Assembly (NCBI RefSeq): GCF_022539665.2
Contig: NC_081333.1
Span: 9,486,001 to 9,550,000 of the forward strand
Direction of reading: 5' to 3'
From: Daphnia carinata
Taxonomy: Eukaryota
Length of the DNA stretch: 64,000 bases
In this document: piece after piece, positions 1 through 64,000 of the stretch
Numbering within the stretch: the stretch's first letter is position 1
Layout of the letters: every line of letters begins with the position of its first letter
The notes under the pieces: generated by a model
Told to the model about the DNA's origin: nothing
Databases searched by the model: none
What the model saw: only the letters and a program-made list of their open reading frames with translations
Program-made: the position numbers and the translations under genes

Positions 1-3000
1 GACGGAACGAATGGCGGGTACAACACTACTACTCGATTGCGCAATTCCCTTGCTAGCAATCTGCTTTTCTGGAACATTCACTTCGTGTGTTTTCCTCGCT
101 CTGTTCCGACGTTGTCCTATATGAGGAGAACAAAATCAAACAAGCAACAGGGGAGAAAAATCTTTTTTTAAGTTGCCCTTTTTTGTTTTCCCCAAGTGAT
201 ACGGAAGTCTATCTGTAGTGAGGCTGTCATCTTCCGCCTTTCCGCAACGTAGTCCAGTCAACATGCTGACCGGGAGTCAAAAAGAAACAGTGGACTGGTG
301 TGTGTCAAACGAGCTCATGAAAGGTATAATGAAAAAAAGTGAAAATAGACGATCGGAGTAGAGAAAAAGCTGGTAAGAGAAGGTGAGACATACAGCTCCA
401 TTCAGAAGTGGCTCATCGACGTAGCCCTTTGGGATGGAAAGGGACACGTTTTCCCGAAATTGCTTAGCAACCTCCACGGTGTCTTTCTCCCTTCTTTATC
501 TTCGTTCATGTGTAAACCGTATCCTTATATTTTTCAACCCATCTGTTCACCTCTGCTGGGTCCCAGACGCGTTGCCCGTTTCCATATTCCTCTTTTGCTC
601 GCTTTGAAGTGCAGTCATATTTCGCGTTGCGTCCAATTCCACTGGTTCCGCATGAACACGTGAAACGACAGAACCAGAAGAGAAAACAGAAACTCCTCAA
701 AGAGAAATGAATTCTTTATCCTACTGGAAAAACGTCACAAACAGAGAGATTATAATGATGCGGGGGAAGGACCCTGCTGCTTTTTTCGCCCTGACTGCAC
801 CATTTGACTATGGGAAAAGCTATTTTTAAAACGAACTATTCGCTTACAAAGCGCAACATTGAAAATAGATTTCCCGTGGATCAGCTGTGAAATTTAAAAC
901 AAAGCAGAAATTCTAGGATTGCATTTTACTGCGATGCACTGGACCATGTTGAAATTGATGATTCTGTTTTGATGAATCATCATGAATGTATCGACCGCCT
1001 ACGATGATCAGCAAAGCTGAACAAAGTGTTCCCACTCGGCGGAACCCAGATGGGAACAAAGCGTAACAGCAACATCTCGCCCTAAGGTTTTTAAAGAAGA
1101 ACCAAAACATAAAAAGAAAAGAAGAAGAGACTAGACGTGGCTACAGGCATACGTAACTCAGGGGAACCAACGACAACGACTAGAACAGGAGCTCAAAAGA
1201 ACTTTTTGCATAATTTTAGGAATCGAATCCCAAGTGCTGTGTACAGAGATAGCTTGTACAGGCGACACCCTCGTCATCCAAGCGACCTTAACATACAGTC
1301 TTTTATACGTACGTGTACAGTGAAAATGGGGGCAAAAAGATACACTACAAATTTTTTTAAGAAAACAAATTCTGATTCAAGAGGGACGCTGTGTGCATGG
1401 GCAGTCATGCTCGTATAGAGCTAGTCAGCATATAGAAACGCAGATGGGGGTGGGGGAGTTCGAGGCCGATCGATGCACACATATATGAAAAGTCTTCTTT
1501 TTATTTTTCAAGGAAATATCGCCCTTAGTTTCTTCATCACTTTCTCGCCATCTTGCTTTGTTCTTCATTTCTTTTCTTCCATCTGTTTATATATTGAGGA
1601 AAAGAAGGGGAGCCCTTCGTTATGCGCTTGGTTTAACTTCCTCGACATCTTACTGCCATTTCCGACTCAACGGCTGCCATTACCATTTAGGTCCACGCCA
1701 TCCAACCAGCGTTATACTTTGCTCTCCCTTTTTCTTCTTAATCCCAACTGCTTTTGCTGTGCCTTTCCACGCTCCTGCTGAATTAAACGACAGGCACGCC
1801 CATCTACCCTACAAAGAAAGGCTGAACATGTTCCTCGATGGAGTGTTGATACTTTTTTTCTTTTGGAATGAAATTCGGTTACAGAAATTAAGTTTTGGTT
1901 GAATGAAGATATGGTACGTTAATAATTGGATGCGAACTTGACTCTTTTCTTTGTGGAGTACGTTATTGTTTGGCTGCAGTCCTCACGGTTGAACGAGACG
2001 GAAGTCAAACACTGACGCAATCAATAGGCTATCTCATTAGCCATGCAAGATACTCAACACAGTAAATCATCCCTCTTTATATGTACGTCATGTTGCTTGA
2101 CTCGGTATATCAGATATATAATAGAGCTGATCTTCCGGAGATTTCAACGATCTGCCATTTCGTGATCTATTATAGTCACTGTGCAAATAGCAGAAATAGC
2201 GATAGCGACGGATGCATTAATGTTTGATTCTGATGGTATTATGCCGTACCGGATGGCCAAGCTTCTAGCGACGCAGCACGAAATCCCCGTAATAAACGCA
2301 CAAGATCGTAAAGCAGCATATAAATAATACTGAAAAGGAAGCAACCGTTGAAAAGGCCGCCATTTTGGGTGCCGTTCGCCCAACGAGAGTCACGTCAGCC
2401 GACTTGTTCCCGATGTTATAAAGTATCGAGGTAACAAAAATTCCCCTGTCGGGTCTACCTACGGTGGACAAAAGCCAAAACACGACACGCAGGCACAGCG
2501 AACTGGGTTGTTTTTTACAACCATAGATCTATATATGGATTATTTTTTGGCGTCCCAGAGTTGCTGGTGTGGCGCAACATGCAGCAAAGGTTGTTTTTTT
2601 AGAGGAGCGCTTTATTATGCAAATATTTCGTGCTGTATATATTTTCAAATTGTGTTGGCTTTACTGCGAACCGTCTCTCGCTGCTTCCAGCTCCAAATGC
2701 CAAAGACAAGGAACCGTCATTTCCACCGAAGTCGGATGAAACTACACAACTGAATGTGTTTGTGTTTTGGTGAAATGTGTTTGTTTGCTGCTTTTACTGC
2801 GTCACGCAATTGATGAGCGATTCAAACCAGGCGACCAACATTTTAGATGGAGTTTTTATTTATTTTTGTTAGTCGGGTTTTTTTTAGCGCAACGATCGTG
2901 GGTGAGTCCCGCTTTGTTGATTGTTTACATTTCTGCTTGAAATTGTTTTCCCCGTTCGTGCACGAGTCTAACGTTTAAAGCAAAATTTCACAGTAAATTG

Positions 3001-3887
3001 AATTTCTTTGTCACGACGGCGATCGATTGAATCTCTCCTTCCTGAATAAGAAGAAAGGCCACTTGAAAATCGATTGTCGATTACCTGTCGATTGCACCAA
3101 GAAAAACGAAAATCGTTTCTTAAATCGTTCAAACGAGTAAATTGGCAGTAATTGGACGTCATTCTATTGCCCAGACGTTCAGACAGTCTGAATCCGTCTG
3201 GAATAACGACTCCTGTTCAAAAATGAATACAAATGGAGCTAGAAATTTGTAGCTGAACGATTGCGACAGATGATGCCCAACACAATCTGCGCGTCTATCT
3301 CCTTTATGATGATCGACACGTTGAACCGTCTGTGGCCTTCTTACAACATGCGTCGTGCAAATCGAAAAAAATCTTCAATCATTGTTGCTAAACAAGGGAG
3401 ATAGACCATAATTAACTCTCGCTCGATGTAGCTCATTACTGGCCAGAGTAATTCATATACGTTACGTGTATATTCATTACCGCAACGTAATAAACACCAA
3501 AACTATCGAACTCTTTGGAGCATCCTAACGAGCTTACCGTGAATGTCACTGCTGTTATTAATACTCGTTCTTTTGTGGTAAAAGATCCACCAAAGGAATA
3601 CATCTCCCCTGCAAGATGTCTATAGGAATCAAGGGAACATAGAGCGTGTGAAATGATATCGTTGGTAACGAAAGAAATTTATTTTGCGACAGTCTGTCTA
3701 CGTAGACGTTGAGGTCACGTGCACAGCTGGGCTTTCCTTGTAACGATGAACGTCTTTGTCTTTCGAGTTGGATTGTTTATGCTTTATGTAGTACAACATT
3801 CTCATGTCCTCTGTACATTATCCGATACACAGTGCCTCAGCATCTGGAGGAAGCTATTTTCAAGCGGAGGCGTTTCGATCTAACGTC

Positions 3888-6800
3888 ATGAACCGACATC
3901 ACCATCCGTTGGTTGCATCATTCCAAACAGCCGGATCGTTGACGTGTTTCTTCTTCTTCCTGTTTATTCTACCGCAGTTTTTCATCACCACAGGTACTGC
4001 TTGTGTGTGTGTGTACGTTATGCTAGTCGACAATGAAATGGATAGATTGTTTTGATTATGGTCTGGCAAGCAGTCAACGCAATCGATTGCTTCAAATGCG
4101 TCTCCGTCAACGGCGAGAATCCCGCCTGCGAGGACCCGTTCCACAATAACTTCACCAGCGATCTACTAGAATCGCCCTGCATGGGCGGACGTAAAAACCG
4201 CAATGGTCTCTTCCCAGCCACAGCATGTCTCAAGCTCGCCGGTCGTTACGGTATTATTATCATAATAAATTACACGCATCATCAGATAACTGGACTTTTG
4301 CTTCCGCGTCCGCGCCCTTTTTTTTTATCGACGGCAGTTGCATATTCTACTGTGTAGCCTAAGGCATGATGGATATATTTTTTTTCAAATCTTATCTTTT
4401 TTTTTTGAAAGGAAAGTTTTCTGTTGAATAGTTGTATTGGGAAAATTGTTAGCGATTCAATTTTTATGGATCAAGGGGAAAGAAAAGAAGAGTTCATGTG
4501 CATGTATACCGTACCTGCTGACTGAATATCGATTAACGTTTAGTCCTTGTGGTCCTCCGGAAATGGGTATCATTATATCCTTCTGGGAAAAAAAAAATAA
4601 AGAATCGGTAGAAAACGGCGCTCGTGATAGATGTGGATGCGGTACATAGCTCAGAATAGTAATGTTCTATTTTTCCGTTTCATATTTTGGGGTTTTTTCC
4701 TTATTGGTAGGAGGGCGTTTTTCTTATTGCGTGCCCCAAAAATATGAAAATTATCTTTTCCTGTAGGACATACTGCACAGAGCTAATACCTATATAGTCG
4801 CCGTTCTATGTCCATAGAAAGAAAAGTGTCTTTTTTTTATCGAATCATTATTTTTGATAAAAAATGACATATCTTACACACAGCGATTGATTTATGTGCG
4901 TGCAGCAAGTATCCCAGTTAGAAATGTCAGAAATAATCAAGACGAAAGGGAGGAAAAACATCCTGTACGAAATAAAAGTGCTCCAAGAAGATGAAGAAAA
5001 ATAAAAGACTAGCAAAAAATATATATGTTTGGGTCTCGTGAGCATTAACTTATAAAATGAGGCTTTTACAATATTTAGCAAGACGAACTTGAAATGGGCC
5101 TAGAACTCGTTAACTGGGTAATAAATGCTGGGCTGTGTGTGTCATAATAGACTATAGCAGGATCTCCCTCCCCACATTTTCTTGTAGGATGATTTTGTTT
5201 TTTTTATCAAGTTGGATATATTAGGCTTTCGTTTACTATGCATAATATTGTGTCTTTGAGAGAAAGGGGAAAATTAGGAACAAAAGAACAGCTGCGTTCG
5301 ACTGTGTGGTGGCACATCGATCCGTCGTTTTAAAATAAAATCCTAGGACCCAAGATATAGATAAAAGAAAGAGAAAAGATTGGTTTAACTATGCAAACGC
5401 TACTGCGATGAAATAGCCACCGTTGGCCAAATCTTGACGGCGCAATGATATTGAAACAAAGGCTATTAAATTCGCTTTATTCATTTCAGTTTCAATTGCT
5501 GACTGTTTTAGCATTAGGCCTATTCATGTCATTTTGAATCTTTTAATCAGCGACGGTTACTTCCGAAGGGGTCATGGAACCGTCAACACATGTTTACTAA
5601 TTACGAGCGGTATAATTGGGACGAAAGCGAAGGCCTAGTTGGCTAATATGATTCTTATTAAAACGCGCTTCACTATGAGGAATGCCTGTAAGGCAAATGT
5701 TAGACTATTCCTTATAGGCTACACTATAATTCGACTAACAGAGTGTTTAAATGTAACATGTTGATAGAACTCAACTTGGATAACTAAACAAGTGACCAAC
5801 AGTTTCAATGTTTATTAAATATTTAATGAAACATAAACACTGCTTAAAGAAAAAACACAAAGAAAGGATGCTTGGTTGAAGAGCTAAAAATTAGGATGTG
5901 CAAACGGAACACTTCGTTAAGTTCTTTCGTTCATGCTGGGCGAAAAAACGGCGGAATTGCCGGAAACTCATAGGGGTGGAACTCTTTGCCATTGGGGTCA
6001 ACATCCTAATCCGGAATAGACTAACAAACACATAAGGAAAAAAAGTAAAAAAAAAAATAATAATAATAGAAAAATTAGGAGGTTAGTAACGCAGTCAACA
6101 GATTGGCAACAGCTCGGTGGATACCACAAATCAAAAAACTTATTCGATATTATTTTTGAAAAAGAGGAGACATTAAACATAGGAATACTAATCAGCGGGC
6201 TTGACTATTCTTGTAAAAAATTAAAGCCTTGCAAGTTTTTAATTATAGAAACTTTTTGGGGAATTGTTAAAGGTTAGGAGCTATAGCAACAATAATTTAG
6301 GCTGGCTTTTCGTTCAGAAGCATCTCCCTTTCACCTTAAAAAACTGGATCAAAGAAAAGAACGATTTCTTTTGCCTTGTTTCACCCGCACAGTAGACGAC
6401 GTCAGCTGCAAAGTTCTTGTAGAAGAAAAGAAAAAGTTCAGGTAGTTAAAAAATGTTAGTTGTAAACTGTTAGAAATTTGTCCTTTTGATCTACGCTTTA
6501 CTTTAAATCTTTCAAAAATGTAATCTTAAATCGTAGTATTGCAACATTTAGGAGACACAACAATGTAATATGGTGCATATTCGACGAGCCTTTTGTTTTG
6601 TTTTAGCGTCTTATTTATTGCTTGTGCATTAAGTATTGTATTTGATGGATCTTGTGCAACTGTTGCCATGACAAGGAGGGGCAATACCGAAATGTCTAAC
6701 TAATTGAACGTGCTTTTTTTTGTGCTGCCATCGATTTCACGACAACGTCCACGAGTTTCAGCTGATGGTAATTACGAAAAAATGGTGATTCGTACCTGCG

Positions 6801-9154
6801 CCCTGGATTCCGGTTCATTGACACTTGACACGGAACTCGTCCGAATGTCCCATTGTGGCAGTTTCGTTCTGGACGGAAGGTCAGCCACTGATATATCCAT
6901 CAAGTCAACTCCTCTTTTCTCTTTCTGTCCCTAATCCCAGACTCCGATCAATATTAATGCGATATAGTAAAACTGTCGAGAAGAGAGAGGGTCTCAAACC
7001 AGGTGCGTTTCCCCAACAACGATCGTTCGCGTTCGATCGCGATAAATCCGACGTGTGCGTTCTTTATACTTTAAGCCATCCATCTTTCAGCGAAGATCTT
7101 GCGTGAGCACGGTGCACCCTCCTCTACCATCCGATCGAGAACTGAAAGAATAGTAATTGCGTAACCGGAAAAACGAATAGCAGCTGTTATCCATTAGTTT
7201 TTTTTTAACAGGCAGAAGGGGATTCTAGAATCGGTATATGGAACAACATGTTCCGTTGAGCATGCACTCAATCGATTTAAAACATATAGGTTTGATTAGT
7301 CATTGATGTTTTCATCTCTTTTTTTTTTGTGTGTGTGTGTTTCCCTTGTTTTTCTTTTTTTGGTTCACATTGGTCAACGCTTCACGAACGACGTCCGATC
7401 ACGTAATAGACGATACGGGCGAAACGATAGTAGTTAGAGGTTGTGCTCTGGACAGTGGCACGTTGACGACCGATACAGAAATCATACGCATGTCTCACTG
7501 CGGCGGATTGTACTTTGACGACAGGTAATTAAAAGAAAAATCAACTATCCCGGTTTCATCCGATTGCTATTCCGAGATATCCTTAGATCCATCGCATGCA
7601 CCATCATCAATCTAACACAGTTCAGATTGCCTTCCATCCCTTGACGCTCTATCGAATTTCTTATTTTGCATTTCGTGCACACGTTTTCGATTATGTTCGC
7701 AAGCATGTGATATGGAATTCCCTGTAAACCACGTACCTCTTCTTGGATGTAAGTTTGAACGCAATGTATTGATGCCTCAGGAAAACAACTGTGTTCTATT
7801 CTGCCTGCGTCGTTCACTCTTCTTTCTGTTTACCCAAAGCTATAAACAAGTGTTTGAGACTGTTGTCGTGCATCCAATACAAACTCATAGACTATATGTG
7901 TACAGTTACATGGCCCATCAATTTGTTTATGTGACAAAGAACAAAGACGGTACTGCCTAGTACGAAATAGAAACCAACTTTTTACTACATCTCCTTATAT
8001 ATATACGGCGTCTGTTTGTTGTTCAACTCAAAACAATCAACTGCGTATTTTTCGGCAGATGAAAACACTAAAGGTCGTGCCAATGGTGCTCGCACTCAGG
8101 CTTTACCCGGCTATAAACATTGGGGTTCCCAAAAAAAAAAAGAAAAAAAAGAAAAAACGGTGTCAGCAGTGAGATATCCAAACGGTTTAGCTATTGAAAT
8201 TCAAACGCGCAGTGCAAATGCTCGCTGAAGCGATTGATTGAGCCTGCCTTCACTCTGTCCGACAAAAGAGATTGCCAGCATGAGGCAATGCATGGCTTGA
8301 TGGATTACGGCGGCATCATCACTCTCACTCACGCCCCCTCTATAAATATATGTACCGCTCACGCACAGCACTCTTCCCACTGAAGTCGTTCTATACACAC
8401 GGCAAGCTTTTTTTTTTGTTATGTATTCAATATAGCTCTCGCTCTTCATTTTCAACACTTTTTTTTTTTCACGAGTCTTTCACAATGTTATTATTATTTT
8501 TTTTCTGTCTACGTGCCTTTTGTGTTACGAAAAAAAAAAAATCGTTCACAGACGGCGAAGGATGGAGGGCTCTCAAAGCGAGTGAACCGGGAGAGCTCGC
8601 TTCGTGTCTGCGTCTATTTTTCACGTTTGCACAATGACGATACCATAAAGCATACATCACTAATATACAGGGCTAACTGTGTATCAAAATTCATATATCG
8701 CTACTGAGTTCACGAAACTACATTCCAACCCTGTTTTATTTTATTTGGCTTGGTTCAATTCAATTTGAAAGTTTTACCATTTAACGTAAATTCTCGGTAC
8801 TGGCTGGCTAACATTGTACTTTCTTTGACCATTCTAAAAAAAAAAGAAATTAATAGAACTCTCTCTTTTGATTTGGTGACACTTATTCCAATCCTTTATA
8901 AAGCTTTCGCCTTGTTGTGTATTGTAACAATTTGGAGGGGGGGGGGCGATTGATGTCTTGGCCTTTTTTTGCTGGTAGCTTCAATTATCTTATTTGCGGT
9001 CTATAGGTACGTCAACGGTTGCCTTCAGAGCTGCGATGACGGCGACGGGTGCAACAGGGCGCCAGATCGTTCCAGCTGGTTGCGGATGGCCGCTGCCTCG
9101 GCCACATTCTCTCTCATCTTTGGCTGCAGAATACCCTTTCATGTTTTACGATAA
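3888..9154 (+). CDS. Ly6/uPAR three-finger, probably GPI-anchored protein (quiver/sleepless-like). Exons 3888-3993, 4074-4250, either 6762-6879 or 7410-7524, then 9007-9154
   Basis: Hydrophobic N-terminal signal (CFFFFLFILPQFF), then IDCFKCVS..CEDPF, further Cys, a C-terminal GCLQSCDDGDGCN (the CN motif of LU domains) and a hydrophobic GPI-signal-like tail. GT-AG junctions and phases are consistent. Confidence 0.9.
6762..6879 (+). CDS. Ly6 gene alternative exon 3A (ADGNYEKMVIRTCALDSGSLTLDTELVRMSHCGSFVLDGR)
   Basis: tttcag acceptor, AG|gtcagc donor, 118 nt, phase 1 to phase 2; paralogous to exon 3B. Confidence 0.85.
7410..7524 (+). CDS. Ly6 gene alternative exon 3B (DDTGETIVVRGCALDSGTLTTDTEIIRMSHCGGLYFDDR)
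   Basis: aatag acceptor, AG|gtaatt donor, 115 nt, phase 1 to phase 2; paralogous to exon 3A. Confidence 0.88.
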
Positions 9155-12100
9155 TATCTACACTTTTTAGTTATTTCCTTTGTGTTTTTCTTATAGCTGT
9201 ATAAGGTGAATTCAATCGTGTGTCATTTTTTTCCCGATGACTTTGGCTGGCATTTTCTTTTCTTTTATATGGAAAACAAAATATTCTAAGCGTTTCTTAA
9301 ACCTTTCTTTTTTTTTCAATTTTACTGACTTTTATTAGGTTTTCCTTATTATTCTATTCAAAACTGAATGTATACATAGACTGCATACTGCGTTTGAAAT
9401 TTGGAACTTGATTACGTCGTCGGTTCACTAAACGGAGTATTGCTATGTAGAATGATTCAAGAAATATAGTATATGACATAAGACATGTAGATGGCAGATT
9501 TATACATGCATTTGACTTTTACCGCTGCCAGCGAAACTTGTTTGATGTTTGTCTGCCAAAAATGGTCCTTCCACCTGATCATCGACCTACATTTTCATTT
9601 CTGTTTGTTCAATATTTCATTTTCGTTTGTTTGTTGACCTTTGTTCATTTCTTTTCATTGCATTTCGAAACGTCAAAAAGATTCCTACAGCCATTTGCGA
9701 TACATTTGCAAATAAACTCTGCACAAAATAAATGTACCTTTTGCTTTCTTGGCTGAGTCCTACCCCATACGCAGTTCAACCGGCAATATGTTGATTGGTT
9801 ATTCATTGCTATTTGAACTTTGGGCAATGATTACCAAAGGAAAATAAAATTTAAAAAATATTGAAGACTTGGCTATATACCACGGCAGGGGACACGTTAA
9901 CGTGTATGTGCAGCAGCAGCTTAAAGATGTTATCCCCAGTCCATCTAAAATGGATAGACGTGCCGCTGCGTGCAACAAGAAACAGCCGGCCCAAACAACA
10001 AATCGATAGGACTTTATTGTTCTTGGTCCAGCATTAAAATAAAAAAGAAAAGAAAACGAATTCTTGTTTGTCAGGTCTCTATTACTTTAGCTGGCCATCG
10101 TCCGACTCGTTCTCTATACTTGGCTGTTTTGATTGTCGTCGAGTTTTGGGTTTGTCTCTCCAACCCACATCAGCTGATCGAATCACCTTTCGTCCAACCG
10201 GTTCCCCCCGCAGCGAGCGAAACGATGGGACTGGCTGTTTGATCGAATCAAGCTCGCGCACCTGACCGTGTCTATATACACACACAAGGCATTTATAGCC
10301 AAAGGGCTACACACATACAAAAAAGAGGCCAACTCAAGTGTGTAATAGTCACTAGCGAAAAGCATATATACGGCTTGATAAACGTAGGATTGGTTCCGTA
10401 CAAGGTTGAGCCAGTAATTTAATTTTGTCTGGGTCTGCTAAAAGATAAACATCGATGTTAATCAATTTGAAAATGACGGACGTCTGGGATCAAGTGCTTC
10501 GCACATTTGATGAGACTCTGTTGGAGACCATTCTCTTGACAACATTTGTTGAAAAGACTAATATTGGTCGTAATGATCGATAGGCCATCAAATTGGCTTC
10601 CTTCCTGTGCGCGGCGAAACCGAAAATATGTAAAGAATATGAACCACGGTCCAGTAGTTGATTAGTCGTAGATGACTTGGGTGATTACGTGCTCGTTCGA
10701 GCATAGAGAGTAAACTCAATGCCCTCAAAATTCCGGCCATTAGAGAGAAGCGAAATGTATTCATCAGCATCCAATTATTACACGCCAGCAGGCTATACCC
10801 TCCTCTTCTTGAATATCATTAATTATTGCACAATACGATGTCGCGGGTAGACGTATCGACCAGCAAAAGCCACTATGAAAATTCTCAGGAGAAGGGGGAC
10901 GTTTTACTATAATGCCTTGATCACGCCATTTCCCGCATCTGTCGTGCCATCTGACGAACGTGAGTGATAACATTATCAAGATCTTTAGCGGGAAAACCTT
11001 GATGCGTGCAACACGAACGCACATAGACCTAAGGCGAATACATTTTTAGGTTTCTCTCTTACGAACCAATAAGGCGCAACGGCGGATGAAACGGTGGGCG
11101 TGCTGTGTACCTATGTCTGGTGACCCATAAATGATCGATCCATCGCAGCTCGTGACACAGGGACATCAAGCCATTCGGCACATTTCCTCCGATTCACTTC
11201 TATTGTCCTTACTTTCTTGTAAGGAGGGAAAAAAATGTTTACACACACACACACACATATACACTAGACAACCGCGTGTGTGTACACGGCTTCCTAAGCC
11301 ACATGCACATGACGTTTTGTAGATAATATGACGAAGCTTATCGCTCTTGTTTTGTTACGAAGGGTTGTGTGTGACGAACGCGGTGTGCAAAAGAGCGGCC
11401 TGTGTGGGCGACGTTCGTCGACGTGGAAAACAAAACAAACTAGTCGGAAAGGAACGGTATGAGAAAAAAAAAAGGAAAAAGAAAGTCAACAAGTCTTTTC
11501 CTGATAAGTTTACTTGATAGTGAAAAGTGAAGCAGGGGGGGGGGGGAATAGAAAAGAAAGAAAATTTGGGATTTTTTGTTTCGCTGTTTTTACAAGAACT
11601 TTTACTTCCTTCTGACGAAGAGTTTTCAAATTGAAACGACATTTTTTCCTCATTTTCTTTTTGTTTGAAATGGGAAGAAGACGAAAGAAGCGGAGTGGCT
11701 GTGAATAAATACTAACTAACGCAATCAATGAGCGAGCAAGTGACTGCGTAGGGACGGGAGTGACGTCAGAGTTCAATAGCCACACTGAACGACGGACTTC
11801 TTACGACGGAACAAGAGAAAAAACTACGCCCACAAAATAGATTTTTTTTTTTTTTTAAGGTAGCCGGCTATGTTGCGATGACGTCTTTCGGTTGTTAAGG
11901 AGACGCGCATTGAAGGCGGGTTATCCAACGTTCATTTCCAAGACGTCACGTTAACCATAACTGTTTTTTCGTTTTTCGCAATGAATGGGGCGGACTTTCA
12001 TTCGCTATGCAAATTCACAGTTATAAAAAAAACTAAGCATCCTCGACCGCATTTCTAAACTGGCACTTTTTGAGGTGAGCATCATTCATTCATCCACTTG

Positions 12101-15100
12101 AGATGTCACGTCGCATGAACAAAAGAAATCATGGAATTTGATCGTTTCTTTCTTTGTTTTTTTTTTTGGTTGGCATCACACAGAATAATTTCACGTCAAA
12201 TACTTATTCCTTGCGTGGGGATACTTTCTGTCTACTTGCACGCACTGTAACTGCAAAAGTATTACATATCTAAGCCATGCGTGAGTCGCTGTGTGTAGAG
12301 AAAGAGCCCAGCTGCTTGACTGGCAGAGAGCGCTGGCGTCGTGCGCCGTCGCCGCTGAGTCCGCGGGTGGCCTCCCGTTTGGTCGTCGTGCTTCCCATTT
12401 TCCAACAGTTGGTCCCGATCGGGCATCAAGAGAAGCCTCGTTTGCCCAGCTCCACCCGCCCTATTTCGTTGTTTTCCGTTTTACAGTCAGAAAACAACAA
12501 CAACAAAAAGAATTCAACGTCCATTTCGTCAGATATATCGTCATAAATTATCTTACACCGGGTGAAACTCACGGAACTTAATCCAGTCTGCAATCGCTAT
12601 CACCAACCTTCTGTTTTTCTTTTGTCCTCGTCTGGATTTTAATTTCTCGATTGCTGTGTGTGTGTGTGTGTGCGTGCGTATCTTAACAACAAACCTTAAA
12701 ACGCAATGTTGCTACCGTCTTACGGATTCACTTCAAATCTAACCACTTCTCCGCCGAAGAACAGTCCTATTCGTTTAGAAGCGGATACATTGCTGGAGGC
12801 TATGTCGTAAAACTTGATATCTCCTTCACCGTATGATTGTGTGTTCTCCAACCAAAAAAAAAAAAAAAACCTTGCGGCTTTAATTTGGGTTTGTTTTCTA
12901 GTTTCTCTGCCTTCCCTTTTGTTTGCGTTTGTCAACACACTGGTTTCTTATTTTTTTTTTTTTTTGGTTTTATCTCTTTCCCTTTTTTTTTTCTCTTCAA
13001 ATACTTCGACCGTCCGTCCCTTTCACTTGTTTCCCTATCCAGCCAGTGATATACAGTGCGTCCGGCCAATCAAACGACAATTTTTTTCGGGCTGTTGATT
13101 CGTCAGCCATCGTAAATCAAGAAAAAAGGGAAACCCCTCTTATCGACTGGTGATATACAAGAAAGACAGAAAAAAAAGACGAAAATAATTTACGGCGACG
13201 AACAGCTGTTTCGTGCTTAGTGTTTCCAGATTAGTGCGACAAGTTGGCACGTTTTCCTTCGGTCCTCATGTGAATCGGTTCTTTGATCGCCATATCAGAA
13301 ACCCTATACGTTTTATTGCGTTTAAGCATTCGATTCAAGTGTCGCAGAGATTTTCGTCGACTCGCCGCGCCCATTGGACGTTGCATTTTATATTTTTGTT
13401 TTTGCCGACTTCTCCATCGTTGATATCTTATGACATTTCCTATCCAGACGAGAGGTAATGACCGTTACGTTTCTTTTTCTTTTTTTTTTCTATTTTCACA
13501 TTTACAGGATTTCTTGTTTTTTATTTCTAAATTCATTTTAGCCTATATACCTTTCTTTTCGTGAGTGTATCACGCCACCCAGTTCTCGGGCAATTACGCG
13601 CTTGGGTGCTTATGCTTTCTCCACTTGCTCATCTTTTTCCTCCGTTAGTTTCTTAATCTCGATAATGATGGCGACAATTAACTAATTAAAATCAGATTCC
13701 AGACCAAAGATTCCAGTCGTTGGCCGAGCGCCGCGTTTGCAGTCATGTGGGGCCTGTTGGCTTGTTACACGATCTACACACACACACACGCGGCTGTCTG
13801 TTTTTTTTTCTGGACTGGGCCAGCTGTTTCAATTGTTCTGTGTAGTCTCGGTCTATCGAATTGTCGTTGGTCTTTTTATTATATAAAAAGAAATGTTTGT
13901 ATTCGCTGTTCAGGGCGGGGATTCGACAAACGTGTTACGTAAATCTCGTTAAAAAAGGCAACTGGATGTAAAGAAACAAGAGGCACGCGCCAGTGCAATC
14001 GAATAGAATTTTCTAAATAATACTTAACACATACGCAGACCAGTTCTCCTCGTTCCACTTTGTCTGCGTCTAACAATACGTACAAGTCGTTCTTTTTTTT
14101 TCGTGGTTACGTCAGACGACAAATGCAAATTTATTAAAATTGTAATTTTAATTAAAATGAAAACAGAAAAGAAAAGGAGGAAAAGAGAAAGAACTGGGTT
14201 GAACTGCTGCGCGTTCCCGTGTCACGAGCGCCAGGTATCACGGGACAACAACCAGCACCACCAGTATAACCGTTAACCGATTTCATATAAGGGAGCGTGA
14301 GACAGTCACGCGGTATGGTGAGAGACAACGAAAGAAACAGACAAAAAAAAAATTGGGTTTCTCCTTTTTGGAAAATCAGGGATATACGTCCCTTTTTTTT
14401 CTATAATTATCTATCCGAAGTTTTTTCTTTATTAAAAGAGAACTGTGAAACTTTGACTGCGCCCTGAGTGAGAGTTGTTTCTTTATTATTTATTTTGCTT
14501 TTCATGTGATTCTTATGTAGGCCCTTTTGATAAATAAGAAAAAGGACTATTTTTAATCGATACTGAGTTCGTTTGTTCCAAACTCCATTCTATTCTTACC
14601 TTTTGTTTTTCTAGTATGCACACTCAGGGAGAGAAAGAGCGAGAGAGATGATTATTTCATAGTGGGTATTATTACGTGCCTGTCCTTGTTATAAACTTTG
14701 CCAAAACGTTGTCAGTACGGAAGGGAAAATCGAGTCTTTTGAACGTGGGGGTTCAATCTGCCGTTCATTATGCAAATGTTGCGTTTGATTAAAATAATCA
14801 TTGCAAACATCATTTGCGATTGATGAGAAAATTGATCCATTCACCTAATCTCTGGATTTTTCGTAGATTATCTCGACATGAGGAGCCAATATCGAAGGAG
14901 GAATGACAACAGAATGTAACGAAACTCCGCTTCTTGGTAGAGTCTATGATTTTTTGTTTATTACAGACATCATTGACCTTTTACAAGGCGAAGATTCGTG
15001 TTCCTTACTTAGCACGCAAGCATAATACGACCTTAAAACTCGTGAAATGCAATTGTTACTTGATGACGGCAATTGACGTCACGCAAAGTGTCTGTAGACT

Positions 15101-17433
15101 AGCAAATAGGTCATCCTTCTTCAATGCCTAATGCACAACTTCACCCCATTTTTTCCCCCTGCCTTATTCACGTTTTTATTAATAAAAATGTGAGAAGGAA
15201 TAAGAATGGAAATGCTAGACACACCGTTAAATATTTCAGGGTATATTGCTACCGTTCGTTCAGAGACGAGTATCACTGCAAACACACTACATCATACAGT
15301 GGCCTCTTTACGACAAGTCAATATCCTTAGAGTACGAGATCAGAATGTTGTACGGTTTTTTTCCGCGGAACTCGTTCAACTGCACACAACAGTCGCTTAT
15401 TATGTGAAATCGCAACGTGTGCGTATAGGCTACTTCAAAGGCCAAAGATTAAAAGAATTTTATTTTAGGTCACCATGGTTGGCGGCATTCAATGTTACCA
15501 GAAATATCTTTTAAGAAAGCCAATTAAAGAATATGAAACATTAAAATGATTAAACCTGTTGTGGCGGATATAGGGAAAGTGAAATCACGTGAAAAGATGG
15601 AGAATGCATTTGGCGTCAATCGCAATGACGATAGCCAAATATAATATCTAAATTTGTAGTTCTAGTTGAACGAAGCTAGGGAGAACCGTTTCCATTCAAT
15701 CATGACAACCACAAATACGAAAAAGGATTGAAAAAAAAGAAAGAAAGGAAAAACCAATCGAAAGCCAGCATCAACATAGAATTTATTTAGCTATTCAACA
15801 TTGTGATTGACATGTTGGCTGAAATTCCCGAAGCCCCTCTGAAGCTATTACGTATGTATCCCGGTGAGATAAGCTCAGTAACCCATCGATACGGAAATGA
15901 AAAAGAACAAGAAAAAAAAACTACTCAAGTTTCTTACATTTGTATAGTCAAAAAAAGGGAAACAGCGGCTTATTATGCAATACACAAAATAAATCCAGCA
16001 TAAATAATTGAAAAAAAAAAAAATAGGGAGCACGACGAGAAACAGATTTTTTGCTTTGATGGTTTTCTACTGTATATATATTGAAAAAAAAAGTTGACAG
16101 CTAGAAATCAGGGAGTCATTCCGCTTTCGTTCTTTTTGCTCGTGACAATGATGGATCACCTCATTTCTCTTTATTTAGCCCCGAATATTTATTTTTGCGA
16201 TTGAATGTTCCAACGCCAAGATAAGGTGGTAGAAGAAACCTCAGCAACTCTTTCTTTTCGTATTCTTTACGTAAATATTTTCTCATCGTTCGGAATCCCT
16301 GTGTGTGTGTGTGTGTGTGTGTAGGGAAAAGCTCCACCTTCAGCTGTTCACCTCTTTCTCATTTTTCCACCCGGAACTGCAATTTTCGTACCGGGTTTTA
16401 AGGTCTAAAACGGGTAAACGTCAGTCAATAGCATTTTCGCTGTTTGACATGTTCTCTTTGATGTCTTGCGTTCCTCTCTGCCTGTTCCTTTTTTTTTCCT
16501 CCAAAAACTATTGACATCCATTTTCTTTTATTCCACCGCTCCAAAAAATATGGAAACCTTTTCTCGTTGTAGTTTAACTTCCATTTCTCAAATGATTTCC
16601 CCAAACTCTCGGCCGGTCTCGCAGGAATCTAAAAAAATACGCGATAACTGCAGGAAAACATCCGTTAGTTTAACACTAACACGTATACGTTATGATAGTT
16701 AGTCCGCAAGGGAACACCAATCACGGACCATCAAAAGGGCAAGAAACTTGAGAAGACGTCCAGCAGTTAGTGAGCGAGAAACTTTAGTTGTGATGACGTG
16801 ATCAGCACATCAGAAAATTACCACGTCATCATCCACTTTATCTGGTTTCCGAGAGACGTTAATTTATAGCGCTATGAAGGTATGACGGCGCATCTAAAAC
16901 TAATTCCGTGAGCCCCATTTGATTTTCCATGTTATTGTTTGTCGAACACAATCACGTAGTTATTGATCCCCGAATTTGTTTTGGAGGGTGAGTGAGATCA
17001 AATCTATATAGCCACGTCCATTTTCCAGACTGATTGTATGAACGGGAAAAAAACATACATTCTATACGACTTTTGGAAAAAGAAAATGAGACAGGAGAAA
17101 AGAAAAATGATTGGAAAAAACATGGACGGCATGGATGAAAAATACCGGGAACTATGGAAAAGGATAAGAAGACCTTTAAAAAATTCAGTAAAAGATCGTC
17201 GTTATTGATCTGTACTATTATTCATACCTGACATCTGCCGATAAAAAGTCCCTGTCCTTCCATTTCGTGATTTTTTCATCCATCATCCATTCCGTGTACA
17301 CCTTACGAACGGGAACAGCGCCTACGCAGGGAGGGTCCAGGCTGACGTAGGAGCAAATATGGGTCCTTGATATGACTATATACAGAGACAAGTGTCTGCA
17401 CTGCAAGGTCGCATTGTTTCTTCTTTCCTATAG

Positions 17434-17458
17434 GTGTGTGTGTGTGTGTGTGTGTGTG
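17434..17458. repeat. (GT)n microsatellite; similar tracts at about 12655, 16301, 35166 and 36830
   Basis: Direct inspection. Confidence 0.9.
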
Positions 17459-18900
17459 CATATCGATCGTCGAATAGCTATAGTAAATAGTATTATTTAA
17501 ACACCTATATAATAAACCCTAGCGATAGTGCATTCGTTGGGGCTTTGTTTGCCTTAGTGATGAGATCTGATCATCCGTTCAAGAGATTTGGGCTGGATGT
17601 CACTCAACTGTCAGTTTCAACGTTCTTCTGTGCGATCAACACCGATCTAATCTACGTGTTCTTTGATCCCATTCCCAAACGTGTGGAACCTGTTCTCGTG
17701 TAGCCAATAATAATTAAATTAATATTCTTAAAACTAAAAGACAGTCATCGACTTTAAAGGACTCCTCCCTTAACATTAAGAAAGAGTATTTTCACGGTGG
17801 CGATCGGGGAAACGTTACGCTCTACTGGGAGATCGTCAGGTCGATCGATCCAGTCCAACTGGCCAAAAACGATCGGTAGAAAGAGCCTTGCCGAATGAAG
17901 AACGAAAACAAAAGCCTTGGATGTAGCCCGGCAAGGTGTACGCTATAGCTAATAAAATAGCCAAAAGAGCAGCCAATCTGCAAGAAAGATAGTCCGTATA
18001 GACACCAGGGCAACCTATAAAATAGACATCTTTATACACATCCCTCCTTACCCGATTCAGCCCGAAAAAAAAAAAAACACAAACACACATACAGAAACTC
18101 AAAGCAAAAACAAAAAGAGACGAATAAGTAATGACCTTCGACGTTAATGCAGGGCTGTCTTGTCTTATTGAAAGACATGGACAATGTCGTCGATGGTACT
18201 GCCCCACTTGAAATTACATCCATTTGTTATATACCTTCATGGCTGTCTATAAGACTTAATATCATCTTTCCATCACTTCAATTCCTATCTTCACATACCT
18301 AGTCCTTGTCAAAACCCACATCCCATTCATCGATTTCTACCGACCGAAAAATGCTTGAAGATAATATAATGCCACTTGATATACAACAACCTACCAAAAA
18401 AAGGAGCTGTGTAAGGTATAGCTTAACGTTAGCTCTCTCTTTTTCATGCGCATAGAGATACCAGCATCTCTCCGCCTTCACCCAAATCCTCCATTAGTTC
18501 TCGTTGTTTAATCTATTAGCTGGAGCACTCACAGAATTATAGCGGTTTAAAAGAGCAAAGTACGAAAGTTGTGCGTTTTATAGACTGGTGAGCGTATGCG
18601 CGTTTTATGCGGTGTTGCTGGGTAGATTTCTTATTCCCTTATCCTGTTCCTTTTTTCCTTAACTGCTCGTGTTTACACCTGTGCATAAGACTATTACTTT
18701 TCAAGCGCTGTGTTATTTTATCCTTCTTTCCCCTAATTAATATTTCATTTCACATTTACATTGTGGTTTTATAAATTCATGAAAACGCAATCATTTTTTG
18801 GATGCTATACATTTCTTCGGTGCATGTTTTTTTTTCTTTCTTTCGTGATTGTGTTAATTTCTGTGTGTATAGAACTTCACTTAATGTTGAATCTTCTGAT

Positions 18901-21900
18901 ATGGAGCACTCAGCATTCAAGCCATTGATGATCCGCCAGGCCAGCCTCACCCGCTTGGGCTCTATGCTGAACACTGCCGTTGGAAACAGCAAGAAACCAG
19001 GTAAGATTATTCTAATCTAAGTGTAATCATCATATTCAAGAATTATTCTTCCTCCCGTGAAACAATGACTAACAATTATGCTACCGATCTACAATAACTA
19101 CGACGAATCATTTCCCTTTACACGTCCCACGTTTTCATTAGGCATCATTATTTATTACACAAGACGCAAAATTTATAAGGCGACGGTTTTTTTCTAAATG
19201 ATTCTCCACCGTTTTTATTTAATGCAAGAATAAAGGCGTTCTTTCTTTAATATCCTAAAATGCATCGTTGAATTTTTGCCGACTCTCGCTGATAGATCGA
19301 TAGCAATGTATTACGTGCGGACGTCTTGCGTTCTCACATAACTCCATTGCTCAGCTGTGTGGCAACGGTTTGTTTTGGCCGGTAAGTTAGCCGAGAGAAA
19401 ATCTAATTGTTGACAACAGACACCATGGCAATGACATTTTCCAATATGCTGGACGTACAGCTAAACCACCGACCCTAGATGCGTCTTCTATATTATTCAA
19501 TTTGCGGCGGGGACGGGCATCTCCCTTCTCTTTCCCAGTACGTGTTACGTCTCGTAGTAAAGGCTTTGTTATCCATCCAAGAAATGGAATCCGTAATGCA
19601 AAATTCTAACCGCAAGCCGAGCAAATACCCAAGCAAAACAGACAATTGAATTTCGTTTTGGACATTGATTCGATCCCTTCCATGTTTGGTCATTATCCCT
19701 TTTTGTTCAAAACGAACGATCCGATTTGGGGATGTATAGCTGTATGATAGATATTGATTTAAGGAACGTATAACTACCTATTCGCTAATACAAACATGTC
19801 GTGCGCTATTTGTATATTCCCGTATGGTCGCTCGCTACGTGCAAGCTACGACGCCTAATGAAGTGGACCTTCCATTATGCGGCCCAGATATTCCAATGCC
19901 ATACATGGAGTGCTGATTAAAAATTCTCACGGTCTCATTGATTATTTCACGCTGATCTCTGCCTGCAATGGCATTCCAACTGCATACCTCGCAGGGCATT
20001 CTTGCCCATATACCATCAACACGTTAGATAGACCTACCACGTTGACTGTATAATGAAAATATTACGCAATCCGTCGAGTAAAATAATTAAACAACAAAGC
20101 CAAACCAATCGATTAGTAATGAAATCTGATGCAAAAACGAAACATTTCTCCCCACTGCAAATGAAGTTATCAATATTGCCATTAGTCTTGTAGAATTTTT
20201 AAATTTCAATCATTTTACAGAGTGCCAGATCATTTGTGGCTAGCCATTCGAGTAATTTCTAATATGATTCAGTCGGCCGCAAGTTTTTCTTCGTTCTGTC
20301 CATTCGTATACTATCCTCCAAAAAGCCTAGCGGGCACGGAATTGTATTGACTGGACGCAACTCTGATGCGCTTGTCATGTTCTTCCGCATTTGTACACGA
20401 CAACGCTTCCACGTTTTTCATCGGACTCTCTCCCACTGTGTCTCTTTTCTTCCGGCTGTTTGGCACACTTCGGATTTTGCAGTGAAAGAGACAGCCCTGC
20501 ATGTAACACGAACTACAGTATTATCGAGTCATCGAATGTAATATCTATCTATAGGCTAAAATGTGGGGGGAAAAAAAAGGAGGAGACAGGATAATATAGA
20601 GCGAAACAGCGCTTGAGCGCACTGTCCGATCGATACATGGTGTATATGCGAGTGACTGATCGATATTATTTTTATTCATTTACGTTTGAAATCTTCAACG
20701 TCCATTTGATTCCGAATGGCTTCTGGTAGACGAGCCTCGCATTTCGGTTTTTATTAGTCAGCTTTACATTTTTTCCTTTTTTTTATTTACATTTCAGGCA
20801 GGTAATGATTTACGTCTCAGTTTTATTGCTTGAACGTGACGCAAACAAACTTTCGTTTACAGTGTCGACGGAGCCACAGAACATAGAAATGCGATAAGGG
20901 GGAAGTCCGTGTTGGGTGTGTGTGTGTGTGTGCGTGGGCCGTTCAACAAGTATATCGTCTCTATTCTCCACCAAACAGCTGTGCAAGATCGACGTAAATT
21001 AAAAAAAAGCAGCTCATCGATTGAGTTTTTCTTTTTTTGCCGTGATTACGATGCACAGCGTTGTCGTTGGTTCGCACCGGATGGACAGTTTCAGAAAAGA
21101 AAGCACTGGTCAATATAGTCTCGGCTTTTAGTTGTACGGAGTTGCTCTTGACTTGTGTGTCGAAGCTTTTTCTTTTTTTCGTGCAACGAAAGTGCTGTCA
21201 TCTCCCTTAGTGGCCGCGGCGCGTTTGTCACGTTTCGTTCAACGTTATTCTTTTTAATGTTTATTTATTTTTTTGGGGGTCTCTGGGGCCTTTTTTACTT
21301 CCGGAAAAATTGTACCCACTTTTCGTGCCATTCTTCTCTTCGTCCAGTGGCCAACGATCCGTCGCATACGTGTAGTGAGATTACAAGTTAGAGATGGAAA
21401 ATTGGATGGATAGACTCTACGGCCATCATCATACTATTCCGCCAGCAAAGGCAAAAGTGCCTCCTGACGGTAGCTACCCTCATTTATTCTATGCTGGATT
21501 TTATTTCTTTCATCTATGCTGCGTGATTTGTACAATGTTTGATGCGTTCTGTTCCTTAAAAGAAAAACATTAAATGGGACATCGAGTAACAGTTGGTACA
21601 GGTAATCAAACATGGAAATGGACTGTCTTTCTTTGCATCGTCATCGTCATTCTTCGATAAGCGTCACTTCCCCGCTAGTCTTCTGTAACTTCAATGCTGT
21701 GTTTGGAATCTTTTAAAGATGAAAGAGAACAATCTAGGTAGCATTGTAATAATAGATATCGCTTTTACCATCTTGATCATTGCAATGATACGCAAGCGCA
21801 CTAGCGGACAAGCATTCGTCACTAACAGAAAGTACCAGAAGTAGTGATGGAGTCGACGGTGTCTGCGATACAATAAACATTTTTTTAAAAACAACTGCGT

Positions 21901-24501
21901 AGGTAATAAGAAAATTTTTTTGTTATGCTCTGGTTCACCGCAAATTTAAAGTAGCGCTAGGGACGCGTTGATAAAAGAAAAAAAAGGAAATTTCTTTCTT
22001 TTTGTTGTTTGTTGATATTTGGCGCAGTGAAGGTTCGACGGGTTGGGTTCTCTGGCTCTCGATAAATTTCATCTGGCAATGCTGTGTTGGCTATACTAGG
22101 TCTTTGGTACTCTTTTTTTGGAAAAAAAACGGAGACCCGCCATTGGACGGGACTGATGTTTTAGGACAGTGAATTTTGTTAATTTTCTTTCATAGTTATC
22201 CGTTTTCATCCAGTTGTGTTTAGCTCTTGAAGGCTAATTACTATCAAATCTGGAGGACGAAGAATTTTGTGATTCCAGTGAGAGGGGTGAGGTGGATGAA
22301 ATGGCAGGTACAAAAATATCGAACGAAAATAAATTCGTATTTTTTTTTTCTTCTACCCTATGCAAACTGTTTCAGTGTTAACAGATATGTCCTAACAAGG
22401 GGTTTCCTTCCGTTTTAAAATACATGTTTCGACACAGCCTTCTCACTGACAGCCGTCTTGTTTGTGTTCTTTTGCAGCTAATGGCGAAATCCAGTGGTGT
22501 TTCTCTCAAGTTAAAGGCACACTAGATGATGAGATCACAGAAGGTAAAATCAGCATTTTCAAACATCCTGTTTTTGTTAACTATGTAAATCTCTTTCCTG
22601 AGTACAAGCCCCATGTTATTGTATGTTAATTTTCAGCTGACATCATCTCCTGTGTTGAATTCAATCATGATGGAGACTTGCTGGCCACCGGTGATAAAGG
22701 TGGACGAGTGGTCATCTTCCAGAGAGATCCAGTGGTCAGTTTGACATTTTGTTTTGGGTATTGTGCCATGTATTCACTTTCTATAACAATCCTTTTTATG
22801 TCTTGCAGTCCAAAACTTCAGTACCTAGACGAGGAGAATACAATGTCTACAGTACTTTCCAGAGTCATGAACCTGAGTTTGATTACCTCAAGTCGTTGGA
22901 GATTGAAGAAAAGATCAACAAAATTAGGTGGCTAAGGCGGAAGAACCCAGCTCATTTCCTCCTGTCGACAAATGACAAGACAATCAAATTGTGGAAAGTT
23001 TCTGAACGAGACAAGAGAGCAGAAGGGTACAACTTGAAGGATGAGACAGGTGAAATGAAGGACAGAGGGGTGTTGACAGGACTGAGGGTAAGATTAGATA
23101 GACTGAGGATCATCACAAGAAGTAGTTTATGACATTTCCATGTTGTTTACTAGGTTCCTGTGTTGAAACCCATGGAACTCATGGTTGAAGCATCACCACG
23201 TCGTATCTATGCGAACGCACACACGTATCACATCAATTCGATCTCCGTCAACTCTGATGCCGAAACGTATTTATCTGCTGACGATTTACGTATCAATCTG
23301 TGGCATTTGGACATTACGGATCAGAGTTTCAACATAGTCGACATCAAGCCAGCCAACATGGAAGAGCTCACTGAAGTCATCACGGCCGCTGAATTCCATC
23401 CGACCGACTGCAACAACTTCGTGTACAGCTCCAGCAAAGGCCTCATACGTCTCTGCGATATGCGGATGGCCGCTTTGTGCGACCGACATGCCAAACGTAA
23501 TTCATCCTTGTTTATCATATGCGCCCTTGAGCAAGATTTATACTTTTGATACGTCCATTGTTTTGGCCATCTTGTGCATCAAGGTTGACTAGAACCATGG
23601 ACGACTATCCTTAAAGATTAACCATACAAATACCTTTGGATTTAAGACAGTCTCCATGAACTAACAGTTCTTGATCTACAACAAGAATCAAGAAGTTTAT
23701 CTTGGTTGGCGGAACTTTGGAGTCTAGCTAAGCATTTATAACTATTAGAAAATCAACTTAATTTCGAAATGTGCTTTGGACGATTGTACCCACCGTAAAA
23801 AGTACTTTAATCTCATAATGCATTGGCTTCTTAATAGTAAAAATTTTCCTGACTGTAGAAGCACAGGTGGTTAGTGTTGCATAGTACTCATGTTTATGTG
23901 TTCATTGTTGCATTTGGACAAACAAAATTAACTTGTTTTATTTTGTTTGCTTTCATTTCTAGTGTTCGAAGAAGCAGAAGACCCGGCCAACCGCAGCTTT
24001 TTCTCCGAAATTATTTCTAGCATTTCCGACGTGAAGTTTTCCCGCTCTGGCCGTTACATGCTATCCCGAGATTACCTCAGTGTGAAAGTGTGGGACTTGC
24101 ACATGGAAACGAAGCCGATCGAGACATATCCAGTGCACGAGTACCTCCGTTCGAAACTCTGCTCTCTTTACGAGAACGACTGCATCTTTGACAAGTTCGA
24201 GTGCTGCTGGGGCAACAACGACCAAGCAGTTTTGACGGGCTCATACAACAACTTCTTTCGTATGTTTGACCGTACCACTAAACGCGATGTCACACTGGAG
24301 GCGTCACGGGAAATCGCTCGGCCTAAGACAACTCTCAAAGCTAAGAAGATCTGCTCTGGAGGTAAACGGAAAAAGGATGAGGTCAGTGTCGACAGTTTGG
24401 ACTTCAACAAGAAAATACTTCACACGGCTTGGCATCCAACCGAGAACATCATTGCAGTCGCGGCCACCAACAACCTGTTCATATTCCAAGATAAGTTTTG
24501 A
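18901..24501 (+). CDS. tws: PP2A regulatory subunit B55 (WD40; twins/PPP2R2), long isoform. Exons 18901-19000, 22478-22543, 22637-22734, 22809-23087, 23154-23496, 23963-24501
   Basis: Hallmark B55 peptides [88 protein letters not shown]; canonical splice sites keep the frame. Confidence 0.96.
22301..22307 (+). CDS. tws: Alternative short first coding exon of twins (ATGGCAG|gtacaa), giving [13 protein letters not shown]
   Basis: The phase-1 donor fits the common acceptor at 22477; B55 proteins commonly have a short MA-G/A start. Confidence 0.7.
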
Positions 24502-27500
24502 AGACCTAAGGAGGAAGAAAAAAAAAGATGAGAAAGAGGCCAGCCGGAAGTGTTCAGAGATTATTAAACGAGACTTAAAGAAATCGAAAGAACAAAAAAA
24601 TAATTAAAAAAAAAAAGACAAAAAAAAGGTTTGAAAGAGAGAGTTGGCTCGTCTTGTTTGTTGCCTGCGAAACACTTCCGAAATGACTATTCTTCATTTT
24701 GTGTTCGATGGTCGATGGGTGGTTGGGCCAGCAGCAAAAGAAAACCGTAAGCACCACAGCCAAATCGTTCATCTTTTGCCATTGGACGACTCTGCCCTTA
24801 ATCATGTCCCTTTTTTTTATTTTTTTTTATTTTTCTTTTTCTTCTTCTTCTTCGTTTCGGAACAAAATAGAAACGGCTGACTATAGCGACTATACAAACT
24901 TTCCCCCTATTTGCTTCTAAGGCTCTGTTACCTTCCACATCTTGAAATGCTGCGATAGCGTCCGTCTATTGCTCTCCACAGCCTGACTGACCGATGGTCA
25001 TCTATGTCAATGGTCCTCATTTTTTTTTTCTCCCTAAACAAAATTTTCTCTCCGCTTCGTGTCAAAATTTTTATTTATTTATTTTGCCTTCCGCCATTGG
25101 CCTAGAATTTCTGTCTCTTGCTCCCCGTCCCTTGCTCTCGGCCCCCTTTTTTTTGCTCCCCGCTCGAGTCGCTATAGTCGAGCGATCTACCACGCAGATC
25201 TGACAGTTTCTTTCGTCGTAGGACATCATTGTCTTCCCGAAGAGTTTATATCGAGAGTGAGGTTAAAAAATCGACTGTGAGAGAAAGTGAATGGATGTGA
25301 TCAAAAAGGCTACAAATGGTTCAATTCCCGCCCCGATTCACGAGAATTGGTTCTTCCCGTAAGGCGTCCATTTAAAGCCTAGTCAGCTCAAGAGACTTTT
25401 TTTTTTCCCTTTTTTTCTTCTTCGTCTTCTCTGCGTGTAGGTTTCGTGTCGGAAATAGGGAATGGAAATAAAATTGTTGAGGGAAGGACCATGATATTAA
25501 TTCATGAAGAATGAAATGAGAAGTCAAGTGTGGCGCAGTATAATTTCTCGACTCTCTATGCCAACAATTTTGCTACAGTGCATCTCTTTCACCATGTTTC
25601 TTGTACACTTCTAAAGTTTTTTCCAACACTTTGCGTGCTCGGAGGGTGGTCCAAAACATCGGCGAAAAGATTTCAGAAAACGGAAGAACTGAAATTCAAG
25701 AAACGTTCGTAAGGAACAAAATCACGTCATATTCTTTATTTTTTTTTTTTTTTTTAAGAATCAGTTCCCTCCATCAAACAAAATGTATCCATCACCTCTA
25801 TTTCTAATCTAACCGCACTTTCGCCACCCCCTGCGGTGTAACACCGACATGGTTCTCGTGTAATTTCCCTTTCACATCCCGCCATGCTCTCCGATTTATT
25901 ATTATTTTTTCTTCAGAGATGGCAAATCCATTTCTTTATTGTAATTTTTTTTTTCGATATCTAGATTCACTTCAAATCCATCTTGTGTTGATGATATGAT
26001 TTTTGTCTTTTCACTTCTTCCCCATTCTTCCTCTCAATACGTGTGAAGTCGGCCACGTTTGTGTACAGATGTGTCTTTTTTTGGTAGCATGTGGAACAAT
26101 ACACTGACCTTTTATGATGGGGTGTTCCCTTTGCTTATGTAACACTACATACATACACACAGGGGTCATTGGGTACGTTCGTCCTGCGCCCAACAGCTTG
26201 GTTGGTCTCAAGGCTACTCTGGCATGACCATCCAAGCAAATGGGGATAAATTTGTTCATTGCGAACAGAAGCTTACCTAGTACCTTTAGATGTCTCCAAA
26301 CAGCAGCCTTGGCATAATCGATGCGGATGTATCCTTTGAAGGTTATAACCAGTTTTGCACAAGGAATGTCGATAAAATAAGCATGTGGCATTGATCGTTT
26401 TCAGTGTTCGAAAGGCACTGCTAGCCGATCAACGAAGTAAGTTTCAAGTATCAGTCCGTATTTTTCTAATAATTTAAAGACTTAATTAATCTACACTATT
26501 TTAATTTTTTATTTGCCAGGCACTCTTTGGAATTTCGTTTTTCGCCTCAAGGATTTCAAAATTCGAACTTGGTGGAATGTATTCACGAGAAACTCGATTG
26601 ACTAGATAACTGCTCTCGTAAATTGATTAACATAGATAAACATCACTGAATAGATTTCTTTTTCTCTTTTTTCAGTTGGAGACCTTTCCTGAATTACCGA
26701 TTTTGTGGAAGTGAGCCAGCTGGCATCGAATTACAGCGGGTCAGCTGAAATTCGAGCCAGTTTTTTTAGAAAGAATCTTGCAACTTAATTCGGGTACCGT
26801 AAAGTGTACAAACACGGATCTCATTTCATTAATTTACAAATAGAAAATCCAAAACGACGATGGATGTCGGGCTGTTAGTTCAAGCCAGAACAGCCTGCAG
26901 GAAAGGACGAGGCAGTTAACACGTGGGCGATCTAAAACTCTGCAAGACCGTGTGACGTCACTTGCGGACGGACCCAAAAGCATTCAGGAAAATTAAGACG
27001 AAGTCGGATAAAAGAAAGCTTTCACCCTCTAGAGGCCCTTTGTATTATTAAATACGATCCTTGCTTTCGAGCAGTGAGTGGCCGAACGTTGGGTGGCCAT
27101 GATGTTCGTCGGAGAAGTCATTAAGGATGGCAACTGTTCAAATGAGAAATGGGACGCCGCAACTTGCTATAAAGGGAGAGTAATATCTCAGGGCCTCCTC
27201 ATTTAGCACGCAGACCATGTAGACAAATTCAAAACGCGTGCAGGCCTTCCCAACATCAACATGGAATAGAATTTCCATGAAACATTGGTCGGTTGGATAC
27301 ATACGTACCAGCCTCCGGCCAATTTTGACCTGTCATTTGAATAGCACGTAGCCATCACGTGATCGCCCGTTAGCTTTATGAATCCGATTTGCGGGGAAAA
27401 CCACAGTGTTCGTTGCAGCATCTTCCTTTTTCGTACGCACGATGTTAACTTTCAAAATGATGGTAGGAGTCTAATTGGATACCAAACGATTTCTTTCGTG

Positions 27501-28440
27501 AAATACCAAACAAAAAAACGTTTTTCTTCCATAACGAGGAGAAATCCGTGCGCGGAAGTTCAAGAATACATTTGGTTTCAAGGAGCCTGAGATATTAAAA
27601 CATCAAGAACACAAACTTCAGCATGATGGAGGACAAGGACAAATCCCGAAACTGATTTTACACGTTAAAATGATAGACTTGTAAAGCATGAGCCAGATTT
27701 TCCTTTCCACTTTCTTTTTTTTTTTTTTTTTGTGTTCTTCTAATTATGTCGAGTGTAAAAGAAAGCAGATCTGAGTTCCATATTTAATAGTAAAATGGAT
27801 CGACTGTACAAAGAAATGTCAAGGCTGGAAATGTAAAGCATTTAATAATGCGGTAGCCGTCCCAAAAGACGGGAGGAGCGAACGTGAAACCAGTAGTAAC
27901 TGGATCTGTCTGGTCCTCGATTCACCAGCAATATGTTTCCTTAGCTTTCAGCGATTGTTCTCAGTCGTTTCGTTTGGCAAAAGTGTCTGGTTTGTGCGCA
28001 AAAAAGAGTGTGATTAAAATGTTAAAACCAAGTGGGTTAAGGCTGGAAGATGTTTTAGTTGAGACAAGGTCTTGGCTTTGTGTGTCTCAGCTGCTTACAA
28101 ACATGGGAGAATGTAATTGAAAGACATAGGAAGCTAGTTTCAACATAAAGGCCATTTTACTAAAATACCCTCTCTAAGGCTAGCCACATGATCGGCGAAA
28201 GACATATAAAAGCTTTTTAAAAAACACAGCCGGTGAACAGTGAAAGAGATGAGAGAATAATACCGTTCGTGGAACAACTTTTCGAGCCAGCAGAACTCAA
28301 AAATGAACTTTAGCTTTCTCCACTGTTGATACGCAGTTGTATTGAAATCTATACTCTTGTTTGTGGTCTACAAAAGACAAAAACTTCGTAGATTTCTTAA
28401 CTAAGACAACAAAACAAAGGCAAATCGACAATGTTGAGAA

Positions 28441-28449
28441 TGATGCAAA
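28441..28449 (+). promoter_or_regulatory. C/EBP-ATF composite (AARE/CARE)-like element TGATGCAAA upstream of the small-ORF gene; second copy TGATGCAAC at 29957-29965
   Basis: Matches the TGATGxAAx consensus; a short motif that can occur by chance. Confidence 0.35.
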
Positions 28450-28751
28450 CTGTACGTGATTTATTGCACGTGCCAAATATATCTTCAGGGGGATAGCAAC
28501 AGGTGGTCCAATGGCCTTTTATTTTTGTTTCTTGAAAGAAAATGTATATTCCGTGCACCTTCTTTTTCTACTTACTGGCACTCAGGGGCGTTTTCCTTAA
28601 AAATAACTAAAAAACGAAGAAAAGTCCTATCGCACAGGTCCCTCCCCACCCTCTCCTCCTTCTGTCCTCCATCTCCTCTAGTCTAGGAGTTTCAAGTCAA
28701 AACACACGTTCAGAGTGAACGGTTACCCCACCGGTCTGTACGGCGTGGGGG

Positions 28752-28790
28752 TATAAATGGCCGACCCTTCTCTCTGATCCAGCACAGTCA
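28752..28790 (+). promoter_or_regulatory. TATA box (TATAAA 28752-28757) with an Inr-like CAGTC about 30 nt downstream
   Basis: Spacing typical of arthropod core promoters; followed by a spliceable exon chain. Confidence 0.65.
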
Positions 28791-28897
28791 ACCTTCCGAC
28801 ATTGTTTAGAATCGGTCAGTCAACTCATTCGCTTCTGTCTCACCTCTAACTTGTTTGATCATCAACGGAAGCTATTTACTTCGATCATCTCTAAATT

Positions 28898-28909
28898 ATG
28901 ATTTACTAG
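28898..28909 (+). other. Minimal uORF1, ATG ATT TAC TAG (MIY*)
   Basis: First ATG after the predicted TSS; ends 18 nt before the ORF2 start. Confidence 0.55.
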
Positions 28910-28927
28910 TACAAAGCATTCGTGTTA

Positions 28928-29279
28928 ATGAAGAACTTCCCTCTCTCAAGCTACGACTTGCTGCTGCTACTTAACGCCAAGTAAGAAATCAGCTGATTGT
29001 TTTGTTTTTCTTATCTCTTGGTTTCGTTTCCAAGTTCGCTTATGCAAAATTACTATGGTTAGGCTGTTATTACATTATCTTTCCTTTTTTTCTGCTTTCG
29101 TAGTTTAAATAAAAACCTACAATCCCTCCTGGGCAGCCGTCTGGGAAACTCAGGCAATCAAAAAGAATTAAGGGTAAGTCGTAAAAACTGTGTAACATTT
29201 TGTCAAATAACTGCGATAAATCAAATTTCGTTGTCTTTCTTGTTCACAGGTTTTGACGTTGCTTCACTACGTTCCTTGA
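28928..29279 (+). CDS. Spliced 50-aa upstream ORF MKNFPLSSYDLLLLLNANLNKNLQSLLGSRLGNSGNQKELRVLTLLHYVP*. Exons 28928-28980, 29104-29173, 29250-29279
   Basis: Donors gtaaga and gtaagt, polypyrimidine acceptors tag and cag; frame stays open across both junctions. Confidence 0.7.
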
Positions 29280-30073
29280 GGTGAGCATCCATTTGCTTTT
29301 TTTTTTCCTTTGTCTCCATGTCGCGTCTGGTTCTTCTGCTCTGTTGCAATACCCTAAATGGCAGGTTCAAAACAACTGACGAAAAGCAAAAAAGAAAAAT
29401 CTACTCGTTTCGTCAGTTGGGCTTTTTCCTTTTTTGAGGTCATCAGGGGCCTCGAGCGATTTGCTGTTTAAAAGTTCTGCGTTTTTTAAAGTAGATTTCA
29501 CGGGGAAAGGCAGGACGTATAGAGGGTAACCAAAACAGTTGCTTCCATGGTTTTTTGGTGTGGCTCGTGATGACTAGTCCCTGGCCGGTTTCGCGATCAC
29601 GTGTACAGTACGTGATCTCTTGATTCGAAATTCTTTGTCTTTTAAAGCAACCGCCTGCGGATTTATACTGAAGGATATTTACAACGCTGAAAGTTTACCG
29701 AGACGTATGCAAACAAGGAAAAGAAAATGGGAAAATGGAGAAAACCCTTTCTAGCGTAACAAGGGAAGTAGTGAGGTTGAATGGAGACCTTGTTCACTGG
29801 CTAGCCAGGATTTCCTTTTCGACTGTGAAGATTATTTGCAAAAGCGGATCAAGGTTCCCAGCCTCACTGGGATATTCAAATGGTACCATATATAAAGCCA
29901 TGCTCGTCCTGCATATTCGTAGGCAGATCTTGCCGGTCGATAGTCAAACCGAGACTTGATGCAACTTTAGTTCCTCGTGTGCAAACCATTCAATGTTATC
30001 CGTAGCCAAATCTCAATCGTATTTAATTTTTCTTCGTCTTCCTTCGGTATATTTAGTTTTGCCAAACACGAAA

Positions 30074-30385
30074 ATGGTGCAAGAATCCGGATCCAAATCT
30101 CAGATGAATGTCAACACGGCCGTCTCACGCAAAGACACTGGATACGTGAGCGATCCAGCGGCTGGCAGGTAACGACGGATGTGAAATCAATTCTATCATT
30201 TCTTAATTGTTTCTTTTGTGGGGTGAAAAAAAATGCGCAGGTCTTACAGCCAAATTGGCGTTAAGCAGCACTACGACTCGTCGAAAAGTTATTCGTCGGG
30301 TCAGAAGATGGACTCCCAAAAGTACGGAGCATGGGGCCCGGTCTACAAGAACAAAGACAATTTCGCCAGCATGCACCTCTTTTAA
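30074..30385 (+). CDS. Spliced 79-aa small protein MVQESGSKSQMNVNTAVSRKDTGYVSDPAAGRSYSQIGVKQHYDSSKSYSSGQKMDSQKYGAWGPVYKNKDNFASMHLF*. Exons 30074-30168, 30241-30385
   Basis: Strong start context aaaATGG, 72-nt GT-AG intron, GC-richer coding-like composition, AATAAA at 30532-30537. Confidence 0.75.
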
Positions 30386-30577
30386 AATTCCACACTGAAA
30401 AAGTGCAAACCCCTTTGTTTACTCATATTCGTAATTTAAAAAACATTGTAGTATTCACACAACTTCACACAAAGCAGAAGTTTACATCATTTGGGGAATT
30501 TTTAATTTTCTTTGCATTCTTTGAAAGGTTAAATAAACATAAAAGAATTGTTTTAATAATTGGAACAACCGATTTAA

Positions 30578-32450
30578 TTAGTTACACGGGTAAACTACCA
30601 AATCTTTGGTAGGCTTCCTATTGCCACCGCTGAAATCGAAACCCAGGATCGAAGTATCGAGAGCCGTATACATTTCGGATGAATCGAAATCTAAACTATA
30701 GACAGGTGACCGCAATTCAGGTTTAACGTAATAAAGTTGAACACATCGCGTTTGTCTCTTATCCCAAAGGCGGATTCCTCCATGCGTCGCTGTTCCCGTC
30801 AAGATGGTCATATTGTTGTCAGTTGCAATACAATTGATAGCGGAATCGTGAGGATCGTCCCATACCGAGACATTGCTTTGGGTTCTGAATTATTGGGGGA
30901 AGAAAACGTTAGAACCGTCAATCCATGTGAAAAATCACTAAATTAAAAAAAAAAAATTCACCTCAAATCCCAAAGGCGTAAGGCGGAGTTGAAATCACCC
31001 GTCAGTACTTCGTTAGGCGATTCAAAATGCACGTCATAAACACCTTCGCCGACTCGAAAATGTCTCCGTAGGGGACAAATTAAGGCACCACTAAAAATGG
31101 AAAGCCGTTTAGTCGCGGTTAATGACTGATGTCTTCATAATCAAACAAGGTCGAATCCGAGTGCTTTACGTACGTTGTCAAGTCAAACAAATGAGACGGT
31201 GGAACACCACCATGTCCAGCAGTCCCCGTACACAATAAGGTACCGGATGGGTCGATATCAAGCGACAATATTCTGTCATCTAAATAAATCTCTTCAGCGG
31301 TATAAATACTTTTCCAACTATGATATGAAATTGAATGGTCAAATCGAAGTACCTAATGAAACAATAACACATTTGACGTTAAACAACAATGGTAAGAAAA
31401 TATACTCTAGCTTCATACCTTGACAAATTTGTCTCTCCCTCCAGACACAATCACATTGTTGAATACGTTGACAGCGGCAACGTCGGATGAATGGCAATTT
31501 GTTTTTTTAAATTGCAGTCTTCCTGTAGATGCCCTCCAAATGAAAATGGATCCATTTCTAAACCGAATGGATTGAAACATTGAAACCGTAAATAACAACA
31601 CAAAGAATATTACGTATCGCCCGCAACGACCACATCTTCATCCCCACTTTTGACGGTAAACCGACTCAAATCTCCTCTAGAACTAGAAAGATTAAGAGTT
31701 GGTCTCATTCTCCCCCGTAAAGATTTACTGTGAAGAAAAGCACATGGTTGGATCCTAGGATATGCTCTGATATGACTTCCTAGATGTAATTTACAGTTTT
31801 ATTATTACATATTTTAAGGTTAGTACATTCTTTTTCTTATGTTAAAACAATGGGGATACAAAGCTTTTTCTCATTTACCTGTTCCAACCCAAAGCACATC
31901 AGATTTCAGAACCAACCATGGAAGTACATGTCTGGAATTTTTAGATAGAGCTTTAGATGCTGATATTCTAAGTAGAATAGTGTAAAAAGAATTTATATAA
32001 TAGTCTCACTTTTCACGAACTGACACAACTGGTTTAACCAGACAGACCCCTGTTTTCCAGTGATTGTAAATTCTGAATCTTAGTTGTGCAGATAAAGAGC
32101 TGTGATTCCTGTAATGCAAAGGGGAAAAAACCAATGTGAAAGAATCAATGCTAATATGTCTTGGCTTACTTGGATCGAAAAATTGAAGATGACTGATTAA
32201 CAAGCAGGAGCTGCCTTGTTACTTGTTCCCAGAGGAAACTATCTGTTCCCAATATGGTATAAAATCGGTGACAGACTTGAGCAATGGAAGGCCACCAACG
32301 CTGCCCACACATTGCAAAAATGTGTAATAAAATATCAGTTGGCAAATTGGCCAATGATGTGGGATGTTCGTCATCGAGTATCGCTAACGAGCCCGTGCTA
32401 AGAGAACTGTTACCGTCTACATTGGCATCCAATTTCGACGTGTAACTCAT
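30578..32450 (-). CDS. FBXW4: F-box/WD40 protein, FBXW4 (dactylin)-like, about 8 exons
   Basis: F-box LANLPTDILLHIF, WD repeats (VIVSGGRDKFVKV), C-terminal GIRLWDKRQ..SPVYSLDFD..YTALD typical of FBXW4; short GT-AG introns. Confidence 0.85.
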
Positions 32451-35400
32451 TCTAATTTTAAAAATCTACTGAGAAGAGTGAAGCATGATCTCATTTCCCT
32501 TTACTCCTAATAGTCCGATTAATAGGCAAGACAGCCAACTACAAACCAAATTGCTAAATGACGTTGAATAAATCAAGCGTGTAAAGTTTAAACTTTTTTG
32601 GTCTGCGGATGACATTATTTTTCTTTTGTAAAAACAAATGACGATCCGAGCACGTATTACCCGAGAAGGCCACTAGAGGCGATACTAGCTTCCATTATTC
32701 GTCCTGTAGAATCCAAATACGCAGGAGAAATAGACAAACAAAAAAATTTACACGACAATCGCTCTTCGAATCACACTTCTACTATCCATCAAGGACATAC
32801 GTGATATTCATACCATTAAAAATTAAAAAAACAAACAAGCAAATGGAAAATCACACCCGCCCAGCCCAGAATTTCGTACGTATTGGCGAAAGAACAATGT
32901 CAAGTTGTGACGCATTATACCTGTCAGTTATTTAGCATTAGCCTCTTAATTACACTACACGGATTGACAATTGGATCGGTATCTATACTTTATTGCTTCA
33001 TTTTTTATTTCCATCATTTTTTTCACGTCTGATTAGAAAGTTAAATGACATATATCGCAGGAAACTTTTGTGATAAAGAAATTTTTATTTCGCTTTAGGT
33101 TTTCAGTTTCCATCTCAACGTGCCCGAGTCAACATTGGTTGAGCTGCAGTGCGTCAGAGTGGCGCTTCGATCGGTCGGCAAAACTTTGGCAGCGTTTCAT
33201 TCGAGACGATCAGTGTCTTCTGCGGAGTCGTAGTTGTTATCTACTCTCCTGTGCTTCATCTACCCATCGTCAGTTTACCGAATTACCTTCACGTGTTTCC
33301 AAGGCCACTCAACATGTTGAACGTCCGGTTCGTCAAAGATGTCGTATAGAAGTTACAGCCATCAGGTAAGGAAATAGAAATTGGCAAACATTCACGTAGT
33401 CAGTACTTCATAGCCCTAGGGTCAAGGTCTTGGCCAGCAGATGATGTGCTCAAGCAAGTTTCTGTTGGCAATCTTCCAAAAAATTTTGAAGGTTAAAGCT
33501 AGACGTAGAGCAGGAAATTGAAGTCTTGTTTCATGACTAAGTTTTTCACTCGATCGATATGGGCACATTTTGGAGCCCAAGCAAGGTCGGTCGAGCGGGT
33601 GGATTTGATTGTTTACAAAATTTTTGTTAAAAGTCGCCGCTAGATGACAGCTCGGGAATTAGGGTCGCCCATTACAATCATAGGCGCCTCGATCTCAATT
33701 GACGATCTCGCGGGATCTCGCACAATTCTTTTTATTTCACGTTTTCCATTTCGTACGAAACAAAGAGAATCGTCTGTAGGTAAAATTCACATGGGATTGC
33801 AATAAGTGACAATATTAAAGCTGATATCGGCAGTAACAAAATGGAATTAGGCGATACATTGTGACGATGAGGGGAGTCTTTCGATGATAAAAGAAACAGC
33901 GCTATCAGCTCTAGACGAAACAAAAGCTAGGCGGGCGGATCGATGTCGTTGACGTCACAGAAAACCCACCGATTGCCTATCTTTCGATACCCAACATTGT
34001 CGTGGAAGCAATTCGCCATTCACCGTCATATATTTTTCGTCTGTCTATCAGTCTGAAAAAAAAACTGCCGAATTTTGCACGTGAAAATCTAATTCAATTT
34101 GACAGGTTCGTGCGACGAATGATTCCTTTTATTCCCGTTGTACTGTAAAGTAAAATTACATTCAAGGAAAGCCCAATTTCGATTAAACTAAAAGAACCGT
34201 TGATTTCCACTTGTTGTGAAACTGAAAGTAGATATCCATCGTTTGACTATGGGCGTATTAAAGGCTCAAGTAATGTCGTAATTCTTTTCCATATTAATGT
34301 TATGTCGGGTTGGTGTCGATAGCTATCATAACGCCTGTCTGAGAAAAAAAAAGGGAACGGACGGGATCTGGCGACGCAGACTCCTGCGTGGCTTTCAGTC
34401 AGGTCTCCGCCCACGTTAGCGTGAGCGACGCCAGCAACAACTTTGCACGTGCGTGTCTCGAACCCAAAAGCAGTGCCCGTGAGCAGTGAAGGCGGACAAC
34501 AGGGAGAATTTCAAAAGAAAAATGTATCTGTAACAAAAAGATCAGTGCGGCTGATCCAGTCGGGGCTTCCAAACGTCATCAAGCCGAGCTCGTCCCAATC
34601 AAGACATTCGTTGTGTTTGCGTCATTCAAAGAATTCTGTACATGTGTGTGTGTGTTTCTCCTCTGTGTTTTTATTCGTTTGTGATTGAAATCACAGGCGA
34701 AGCTGCTGATAATGACAGAAAGTAAGTCACAAACACGACGGATTTTGAGTTAGGCATGTTTTCGTTTCTATTCTTGTTTTTTATTCGATGGGGATTTGTA
34801 GGAAACGAATTTTCTCAAAGTTTTAAGCTTTAACAGCGATTCTTACTTGCCTGTTTACATCTACCATGAAATTCTGTGCGCGAGGCATGAATGAACTGTT
34901 CACACGCAAGGGAAGTAGCACCTTGTCAAGTTGCAAATTTTTTCTTTTTTTACATTTCTTCGATGTAGAATTGCAACCAAAATGATAGGAGTAAACTTTG
35001 AAAGGTGCAAAAAAAGAAAAAGAATCGTCGTATTCGCAGTTTGATCAATACTCTTGCAAACTTTGGCACAGACTCGTTGAATCTTTCATCGTTATTAGAT
35101 TACAATTTGTATGTTGATGGAATCCCACTGAAACTCGCCGGCGCATTGTACAATTAAGTTATGTTTGTGTGTGTGTGTGTGTGTGTGTCTGCTTTCCATC
35201 TTGGCGGCTCCATACTTTTGCAGGCATACAAAACAAATCGTGCGCGTGCATTAAAAAAGGCCGGAGTTTCAACAGTATTGACCCATCGGGTTTCTTCTTA
35301 GCACTCTCATTGGCATGGCTAATGAGATCTCTACAACCTGTGCCCTCCAAGCATGCAGATCAGGCACTGCACATTATTTGCATTTGTCCCTCTGGCCCCA

Positions 35401-38400
35401 CTTTTTTGTTTGTATCTGGCATTTTCACGCTAGGCATCTTGCAATAATTCGATAATCTTCTGCCATTTTTAAATATTATATGGAGCTATAAGATTAATGG
35501 GCTTTTTTTTCAATCTTTCATTTCTCATTAATTGTTTGAAGAACGCATTTCACCAGAAATAGGAGAAATGTATCTATCTGATCAATTTGAAAGCCGTTCT
35601 GGAGGATATTTATTACCTTTAAATAATGACCTTGTCTGATCTTTTATGCCCCGCCTCTTTGCAGTGGCTGCTGACAAACGACGGTATTCCCCTCCGCTCC
35701 TATCAGACAGTAAGAAATTATTAATAACAGTATAAAGAATTGATTCGTTAGTATCAAGTCAGCCGATGCTGTTGGAATCAATGTCCAATAAGCTTCACTT
35801 GAACTCCCGGAGCTCTGGGCTACTTGCAACGAACGAAATAACTATGCGAACCTTCCGCTTGCAGCTCGAACTTTTAATTGTGAAGCGTTTATTTCCCTCC
35901 TTGTAAAAGTTTTTCTTTCCCTCTCATAACTGCGAACAATCCTTTTATTTTTTTTTTCGAAGCCAAGAATCACGAGATGATGATCTGGCACTTATTTTTT
36001 GGCAAAAACAACTACGAAAAATGCGTCCGATCCTACAAAGGCGTTACACACGAACGTATTTTTAGTATGGGTACAAAAGCAAACAAAAACAAAAGATTGA
36101 TAATAAATAAACAAGCATGTCTGGAAAAGTCAGCAAATGCTTTTGCAAAGTGCTTCTGTGCAATTGGACGCCTGCCAGCAACGCTAATTTCTTAACCAAG
36201 AAAAAAAATGTGGAGCTCTTCCCTTCTTGCTGTGTGTATGTGTGTTGGGTGTAGTCAAAAACCATTTGCGGGGCTCATTATGGCCCAAATGCACAGCGGC
36301 CGTGATCCTACGTTAATAGAGCCAAGTGATTTTCAAATTGATGTTGAACATCGCGTTCTAAAAAAAAAAAAAAGAAATCTGTTGTTGCAGATTAACTCGA
36401 TTGCAATGGGATTGGTTTTAACTTGAACGTTTTCCTTCTTTGCTGGTCCCGGTACTTCAATTTTTTTTAATTATTCACGTACGTGAATAATAACGATGAT
36501 AATAGGGTGATTAGATCGCCCTGTTTTGAATATGAAAGGCAACATCTATGTACATTTGGATGAAATAGAGTAGTCGTCCTCCCCCTTCAATCACTTCACT
36601 ATCTCATTGATAGTATGGTAATTTTGTGTGTTTGACGTGCGCAGTTTGAAATGAGTGCTACTTCCTACCAATAGATAAGTATAGATAACCAGGCAAATCA
36701 AATAACTTTTTACCGTAACACTAAAGCGATTTGTGCAAAGCGAACGATAAAAACAAGAGAAACGAAAGTGGCGTTGAGACGTTGATCTTACCGGTGAGTT
36801 CAACCGGCTATAATAGAACTATAGCTCCAACACACACACACACACACACAAAAACAATAAATGCAATAGAGATAGGGAGAGAATTCCCGAGCTTTGATAT
36901 ATGTGAAAAAACTTTTCAAGGAATCTTTATTGACAGGGGGGGGGGGGGATAAGTGATGTATGTTTCTTTTATATCGAGGAAAGGTAAAAACGTAGACGCA
37001 AAATTGGGTAGACTTTTGCTCCGGATGCGATCCGGTACAACCCACAGGAATGGGAAGCGATAAAAAAAAGGAAAAGAAAAGGGAATCTTCTTTTTTTTTT
37101 TTTTTTTTTTTATTGGGAAAAACAGCTAAGAGCTATGCGACAAGGACTTCCAACCGCTGTGTTTTCGATCGGTGTGGTCGTTATACCCTGTCTCCTCGTT
37201 GCATGGATCAATATCAGAACATGACAAAAAAAAAGGAAAAAGGTCTAAAAGTAAAAGAGGAAGAGGGATGATGCGTATGTGAACTAACAAACAAAAAAAG
37301 ACGGACTAGGCCAGCTGACGGTCCAACATGCAAACTCTTGTCTATCAAAAGATATAGGGTAATATTTCGCAGGCCTTCTCTCTCTCGTTCTCCTGTTGTA
37401 GATGTGTTTGACTAAAGATCCGTTCCCGAAAATCCTCTTGTACATCGGTAGTCGTCATTCGTCGGTAATCAAATATGGACTAGTTGGATTGAATGCAGTT
37501 ACCATCCGCTTAGCAGCTGGAAGAGTATAGCGCCCTTTGCCCTACGTGTAATCCCTCTTCGCGATTGAACACGGGGTGGAACGCACACACAAAAAAAAAT
37601 AGAAAAGTTTGTAATAAGCAGCTGCGACGTTGATGATAAACGGCTGGCTAAAAAAAAAGCAACTACTTTAATCGAAGAGAAATAGTGTCCAATCAAGGCT
37701 TTGTCGTTGGGCTTGTTGCTATCACTTGAAAACAGGAACCAGACGATGATTATTTGGCCAATCGTTTTTTTTTTTTTTTTTTTTTTCGTACGTGGCTGCT
37801 TATAATATTTTGCGTAATGAAATAAAAGAATCGGTAACTATGGCCGACACAGTCGAAATTGATTGTATTGCATTTTACCTTTGGCCGGCGTGCCGAACTT
37901 TGAGCTTTCTGTTATTTATAATTATTTTCTATCAAATTGCGCTAGTGTTAGATAAGTTAGACAATGACGTATCTGGAATGTGGTCATTTCCTTTTTTAAA
38001 TTTCTGTATTGAGATTGGAATGTTTAAATTGTGTGACATGGTCTAATTGTCAATTGCTGGTTAGTTTCCATTTTGATCGAAAGCAAAAAAAACTGGCGGT
38101 TTGGGTTTCTCGGCGTGATTCAACAGATAGGATCGTGGCCAAAAAAAAAACGGCGTTACGTGACTTTTTTCACGTGTACCACGTTGGACGTTTTAACACA
38201 ATAGAGTGTGGGGGGGGGGGGAAGTGGTAGAAAAATTGCAATCAAATGCAATAGCAGAGAAAGACTTTGAAAGTGCAGGTGGTGGTGAAACCAGCCATGC
38301 AATTCGTCCGCAACATGTCGTCAGCCATTCGACGTCATTGAACGAAGGTGGCCTCGCCCATATAATCTGTATTTACATAAGCGTGTATCTGACGACCCGT

Positions 38401-38488
38401 TCGACTCGATTAAATTTTCATTTCAACAAAAAAAAAATTTATTTAGCAGAACTGACTGTCTATTTTTTTTTTTCAGGCATTTCCCTCC

Positions 38489-38519
<31 letters not shown>

Positions 38520-40618
38520 TCTTGTGGTTCGTTGACCTTGTTCAGAAAATTTCTGGATGGTCTTATGATCAGCCGAGCAGAAGCGTCTATCGTGTTCTTG
38601 TCTCTCCGCCCCTCTTTTCCCGTTTGTGGGAGCGGCGATAGGATAATACCGAGTTCTCTGCGTGCAGTGTGCCTGTGTCTGCGTTTATACGTATATCAGC
38701 TGCTCAATTGGCTCATACGCAGTCCAGTCGTTCCCTTCGGGTCCAACCTTCAAAATACTCGTTCCACAACTTTCCTTCCTTGTTTTCTTTGTTTTCTTTT
38801 CTCTTTCATTTTTGCGCTGGTGCAGCCTTCTTCGTGATATTTAAAAATCGTGAATCCCGAGTAAAGAAAGAAACGAAATTCTTATTTGCCATTCATTTGT
38901 TCCGAGTGGCCCGATACTCGTCCATTGTGGATGAATCCTTCCGGCAATCGTCGTAGTGTCCCAAGCAAAGTTTACGGGAGAACTAACCCGGTGTTCAACA
39001 GGTGGTACTCGGTGTGCACGAAGAATAGTTTGTTTGACGTGACTAGTTGTTCCAATTGGCTGCTGGTCAAATGGCCTCAGCTGACGCGTCCGAATCCAAG
39101 ACCCACCTGGGCAAACGCGGGGTAAGAGTCGAACGATGTCGATCTGAATTTTTCAAATTCCAGAAACAAACGTCGTTAATCGATGCAAATATGTTTTGCA
39201 TAATAGATTTTTCTTTTTTTTTTCTTTCAAAACAAAACTCGTTTCATTCATTTTATTTTTCAAAAATTTTTCGTGTGTGTGTTTGAAATTGTTGTACGTT
39301 GTGCCTGTCGTTGTGTGATTTGCTGCATCCCCGCTCTTTTCGCTCCCGCACGGTTCCTCCAGAACACAAAATCCTAGCATCGGCTGATCGTCCATCCCAA
39401 CGTTTGCAATGACGTCTCCTTTTTAAACAAAAAAAAAAAAGCATGCACACACAGAAATAAAACGTAATGAAATCTAGACGCTTCCCTGAAAATAGTCCCC
39501 GTCCAATTTAGACCACATGAACAAAGGTATTACATTCTTTAGTATTTTTATTTAATCTGTCGAATGTCTTCGTTCTGTCAATGGCCACGCTTCCCCCCCC
39601 CCCCTTTCTTCTATTCGGCCGTCATCGACCTTCGCTTTTTTTTTCTTTTCCATAATATCACGATCGTGACTAGTAGATTTATTCTATAGCGAATGTCGTC
39701 GTCGCTCTTTTACGATTGAAAAAAAAAAGCTATTAGAGCGCATTTTTTTTTTTGTATCGTCGTCAAATCCTTTACTGATCTTTCCTACTCTTTTTTTCCC
39801 TTTTTATCCGGTTCTGTTATGGACCGACGCGTTTCCTCTTCATTCGGACCAACTCTTGATCACTTCGGATGTAAAAGCCCCTTCCATTTTTTTTTCTTTT
39901 TGACGATGGGAAGCCATTGTGTTGAGACATTTCTGTATCTGAAGCAAAAACACGTAGCTGTGCAATTTCCTTTTCTATGGCACTCATTTAAAAAAAGAGG
40001 CTCAGAAAAGTCTGTAAAAGATAAAGTGTATTGTATGGGGCTTTGTTTCCGCTTGAATGAAACCCTTTTTTTTTGTTGGTTAACCAGTTAACTCACTTCC
40101 GGCCGATAACGTTTTTTAATTCTGGTTTTTCCATTTCTAAAAAATTGAAAAAAAAACAAAACAAACAAAACAAAACAAATCATTTTTAAAGATTCGCCTT
40201 TGGCCATTGTTTTTGTTTGTTATTGCTAACTTTTGATATTTGATGCTGCTATGGCGACGCATTCCAGAAGCAATCTTCCCATTTAAAAACAAATGTGCGT
40301 AGTTCCTTGTCTCTTTATTCAACAACACACGACCTCATGTTACATCGTCGTTAAGGTCATGTGTGGGGTGCGCCATCCTTCCTTTTATAAATCGCATTTG
40401 TCTTCTTTTTTCTTTTTTTGGAGGGTGGGGTGGGGTGTCCATTAATAGACTGACTAGCGTTTTCTCATGAATAATTCATTTGATTTTTCGTGAATTTTGA
40501 ATTACAGGACGTTGAGCAGGTGCTGGATATCGGGGAAAAGTGCGCGGAAATCGCAGAGCGGTGATGGACTGGCGAACACACGTCGGCATCACAATCAAAT
40601 ATCAAAATCGGCACAATA

Positions 40619-43600
40619 ATGATGGATAACGAGCTGTCGAATCAGGAATTGGTGAAATGCGTCGTGGTCGGCGACACGGCCGTCGGGAAGACGCGCCTCA
40701 TCTGCGCCAGGGCCTGCAATAAGAAGGTCTCGCTCACCCAGCTGCTTAACACGCACGTGCCCACCGTCTGGGCCATCGACCAGTACCGTATCTACAAAGA
40801 GGTGATTGCAGATACGAAATGAAAAAAAAAAAAAGAGAACACCTTCATCTTCACGACGGCCCATTGCGCTTTGATTGTTCCACAAATATCTCCCGGTTTG
40901 TGTTAACGCGTCATCGTGATGACATTTAATGCCCTTTCTTTTTTAAACTCGTGATTTTTGTGGGTTGCTTATTCTTTATCTCGTTGAGAATATTAACACT
41001 GCAATATCAAATGCAAAAGGTGAGTCATAAAAATCACATGATCCGACTTCATTCGATGCGCCCTCGTTTCAGTTTGACACGCGTGATCCTGTTACCTATA
41101 CAATACTGATTTGCCATACCATTTCAAACGCCATGCGCGTAGTACTAGAAACTCGAAATGCCTCCTCCCTTGCTAGTTTTTTGGGTTCGTTGGATTTTCT
41201 CTTAATTTTTATATTTTTTTTATGCTATCCGTCTGCTTTCTAACGATATAAAATTACCATCATCAGCTCTTTTTGTTTTCGGCCGGATCATCGACCACCA
41301 ACCCCTCTCAATCTAATATGCGGATTAGCTCGACATTTGCCCCGATTGCATTCTTATCACGACCTACATGTCGTCAATAGTTCCGCTCGGTTCGCCTCGT
41401 TACACGTGAATGCCTTAAACAAATGTATGTGTTGTCAACGAACATTCTTTTTGCTTGTTCTTCCTTATTTTTTTTTTTTTTGTCTATTTTGCAAAAGGGC
41501 GTCGTCAGGCGAATCGTTTCCGCACTTTAAACACAGCACCCCCCGCTTTTTTTTCATTAGGATTTTGTGGTTACTTTATCGGCTGCAAATTTTCGGACGG
41601 GCGGATAGAATGTCCTCGAATTTTAAGGGACAGACGGGCGGAAAGAAAACGGAGGAATTTATAGACGAAGGTTTCCAAGTGTTTTACAAGAATTTCAAGG
41701 GCACTTGTAAAAACCGACTGCACCTCTGAAAACTATTCCCTTTTCTTTTTTTTTTTTCTCATCTGTTCCCAAGGTTCCAGGATGGTGGATTGACTGGTTT
41801 TGGGGAGCCTTATAATGTTCGTAACCAGTGAGCTAGAACAGTCGATCTCTCGTTTGTTTTTCGAGGCCATGGGGTTGTCGCTCTTTTTCAGTTCCACGAC
41901 GAGGCGTGATTTCTTTCTAGAAAAACAAAAACAAAAGGAAATTATTTTGGTTGTAGCGCGATGTTTCTTCATTTTGCCGCAACAAGGACAGCCCACCAAC
42001 TATTTACAGCCGGTCGTTCTGTGGTCTTTTTAAATCTTGAATTACATTCTTCTTTTTTTTTTGTCGTGCATTGCTGACAGGTCCTGGAACGTTCGTGGGA
42101 GGTGGTAGACGGCGTCAACGTTTCTCTCCGACTTTGGGACACGTTCGGCGACCATGAAAAAGACCGGCGTTTCGCCTATGGAAGGTATACGAAACATCCT
42201 ACACGCTTATAATTAATGACTTGTTTCAACTCCTCTACAGAACATTAGTGTCTTTTAAAATTTGGTTTTAAATATCCAAAGCCGCCGTGCCTTTTCCCTA
42301 TAAGGCGTTGCGTCACGCGCACCTTATGCGTAAAAGGATTTTGCTGATATCCTTCGGTTAGCGACCTTGATGTGTACGAAACCATACATGGTCTCTTTTT
42401 CTATTTTATTTCTATTTTTGTACTTCGTGCGCCTCCCTTTTTGTTTGTTTGTCTTTGATTTGCCAAAACGGATGGATGAGGTGACGTATTTTGATTATCG
42501 CTACTTGTAATCACCGGACTAGCTTATAACTTTGCGGTTAGTCATTCATCTCTGTCTTTAAAATAATTGCTGCGAGAGTAAAAAAAAAAAAATGGATATC
42601 AAATGGCAAAAGAAATTGATCTCGTCACGCAAATTTGTTGTGGTGTATGCCGATGGCAGTTCTCACGTGAGGCCCTTTTTTAAAAATTACCTTTATACCG
42701 AACGGGTATGAAGTCAAGTAGATCTTGACTTTGCGAACGCCTTCCTTTCTATTTGAAGCGATGACGTGGTGAAGTCGATCAAGAAGCACTTCTTAAATGC
42801 ACGAGTCCGCCAACTTAGTATTGATCCATTCCGTCCTTACGTCTGTCGGTTCTGTCCCCCCCCCCCCCCCAATGGGCGGAAAAAAAAGTTTGCCACATTT
42901 CAGTTAAAAAAGCGACTACTTGCACTTTGCAAAAAAAAAACGTATTGGCTGCGCAAAGAAGGCCAGTTCTATGGGAATCAACTGTAACGTTAGCAGATAA
43001 TAACTAGAATACATTTTGGAGGGGGGATTGAATGCTGATTGGAGTCCCATCATTCCAAGAAGGCTCGTAGATGTCGTGATCTAAGAATTTCTTCGATTTC
43101 TTTCAATAAGGCGGAATAAATTTGATCCTATTGTTTATTCGACTCTGTTCCAATCGTTACGTTCAGCCAACAGAGCTAATTTGATTTGTGCCAATCTTTA
43201 TAAACGCTCGAGGCGGCAGCCTGTTAAACTATTTCTGTCGCAAATTGCTGAGGGAAATGCCTGCGCGTCTTGCTCGAACGAAGGGACAGCACAAAAAAAA
43301 AAAAGAAGAAGAAGAAGAGATCAATTTAAGAGTTTGCGGCTTCCGGTTTTTGCTGTAGACTGAAAGCCACAAACAAAAGGCTTCCAGCACGTTCAGACCG
43401 TAAAGGAAGTTCAGCTTTTCACGATACGGCAAAAAAAAAACCCGGGCCGGATGTCGAAGATCCTATTTTTTTTTTTTTCTATTGGTCTGAAATGTTCCGT
43501 CAAAAAAATTTTGGGGTTTCTCCGTGAAACCCTGATGACCTACTAAAAATAATAATGAAATTGCTTATTTTCTTTAATCATTTCGTATTTTTAATTTTAT

Positions 43601-46600
43601 GTGTATGTGTATGGTTTTATCTTGGCTTATAGATCCGACGTCGTTTTGCTGTGCTTCTCCATCGGCAATCCCAAATCGCTGCGCAACTGCAAGGCCATGT
43701 GGCTGCCGGAGATCCGCCGCTTTTGTCCCAACACGCCCGTATTGCTCGTCGGCTGCAAGAACGACCTGCGTTTCATGTACTGCGACGAGACCTACTTGTC
43801 CTATTTCAAGGATCGCAACCCTTTTATGCGGTAAGGCGAGCCATTATAGCTCATCATCCTTTGCGTGCGATGCGCTCTCCACCTTGGACACCTCCAGTGC
43901 TTATCCCGCAGAAGTGGCAAATAACGCCAAATGATGGCGGAAGCAATAAAGTTGAAACGTGAAATTGTTTTGGTAACAATGAGCGGCTAAGATAATGACA
44001 AGCGATGCCACAGTGGATATGTGCCAAGAACAAATGAAAAACAAAAATGTTAAGATATAGGAAGAAAAAAGAAGTTACTTTTGATGAATCCGTATGGATT
44101 GACTAGATGACGTCGGGTGGAGAATTGATTCGAAATCGCCTTGGCAATTGTCCAAATGGTTGTCCCTCTTTCATTATTTTTTTTTTCCGACCCTCATTTT
44201 CCTTCATTTTTTTCTTTGTTTGGCTTCTTTTTTGCCATTTCACTGTTCAACGCATTCCGGTTGCCATGGTGATCAAATGGCTACGCGACTTGCCGGATTA
44301 CATCGGTCTTTGTTTCATTTCTTTTCCTTTATGTGCCGGGCCGATGGAAATCGTGGACGTTGCTTCACTGAAGTAGGCCGACCAAAGAGTGCGACCTCGT
44401 CATGCCGGACCAAGCGAGAGCCATCGCATCCGACCTTGGCCTTCCCTATTACGAAACCAGGTAAATTATCAATCTTCCTTGCATTTTCTGTTTGTTTGTT
44501 TTCGTTGTTATCATTTGTCTTCTTCTCCTTTTAAATCTCGATTGTGTTCAGTGTGTTGACCTATTACGGGGTGAACTCGGTGTTCGAGAATGCCATCCGG
44601 GCCGCTTTGGTCTCCCGACGACAACAGAGGTTTTGGCTGGCCGGTTTCAAACGCGTTCAGCGGCCGTTACTGCAAGTAAAAAATCGACACATTTTACATT
44701 ATCGATCGGAAGAGTAAACTAAATTCTGGTTGTATTCCATGTCAAGGCTCCATTTTGCCCGCCCAAACCGTGCTACCCTGATATGTACGTCTCGGCCAGC
44801 ACTTATTTTGAAAATTTTCAAACACTCTATGCTCGGCAGGTAGAGTAAACGCGAGACATGTTGTTGTTTTATTGATTTCCGTGTCCGCCTCTAGATTGTA
44901 AGTGATGCCTTTTGCGTTTGCGGGCACGCCCACCTCCGTCCTAAATTTTTATTATGGCTGTTATTGTCGTTGTTTTCGTTCAAAAGGCGTACACGGATGT
45001 GATATTCATCACGGGGAGCGTGGGCTTCTCGGCGCATCGGTTCTACATCGCCGCCGCAGCACCTTCCCTGGCCCGGCTCATCGCCACGGCGGCCAATAGT
45101 GATATTAATTGCTCCGATATTGGCACGAGATCCTCCAGCGACTGCAGCATGGTATGCATGGGATTGCGTGAATATTTCTCTATTAATAGCTCAGCCGCCA
45201 ATTTTTCCGCTTGTCATTCGAATAGGTCAGCAGCGTGGGCGATACGTCAGCGTCGGGCGGCAGCAGTTACCACAGCGAAGAGACCGAATGTCTGCTGGAC
45301 GTCGATAGGACGCATTATTTGCGTTTATCTAATCGCATCAAAGAAAAATTAAAACGTCGCTGCAGCTTTCAGGTTTATTTCATCCCTCAAAATCAAGGCG
45401 ATTGATTGACATTTCAAACATTTTGTTTGTAGTTGACTTCTTCTGCCTATACCAACGACCTCCGCTGTCCGCAGTTTAGCCGTGAAATTTACCATCCGGC
45501 TGTCCAGTCGATCAGCGTGGAACAGTGCCAGGGGATGGACCACAGAGGCCGGCCGTGCGTGTCGACGCAGACGGTCGTGACGCTGACCAAAATCGTCACG
45601 CCAAACGCCATGCGCCAATGTTTGTGCTTCATCTACACGGGCCAAATCGACACTCGCCTCTGTCCACTCCAGGTGAGATCATTACATAGATTTCAAATCA
45701 TTTCTCCGTTCATTATAAAAAAAAAATAAAACAAATATCCTTAAAATGTAAATGCCACAGATTTGTTTTCACTTTGATTCGTGATCCTTTATCCCATACA
45801 TTTTGTTTTTTGAAATCCTTCAGTCGCTTCCGATGTCTTTGCTGCTGGTAAGAGCTAAAACGTTGACATATCTTTCGCGATTGGACATTTGGCATGGAGT
45901 CAAGTGTTCGGCCCGTTTATGTTTAATCATTTTTCTTTTCTTTCTTTGAATTTACAATTTAGGAAATTCGACAAGCAGCGGAATTCCTCGACCTTCCCGA
46001 GCTGTTGGCTTTTATCCACAATGTTCACATACACGAAGAGTTCCTCAATAACGATGTACGCCTGCAGTATAGACAGGTTATCTTCTACTCTGCTTCGTTG
46101 ATGTGTCTCTTTTTTAATTACCAAATTCAGTTATTGAATGGCACTGCAAAGCACTGTTTTTTTTAGGCGCAGATTTCAATCATAATCGAAGCTCCAAAAT
46201 GACGGCCATGACCGGCTTTTTTTTTTTTCTCTATCCGTTTCATTTGTAGATGATTCGATCCCGCTTATTGGAACTCAGCTTGAATCAAGGCCTCTACGCC
46301 GACGTGCACTTCCTGCTGGACGATGGCAGTTGCCCAGCTCATCGACCTTTATTGATGGCCCGCTGCGACGTCATGGACGCCATGTTCGCCGGCGATTTCC
46401 GCGAGAGCTCAGCCAAAGTGGCAAGTTCTTTTCTACAAGATTTTCAATATTCGTTTTTCTTTTCTTTTATTTTAATTCTTTCAAAATGAATTTTTCTTCC
46501 CCTATCCATAGGTGCAAATGCCGGGCGTGAGTGAGACCACTTTCCGCCAATTGTTACATTATATCTACACGGACAGGATCCCACCGTTGCAGGCCGTTTC

Positions 46601-47127
46601 CTGTGTGCCATTGGTCGAATTAGCCAATCGTCTTTGTCTCTCTCGTTTGGTCCAGCTGGTCGAAAGTTACATGGTGGCCGAAATGCAGCGAATCGTTGAT
46701 GCAGGCGGCGAAGTCACCATGGAGTGCCTCATGCTCCTCGAGCCTTGTCAAGTACTTCTTTACATTCTGAATATTTAATCGTAGAATTTTACGATGTGAA
46801 ATGTTTTTGGAAAATTAGATTCACAATGCTGACCAGCTGGCCGACTGGTGCCTAACTTACTTGTCGACCAACTACAATACGCTGTGTAGAAAAGCACCAA
46901 AGATTCTCAAGTCGTTGCACTCGGAGAACCAGGCTCACTTGGCGCATCACCGCTGGCCGCCCGTCTGGTACCTGAAAGAGCGCGATTTCTACGACAAATA
47001 TATTGCTGAACGCAAAAAAGAGGAAGGCCTAAGCAAACCTTTGAAACGCAGCAGAAACAATTCGGGTTGCCTCTGTTTTGTTGGCAAGACGAGACGAAGT
47101 GACGACAGCAGCTACCACGCAGTTTAG
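40619..47127 (+). CDS. RhoBTB: Rho-related BTB-domain protein (atypical Rho GTPase plus two BTB domains), multi-exon, starting 40619-40801, 42081-42184, 43633-43830, 44377-44460
   Basis: [47 protein letters not shown] segments ([22 protein letters not shown]), C-terminal [11 protein letters not shown]. Confidence 0.95.
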
Positions 47128-48740
47128 TTTCATCCATAAAAAAAAAAAAGGTTTGCATGGTAAAACAAACAATGACGGTAGTTTTTTTTTTTTTATGATG
47201 CCCTAGCTTGTAATAGCCTAAACAAACGGTTTCTATAAATATCTCAAATATTTTTCGTCTCGTAGCAGTTGACAATGGATCTGTAAAACAGGGGGCGTGC
47301 AAGGCTTATTATCACGCTGTTGCGTGACACGGTTTTCTCGCAAAGCCATTACATTTCATTTTGCCCGATTGTGTGCGGCATGTGTACAGTATCTTTGCGT
47401 GTTTTGGTCAGTGTCGTGGACACGCCTCTCCTCCTTTCCGCCCTCCGGATCGACATCGTGCCCCGACTCCTTTGTTTCCCAAATGAACAACAATAAAAAA
47501 ATCGATATCTCCATAAGGAAAATTACAATAGGATGTAATTTGGGAAAGGGGGGCTTTTACCAACGTCTATTTAATTAATAGAAAAGCTTGTCGCTTTGAA
47601 AGAGATTGAAGTTGGCCGTATTAAGAGCGAGAGATTTCTCGGTATCTGCTTTTTGGCAACCAGTTCAAATCCTTCCCTCGATCGCAAACCGCGTAGCTCC
47701 TTCGCGGTTTCTAATTTCGCAATCAATATTTGATATACAAGTATATATTATGTATATATAGAGATTTGCGCGCGCATTCTATTGCATAACGAACCAAAAA
47801 TAAAAAAAAAACAAACAAACAAAATGGAATAGCGAAACACAAGTTTTAAAAAAGGGAAAAAAAAATCAATGCCGCTGTCTTGTTTCTTTTTTTAATCCTG
47901 CTAATTGAACAGCTTTATCGCATTACATGATCTAGTAAATATAATCCTCCACTTGAGCTCGTCCTCTCTCTGTACTTCATTCCCAGTTACTTGCCCGAGC
48001 GCTTCTTTTCGCTGGATAAAATGTTTAACGTGAATTTCAGCAAGTTTTTTTTTTTTAACATAAAAGACAACGAGTGGAAATACCCTTGATGAAGTAGATC
48101 ATGTTTACAATGTAAGCGCATCCAACCAAAACGTTAAACTTGAATGAAACAAAAGACTGCCAATATTACGTACTACAGCGACCAAATGTTATTGATGAAA
48201 ACTAACATGAGTTCATTTTGTTCTTCAAAGTTTTTTTCATGGTCTTAATAGCCGTGTTCGAATTCGAGTCCTTAAAACAAAAAAAAAATGTCTGTTATTT
48301 CAAGAGAAAAAGATTGTTGCAAATTGCATGTTTTGATTATGATTATGCTTTTTAACTAAGCAAAAGATTATCGTTCAAATTCGTGGTTTAGTGCGCGTTT
48401 TAGTTGTGATGGCTGTCTGTTGTAATAATGTTGATCTACTTGAACTAGATGGTATACGTGCTGATTTTGTTAAATACAGTGCTGATCAATCTTCCCTTAA
48501 CAAAATCTGGCTCGAAAAAAAAAGCAAATGTATTGAGAACATTTGAAAGTGGCGTATAAACAAAATAGCTGAATATTTGGTTTCTTAGATTTCTGGAAGA
48601 GATTGAGACATTGAACTTTCAACCGTTGGACACCCATGTATAATTTTGATTGAACCTTATCAAAGCATTGCAGAATGACAGCTCTGTTTCCAACCGAGTT
48701 CATTGCATACGAACTGATCACGTGATGAACCCGCAATGGC

Positions 48741-50613
48741 TTAGATGATGGACACTTCAAAATCTTTATCGCTGTTTTCTTTTGGAATTATTTCGCAAAA
48801 CTGTGCTTCTTCAAATGTCATGTCGTCAACGGCATAAGGACTATCTTCCAAAGCGAACGGGTGAGTACCATCGCCTGTTCTTTGAACGCGGCTGCGAATG
48901 ATTCCTTCCGGCACGCTTTTCAAGTCGTAAGCCAGACCAAGCCAAGCAAAGAAATCAATGAAAGCTTTCGTCATGTTTGTGCTGTATTTTCCTAATTCCG
49001 ATGCTTTGTAATCCCAGGGAAAAACATGGTGATAATTGTGCCATCCTTCACCGGACGTGATGAAAGCAATGAGCCGGTTCTCAGCAGGATTTATTCCCCT
49101 AGGTGAAGGAATTTGAGATTTTGTTAGTACGCAAGCAAATGTTTTAATTGAAATAATTTTTTTTTAAAGAAACCAACTTGTCGTATGGACGATTGCCCCA
49201 CATGTGTGCCGCACTGTTAACTAGCCTAAATTAAAAATTTTTATTATTGATTGTTTAAATATTGATGGAACAGGTCGTTAAGCAAACGAACCAGGTAGCG
49301 TTAAGCGTGATCACGTAGCGAAAGATTGAAGCCACGAAGAAGGCAGTTGCCAACGACTCGCCCCAATAATACCAAGGTACGACAGTTGGCATTACGAAAC
49401 AAAACATGAAAACCAATGGGATGTAGAACCTTAAACAAAAAATGTGTGTCATTATTTCAGGTATCCCGGAAACGGGTTGAATATGGAAGCAAAAGAGAAG
49501 CCATCTCCGTCGAAATTTTTTCATCGATTACGTGATTCCCGTCAGCCAGATGATCAGTTCATAGCTGACATCACCCATTTCAGGCCCTAATGTTGCCTAT
49601 TCCAATTTTAGGAAATCAATCAGTATGCGTCCCGACAATTTGCTAGAAAAACCCCCTATTGTTTTTAAGAAAGAACGCTGTGGGAGGGAAAATCATTTCA
49701 AATACCACCTCATTTACGGACCCCCTAAGAAAAACTCTAAACAGTAAGCTCATTCTAGTGATGGGTAGTACTATCCGGCGTGAGTGACGCATTTTCTCAC
49801 GCACTCACTTTCGCTGGTAGTAAACGACCGGATCTTGCAAAAGATCGCTGACGTCAACCGTCTTTCCCCGTCGAATGACTTCAGGATGTTTTTTGCATAA
49901 CAACCAGCCAACGTGAGCGAAGAAAAAACCTCGGCGAGCATTATGAGGGTCAGCATCAGTCTCACTAAACTTGTGATGGACACGGTGATCTCTGCTCCAA
50001 TCGTATATGTCATTCTATAAATAGAAAAAAGAAAGGGAAAACCACATGAAAGTATGGACGGCAAAATACCTTGCACAATGCCCGTATCCTGTTTTATTCT
50101 TACCTGCAGAGCAAGGGTTTGTCCCACAGCTGCAAAGACACGTAAAGGCAATTTCGCCTTGTAACAGCGATGCGCCCATAATCGGTGAGCCCCACCCGTT
50201 ATCCCGAATCCACCGAAAATAAACAAAGCGAAGGCTGCATGGAAAAAGTAAAGGACATGACAAAAGGAAATAGTCGAGTGTGTAAAATGTTAAAACGAGG
50301 CAGTTGTTGACTGCTCGAAAGAGTAATCTGGATACTTACACCAAACTAAAGTTGCCAGTTTAGTTGCAGTGAAACAGAGATAGAATCCATACAACGCAGC
50401 GACATGGAGGTAAAGGAAAATCAAAACATTTCTCCAGACGATTTGCACTTCTGGTTGGTACTGGACTTTGCCAACTGCCCTATGACCAGCATCCGTTTTA
50501 TGAGGAAGAGACTGTTTGTTATTGTTGCACTTTGCCTTCTCGCTAATAATAGCCGAATCATCAACAAGCTTGGCAGGCACGCTAGGAGTTGTGGCGTTCT
50601 TCATTGCCCCCAT
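48741..50613 (-). CDS. Acyl-CoA delta-9-type (SCD-like) fatty acid desaturase, 6 coding exons
   Basis: IVWRNV, GITGGAHRLWAH, HRVHHKF, HNARRGFFFAHVGW, LVNSAAHMWGNRPYD, GEGWHNYHHVFPWDY: three histidine boxes. Confidence 0.95.
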
Positions 50614-51549
50614 CGTATCAAGTCTTCTGCTGCGGGACGGAAATTCAAGTGAGAAATATGATTAATGCTTGGCAATCATTTTTTACATTCATGTTATCAT
50701 TAGATATAAAACGAACGAGGAACGTGCTAGATAATTGATTCAAAAAGGATGTCATTGTTATTCTAGTTTTTTTAACATTTGCCATTTAGCGAACAAACAA
50801 CGAAAATTTTCACAACGCATGGTAACTCTTTTTTCATCCACATTGCAATGCTGAAAGTGACCATTGAACTCAGTCAATCAAGGATTCGTCAAGTTTACAA
50901 ACCGTTGACGACTGATTAACGTCAGATCAGGAAAAGACCACTTGCGGCGAGGGAACTGTTCTTACTGTAACTGACTGAGCGTGCACAAGAATAATGTAAG
51001 TCAATAATGAAAAGTCAGCCGGAGACTATGTCGTCATCGCTATTGCATGAGCCAATACGTTACGAAAAACGACGAAAAAAAAGACACTGCTGATGGCTTA
51101 TCCGCTTAGTAGGCATTACATTAGCACAGTTCGATGGAATATTACTTGGCAGTTGCTGTTCTTCAGGTCAGAATACAATCTAGTTGACGGAAGACCTCGC
51201 CCCAACCTCCACGCACGACGGCTGCACTGGTACTAAAGCCGTAAGGCTTGCAGTGATCGAGAGTACAATGAGAAATGTGAGTAAGGGAGTTCACAGAATT
51301 TTTATTTTTTTACAGGAAAAGGCTGGCCAAAAGCACAGCTAGTTTGAGCCAAAGTGCAAGCCGGTGTTCAAGCTTTTGAACTTTAACCAATCGCTTTGCA
51401 GTGAAATGCTCTGTTACAAGATATTCGAGAACTCGAGTAAGGGCCACGTTGCAATTCAGTGGCATGGTCTTTTCCACGTAGTATGAGTTTCCAAAAACAC
51501 TCCTCAGGGTGTGGCATCCAGAATCTAAAATTGAAATGGATACAGCAAA

Positions 51550-53120
51550 AGTTTTAACTTGAAAAACCAACGATTCGCGAGGATTTGTTCAAAAGACTTT
51601 GCTTGTCATTACTTTTGTCATACAATAAAATTAGACGCCTCATGAGACAATGCAACATGAGGATCATTTTCCTCATATCAGTGTTTAATTTTGAGTTTAA
51701 CGTGTAATTTATTATAAAATTCCAAGTGGTATACTTTTTTCGTAAAATTTGTGGTCTTGAAAATAAGCCCGACAAAATAAGCCCGACTTTTCCAACAATT
51801 TAGTATTTTTTCCAAAATCTTCAATTTAGCAATGAACACCTATGATTTAAGTTAGAAATAAGCGAAAATCCCAAAATTTGACTTTCTATTTTTCTTGAGC
51901 TTAGAAATTTCTGAAATAAACGGAAAAACGGAAATAATTGTTGGCGCGCCAGTACGGTATAGCGCAGTCGTACAGCCCAGTATTCAATATATTTTATAAA
52001 CTGCTTTGAAAAAAAAAAAAATTTTTTCTAAATCCGGCGTTTAATTTTGAGTATAACATGTAATTTATTAAAGAATTCCAAATGGAATACTTTTTTTTGT
52101 TAAATAGTTGGTCTTGAGAATAAGCCCGACAAAATAAGCCGCTAGCACGTTCCGGCGCTAACGTTCTACATCTCATTTATTAGGTATATTTCAAAAGCAA
52201 TTGATATTTACGAAAAAGCGAATCATCTTTCTGTATAAGCATTAAATTCTAAGTGTATTGTGTGATTTTTTGACGTATTCTAAGAGATTTCGATTTTTGG
52301 CTGATTTTGACAAAAGTGAGAAGGCTATAGCCTTCTTACTTTTTCATTTTTGGCCAAATTTCAGATTTGGCTTAAAATATACGATTTTGATGCAGAATTG
52401 AATGCTGATCACGAAAATCTAGTTTATTTTCCAATTAGTCTTATAGTTTTAGAATTAAACCAAAAAAAAACAAAAGGTAGGGCTTATTTTGTCGGGCTTA
52501 AAAGTTCTGTTTATTTTCCTATTTAAAAAATAACATCCTTCAATCTAGTTAACTATGTATGACTAAGATTCAAAATTTCACAAAGAATACGAAAATGAAC
52601 TTTGTTTTTATGTAGAGCTTGTGGTTTTTGAGTAATTTGAAATATAAAAGTTGGTGCGATAGAAGTGTTAAGCCCGCCAAAATAAGCCCGACTTTTCCAT
52701 CAACTTTTTATTTTTCCAAAATCTTCAATTTAGCCATGAACAGGTGTGATTTAGAAATCTGGCATTTATTGGGTTTTTTTTAAAATCACATTATACTCAA
52801 AATTGAATGGTGATTCTGAAAAAATTCTATTTTTTTCAATGAGACCAACCGTTTTAAAATTGTACCATTATTTGTGTAGTTAAAAAAAAAATATTTTGCA
52901 TGGTGTTAGCGCCGCTGTCTACTGGCGCGCCATTGCATACTGGCGCGGTGCTGCAGTTCAATATACTGGTGGGAATTTCCGCTAAAAAATCTGCAAAATC
53001 TGAGACTTCATTGGAATTTTTTTAAATAACAGAATATACTAAAAATTGAATGCTGATTCCGAGACAATTTTATTTTCATTGGGAATTTTCGTGGTAATTT
53101 TGTCTTAAAAAATCGAAAAA
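51550..53120. mobile_element. AT-rich modular non-autonomous transposon-like (MITE/foldback-like) element with direct and inverted subrepeats; boundaries approximate
   Basis: TAAGCCCG(A/C)CAAAATAAGCC at about 51763, 52121 and 52670, with the reverse complement at about 52480; 51948-52626 is nearly identical to 59809-60655; no coding capacity. Confidence 0.7.
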
Positions 53121-53272
53121 AGTTTTTGGCAGCAGTGTTGAACGTTGACATCTGACGTGGTCGTTAGGGGAGAATGTTTTGATTTTGGGTTTAGTCATAG
53201 AATTGAAAGAAAGCTAATGAATTAATGAAAAAGTTATCTAAATGTGGGTAGCTTAGTGCTAAATTGAAGTAA

Positions 53273-56200
53273 ATGGACCAACAGCAGAGAGGTAGAGGGC
53301 GTGGAATTCCGGCTCAAAACGTTTGGGCTACCCGAGCTGAAACCCATTCCAGAAGTACGAATACCGGTCGGCAACAGAATACTAATAAGCAATCAATCAA
53401 AGATATTCCTAATTCAACAAGGAAGTTCGAAGAAGCATGTGCACAAATAAAGGCCAGCGTTGACAAACATGTAGCCAAGCTCACTGAGGAACTTAGTGAT
53501 TCGGGCTCAGAAGAAGATGAAACTAATAATGATAACAGCATTATTTCAACAGTCCTTAATCTTTATGGCAAAAGTAGCAATGAGCTTGGAAAAATTGAGC
53601 AGGTTCTAAAAGATAGTCTTAGAAGTGGAACATCCGTGTGCTTAATTTGTATAGCTTCTGTTAAAAAATCTGATTTTATTTGGTCTTGCACCAAATGCTA
53701 CTGCAGTCTTCACTTGCCCTGTATTCAAAGATGGTCAAAAGATAGTATTTATTTTCAAACTGAGGCTGCATCAGATCAGTTAGCTCCAGGCCAACTCGTG
53801 GACCCTAGAAAATTCAACTGGTGTTGGTAAATCTTGCAGAAAAATTTCATTAAAATAAAACATTAGATATTTTAAATACTGTTTTTTAGTCCTAAATGTC
53901 GAGCAGAATATCCTCAAGGATCAATTCCATCAAGATACTTTTGCTACTGTTTGAAAACTCAGGATCCCCGATTTGATCCTTGGCTTGTTCCCCATTCTTG
54001 TGGAGCTAAATGTGAAAAGTTATTGCAGCCAGAGTGCAAACATACGTGTCTCCTTCTCTGCCATCCAGGTATTTGTTTTTTTCTACTAAAAGTTTTGAAT
54101 AGGAGTGAAGTTTGCATTACTTGCTTTCAGGTCCGTGTCCGCCTTGTCCCCAAACGGTCTCAGTCTCGTGCTTTTGCGCGAAATCTCCAGTGGAAACTCG
54201 CCGTTGCAGCTCACAGACATGGTCTTGTGGGAAAAAGTGTTCAAAACTATTGTCGTGCAAAGAACACAGGTGCGAAGTTATTTGTCATTCTGGTATTTGT
54301 CCACCTTGCCCGAAAAAGAGCTCTCAAAACTGTTTATGTGGCTCAAAAAAGGAAGAAAGACCCTGCCACTCTATTGAATTTCAATGTGATAAGGTATCCA
54401 ACTTCACACCCTTCAATCTGTTATGTCATTGTCATTCTTGTTTCTTCCAGGTCTGTGGAAAGATGCTGGATTGTGGTCATCACAGATGTGAAACTATCTG
54501 TCACGCTGGAAAGTGCGCAACCTGTCCTCTAGCGTTGCCAGTAGGATCTTACAAATAAGTAATGCACGGTTTCATATCTAATACTTGCCCGAATGTAAAT
54601 TACAGCGCACTTGTCCATGTGGGAAAAAGGCTGTAACAGTGGCATGCACAGTAGAGGTCGGCGGATGCGGAGATACTTGCGGCAAATTGCTAGAATGCGG
54701 CATTCATGAGTGTGCCGAAAGATGCCACAAAGGGAAATGCGGGACCGTAAGTTTCATGTACTATCATCTCGCGTTCAATTTTTGGAACTGAACCTATTAT
54801 TGTTTCGTCACAGTGTTGGCAAATGCGAGTTCAATCTTGTCGTTGTGGCCTAAAGAAAAAAGAACTTCCGTGCTATAAAGAATTCCAGTGCGAGACGAAG
54901 TGCAAGCACGTAAAAGACTGCAGACGTCATCCTTGCAACCGCAAAGTAGCTTCTATATTTGAATTATGTTGGAGATAAGTAATCGGTGAAACATAAGAAA
55001 ACATGATTTTTGAAATTCTAGTGCTGTACCGGTTCTTGCCCTCCGTGCGATCAGGTTTGTAATCGGCCACTTGGATGTAAAAACCACAAGTGCACGAGTA
55101 GATGTCATCAAGGTCCATGCTATCCTTGTGACCGAACTGTCGACATTACTTGTTCATGCGGTCGGACCAAAATCACAGTTCCGTGTGGGCGCGAAAAACA
55201 AACCAAACCTCCAAAGTGTTCACTTTCATGCACGTAAGTATTTTTGGTTAATTTGGTTTGCCTCGTTGATACTTCATTCGGTTGACGTGAAACATTTAAA
55301 CCAGCAAGCCACCTGATTGCCACCATGAGAGTCGCACGAAACATGTTTGTCACGCGGGATCTTGTCCGCCATGCAAACAAACTTGTCTAAAAGTCTCAGA
55401 ACGCTGCGGTCACATATGTAAAGCGCCATGTCATACGTCGGTTTTAGTTCAAGTCGCTGCTCCTAGTCAGCAGAGAGCTGGTCCATGGGAACCCGAACAA
55501 GCGCCTAAGATGGAAATCAGAAAGCTACCGTGTCCTCCGTGTCCTGTAGGGTTTTTTTTAGACATTTGCTGTACGTAGCAGCAGATGAAAATAATCGATT
55601 TCTTCTTATCTTAAGGTACCTGTACCAGTGACTTGCTTGGGAGAACATGAAACGGCCGATTGGCCATGTCATTTGTCTGTACCATCCTCTTGTGGTCGAC
55701 CGTGTGGGCGTGAACTCTACTGTACAAACCATACCTGTATGAAATCTTGTCACGTGGTGTCTGTGAATCCCGTGAGTGGCCCATTTCTCTGTTCACGTTT
55801 CCCTGGACAAGGAAAAATCGATTTAACATGGAACTATTTATGTAGAGAAATTGCCAGCAATGCGAGGAGGTTTGTTCAAAGAATCGACCCGAGGGCTGTA
55901 CCCATCCGTGTTCTAGGGGGAAATGCCACCCCGGTCCTTGCCCGGTAATTTACTTTGCGCAGTTGTTCGTTTCTTTGAAACAAACATGTGGCTTATTAAC
56001 TTTAATCTGATTAATTAATTTAGACTTGCACCAAACTGATTAAACATAGCTGCCATTGGTATGTTAGTATTTCTGTTATATAACTCCTTTATTAGAGGCG
56101 ATTGCCACATTGCTCCCCGTTCTTCCATTTTTATTTCCAGTGGACTCAATCCCCAACTGGTTCGCTGTAATGAGCTGAGCGACTCTAGCGCTCCAGGCAG

Positions 56201-57015
56201 CACTCCTAGCCGAGAACAACTACTTAGCTGCAAGGATCGCTGCCCTAAGTTATTGGTAAGACAGCCTAGGGACTCGTATATTTTACACTAATTTCTTTAC
56301 CGAAGAGTCGATAGCAGATTAAATCTACACACCACTTCTCCCTGAGCGATTCCATTTGCATAGTTTGACATTTCTCGATAGCCCATTCTGGGCTATAGTG
56401 CACCCCTTGGTCCTTCTCAATTCATAATGCACAACTGATTCAATTGCTCTCCGTAGCCTTGCAAACACCGATGTCCACTGTCTTGCCACTCCGGTGACTG
56501 TGCCGCTCAACTGGATTGCGTCACTACTGTTCACGTGAGCTGCCCTTGCAAGCGTATTAAAAAATCCATGGCATGCAACGTCCGTTCAAAGCAGCCGGCT
56601 ATGTCGTGTGATGACATCTGTCGTCGTAAGAAAGATCAGGAGTTAAAGGTATGACTAACAATACTGTACCAGCACCCTAGCGTGCTGTGATCTAATATGA
56701 GTTACACTTTGATGGCATCGCACGACAGTGCTTTCCTCATGGGAAGAAGTTGAAATGCCAATATGAAACTTTTTTTTTCTTTTTTAAACGTAGTTAAAAG
56801 AGGAGAAGGAACGCGCCCAGCGAGAAGAAGAGGAAAAACGCAACCGAATCGAATTGGAGCAATTCCAGCGCAAGTTCGACAAACGGCGCAACAAGGATCG
56901 ACGGCGCCCCGATGAGCCATCGGCTCCACCCTCGCGTCCCATTCAGTTCTACGTTCTGGTTGTTGCTGTAATCCTGGTGGCCATCATAATGGCTTTTATG
57001 TGGTCTCGGGTTTAA
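53273..57015 (+). CDS. NFXL1: NF-X1-type zinc finger protein NFXL1 (RING/PHD-like domain, repeated NF-X1 fingers, C-terminal transmembrane segment), multi-exon
   Basis: [33 protein letters not shown], repeated CHxGxCPPC, C-terminal [22 protein letters not shown] at 57013-57015. Confidence 0.92.
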
Positions 57016-59631
57016 GAGGGGATTCAACATTAATATCAATCAATTTCACTGGGGGCTTACAGGAAGGGGAAAAGAATAAACGCTATTGCAACCTTAGCAT
57101 CCGTTTTGATCAATAAGCCAATTCATCATAGCGGGAGAGAGCCTAAAAGTGGGGTGTTGGTTTTGTGGTCGTCTAGCCAACTGACGCTAGCAATGTTTGT
57201 AATGAGACCGCCCGACAAACATACCAGCCATGAAGCTCGTCCATCATTGAAGGTGGAAGGAGTCGAGTGTAGGAAATGGCAGAACGAGAGGGATTGCGTT
57301 CCTTCGCCACTTGGGTTCGCAAGACGCCAAGACTCGCCCCTATAACTCGGCTTAATGGCGCTTCCTTTAGTTCATCTCCTTCAACCATTCATACGTGTTT
57401 TCGCTGTTGGCTTTTCAGCGTGGAAAGCCTCATCGTCTAGCCAAATCTTTCGAATCGATTCTCATCATACCTCGCATGCTATATCCATCTTCCTTGCAGC
57501 AGGTTTTCTCCATCTCTCGCTATCTTCTATCTATCTAATATGCCGCCTTCCTCTTTGGCCCGTGATGCTCTTCATACCATACGTTTAAAAAAATCCATTT
57601 TTTAGTTCTCTACTCCTTCAATGTTTTTAAATTTCTATCTTTTGTTTGCGCTCAGGGTAGGAGGGCAACCGGTTCGCTGTTTGCACGTTCATACCAGAAG
57701 TTTTTTTTCAATTCGATGCTCCTTTTGTCGTTGTTGTTATTGTAGAACTCATCCGCCTTCTTTGCTTTTTCTTTTGTGTAGCGATGCTGACGGTGTTCTG
57801 GAATTGTCATTGTGGAAGTCGTCCATTTTTTTTCCACTTCTGGTTTCAATCTTGCAATAGGCATTCCAGCTGCTCGACTCGTCACATCGAAGAAACTGAA
57901 GAGAGAAAGTGCTAGTTCTGGTAAGGCTTGATGCTATTTCAATAAAGCCAAAAAGAGACCTGGCAGTTGGACAAAAGAAATCGAGAGTGCGAGAAAAGGT
58001 TGCATTAATGGGAGAAGGGAATCCAATCCAGTTCGGTCAGATGGATTCAACTTAGTGCGTGTGTACAATGCGCAATAGTATTATCCAACGACCTTCTTTT
58101 TCCGTACGTCTTTGACAAGTCGCCTTTTATTTGACAGACGGGCATATGACGTGTGCCCGCCAAAACAACGAGCATATATAATATAATACGAACTCGTGAT
58201 TTCGTTATAAGCAGTTTGTCCTGTCATGGAAACATGTTCTGCTTGACGTGTCTCTACTTCCATATAGTTCCCATGTGTTACACACCCATCGAGAACAGTC
58301 ATTTCTTTTTATAGCCTATATAGCCCTATAATGCTGTAGCTGCCCTATTCCTGGAACTTGTGTCAAATTTTAACTTGGGAAACGATCTTTTTTTTTATTA
58401 TTACGATAGCCCTACGTGGTGAGCACCGAACTAGGGTTTAATCCCGTTTGTTGCCGGATGTGCTGCAGAACTGACAAAGAAATGCAACGGACGGGAATGG
58501 CGACTTTTCCTAAGTCATCCAGCACCAATGTCCCGTGTGGCGTCGGTAAGACGTTGCAAGTCAAACAATACGGACGTACGTTCTTGATTGACGTCGACTG
58601 TCGGCGGTAAAGCGAATACGCAAAATGATGGACTCACGAACAGACATGAAAGATGAATGAGAAGGGCTTCATGTAGGTTCTTCACATATATAGACCACGC
58701 CCAAACAGCTGAAGAAAACGAGGAACATTTTACAAGAAAAAGAAATATTGTGTCTGTAATTGGAGGGGCTGGTCTCATCGTTCAGTGAACGGTGGATTAT
58801 ATAACGAAGAGAATTAAAAAAGAACTGACATTGTTGCCATGGCTACAAAGCGTAAATCTACTTGCACGATTGTAGGATGAATTTGCTCCGTTCTTCTCGG
58901 CGTTGAAGCAGCATGCACGAATTATAGCGAGAACAAGTGAAAATGAAGAGAACAGATTCCCAATTGTGTCTGCTCCGGACAAGAGCCCTTAGTCAGGAAA
59001 ATGAAGGTTCTATTGGAAGCTAATGCCGGACGACGCCTTTGCTATATTCTATGCCGTATTGATTGAAGGGAGAACGCGCCATAGCTGGGTGTTTTCTCAA
59101 CAACCGCCCACTACTGGTCTTCGCTGGTGCATTCATACGCTTTCATGAGGTCTTCATGTCTTGTCTTCAATGCTTCAAATCTCGAAGCGATCTATCTCTT
59201 TTGAACTATCGATAGGTTTTTGTTCTTCAATCACGCACGTCTTTCTTTCTCTTCTTACCATTTTTTTTGAGCGGCGAATGAGAGGTATGCCTCACCCAGT
59301 TTTTTTTTGTTGCCTCTTCTTCAATTCTTACTTTCAGCGATCGATTCACGCAGCTTTTCATCCACTTTGCAGTTTCTCTATTTTCCTCAATTTATATGCG
59401 TTCACAACGTTCGGGTTTTGACTGAACCGTCAATGCAGCTTACGGCCTTTTCCATACATATATGTATATTTAAAATCGAATTACTTGCCACTTTCAAGAA
59501 CGAACAAAAAGGTGAAATAGGACATGGAAAAACTTATTTCACTTCGAGCCCTTTTACCGTGTTACATTCCAGGAAAAAAGAGAAGGGAAAACGAACATTA
59601 TTTTTTTCATGTTCTTGGCAAAACGAAGAAC

Positions 59632-59802
59632 AAGTAAAACTTTGACACCTTCTCCATCATTTAGGCCGCTATCTAAGTGCAACCCGCGGCGAGTTCACAA
59701 CGAATTAGTTTTCCAACCGTGTTAACTCTATCACCAACCGTTAATCGATCTGGATTCATAAAGAAATATAACGAAGTTTAACCCAATGAAATATTATGTT
59801 CC
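59632..59802 (+). repeat. About 171-bp direct repeat, copy 1 (copy 2 at 60657-60828)
   Basis: AAGTAAAACTTTGACACCTTCTC...AATGAAATATTA.GTTCC present twice with scattered substitutions. Confidence 0.9.
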
Positions 59803-59808
59803 GACCGT

Positions 59809-60655
59809 GCCAGTACGGTATAGCGCAGTCGTACAGCCCAGTATTCAATATATTTTTTAAAAAGCTGCTTTGAAAAAAATGAATAATTTTTCTAAATTCG
59901 GCGTTTAATTTTGAGTATAAGATGTAATTTATTATAGAATTCCAAATGGTATACTTTTTTTTGTTAAATAGTTGGTCTTGAGAATAAGCCCGACAAAATA
60001 AGCCCTACTTTTCCACCAATTTTTTATTTTTTCTAAATCTTCAATTTAACAATCAACGGCTGTGCTTTCGAATTATAATAAACGTAAATCACGAAAATTC
60101 CTATTTACGTGTAATTTATCATAGAATTCCATGTGTTATATTTATTTTTTTTTTGCCAAACACAGTTGTGTGCTAGCACGTTCCGGCGCTAACGTTTTAC
60201 ATCTCATTTATTAGGTATATTTCAAGAGCAATTGATTTTACGGAAAAACGAATCATTTTTTATGAATCAGCATTAAATTCTAGGTATACTGTGTGATTTT
60301 TAACGTATTCCAAGAGATTTCGATTTTTGGCTGATTTTGACAAAAGTGAGAAGGCTATAGCCTTCTTACTTTTTCATTTTTGGCCAAATTTCAGATTTGG
60401 CTTAAAATATACGATTTTGATGCAGAATTGAATGCTGATCACGAAAATCTAGTTTATTTTTCAATTAGCCTTATAGTTTTAGAATTAGACCTTAAAAACC
60501 AAGAGTTCGGGCTTATTTTGTCGGGCTTAAAATTTTTATTTATTTTCCTATTTAAAAAATAACATCCTTCAATCTAGTTAACTATGTATGACTAAGATTC
60601 AAAATTTCACAAGGAACACGAAAATGAACTTTGTTTTTATGTAGAGCTTATGGTT
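59809..60655. mobile_element. Second copy of the same element family, with an extra segment at 60005-60171
   Basis: Direct-orientation match to 51948-52626, from GCCAGTACGGTATAGCGCAG to GTAGAGCTT.TGGTT. Confidence 0.75.
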
Positions 60656-60656
60656 A

Positions 60657-60828
60657 AAGTAAAACTTTGACACCTTCTCTATCATTTAGTCCGCTATCTA
60701 ACTGCAGCCCGCGGCGAGTTTACAACGAATTAGTTTTCCAACCCTGTTAACTCTATCACCAACCGTTAGTCGATCTGGATTCATAAAAGAAATGAATCGA
60801 AGTTTAATCCAATGAAATATTAGGTTCC
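60657..60828 (+). repeat. About 172-bp direct repeat, copy 2
   Basis: Matches 59632-59802. Confidence 0.9.
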
Positions 60829-63800
60829 ATGCGCGTAAAAGTTGATCCTGTGTCCGTTGTTTGTTTGCATTATCTGAGGCACGTAAATCTCATCTCACAG
60901 GGAATCGATTCCATTTATGGCCGCTTAAATAGCGCATCTGTAATAGTCGCGATAATAGTTGTAGTATTAGAAACATCTGCTTGCCTGCTGCCGTAATGGC
61001 AGGCTGCTAACTTGTATAAGCAGCAAGGGTGTCAGGATTTGGTTTACAGGCTGCCGTCGGCTGTTTTGCGGATGCTTTGTAATCCGGAACTCTCCTTTCG
61101 CTTTTGTGTTCCATCTTTCTTCCTACCACCGCTTAAACCACGAACATCCCCCCATCATTTCTCGTTCGTTCTGTACAGGGCTGTTCCCTTTGCCTTATCC
61201 CCACGAAAAAATAGTTCAGCAATTTGTGTTGCTTGGGAACATGGGCCTGCGTTATGTGCACTCCCTATGGACTTTTGGGTTTCAGGGAACTCGTTACGGG
61301 TAGGCGGATGTAAGGGCACTGTTATTTTTCCCTGCTGTTCACGATGCAGGCTAGGTTGCCGATGCTAATGGCCACATCATTACATCATTGCTGTCATGTA
61401 ACTGCACGAAAGATATCCTCCAGTTGCATATATTTTTTGTATCTCTTCCTTTATTCTGTTTCTAGACTTTGTTTCTACGTCAGCTGGATAACAACAAACG
61501 AACCGTTTGTACATCTTTATCGTTCTTTATCATGATTGAAAATACTAGCTGATACTCGTAAGCCCACTTTGCCGATGCTCCCTTTTGCATTATGTGTACT
61601 ATGCCCTCGCTCCTAACGGGCGAGTTGGAATTGTTTCGTGATATCGCCTACTCGCCAATCATACCGGCCACTGGAGACATATGTAATGCTTTGTCCTTAT
61701 ATGTATCACCGGTTAGCCCTCATCGGTTCTCGAGCTGCATCCATCATATCTCATCCGTTTTCTTGTTTCTTTCTGGCTCTTTGTGCTGTTTGTTTCGTCC
61801 AAACATATCCGTTTGTTGTTTGTTTCTTTTCTTTCTCGTCTCCTTCATCCGTCACAATCTCTGAGGGATCAAAGCGCATGTATCATCTTCGCTTTAGCCG
61901 TTGTCGGGACGTATTTATTATCCTCGCCCTTTTGTTTGTTTCCATCTAGGCGGTTTCTATCAACAAAGAGATTGGTCTTTAGAAACTCAATCTTCCAGCA
62001 GCTCCTCGGCAACACTCTGAACCGCCAGCCAACAGTTTAGTGTCAATTTTATCTTGCGACATGTCTAAGAAAAAGGAACAAACAACACAGATCTCAAATT
62101 TCGTTGATTCCAATTTTATTATTGACACCATGCAAAAATTGAATTAGAAAAACGTCCAAATAAAAAGACAATAAGAAACTAACACCAATAGCGCCAACAC
62201 CTAAAAGAACTAGGAATTCATTGCCAAGAATTCTTTTCTCTCGCATTTCCTATTCTTTTTATTTTTTTTTTTTTTTTTTGTTTTTTTGCTCTCCGCACTA
62301 TGCGGACATGGAGAATTACGTATACATGGTACAAAAGTAGTAGCAGCCGGCGGACGAGAGATAAACGATGCGAGAGACGTCTCTACCGATTGAAATTGCG
62401 CAGAACGAGGAGAGATAGAGATGAATAGAACTGCGAAGAGAAAGCGGACAAAAGTCCCAACTCGTTTGGCTTTTTGTCTTGTGATGCGGCCCATGTGCTG
62501 GCGTGTGTGTCGTTGCTGCGAGCCTTGACGACGTAACCAGCGGCAGAGATTCTATTTTCAGTTCTGGCCGTTTCCTACCTCGTATTCTCCCATTGCTATA
62601 CGTAGTCCCGTTTACCTTGGTTGGTTTTTTACGGCCGCTTGATGGTCGTTTTTTTCTCTCTTCCATATTGTTAATTTGCGTCTCTACTGGCTGTACCCCA
62701 AATGAAATGTGTTACACCCGATTGCACATGGCATCTCATTCGTTGCGTGTAGGGGGTCATTCATTTGAGCGACATGGACACAACACACACGGCACAGCTG
62801 TAGATGCAAGCCGCAGCGGCTGTGAATCTTTCACAGTTGTACAGCCTTCCCAAAATAACATGCAAGATTGCAAATATATTCCCTGCTTCCTTTTTATTTC
62901 TTTCATATGCTCCCCAATATTCGAATAGGGAATAAATTCAAACATCTATCGTCTGCTTTTAATCTTTTTTGATTGTGTTGCAAGATGTTGTTGCACGCGG
63001 TCGTTGTGTAGCTTAGCCGACGGACAGTAGAACCATTTGCCTGGTTTGTTTTCGCTTTGCTCCCAATTGCCCAACTTCTGTCCGTCCGCGCTGTTTAATA
63101 TTCTTCAATGCCCACTCACCGCCAACGCGTGTTGCGGCAGTCGCCTGTTGGGGATTTGGACAGAAATACAAACAAGAGTTGGACGGACGAGACTTTACGC
63201 GATTTTTTTACGGCAACGTAAACGTGAAAGGAAGAAAAAGTTTGCTAAAAGTGTTTTCGCGACCAAAGTCTTCTTCACATTACCCAACGTTCAATTCAAT
63301 ATTTCACCCAACGGAAAGTTGACAGGGCCTTAATGCATTTCATGTTCAAAAATAGCCTACACGTATTTCGTTAAATCCCATTAGGGCAATAGAAAATTCA
63401 GCATAGTCTCGTTATTGAGCTGATTGTACAGTTTCTTGTCCACTAAAATAAAAAACCCAACAACACAGCGTTGGCTCTCTAAACCGACGCTTACAACCGT
63501 TGACGTCGCTCTGGTAATGATGATGATTATGACTAGCAGTAACAATCGGATGGTGTGGTCGTAGTTGGTCTTACTTTGCGCGCTTATAAAATATAGCATC
63601 CCTCTTTTTATGTCCATGTGTCCATTGCGTCGCGATCCTGCGTGTCTCTCTGTTTCACTCCTTTTCCTGGGAGAAATGAAGAGGTGGGAGGAGTGTAAGG
63701 GCTCGTGTGTGTGTGTGTGCATATGCGATCAGTAACGGCGCTCGAGCCAGTCCCGGCGTTTACTCAGTCGGCGGCCGTCTTCCGTGACGTTCGCTCAGTT

Positions 63801-64000
63801 TTTAGCCGAGACCGTGCAATTTTTTTTGTTTGTGTTCCCCTTCTTTTGGTCACGAGTGTCCAGTGAAAGGGGAATAAAAAAAAGGCAGTACTCGGTTCTC
63901 TCTCTGTACCACTCTCTCCCTCTCCACTTTTTTTATTGTGCGTGTTTTTGTGTGTGCAGTCATTTCTCCGTCTGTCTGTCTCTTTTTTTTCTCTCTCTCT

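What the first reader, a model, noticed from the sequence alone, without database searches (positions are those of the whole stretch)
6762..7524. Tandem-duplicated mutually exclusive exons diversify the Ly6 three-finger domain
Seen: exons 3A (118 nt) and 3B (115 nt) encode paralogous peptides sharing R.CALDSG.LT.DTE..RMSHCG, and both run phase 1 to phase 2. Including both (233 nt) or neither shifts the frame, so exactly one must be used. Both are intact despite heavy silent-site divergence, which suggests old, maintained duplicates. Established: quiver/sleepless-type Ly6 proteins modulate ion channels and nicotinic receptors through their loops. Inference: two isoforms with different finger loops and possibly different partners.
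Basis: partly seen in the sequence, partly recalled or inferred. Interest (0 to 1): 0.75.

Follow-up and report, generated by a model that had tools for sequence, protein, structure and literature searches.

The report
Ancient alternative exon pair, Ly6 gene
A water-flea gene for a small three-finger (Ly6/quiver-type) surface protein carries two tandem copies of one exon, and public annotation of this and nine other crustaceans gives protein versions with one copy or the other, so this is a real and probably very old, but fairly ordinary, way of making two versions that likely differ in what they bind.

Summary
The window is Daphnia carinata. The gene is LOC130685280, a QVR (quiver-family Ly6/uPAR) three-finger protein.

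Exons 3A (6762-6879, 118 nt) and 3B (7410-7524, 115 nt) are GT-AG bounded paralogues, 59% identical in protein. Both run from phase 1 to phase 2. Using both or neither shifts the frame.

RefSeq already lists isoform X1 (with 3A) and X2 (with 3B). The same A/B swap separates isoforms of one gene in three other Daphnia species, Artemia, Homarus, two Penaeus species and Portunus. The stomatopod's two listed isoforms both carry A. Tandem copies, A before B, also occur in an amphipod, a crab and an ostracod-like contig.

3A is under strong purifying selection (dN/dS about 0.03). A-type exons from branchiopods, malacostracans and an ostracod form one clade, but lineage-specific duplication is not rejected (AU p 0.10). 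Insects, mites and horseshoe crabs show only a B-like exon.

AlphaFold models place the exon on the second strand of finger 2, a conserved linker, and the first strand and tip of finger 3.

Not shown: RNA junction reads (no run listed), tissue bias, binding partners. One prawn RefSeq model includes both exons, frame-shifted.

Unexplained: 3B is 114/115 nt identical to a distant Daphnia-like contig, while 3A has dS 0.88.

The parts
3888..3993 (+). Exon 1 coding part (ATG at 3888; hydrophobic N-terminus, predicted signal peptide)
   Evidence: It matches the N-terminus of RefSeq isoforms P0138 and P0003. The AF2 helix at residues 9-32 fits a signal or anchor segment; that reading is inference.
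4068..4073 (+). Tandem AAG|CAG (NAGNAG) acceptor in front of exon 2
   Evidence: Sequence. D. pulex and D. pulicaria isoforms differ by one Ala exactly here (TAVSA vs TVSA). Use in D. carinata is not shown.
4074..4250 (+). Exon 2 (177 nt): cysteines 1-5, finger 1 and the first strand of finger 2
   Evidence: 100% identical to P0003 and 68-95% to arthropod orthologues.
6689..6761 (+). Intron block upstream of 3A, conserved in a distant Daphnia-like contig (L001)
   Evidence: The blastn block 6689-6893 is 81% identical, while the rest of the introns does not align. Function unknown. The duplex test against exon 3B was negative.
6762..6879 (+). Exon 3A (118 nt, phase 1 to 2), the 'A-type' alternative exon
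   Evidence: Present in RefSeq isoform X1 (P0138). dN/dS 0.026 against L001.
6880..7409 (+). 530-nt intron between the two alternative exons
   Evidence: Not alignable to L001 except for short patches.
7410..7524 (+). Exon 3B (115 nt, phase 1 to 2), the 'B-type' exon; this is the form found throughout arthropods
   Evidence: Present in RefSeq isoform X2 (P0003). 114/115 nt identical to L001.
9007..9154 (+). Exon 4 coding part: cysteines 8-10 with the C-terminal CN motif, a hydrophobic tail (predicted GPI signal) and stop TAA at 9152-9154
   Evidence: AF2 helix at residues 155-173. GPI anchoring is inference from family knowledge.

Best explanation
Exons 3A and 3B of Daphnia carinata LOC130685280 are tandem duplicates of one exon of a QVR/Ly6 three-finger gene. 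Annotated mRNAs carry one or the other, giving two isoforms that are predicted to differ on the facing strands and tips of fingers 2 and 3, and that would therefore likely recognise different partners.

Shown by the sequence and calls:
- The exons are homologous, have the same phases, and are frame-incompatible when both or neither is used.
- Both belong to one gene.
- Both are conserved as protein.
- The A/B isoform pairs recur across crustaceans.

Predicted: the exon encodes the tip and second strand of finger 2, an invariant linker (CALDSG.LT.DTE..RMSHCG, holding cysteines 6 and 7), and the first strand and tip of finger 3. The A/B differences cluster at its two ends.

Inferred:
- The duplication arose once, before branchiopods, malacostracans and probably ostracods split, and the A copy was later lost, or never fixed, in hexapods and copepods.
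- Transcripts with both exons are unproductive because of the frameshift, and in Daphnia would be removed because of an early stop.
- The choice between exons is regulated in some tissue- or stage-specific way.
- The protein is secreted and GPI-anchored.
For: Anatomy.

One gene, two isoforms: XP_057364546.1 (X1, 182 aa, 3A) and XP_057364547.1 (X2, 181 aa, 3B) carry the same LOC id.

The same swap separates isoforms of one LOC in D. pulex (X1 and X3 have A; X2 and X4 have B), D. pulicaria, D. magna, Artemia franciscana, Homarus americanus, Penaeus japonicus, P. vannamei and Portunus trituberculatus. Oratosquilla X2 and X3 carry A. All 34 proteins printed carry exactly one copy.

Intron-free contigs (cDNA-like; the library type was not checked) from related cladocerans:
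- A form: P0005, from a 991-nt contig.
- B form: L021, with ex2-3B-ex4 contiguous.

Genomic tandem copies, A before B: the window, L001, the ostracod-like ORF P0121, Hyalella P0166 and Chionoecetes P0167.

Selection: 3A against L001 has dS 0.88 and dN 0.023. The A peptide differs by 0-2 residues among six Daphnia-like sources.

Single origin: all 9 A rows plus Cyprideis form a clade at 92/87, which joins the ostracod-like copy 1 and Darwinula at 95/73.

Family and fold:
- Pfam QVR: 28.9 bits for the B isoform against a cut-off of 27.3.
- 9 cysteines invariant and the tenth (C149) present in at least 90% of 50 orthologues.
- AF2 pLDDT 74 and 70.
- All 50 rows of the VIA list are three-finger, LU or TGF-beta-receptor ectodomains, with top Z 5.8.
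Against: No RNA reads could be laid on the window, so D. carinata usage rests on RefSeq models whose RNA support I could not inspect.

Exclusivity is partly true by construction, because frame-shifted models are rarely annotated. One RefSeq model, Macrobrachium rosenbergii X1 (P0170), reads as A followed by a B-type exon in the +1 frame for at least 35 codons. So double inclusion may occur.

The AU test does not reject a branchiopod-specific duplication (delta lnL 15.5, p 0.10). The tree rests on 40 columns.

A isoforms score 26.8-26.9 bits, just under the Pfam cut-off.

Structural matches are middling: Foldseek gave none at E <= 0.001 and VIA Z is below 6.

No regulatory RNA structure was found.

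The function and partners of this protein are unknown in any species I could find.
Confidence: 0.85

Rival explanations
1. The pairs in branchiopods, malacostracans and ostracods arose by independent, lineage-specific exon duplications, or were homogenised and re-diverged. On this view their likeness is convergent, and the Daphnia pair is much younger than Pancrustacea.
For: The AU test does not reject a tree with all branchiopod A and B exons together (p 0.10). Only 40 columns were used and the bootstrap had not settled. Amphipod copies are mosaic: Hyalella copy 2 has a B-like centre and an A-like end. Copepod- and insect-like loci lack the pair, which under a single origin needs several losses.
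Against: The free tree puts all 9 A rows from Daphnia, Artemia, decapods and the stomatopod in one clade (92/87), 15.5 lnL units better than the constrained tree. These A rows share LT-L-DTEL, and 8 of the 9 share FV-L-x-G-R (Portunus has FVFAER); no outgroup shows this pattern. Their B partners share TEII with many insects. The order A then B is the same in all 5 places where it can be read.
Confidence: 0.15
2. One of the two exons, most plausibly the derived 3A, is a rarely used or unproductive copy. Only one isoform would then matter biologically.
For: No read-level evidence was available for this genome. A isoforms fall just under the Pfam cut-off. B is the form kept everywhere else in arthropods.
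Against: 3A has dN/dS 0.026, with 14 synonymous and 2 non-synonymous changes against L001. Splice sites and frame are intact. The A peptide is nearly invariant across Daphnia and recognisable in Artemia and decapods. An intron-free A-form contig (cDNA-like) exists (P0005). A 73-nt intron block in front of 3A is conserved.
Confidence: 0.04
3. The two exons are not strictly exclusive. The splicing machinery includes both fairly often, and only the frameshift, by decay or useless product, makes the protein output look exclusive. No dedicated selector mechanism would exist.
For: The 530-nt intron rules out simple steric hindrance, and all sites are GT-AG. No significant docking/selector-like pairing was found (z 0.15 and 0.30). 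The M. rosenbergii X1 model contains both exons.
Against: Only one pairing hypothesis was tested, with two genomes. The conserved intron block before 3A and the frozen nucleotide sequence of 3B hint at RNA-level regulation. Annotated both-exon models are 1 among the roughly 40 crustacean RefSeq models seen.
Confidence: 0.3

Closest known systems
Crustacean RefSeq orthologues with A/B isoforms (e.g. D. pulex LOC124192179, D. magna LOC116935961, Artemia LOC136027474, Homarus LOC121858642, Penaeus japonicus LOC122260922)
   Same: Same gene, same position of the swapped segment, same A-type and B-type signatures, same length relation.
   Different: None in kind. D. carinata differs by 0-2 residues per exon from other Daphnia. 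As far as my searches show, these records are database annotation only and have not been described in a paper.
Classical mutually exclusive exon clusters made by tandem exon duplication (Drosophila Dscam, Mhc, 14-3-3zeta, MRP; listed in PMC6071210, passage read)
   Same: Adjacent homologous exons of near-equal length and equal phase, one per mRNA; they diversify a defined structural element of the protein.
   Different: Only two variants. No competing RNA structure was detected. Exclusivity at the protein level is guaranteed by frame (lengths are 1 mod 3), which is not the case for Dscam-type clusters.
Quiver/Sleepless and other Drosophila QVR/Ly6 proteins (qvr, bou, crok, cold, crim, rtv, twit, bero)
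   Same: Same Pfam family (PF17064). Ten-cysteine LU domain with N-terminal CxxC and C-terminal CN. Hydrophobic N- and C-termini typical of GPI-anchored members.
   Different: Orthology to any named fly gene was not established here. It is probably not rtv: PMC3561106 (passage) reports no C. elegans homologue of Rtv, whereas this gene has clear nematode relatives. Functions of the named genes (channel and nAChR modulation, septate junctions, cuticle) are recalled knowledge and not transferable without a test.
Vertebrate LU-domain proteins (Lypd6/6b, Lynx1/2, SLURP-2, uPAR, C4.4A, GPIHBP1) and three-finger toxins
   Same: Best structural matches of the AF2 model over residues 37-150 (Z 4.4-5.8).
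   Different: No detectable sequence relation to any PDB chain. There is a long conserved insert between cysteines 6 and 7 that these proteins lack. The SLURP-2/Lynx1 relation is alternative splicing of another kind (a secreted vs anchored form), not an exchange of finger-encoding exons.

Membership tests
Mutually exclusive exon pair (tandem exon duplication type) | Adjacent exons in one gene, with no other exon between them | tested here: met
   3A (6762-6879) and 3B (7410-7524) are separated by one 530-nt intron, between exon 2 and exon 4 of LOC130685280.
Mutually exclusive exon pair (tandem exon duplication type) | Sequence homology, similar length, identical splice phase | tested here: met
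   59% aa identity, E 2.7e-11 in the window. 118 vs 115 nt, both phase 1 to 2, both GT-AG.
Mutually exclusive exon pair (tandem exon duplication type) | Exactly one of the exons in each mature productive mRNA | tested here: inconclusive
   All 34 isoforms printed carry exactly one. Intron-free A-only (P0005) and B-only (L021) contigs, cDNA-like, exist. No junction reads are available for this genome, and one prawn model carries both.
Mutually exclusive exon pair (tandem exon duplication type) | Both or neither is incompatible with the reading frame | tested here: met
   Both exons: stop after 10 codons of 3B. Neither: frame-shifted exon 4.
Mutually exclusive splicing by competing RNA structures (docking/selector) | Conserved intronic selector sequences complementary to one docking site | tested here: inconclusive
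   Only the conserved block 6689-6761 was tested, against exon 3B, in two genomes: z 0.15 and 0.30 against shuffles. Exon-internal folds are not stable. Other pairings were not searched exhaustively.
QVR / Ly6-uPAR (LU) three-finger domain, Pfam PF17064 | Match to the family profile at the curated threshold | tested here: met
   P0003 (B isoform) scores 28.9 bits against a cut-off of 27.3, over profile positions 1-86 of 86. A isoforms of D. pulex and D. galeata score 26.8-26.9, just below. Single exons alone do not reach the threshold.
QVR / Ly6-uPAR (LU) three-finger domain, Pfam PF17064 | Ten conserved cysteines with N-terminal CxxC and C-terminal C-N | tested here: met
   C41, C44, C54, C71, C87, C107, C126, C139 and C143 are invariant; C149 and N150 are present in at least 90% of 50 orthologues.
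QVR / Ly6-uPAR (LU) three-finger domain, Pfam PF17064 | Three-finger beta fold | tested here: met
   The AF2 models show beta hairpins at 86-94/101-108 and 125-131/134-144. All 50 listed VIA rows are three-finger-type domains, but Z is only 4.4-5.8, and Foldseek found none at E <= 0.001.
QVR / Ly6-uPAR (LU) three-finger domain, Pfam PF17064 | Signal peptide and GPI anchoring | not testable with these tools
   Hydrophobic N- and C-terminal segments are predicted as helices 9-32 and 155-173. No signal-peptide or GPI predictor was available.
Orthologue of Drosophila quiver/sleepless (qvr) | Reciprocal best match or tree placement with D. melanogaster qvr | not tested
   No D. melanogaster protein appeared among the listed hits. 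The 'Protein quiver/sleepless' labels on hits are automatic UniRef names.

The most novel reading that the evidence does not exclude
A single exon duplication at the base of Pancrustacea, more than 500 million years ago by recalled dating, created a two-state switch in an ecdysozoan-wide Ly6 gene. The switch has been kept in ostracods, branchiopods and malacostracans and lost in hexapods and copepods. Exon choice is governed by an RNA-level code: exon 3B is frozen at every synonymous site between distant Daphnia lineages, and a conserved intron block lies before 3A.
Probability: 0.2. Interest if true: 0.6.

Novelty: new member of a known kind. Interest (0 to 1): 0.38.

Why it matters
Ly6/three-finger proteins bind their targets through the finger loops. 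Families of them usually diversify by gene duplication.

Here one highly conserved gene instead diversifies two fingers by exon choice. The arrangement looks as old as the crustaceans, yet it is missing from the insects examined.

That gives a compact natural experiment: the same scaffold with two alternative faces. It could be used to find the unknown partner(s) of this ecdysozoan-wide protein. It is also a clean case for studying gain and loss of mutually exclusive exons.

It does not change any principle. Both isoforms are already in RefSeq, so the value is descriptive and comparative.

Tried and rejected
**RNA evidence.** No junction test was therefore possible.

**Whole genome.** None is held for this window.

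**Single-exon Pfam scans.** Only exon 2 gave a weak QVR hit (E 0.047). 3A, 3B and exon 4 gave none.

**Third exon copy or a neighbouring paralogue in the 64 kb.** None at E up to 10.

**Competing-structure idea.**
- Exon-internal folds of 3A and 3B are no more stable than shuffles (z +0.72 and +1.84).
- The duplex of the conserved intron block with exon 3B gave z 0.15 (window) and 0.30 (L001).
- The region upstream of 3B against exon 3A gave z +1.6.
- A loose sliding duplex scan put exon 3B first among downstream windows in both genomes, but at background energies. I rejected it as evidence.

**Structure and sequence relatives.** PDB sequence relatives: none at E up to 1. Foldseek against PDB: none at E <= 0.001.

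**Drosophila orthologue.** Not found among the listed hits. The ESM Atlas gave only 'QVR / Protein quiver' clusters.

**Literature.** Five searches found no paper on this exon pair. The one hit with both 'mutually exclusive exons' and 'Ly6' concerned human LY6G5C.

**Retroactive (rtv).** Considered as the identity and set aside, because of the nematode relatives.

**Earlier notes of this scan.** Nothing for this genome or sequence. One concordant note came from another genome.
Full report
**What is in the window**

The region is eukaryotic DNA at about 40% G+C.

Exon 2 of the gene (4074-4250) is 100% identical to [quoted passage not shown] (P0003). The window is therefore D. carinata.

The gene model read from the sequence and checked in scripts is:

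| Exon | Coordinates | Length |
|---|---|---|
| 1 | 3888-3993 | 106 nt |
| 2 | 4074-4250 | 177 nt |
| 3A | 6762-6879 | 118 nt |
| 3B | 7410-7524 | 115 nt |
| 4 | 9007-9154 | stop TAA |

All introns are GT-AG.

With 3A the product is 182 aa and with 3B it is 181 aa. With both exons a stop appears 10 codons into 3B. With neither, exon 4 is read out of frame.

The likeness of the two exons is far beyond chance: 59% protein identity, tblastn E 2.7e-11 within the window. There is no third copy and no other Ly6 gene in the 64 kb. No competing long ORF lies on the opposite strand.

**One gene, two annotated isoforms**

The 90%-identity cluster of P0003 has two members: XP_057364547.1 (isoform X2, 181 aa) and XP_057364546.1 (isoform X1, 182 aa, P0138). 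Both belong to LOC130685280.

Their sequences equal my B and A products letter for letter. So both forms are already in RefSeq. I could not inspect the RNA support behind those models, and no RNA run could be listed for the locus.

**The pair in other species**

Of the 120 best relatives of exon 2:
- 74 carry a B-like exon 3
- 10 carry an A-like exon 3
- 2 are ambiguous
- 34 are ORFs that stop in the intron and carry none

B-like is the form of ticks, horseshoe crabs, spiders, insects and copepods.

Cluster look-ups show isoforms of a single LOC that differ only by A versus B in:
- D. pulex, D. pulicaria and D. magna
- Artemia franciscana
- Homarus americanus
- Penaeus japonicus and P. vannamei
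- Portunus trituberculatus

Oratosquilla X2 and X3 carry A. All 34 proteins printed carry exactly one copy.

A search with a profile of A-type exons (140 hits among 7990 scored candidates, 120 listed) added:
- A-type forms in Palaemon and Macrobrachium
- the ostracods Cyprideis and Darwinula
- mis-fused models that hold both copies, A before B: Hyalella P0166, Chionoecetes P0167 and the unnamed ORF P0121, which resembles Darwinula

Macrobrachium rosenbergii isoform X1 (P0170) is an exception worth noting. After its A exon, the tail is compatible with a B-type exon read in the +1 frame for at least 35 codons. It is a both-exon, frame-shifted model.

**Where the pair is not seen**

A scan of metagenome contigs gave 33 loci.

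Only L001, a Daphnia-like contig, has the tandem pair, in the same order and with a similar intron.

Twelve genomic loci hold exon 2, a single B-like exon 3 and exon 4 on one contig: L007-L012, L022 and L028-L032. By resemblance these are insect-, copepod- or mite-like.

Eight non-crustacean species have several annotated isoforms in one cluster: five insects, a spider mite and two horseshoe crabs. In 0 of these 8 do the isoforms differ in exon 3. An isoform more than about 10% different would fall in another cluster, so this is not proof of absence.

**Age**

I built a maximum-likelihood tree of 44 exon-3 peptides, chosen by me from about 270 fetched proteins (40 columns).

All 9 A rows plus Cyprideis fall in one clade (92/87). 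That clade joins P0121 copy 1 and Darwinula (95/73). B rows sit with the insect single exons.

Forcing all branchiopod A and B rows together costs 15.5 lnL units, but the AU p is 0.10, so this alternative is not rejected.

A single old duplication is therefore favoured, not proven. The statement that this predates the branchiopod-malacostracan split by some 500 million years uses recalled phylogeny and dating.

**Selection**

| Comparison | Synonymous changes | Non-synonymous | dS | dN |
|---|---|---|---|---|
| 3A vs L001 | 14 of 27 sites | 2 | 0.88 | 0.023 |
| 3B vs L021 | 16 | 1 | 1.36 | 0.012 |

For 3A this gives dN/dS of about 0.03. L021 is a more distant, intron-free (cDNA-like) B-form contig.

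Neither exon behaves as a pseudo-exon.

**Protein**

The B isoform passes the Pfam QVR threshold (28.9 vs 27.3 bits). A isoforms of D. pulex and D. galeata fall just short at 26.8-26.9 bits.

Nine cysteines are invariant and the tenth (C149) is present in at least 90% of 50 orthologues, with the N-terminal CxxC and C-terminal CN motifs.

The AlphaFold models have pLDDT 74 for A and 70 for B. They show a hairpin at 86-94/101-108 (finger 2), a low-confidence linker with a short helix (109-124), and a hairpin at 125-131/134-144 (finger 3).

The exon 2/3 junction (residue 94/95) falls at the tip of finger 2. The exon 3/4 junction (residue 134) falls just past the tip of finger 3.

The alternative exon thus supplies the inner strands and tips of fingers 2 and 3. 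The A/B differences sit at those ends:

| Position | A | B |
|---|---|---|
| Finger 2 end | ADGNYEKMVIRT | DDTGETIVVRG |
| Finger 3 end | SFVLDG | GLYFDD |

The centre of the exon is invariant.

Structural neighbours are all LU or three-finger domains, at modest scores: VIA Z 4.4-5.8, and no Foldseek match at E <= 0.001. There is no PDB sequence relative.

Secretion and GPI anchoring are inferred from the hydrophobic ends.

**Mechanism of exclusivity**

The 530-nt intron excludes simple steric hindrance, and all sites are of the major type. The frame rule (both lengths are 1 mod 3) guarantees that only single-exon mRNAs encode the domain.

Decay of the both-exon form is inference.

I found no support for competing RNA structures, but I tested little.

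**An unexplained observation**

Between the window and L001, exon 3B is 114/115 nt identical, with 0 of 26 synonymous sites changed and one non-synonymous change. The identity runs 121/122 from 3 nt before to 4 nt after the exon.

Exon 3A, only 530 nt away, has 16/118 differences, and the introns do not align.

Post-hoc Fisher tests give p = 1.2e-5 for synonymous sites and 1.7e-4 for all sites.

Against the more distant L021, 3B is not conserved at silent sites.

Either 3B carries an RNA-level constraint within part of Daphnia, or the metagenome contig is a mosaic produced by the assembler. With two sequences I cannot tell which.

**Literature**

Five full-text searches found no description of this exon pair.

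I read only passages of three papers:
- PMC6071210, on lists of exon clusters and the competing-structure hypothesis
- PMC3561106, on Rtv conservation and the lack of a C. elegans homologue
- PMC4476152

All other papers were seen as listings only.

Statements on Sleepless acting on Shaker channels and nicotinic receptors, and on septate-junction Ly6 proteins, are recalled.

It is not independent evidence.

**Verdict**

This is a real, conserved, probably ancient mutually exclusive exon pair in a QVR/Ly6 gene. It is already present in RefSeq annotation and, as far as searched, undescribed in papers. It is a new example of a well-known mechanism.

Noticed in passing
window 7407-7528 vs L001:2395-2516: Exon 3B is 121/122 nt identical to a Daphnia-like metagenome contig, with no synonymous change. 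Neighbouring exon 3A has dS 0.88, and the introns do not align. A more distant relative (L021) does show silent changes in 3B (dS 1.36). The cause is either an RNA-level constraint or an assembly mosaic.
   Followed up: partly
window 6689-6761: A 73-nt intron block just upstream of exon 3A (including TGCCATCGATTTCA-CGACAAC) is conserved in L001, as are 14 nt after the 3A donor. A similar motif (TTCACGAACGACGTCC) lies before 3B. Pairing of the block with exon 3B is no better than shuffles.
   Followed up: partly
window 4068-4073: The exon 2 acceptor is a tandem AAG|CAG. D. pulex and D. pulicaria isoforms differ by one alanine at exactly this junction (TAVSA vs TVSA). Horseshoe crabs and a spider mite show a one-residue difference at the exon 2/3 junction instead.
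   Followed up: partly
window 7585-7644: Read from the AG at 7585-7586, this stretch encodes RSIACTIINLTQFRLPSIP*. It resembles the odd C-terminal tail of D. magna isoform X4 (…DDRKRSIACITINQTQQFRLPSIA). This may be a conserved alternative terminal exon after 3B, giving a truncated protein without cysteines 8-10 and without the anchor signal.
   Followed up: partly
P0170 (Macrobrachium rosenbergii isoform X1), P0172 (M. nipponense): These RefSeq models contain both the A and B exons. In P0170 the B exon and exon 4 are read in the +1 frame. P0172 has a frame slip inside A and then B in frame.
   Followed up: partly
P0053 / P0252 (Homalodisca vitripennis isoforms X1/X2): The two isoforms differ by alternative, clearly homologous last exons (cysteines 8-10 plus the anchor signal). 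A different exon of the same gene appears to have been duplicated in a leafhopper.
   Followed up: no
L004, L012-L016, L026, L028: In these termite-like metagenome loci, exon 2 runs straight into exon 3 with no intron. The intron that holds 3A in Daphnia has been lost there.
   Followed up: no
P0001 (Ixodes scapularis), P0002 (Mythimna loreyi): These gene models have internally repeated segments of exon 2, and of exons 3-4 in Ixodes. They look like annotation or assembly duplications rather than biology.
   Followed up: no

Follow-up and report, generated by a model that had tools for sequence, protein, structure and literature searches.

The locus described here is real and well conserved, and it is homologous to a known but uncharacterised dicistronic gene pair of Drosophila. 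It lies on the forward strand of the window (the whole 64,000-nt stretch of the Daphnia carinata contig NC_081333.1 that was analysed), where five exons assemble into a predicted message carrying a three-codon uORF (MIY*), a 50-aa ORF (ORF1) ending Val-Pro-TGA and a 79-aa ORF (ORF2). The match of ORF1 to the fly uORFs, the shared intron position and the Val-Pro-UGA end together identify the locus as the crustacean member of the CG42502/CG10570 and CG42305/CG17325 pairs.

Structurally, a TATA box (TATAAA, 28752..28757, + strand as are all features below), which is also present in the orthologous locus L001 (see below), is followed by an Inr-like site at about 28785, as judged by sequence, and then by exon 1 (28785..28980, 5' end approximate), which contains no ATG ahead of MIY* (28898..28909). 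Exon 2 (29104..29173) holds ORF1 codons 18-41, the 31-nt exon 3 (29250..29280) the final nine codons and stop of ORF1, exon 4 (30057..30168) the remainder of the intercistronic gap with ORF2 codons 1-32, and exon 5 (30241..~30550, 3' end approximate) the ORF2 C-terminus and 3' UTR; a poly(A) signal, AATAAA, sits at 30532..30537 and has its L001 counterpart at 1890. The four introns, all GT..AG with splicing read by coordinates, measure 123 nt (28981..29103, phase 2, interrupting ORF1 after nt 53), 76 nt (29174..29249, phase 0), 776 nt (29281..30056, with conserved blocks at about 29436-29465 and 29595-29617 and a TATAAA at 29891) and 72 nt (30169..30240, phase 2, opening with an in-frame stop). 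Five GT sites in 28785-30550 fit AG/GTAAGT at a minimum of six of eight positions, and four of them are the donors of the gene. Splicing joins 28928-28980, 29104-29173 and 29250-29279 into ORF1 (28928..29279) and 30074-30168 and 30241-30385 into ORF2 (30074..30385), giving the order MIY*, 18 nt, ORF1, 18 nt, ORF2. The original prediction had placed the TATAAA, the five exons, the four GT-AG introns and the AATAAA at these positions, and on re-reading the sequence the coordinates held; the three reading frames that it had derived, with ORF2 18 nt after the ORF1 stop, were likewise reproduced by splicing. A paralogue of the locus was sought by tblastn within the window and none was found, and Rfam gave no matches up to E 1 in 26000-33000; RNA folding yielded z-scores of −0.46 for exon 1 and −1.79 for exon 5. 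A 73-codon out-of-frame ORF from the ATG at 30331 was dropped, its L001 counterpart being 22 codons long.

The start codons are ranked alike by context in the window and in L001: MIY* has a purine at −3, ORF1 a pyrimidine (T in both loci), and ORF2 the optimal A-3/G+4 (acgaaaATGg in the window). In both, MIY* and ORF1 share a frame and are 18 nt apart, and the distance from the MIY* stop to the ORF2 AUG is kept at 189/190 nt; the leader upstream of MIY* diverges between the two loci, while MIY* and its spacings are kept. MIY* itself differs in L001 by a synonymous Tyr codon change only, and the same change is the sole MIY* difference listed in four of four sequencing runs from relatives. From the ORF1 AUG to the ORF2 AUG there is no AUG in any frame at either cladoceran locus (2/2), a stretch with a chance of 0.07-0.09 per locus, which is not significant per locus, and the loci are not independent; by eye, both fly uORFs (2/2) also lack an internal AUG.

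L001 was the one confirmed contig among 76 pattern matches in a metagenome scan, whereas none of 63 pattern matches in GTDB and none of 108 in IMG/VR was confirmed. It represents a more distant orthologous cladoceran locus with the same WD40 neighbour downstream, and it has retained the TATA/Inr block (at 57-105, from TATAAA to ~45 nt beyond it), the five exons, MIY* and the 18-nt spacing to ORF1, as well as the intron-3 TATAAA (29891 in the window, 1223 in L001) with its conserved flanks; the gap between ORF1 and ORF2 is 22 nt in L001 versus 18 nt in the window. Annotated counterparts exist within Daphnia: ORF1 and ORF2 are EFX77027.1 and EFX77028.1 in D. pulex and GHT06_012964 and GHT06_012963 in D. 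sinensis, separate neighbouring hypothetical genes in each case, and in D. magna ORF2 alone was found, as RefSeq LOC116928230. The gene had been called hidden, which is correct only in part, both ORFs being annotated separately in two species and ORF2 in a third. This illustrates a type of annotation error in which the two ORFs of one message appear as separate genes, here in two species of Daphnia.

Evidence for splicing comes from assembled contigs of relatives rather than of the window's organism. None of the 24 listed runs (0/24) holds half of the region's words, and each holds 8-10% of them, from which we take the runs to come from relatives; seven of the 24 were examined as contigs, two of them recorded as RNA and five guessed to be RNA. 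In a first set, junctions 1, 2 and 3 were found in four of four runs and junction 4 in three of four, the remaining run having a loose end there that reads as diverged exon 5; in a second set, which repeated one run from the first, junctions 1 and 2 were again found in all four. Exon 3, with the ORF1 stop, is spliced to exon 4, with the ORF2 start, in 4/4 runs, and the ORF1 stop codon lies on spliced exon 3 in all seven runs examined and in L001. One transcript type therefore joins ORF1 to ORF2 in the relatives' RNA, and the contrary case of two separate transcripts, divided between 29280 and 30057, does not apply there. All four junctions may sit on one molecule: each of them occurs in relatives, and a 2252-nt contig (X11) runs through exons 1-3 into the start of exon 4 with the ORF2 ATG, but no single contig among the listed pieces crosses all four. 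Contigs also extend upstream past the TATA box, so that some leaders may be longer and contain further AUGs, and intron 3 is present unspliced as well, with contigs through it in 4/4 runs. Contigs cannot reveal transcript starts, and contig depths were not used for ranking isoforms.

At the protein level, ORF1 matches D. sinensis GHT06_012964 (P0031) at 50/50 residues and D. pulex EFX77027.1 (P0016) at 47/50. Against L001, 43/49 residues are shared, with 16 synonymous and 7 non-synonymous differences (dN/dS 0.09, Fisher p 2.1e-7, a single pairwise estimate). Five of the six substitutions and the one gap fall in residues 4-9, exon 2 has 11 synonymous and no non-synonymous differences over the 23 aligned codons tested, and exon 3 is identical at every base (exact run 29248-29282), with no synonymous change; in the relatives' runs, 1-2 of about 150 nt of ORF1 differ in each of four. 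ORF1 peptides are 48-50 aa long and end in Val-Pro in 10/10 cases (window, L001, P0016, P0031 and six Drosophila), and the stop codon is UGA in all four ORF1-type genes with DNA examined. AlphaFold2, run on the single sequence, predicts a confident helix over residues 8-32 (block pLDDT 83-94 over residues 11-30). A sequence search of ORF1 against the PDB gave no matches, and its ESM Atlas scores of 0.91 to bacterial clusters, with 117-146 shared features, were treated as chance. A word-based search with full ORF1 returned its own cluster only; such a search does not reach the fly peptides, and absence elsewhere is not implied.

ORF2 is identical at 71/79 residues to its D. magna and at 72/79 to its D. 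sinensis counterpart, with further annotated relatives in D. pulex and D. galeata. It shares 69/79 residues with L001 (dN/dS 0.23, p 4.8e-4, a single pairwise estimate), and outside a near-identical island at 30246-30354 pS is 0.46 and pN 0.13. Judged by these codon comparisons, purifying selection acts on both ORF1 and ORF2, so that the amino-acid conservation that had been put forward as a check (dN/dS below 1) was borne out for each. Of 1.84 billion proteins, HMMER with the exon-5 peptide retrieved 17 with E-values of 0.001 or lower; ten new matches were looked up, and the named ones came from the ostracod Darwinula, the springtail Orchesella and the bugs Panstrongylus, with no protein named as Drosophila among them. 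The family alignment comprised 15 members, two long matches having been dropped as low-complexity; P0010, P0019 and P0028 were excluded for low complexity or deviating length, and P0018, a shorter form of P0020, was not used in alignment A2. Across these members the columns M1, Y60, G61, W63, G64, F73 and H77 are invariant: an MV start is kept, the body is variable and rich in S/Q/K, and the tail is conserved with the motif YGxWGPx[YF]KNxxxFxx[ML]H. Pfam assigned no family to the three exon pieces or the four full peptides, and three of the 15 family members had one weak, unrelated match each. The ORF2 profile found no PDB match, its best ESM Atlas score was 0.76, and AlphaFold2 gave no fold (mean pLDDT 56.5), a prediction of disorder.

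Evolutionarily, ORF1 is, on residue and intron comparison, homologous to the Drosophila peptides CG42502 and CG42305, which are encoded by the uORFs of CG10570 and CG17325, respectively. It aligns to CG42502 without gaps at 25/50 identical residues (by eye, with no E-value computed), and identity climbs from 0/11 at residues 2-12 through 7/15 at 13-27 to 17/23 at 28-50, the C-terminal match running through GSRxGNSxN to the final VP. The first coding piece is 53 nt in both ORF1 and CG42502, in agreement with the CDS coordinates that place the fly intron after nt 53 (PMC7260771, PMC11674832), and 44 nt, at the aligned codon, in CG42305. Any homology of ORF2 to the fly downstream peptides CG10570 and CG17325 appears weaker: an MV start, a length of 73-79 aa and N-x-x-x-F-x-x-[ML]-H are shared, and GxWGP is absent in the fly. 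The small dipteran genes with a Pro-stop uORF to which the original prediction pointed thus correspond to CG42502/CG10570 and CG42305/CG17325, and its dicistronic, conserved-peptide-uORF reading is upheld by the homology of ORF1 and by purifying selection on both peptides. With cladocerans retaining half of the residues of the uORF, its intron position and Val-Pro-UGA, the origin of the pair would go back to the common ancestor of crustaceans and insects, some 450-500 million years ago.

In flies, Hayden and Bosco (2008) included CG17325 (uORF of 48 aa) and CG10570 (uORF of 50 aa) among the genes with conserved-peptide uORFs, tracing the pair within Drosophila only and with function unknown; the number 2 borne by the CG10570 uORF in its table is a hint, and only a hint, of another leader uORF (PMC2276209). 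FlyBase transcripts are all dicistronic at both loci, with none monocistronic in the annotation as reported (PMC4528330), and 63 and 105 nt lie from stop to start (PMC4528330); the genomic gaps derived from CDS coordinates are 60 and 102 nt, multiples of 3 (PMC7260771). CG42305 and CG42502 are abundant, and postsynaptic silencing raises their mRNA levels together with those of heat-shock genes (PMC8026347); a fly expression study mentions that CG17325 interacts with SNR1. No function is given for the pairs in the retrievable text of the literature naming CG42502, CG10570, CG42305 or CG17325, and the literature searched, which included few subscription papers, contained nothing under the Daphnia identifiers of the ORFs and nothing on the pair outside Drosophila; the ESUCA survey of animal CPuORFs (PMC7530721) may already extend the known range of the fly pair. 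Within the scope of these searches, what is new is the occurrence in crustaceans, the intron in common with flies, the conservation of MIY* and the map, residue by residue, of kept positions.

Functionally, the anatomy of the locus and the fly ribosome-profiling rows lead us to infer translational control by ORF1. We posit, on what we judge to be evenly balanced grounds, that ORF1 is a cis-acting, ribosome-arresting uORF that limits ORF2, and that MIY* lets re-initiating ribosomes skip ORF1. Scanning ribosomes would mostly start at MIY*, with its purine at −3, terminate and resume scanning; these would then miss the weak ORF1 AUG, which follows after just 18 nt, and, with no further AUG in between, initiate at ORF2. 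Ribosomes leaking past MIY* would instead engage ORF1, whose conserved C-terminal residues would make them pause at Pro-UGA or close to it, blocking ORF2, which may itself be the effector, a disordered peptide binding a partner via its last ~20 residues. The ranked start contexts, the short hop from MIY* to ORF1, the lack of a further AUG and the optimal ORF2 AUG fit re-initiation that skips ORF1, and the fixed Val-Pro-UGA end, with conservation rising toward the stop, fits nascent-peptide arrest; terminal Pro and C-terminally biased conservation, both of which ORF1 shows, are features of arrest uORFs such as UL4 uORF2 and AdoMetDC.

Poly-Ribo-Seq of fly embryos provides a first comparison (PMC7260771). 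The downstream ORFs are framed there (CG17325, 408/935 reads, p 3.65e-11; CG10570, 20/27, p 1.8e-5), and on the CG42305 uORF the footprint density exceeds that on CG17325 by a factor of about 1.9 (407.7 versus 215.0 and 321.7 versus 170.2 RPKM in two late replicates) while being barely phased (363/1006, p 0.035; PMC7260771). Such dense but hardly phased footprints could be piled-up ribosomes. Poor phasing is common among uORFs, and ORF1 ends in VP, not in the PP of UL4 (see below), points that we count against arrest; just 15% of ribosome-bound uORFs are framed in the same dataset, from which its authors infer non-productive binding (PMC7260771). The second fly uORF, CG42502, has few reads, 5/13 in frame, and is not more densely covered than CG10570 (3.6/5.7 versus 6.2/4.1 RPKM; PMC7260771). 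The separation of MIY* from ORF1, which contrasts with the overlap in AdoMetDC, the AUG depletion that falls short of significance at each locus and the chance of longer leaders weigh on the same side. The predicted ORF1 helix would suit a free binding peptide equally, and it too is counted against arrest.

That last property belongs to the main competing account, in which two free microproteins are made constitutively by leaky scanning, ORF1 acts in trans and the shared mRNA couples their amounts only, an account that we regard as possible, if on the doubtful side. ORF1 is conserved from residue 13 on, keeps its length and is predicted helical, its weak start context and lack of an internal AUG fit leaky scanning equally well, and the bicistronic fly peptide pair Sloth1/2 offers a precedent (PMC9681215); yet two free peptides would need neither the fixed Val-Pro-UGA end, nor the rise of conservation toward the stop, nor the conserved tiny uORF, and the dense, hardly phased binding of fly CG42305 also speaks against them.

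Delayed re-initiation of the ATF4/GCN4 type, with MIY* permissive, ORF1 inhibitory through a sequence that does nothing but block re-initiation, and eIF2-alpha phosphorylation raising ORF2, seems to us distinctly unlikely. The three-codon first uORF recalls ATF4 and the terminal Pro GCN4 uORF3/4, and the rise of the fly homologues with heat-shock genes after postsynaptic silencing (PMC8026347) is a further point in its favour. Those fly data, however, are mRNA levels and not translation; the 18 nt from the MIY* stop to the ORF1 AUG would be short for a choice timed by the ternary complex, ORF1 does not overlap ORF2, and the 17/23 identical C-terminal residues between Daphnia and Drosophila would go unexplained. 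There is a slim prospect that most ORF2 comes from a shorter transcript without ORF1, driven by a second promoter in intron 3, in which case ORF1 would not gate it: the kept TATAAA at 29891 with its flanks and the contigs through intron 3 in 4/4 runs agree with such a promoter, whereas the junction of exon 3 to exon 4 in 4/4 runs, and the lack of monocistronic transcripts in FlyBase at both fly loci, point the other way.

Slimmer still is fusion of ORF1 and ORF2 into one protein by UGA readthrough or frameshifting. The 18-nt gap in the window is in frame and stop-free, as by eye are the loose ends of two relatives, the fly genomic gaps are multiples of 3 and the stop is UGA in 4/4 genes, but readthrough and +1, +2 and −1 shifts across the 22-nt gap of L001 all miss the ORF2 frame, so that a conserved fusion fails in the second locus. 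Two further points count against fusion: UGA-G is a non-leaky context, and the optimal ORF2 AUG context and MV start are kept across the family. Finally, conservation of the region for an RNA-level reason, with ORF1 not coding, has next to no probability and is largely refuted by the codon pattern, since the absence of synonymous change in exon 3 to L001 and the 1-2 of about 150 nt differing in 4/4 runs are set against dN/dS of 0.09 (Fisher p 2.1e-7), 11 synonymous and 0 non-synonymous differences in exon 2, 25/50 residues and an intron position in common with flies, no Rfam match and folding z-scores of −0.46 and −1.79.

The arrest-type reading invites a bolder and rather unlikely extension, namely that a switch has been kept across Pancrustacea in which a tiny shielding uORF and a 50-aa arrest peptide, sensing a metabolite or stress, gate a small disordered effector. 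To our knowledge, few uORF peptides that arrest ribosomes and respond to a ligand have been described in animals. If the extension were true, an unusually old arrest peptide of animals would here control a micropeptide and not an enzyme or transcription factor; it would have arisen independently of the plant AdoMetDC switch, the 20-residue tail of ORF2 would be an undescribed binding motif, and the switch would be open to fly genetics at once. The cladoceran comparison, for its part, marks which residues matter in both peptides.

Among known uORF systems, plant AdoMetDC resembles the locus in layout: a tiny uORF of 2-3 aa and a small uORF of 48-55 aa with Pro near its end (PMC2811004) parallel MIY* placed just ahead of a conserved ~50-aa uORF with terminal Pro, and a downstream ORF follows. 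The plant uORFs overlap by one nucleotide, whereas MIY* and ORF1 are 18 nt apart in the same frame; the tiny uORF has the stronger context here, the reverse of the plant model, and the downstream ORF encodes a 79-aa peptide and no enzyme. The re-initiation leaders of ATF4 and GCN4 are another of the nearest working models (PMC5972666, PMC10275272), with a three-codon first uORF followed by a longer one and with Pro as last codon suppressing re-initiation at GCN4 uORF3/4 (PMC5972666). In the Daphnia locus, however, 18 nt separate the two uORFs, and the second shows conservation of its peptide; unlike in ATF4, it stops 18-22 nt before the ORF2 AUG with no out-of-frame overlap with the main ORF. 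The cytomegalovirus UL4 uORF2, a weakly initiated uORF ending Pro-stop upstream of a main ORF, stalls ribosomes at its terminal Pro (PMC9648851); it ends in PP rather than VP and has 22 rather than 50 codons, and for ORF1 a stall is proposed. Each of these three models has a defining feature that the locus fails, and it is a member of none. Under the CPuORF definition of Hayden and Bosco, by comparison, ORF1 has a dN/dS of 0.09, significantly below 1, and is unfused to ORF2. Compared with the fly pairs themselves, the locus lacks a second copy in the window, where flies have an adjacent pair, its gap is 18 nt with an intron beside the stop, it has extra introns, ORF2 carries the YGxWGP motif absent from the fly peptides, and cladocerans conserve MIY*, a tiny uORF of a kind not established in flies. 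With those pairs it shares a homologous uORF placed first on one mRNA, a phase-2 intron after nt 53, the Val-Pro-UGA end and a short downstream ORF that starts with MV and ends N-x-x-x-F-x-x-[ML]-H-x-x.

Within exon 5 of the two-peptide gene, an island at 30246-30354 is nearly identical to positions 1595-1703 of L001, a metagenome contig carrying an orthologue of the whole gene layout, with 108 of 109 nucleotides shared despite the distance of this cladoceran; a single mismatch separates two perfectly matching segments, 53 and 55 nt long. No synonymous difference was found in the 35 codons of the island, against a pS of 0.46 outside it. Among closer Daphnia, divergence from the window is greater in the island than in other parts, and in D. 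magna residues 37-52 of the 79-aa second peptide (ORF2) hold 7 of the 8 differences. The island could have arisen through introgression or conversion, collapse during metagenome assembly, or constraint limited to a lineage.

Exon 3 (within 29248-29282), which encodes the last nine codons and the stop of the 50-aa first peptide (ORF1), likewise lacks synonymous changes relative to L001, versus 11 in exon 2. From this codon pattern, splicing or codon-level constraint may be acting at the presumed ribosome pause site where ORF1 ends. Further 5', the 18-nt spacer between the tiny uORF MIY* and ORF1 (28910-28927) is in frame and free of stops in both window and L001, and with 14 of 18 bases in common it is better kept than the leader 5' of MIY*.

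Conservation with L001 extends into intron 3, at 29436-29465, 29595-29617 and 29835-29975. One block contains AGGTCA, preceded by a pyrimidine run and AG, which we take to be a possible acceptor or nuclear-receptor half-site; another forms an interrupted palindrome around an E-box, CACGTG, and a TATAAA at 29891 also lies within kept sequence. Assembled contigs from related organisms include the unspliced intron, at ~92% identity to the window. Such contigs also reach unbroken up to ~600 nt 5' of 28500 and are spliced to exon 2, and additional TATAAA motifs occur at 28205 and 27168. The region at about 27900-28750 may belong to isoforms with a longer leader or be transcribed from further upstream.

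Upstream, one of 20 frames taken into a Pfam scan gave a match: a plus-strand open frame (23932-24501) with weak WD40/WDR5-type matches, a candidate second WD40 gene on that sequence similarity. Downstream, a multi-exon WD40-repeat gene on the minus strand (30578 to beyond 31600) lies tail to tail with the two-peptide gene, its 3' end ~40 nt from the latter's poly(A) signal; one relative's contig (X5) runs continuously from exon 5 into it. It is the neighbour in L001 too, and may be FBXW4-like.

Follow-up and report, generated by a model that had tools for sequence, protein, structure and literature searches.

Does the 50-codon open reading frame that precedes a 79-codon open reading frame in Daphnia carinata control its neighbor through the peptide that it encodes, does it supply a protein in its own right, or is it a by-product of other constraints on the leader? 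We addressed this question for one locus in a 64,000-nt stretch of D. carinata DNA (herein the window; ~40% G+C, with short introns and eukaryotic in character). A preliminary description of the window had proposed a spliced upstream open reading frame (uORF) of 50 codons, ending CCT TGA one nucleotide before a splice donor, as a candidate ribosome-arrest or sensor peptide. The evidence collected here is most consistent with a class I conserved-peptide uORF (CPuORF) that would act in cis at its Pro-UGA end and is predicted to slow or stall termination there; we assign this reading a probability of roughly 0.45.

The uORF runs on the forward strand from the ATG at 28928 to the TGA at 29277-29279, with its 50 codons distributed over three leader exons (Table 1). 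The spliced translation has 50 residues and the C-terminal end ELRVLTLLHYVP-stop. This frame exists only in spliced RNA, the same frame without splicing reaching a stop after 18 codons, and in exon 2 it is the sole open frame of the three. Exon 3 reads GTT TTG ACG TTG CTT CAC TAC GTT CCT TGA G/gtgagc, with a single base, G29280, between the uORF stop and the donor.

Splicing was assessed with Logan contigs from runs of close relatives, 90 to 99% alike and drawn from five studies, which are not proven to represent the window's own strain. One run is recorded as RNA and the RNA nature of the others was guessed; since spliced contigs arise only from RNA, we take the contigs to derive from RNA. 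The joints 28980>29104 and 29173>29250 were present in all five runs (X2, X4, X8, X1, and X7), the joint 29280>30057 in four of four, and the joint 30168>30241 in three of four, there being no contig in X4 that spans it. Every joint of the five-exon gene is of the GT..AG type. The relatives' contigs thus join exons 1-2-3-4-5 and place the uORF wholly within the 5′ leader of the main-ORF mRNA, and both the spliced 50-residue frame and the position of its CCT TGA end one nucleotide from the donor are borne out by the sequence together with these RNA joints. The gene appears to be alone in its neighborhood: tblastn with both peptides over the 64-kb window matched only the locus itself, and no paralog of either the uORF or the main-ORF peptide was found there.

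Table 1. Features of the five-exon gene and its leader (positions in the window)
Feature	Position	Strand	Basis and remarks
TATAAA box, distal promoter P1	28752..28757	+	Read in the sequence; putative promoter
CAGT initiator-like site	~28785-28788	+	~34 nt downstream of TATAAA; candidate start at ~28786
Leader exon 1	28786..28980	+	3′ end shown by joint, 5′ end putative; donor GTAAG
Mini-uORF, ATG ATT TAC TAG (3 codons)	28898..28909	+	A at -3; in L001 ATG ATT TAT TAG with G at -3
uORF part 1: uATG, codons 1-17 + 2 nt	28928..28980	+	T at -3, A at +4; ends GCC AA/gtaag; variable N-terminal part
Leader exon 2, uORF codons 18-41	29104..29173	+	Joints and translation
Leader exon 3 (31 nt), uORF codons 42-50 (VLTLLHYVP) and TGA 29277-29279	29250..29280	+	Joints and translation
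Intron 3	29281..30056	+	Joint 29280>30057; blocks conserved with L001; second TATA-like box inside
TATA-like box in intron 3	29889-29896	+	Sequence; candidate proximal promoter
Exon 4: last 17 nt of leader, main ATG 30074 (AAA ATG G), codons 1-31 + 2 nt	30057..30168	+	Joints and translation
Exon 5, coding part: remainder of 79-aa main ORF, stop 30383-30385	30241..30385	+	Joints and translation, homologs

The main ORF, of 79 codons, is an orphan. Among its homologs the only named ones come from Daphnia: LOC116928230 of D. magna, with 79 aa and 85% identity over exon 5, and an 81-aa protein of D. galeata. Protein, Pfam, and ESM Atlas searches returned none outside Daphnia-like sequences. Annotations of the gene conflict, that of D. 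pulex taking the uORF as the gene's protein and that of another species taking the downstream ORF; both ORFs are under selection. A read-through fusion of the uORF with the main ORF, which are in frame in the window, was considered and rejected, as the two are out of frame in the more distant ortholog described below.

Metagenome contigs scanned with an alignment of the main ORF as the query yielded a single locus, 3,038 nt in length (herein L001). It holds the whole orthologous gene of a more distant Daphnia, with the same five-exon layout and a uORF of 49 codons. Its introns have 63 to 69% identity to those of the window, near the background of global alignment, while the exons remain recognizable. 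Across the last 32 uORF codons the window and L001 differ in nine codons through 11 base changes, and the changed codons comprise nine synonymous and zero non-synonymous. All 11 changes lie in exon 2 (11/70 bases), where they fall at third positions or, in Leu codons, at the first (CTA>TTG, TTA>CTG). In the two alternative frames, each interrupted by stops, these changes would be synonymous in 0/9 and 2/9 cases, and random placement of 11 substitutions with the same transition share left the peptide unchanged in 0 of 200,000 draws. For the main ORF, the same pair of sequences gives 10 synonymous and 10 non-synonymous changed codons. These comparisons indicate that the amino acid sequence of the uORF is under purifying selection, that its frame is not a product of chance, and that, judged by codon changes, its peptide is more constrained than the 79-aa main ORF.

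Exon 3 is identical between the window and L001 at 31 of 31 positions. The last nine codons show no change even at silent sites, with 0/9 changed codons compared with 9/23 in exon 2 (Fisher p = 0.035). The frozen silent sites of this 31-nt exon may also reflect a splicing constraint. In L001 the stop stands at an unchanged distance from the splice donor (TGA G/gt), and the association of the uORF with the main ORF is likewise kept: both are present there with an identical arrangement of exons, and the relatives' contigs join both.

Among the close relatives, the uORF parts vary much less than the DNA around them. Relative to the window, the three uORF parts differ at 1/91, 1/69, and 0-1/32 positions, and both variants that can be placed are synonymous (29119 A>T, CTA>CTT; 28978 C>G, GCC>GCG). 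In X1, X2, and X4 there is one difference per uORF exon, counted without position and so outside this synonymous tally. Over 28620-28980, 21 of 22 differences fall within the 270 nt that precede 28890. In contigs retaining intron 2 there are 13 to 14 differences and two gaps in 117 nt, and intron 3 has 63 differences and 15 gaps in 796 nt.

The exon-2 piece alone was too short to serve as a protein query; we used an unbroken stretch of the window, 29105-29284, which is open through intron 2. A D. pulex "hypothetical protein," DAPPUDRAFT_321879 (herein P0010, 50 aa), is identical to the spliced window peptide at 47 of 50 residues. When 1.84 billion representatives were searched exhaustively by HMMER with P0010 as the query, four proteins had E up to 0.001: P0010 itself and P0011, P0012, and P0013, the latter three with E-values of 1e-7 to 9e-4 and 62 to 74% identity. 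P0012 has 49 residues and terminates exactly at ...HHVP; in P0011 and P0013 the tail motif is embedded in long products of a gene caller. P0011 shares one 12,537-nt contig with a main-ORF homolog (P0015), a hint of the same association in that species. The D. pulex peptide, searched against a word index, matched only itself. Pfam gave no match for the exon pieces, nor for five full homologs of both ORFs, and phmmer with P0010 against all PDB chains of at least 20 residues, stalled nascent chains included, gave 0 matches at E up to 10. Look-alikes from the ESM Atlas were sub-threshold or bacterial "hypothetical" proteins with few shared features, and we treated them as chance.

Conservation within this small family is concentrated at the C terminus, which is the outcome that the preliminary description had proposed to look for in an alignment of orthologs. 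The last 29 residues are identical among the window, L001, and D. pulex. In the tail alignment of six sequences, 18/29 positions are invariant, following the pattern N-L-x4-G-S-R-L-x-N-S-G-N-x2-E-L-x-V-L-x2-L-H-x-V-P, and every tail ends V-P. The N-terminal 20 to 21 residues vary within Daphnia, where residues 10 through 17 are also conserved, and the head of P0012 is unrelated and unalignable. P0012 is the most distant complete homolog, and it keeps only the C-terminal ~29 residues, through the last residue.

Two of the tails carry a peculiarity at the stop. P0011 and P0013 both show W directly after V-P, with the called ORF continuing beyond it; in P0013, W also takes the place of the Arg that precedes VL. 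Here the gene caller may have translated a TGA as Trp, or the codon may be a genuine TGG. The former is suggested because the Trp content of the two products is 3.0% and 4.9%. For the D. pulex peptide, AlphaFold run on the single sequence predicts helices at residues 8 through 32 and 37 through 47 (pLDDT 75). By eye, the 50-aa peptide has neither a signal peptide nor a membrane span.

Some features upstream of the uORF are conserved as well. The TATA box, the initiator-like site, the spacing between them, and the following ~60 nt align with L001, and if a start at ~28786 is assumed, the leader has 313 nt with exactly two upstream ATGs in both the window and L001. The first of these opens the 3-codon mini-uORF, whose ATG lies 30 nt from that of the uORF in both sequences and whose stop lies 18 nt before the uATG. 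The context of the uATG is poor in both, with T at -3 and A at +4, and that of the main ATG is strong (A at -3, G at +4). The uORF stop lies 18 nt from the main ATG in the window and its relatives vs. 22 nt in L001. In the relatives, contigs extend beyond the TATA box, reaching 540 to 990 nt upstream of 28890; the mRNA 5′ end is thus not fixed, and extra upstream ATGs are possible. The mean depths of the contigs would fit high cover on ~300 nt of exons together with thin upstream cover.

A proximal promoter at the TATA-like box in intron 3 could possibly yield a leader without uORFs. Contigs over 29337-30006 are absent in X2, X4, and X8, and X1 has one low-depth contig over the whole intron; missing cover of this kind is uninformative on the promoter. 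We found no sign of a structured RNA in the region: Rfam gave 0 matches over 27500-31000, with no snoRNA host or known RNA element seen, and the mature leader does not fold more stably than its mononucleotide shuffles (z = +0.7 and +0.2).

Comparison with known systems places the element most naturally among conserved-peptide uORFs. It is an ATG-initiated ORF wholly in the leader, with selection at the level of the peptide and with its main-ORF association kept in orthologs. It further shows the class I pattern, in that both the C-terminal residues and the stop position are conserved, with W after V-P in P0011 and P0013. In plants, according to the part of Ebina et al. 2015 (PMC4330380) drawn on here, class I CPuORFs (conserved C terminus and stop position) are enriched for peptide-dependent repressors, five of 16 conserved uORFs of Arabidopsis repress in a peptide-dependent manner, and the critical C-terminal regions of class I uORFs span 12 to 26 residues. 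Three of 22 plant uORFs arrested ribosomes in vitro in the corresponding part of Hayashi et al. 2017 (PMC5587730). The likeness of the Daphnia uORF to plant class I cases (ANAC082, CIPK6, and At3g15430, as they appear in those parts of PMC4330380 and PMC5587730) lies in a conserved C terminus of tunnel length, 29 residues in Daphnia, and in a uORF that precedes a single conserved main ORF. The sequences are unrelated; the Daphnia uORF belongs to an animal, is split over three exons, and has a function predicted from sequence, and its main ORF, unlike those of the plant class I cases, is a 79-aa orphan that evolves faster than its uORF.

The preliminary description had pointed to uORF2 of hCMV gp48 (UL4). 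There, as far as the sections of Matheisl et al. 2015 (PMC4605324) used here extend, a helical nascent chain together with Pro21 and Pro22 silences release, with U4493 flipped by the penultimate Pro, and scanning ribosomes cannot get past the stalled one. Both uORFs are short with a Pro right before the stop, the helix is observed in hCMV (PMC4605324, same sections) and predicted in Daphnia, and the same effect is proposed for Daphnia. By those sections, hCMV uORF2 has 22 codons and a UAA stop, whereas the Daphnia uORF has 50 codons, a UGA stop, and a penultimate Val. The Pro-Pro end of hCMV type is absent, Tyr/His-Val-Pro standing in all six sequences, and relatedness to the hCMV arrest peptide found no support in the phmmer search of PDB chains with P0010 (0 matches, E up to 10). 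The analogy is loose, since hCMV needs both Pro21 and Pro22 and Daphnia ends Val-Pro.

A Pro-UGA end is known from the TnaC leader peptide of Escherichia coli, which senses Trp; its release is inhibited by the nascent chain together with a small ligand in the tunnel. TnaC resembles the Daphnia peptide in this end and offers a model for metabolite sensing there. As in hCMV uORF2, Pro-tRNA occupies the P site of the TnaC ribosome when the stop codon stands in the A site. It differs in being bacterial, in depending on RF2 rather than eRF1, and in controlling Rho termination rather than scanning, and no ligand is suggested by the Daphnia data. The layout of ATF4, a 3-codon first uORF followed by an inhibitory uORF of ~50 to 60 codons, provides another parallel. 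As in ATF4/GCN4, the main ORF is preceded by a longer, putatively inhibitory uORF and, 5′ of that, by a very short one; the Daphnia mini-uORF has three codons, a purine at -3, and a counterpart in L001, and so appears to be the short 5′-proximal uORF of such a layout. Neither overlap with the main ORF nor long spacings were found, the uORF stop lying 18 or 22 nt before the main ATG and the gap between the two uORFs being 18 nt. In ATF4/GCN4 the peptide sequences are not the conserved thing, whereas in the Daphnia uORF the peptide is conserved.

The nearest precedent by taxonomy is the set of Drosophila conserved-peptide uORFs that have Ka/Ks below 1 and keep one main ORF from species to species (Hayden and Bosco 2008, PMC2276209, in the part considered here). 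The likeness to these, by that part of the paper, is an arthropod host, selection on the peptide, and a stable main-ORF association; within it the sole Daphnia magna entry belongs to CG9960/CG9958 and no gene corresponds to ours. Searches of open full text by gene identifiers, by peptide motifs, and through Daphnia uORF papers found no literature on this element, ~1.7 million PMC articles and subscription-only papers lying outside that body of text.

Selection on the peptide implies that the uORF is probably translated, and the question becomes whether the peptide would act on the ribosome that makes it or elsewhere. The main rival reading, possible if doubtful, is that the mRNA is bicistronic and that the uORF encodes a stable, trans-acting micropeptide of 50 residues, a helix-loop-helix that binds some partner and whose position upstream of the 79-aa ORF reflects co-expression and nothing else. 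Such a product would explain why purifying selection is stronger on the uORF peptide than on the main ORF and why residues 10 through 17 are also kept within Daphnia; two helices are predicted (pLDDT 75), the D. pulex annotation takes the peptide as the gene's protein, and conserved Drosophila uORFs include true dicistronic genes (PMC2276209, in the part considered here). It fits poorly with P0012, in which only the C-terminal ~29 residues are kept, to the very end, and with a fixed stop position and last nine codons that are invariant at synonymous sites (Fisher p = 0.035). A conserved weak uATG context would moreover be odd for a protein that needs efficient synthesis, and neither a signal peptide nor a membrane span is seen by eye, with searches of Pfam, the Atlas, and PDB yielding no relative. 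We favor action in cis over action in trans because conservation reaches the last residue with the stop position fixed, because only the C-terminal part of tunnel length survives in the most distant homolog, and because not even silent sites have changed in the last nine codons.

Two further readings dispense with a regulatory role for the peptide. Control by start sites alone, in the manner of ATF4/GCN4, would combine leaky scanning with delayed reinitiation, the uORF repressing simply by being translated and its peptide being kept for some other reason. In its favor, the window and L001 share the mini-uORF with its purine at -3, the 30-nt spacing, a uATG in weak context, and a main ATG in strong context, and a 3-codon uORF followed by one of ~50 to 60 codons resembles the ATF4 layout. 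We nonetheless regard this reading as quite improbable: it leaves the 11 all-synonymous exon-2 substitutions unexplained, the second uORF ends 18 to 22 nt before the main ATG without overlapping it, and the 18-nt gap from mini-uORF to uATG would hardly allow re-acquisition of the ternary complex to be tuned. That the peptide has no function at all, the open frame following from nucleotide-level constraint (splicing enhancers or RNA structure) or from chance, is scarcely credible. An RNA or splicing constraint is plausible within the 31-nt micro-exon 3, which is invariant at synonymous sites, and TGAG/GT is near the consensus donor. In exon 2, however, 11/70 bases have changed with the peptide unaltered, homologs are recognizable at the protein level at 62 to 74% identity, and the leader has ordinary folding (z = +0.7, +0.2) and 0 Rfam matches in 27500-31000.

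On the favored reading, a class I uORF acting in cis, a fraction of ribosomes would start at the weak uATG and translate the uORF. When UGA reaches the A site, the conserved C-terminal ~29 to 40 residues, predicted to be helical, would lie in the exit tunnel; peptidyl-tRNA(Pro) would be a poor substrate for release, so that termination at UGA would be slow. While it waits at UGA, with only a few nucleotides left to the main ATG, such a ribosome would let no following 43S complex pass. The main ORF would be fed by leaky scanning past the weak uATG, and its output would be set by uATG usage and termination time, which a metabolite or the state of a translation factor may in turn control. The leader may contain a built-in bypass, in that ribosomes resuming scanning after the mini-uORF would mostly skip the uATG 18 nt later, and the proximal promoter in intron 3 could furnish a second.

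Reinitiation is expected to be poor after a uORF of 50 codons and a gap of 18 nt. The gating of reinitiation on the 79-aa ORF that the preliminary description had envisaged is accordingly the less likely route, given the gap of 18 or 22 nt after a 50-codon uORF. Our confidence in the favored cis reading, with its predicted stalling, is modest because the peptide ends Val-Pro, because it has no PDB, Pfam, or Atlas relative, and in view of the plant base rates. The conservation of residues 10 through 17 within Daphnia and the predicted helix-loop-helix would suit a folded micropeptide acting in trans just as well. A more specific form, in which the peptide would be a cladoceran-specific sensor arrest peptide whose release at UGA, with the conserved tail inside the tunnel and Pro-tRNA in the P site, depends on a small molecule or on translation-factor state (e.g., eIF5A or polyamine supply), we consider unlikely.

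Few animal uORFs are known to work through the sequence of their peptide. By its pattern of conservation, the element described here is a conserved-peptide uORF of class I type in a lineage without a described case. It is unusual in being split over three exons and in being more conserved than the orphan protein downstream, and the comparative signal is unusually clean, with every exon-2 substitution silent and the tail unchanged through its final residue between the window and L001. The module is compact, comprising a mini-uORF, a weak uATG, a Pro-UGA end, and 18 nt to the main ATG. Because CRISPR and reporter work are feasible in Daphnia, peptide-dependent translational control is directly testable in this animal. 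Were the sensor reading true, the leader, with its mini-uORF, would be a switch for an abundant orphan protein; the regulator would be more conserved than the protein it regulates, and it would stand among the very few termination-arrest peptides of animals.

In the spliced transcript (window positions 29277 through 30076), the uORF, which encodes the conserved peptide, its TGA and the 79-residue main ORF share one frame with six codons between the two ORFs, and stop read-through at the uORF TGA would join one to the other. In L001, the orthologous locus from a more distant Daphnia, the uORF and main ORF are out of frame and separated by a 22-nt gap; because the frames differ, a read-through fusion is probably not a conserved feature of the gene. 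RNA contigs from a close relative (run X7) include a minor spliced form in which exon 1 ends in GAA rather than CAA (position 28978; GCC to GCG, Ala) and CTT replaces CTA (Leu) at the start of exon 2 (position 29119). Both variants are synonymous within the uORF.

Several blocks of intron 3 are conserved between the window and L001, and a second TATA-like box lies within the intron, with conserved sequence after it (see table). Judged from sequence, the box and the conserved blocks form a possible proximal promoter. Were it used, the resulting transcripts would lack both uORFs; the alternative leader contains three other ATGs in the window versus none in L001. Two further elements of the intron (29595 through 29617 and approximately 29428 through 29470) are kept in L001, comprising a near-palindrome (GATCACGTG...ACGTGATC), whose core is an E-box/ACGTG motif, and a block (TTTTTGAGGTCA...GGCCTCGAGCGATTTGCT) containing AGGTCA, a nuclear-receptor-type half-site. 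The near-palindrome and the AGGTCA block may control transcription of the small gene.

A convergent neighboring gene (∼1980 through 3038 in L001) has its 3' end ∼40 nt from the small gene's AATAAA (30532 through 30537), and its start is also conserved in L001. This neighbor and three further sets of ORF pieces in the window were named by eye.

Intron 3, the convergent neighbor and other ORF pieces in the window
Feature	Window position	Strand	Remarks
Intron 3	29281-30056		L001 580-1380
Second TATA-like box	29889-29896		∼180 nt upstream of the main ATG
PP2A B55 regulatory subunit-like ORF pieces	22698-24501	+	From translations
Convergent neighboring gene	30578-32465	-	WD-repeat-like ORF pieces and F-box-like stretch
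Acyl-CoA desaturase-like ORF pieces	48741-50661	-	From translations
NFX1-type zinc-finger protein-like ORF pieces	53273-54558	+	From translations

In the gene-caller products P0011 and P0013, two more distant homologues of the uORF peptide, the exon 2 residues run straight on into those of exon 3, inside long ORFs that otherwise resemble unspliced DNA. A Trp directly follows Val-Pro in both products, of which Trp makes up 3 to 5%; in P0013, Trp also replaces the Arg preceding Val-Leu. The contiguity of these residues, the Trp after Val-Pro and the Trp content suggest, at the level of sequence, that intron 2 is missing in these species and that the gene caller translated TGA as Trp. The records of P0011 and of the main-ORF homologue P0015 each give a contig of 12,537 nt, with common sources, and the two products probably share one contig. 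If they do, the linkage of uORF and main ORF reaches a third lineage.
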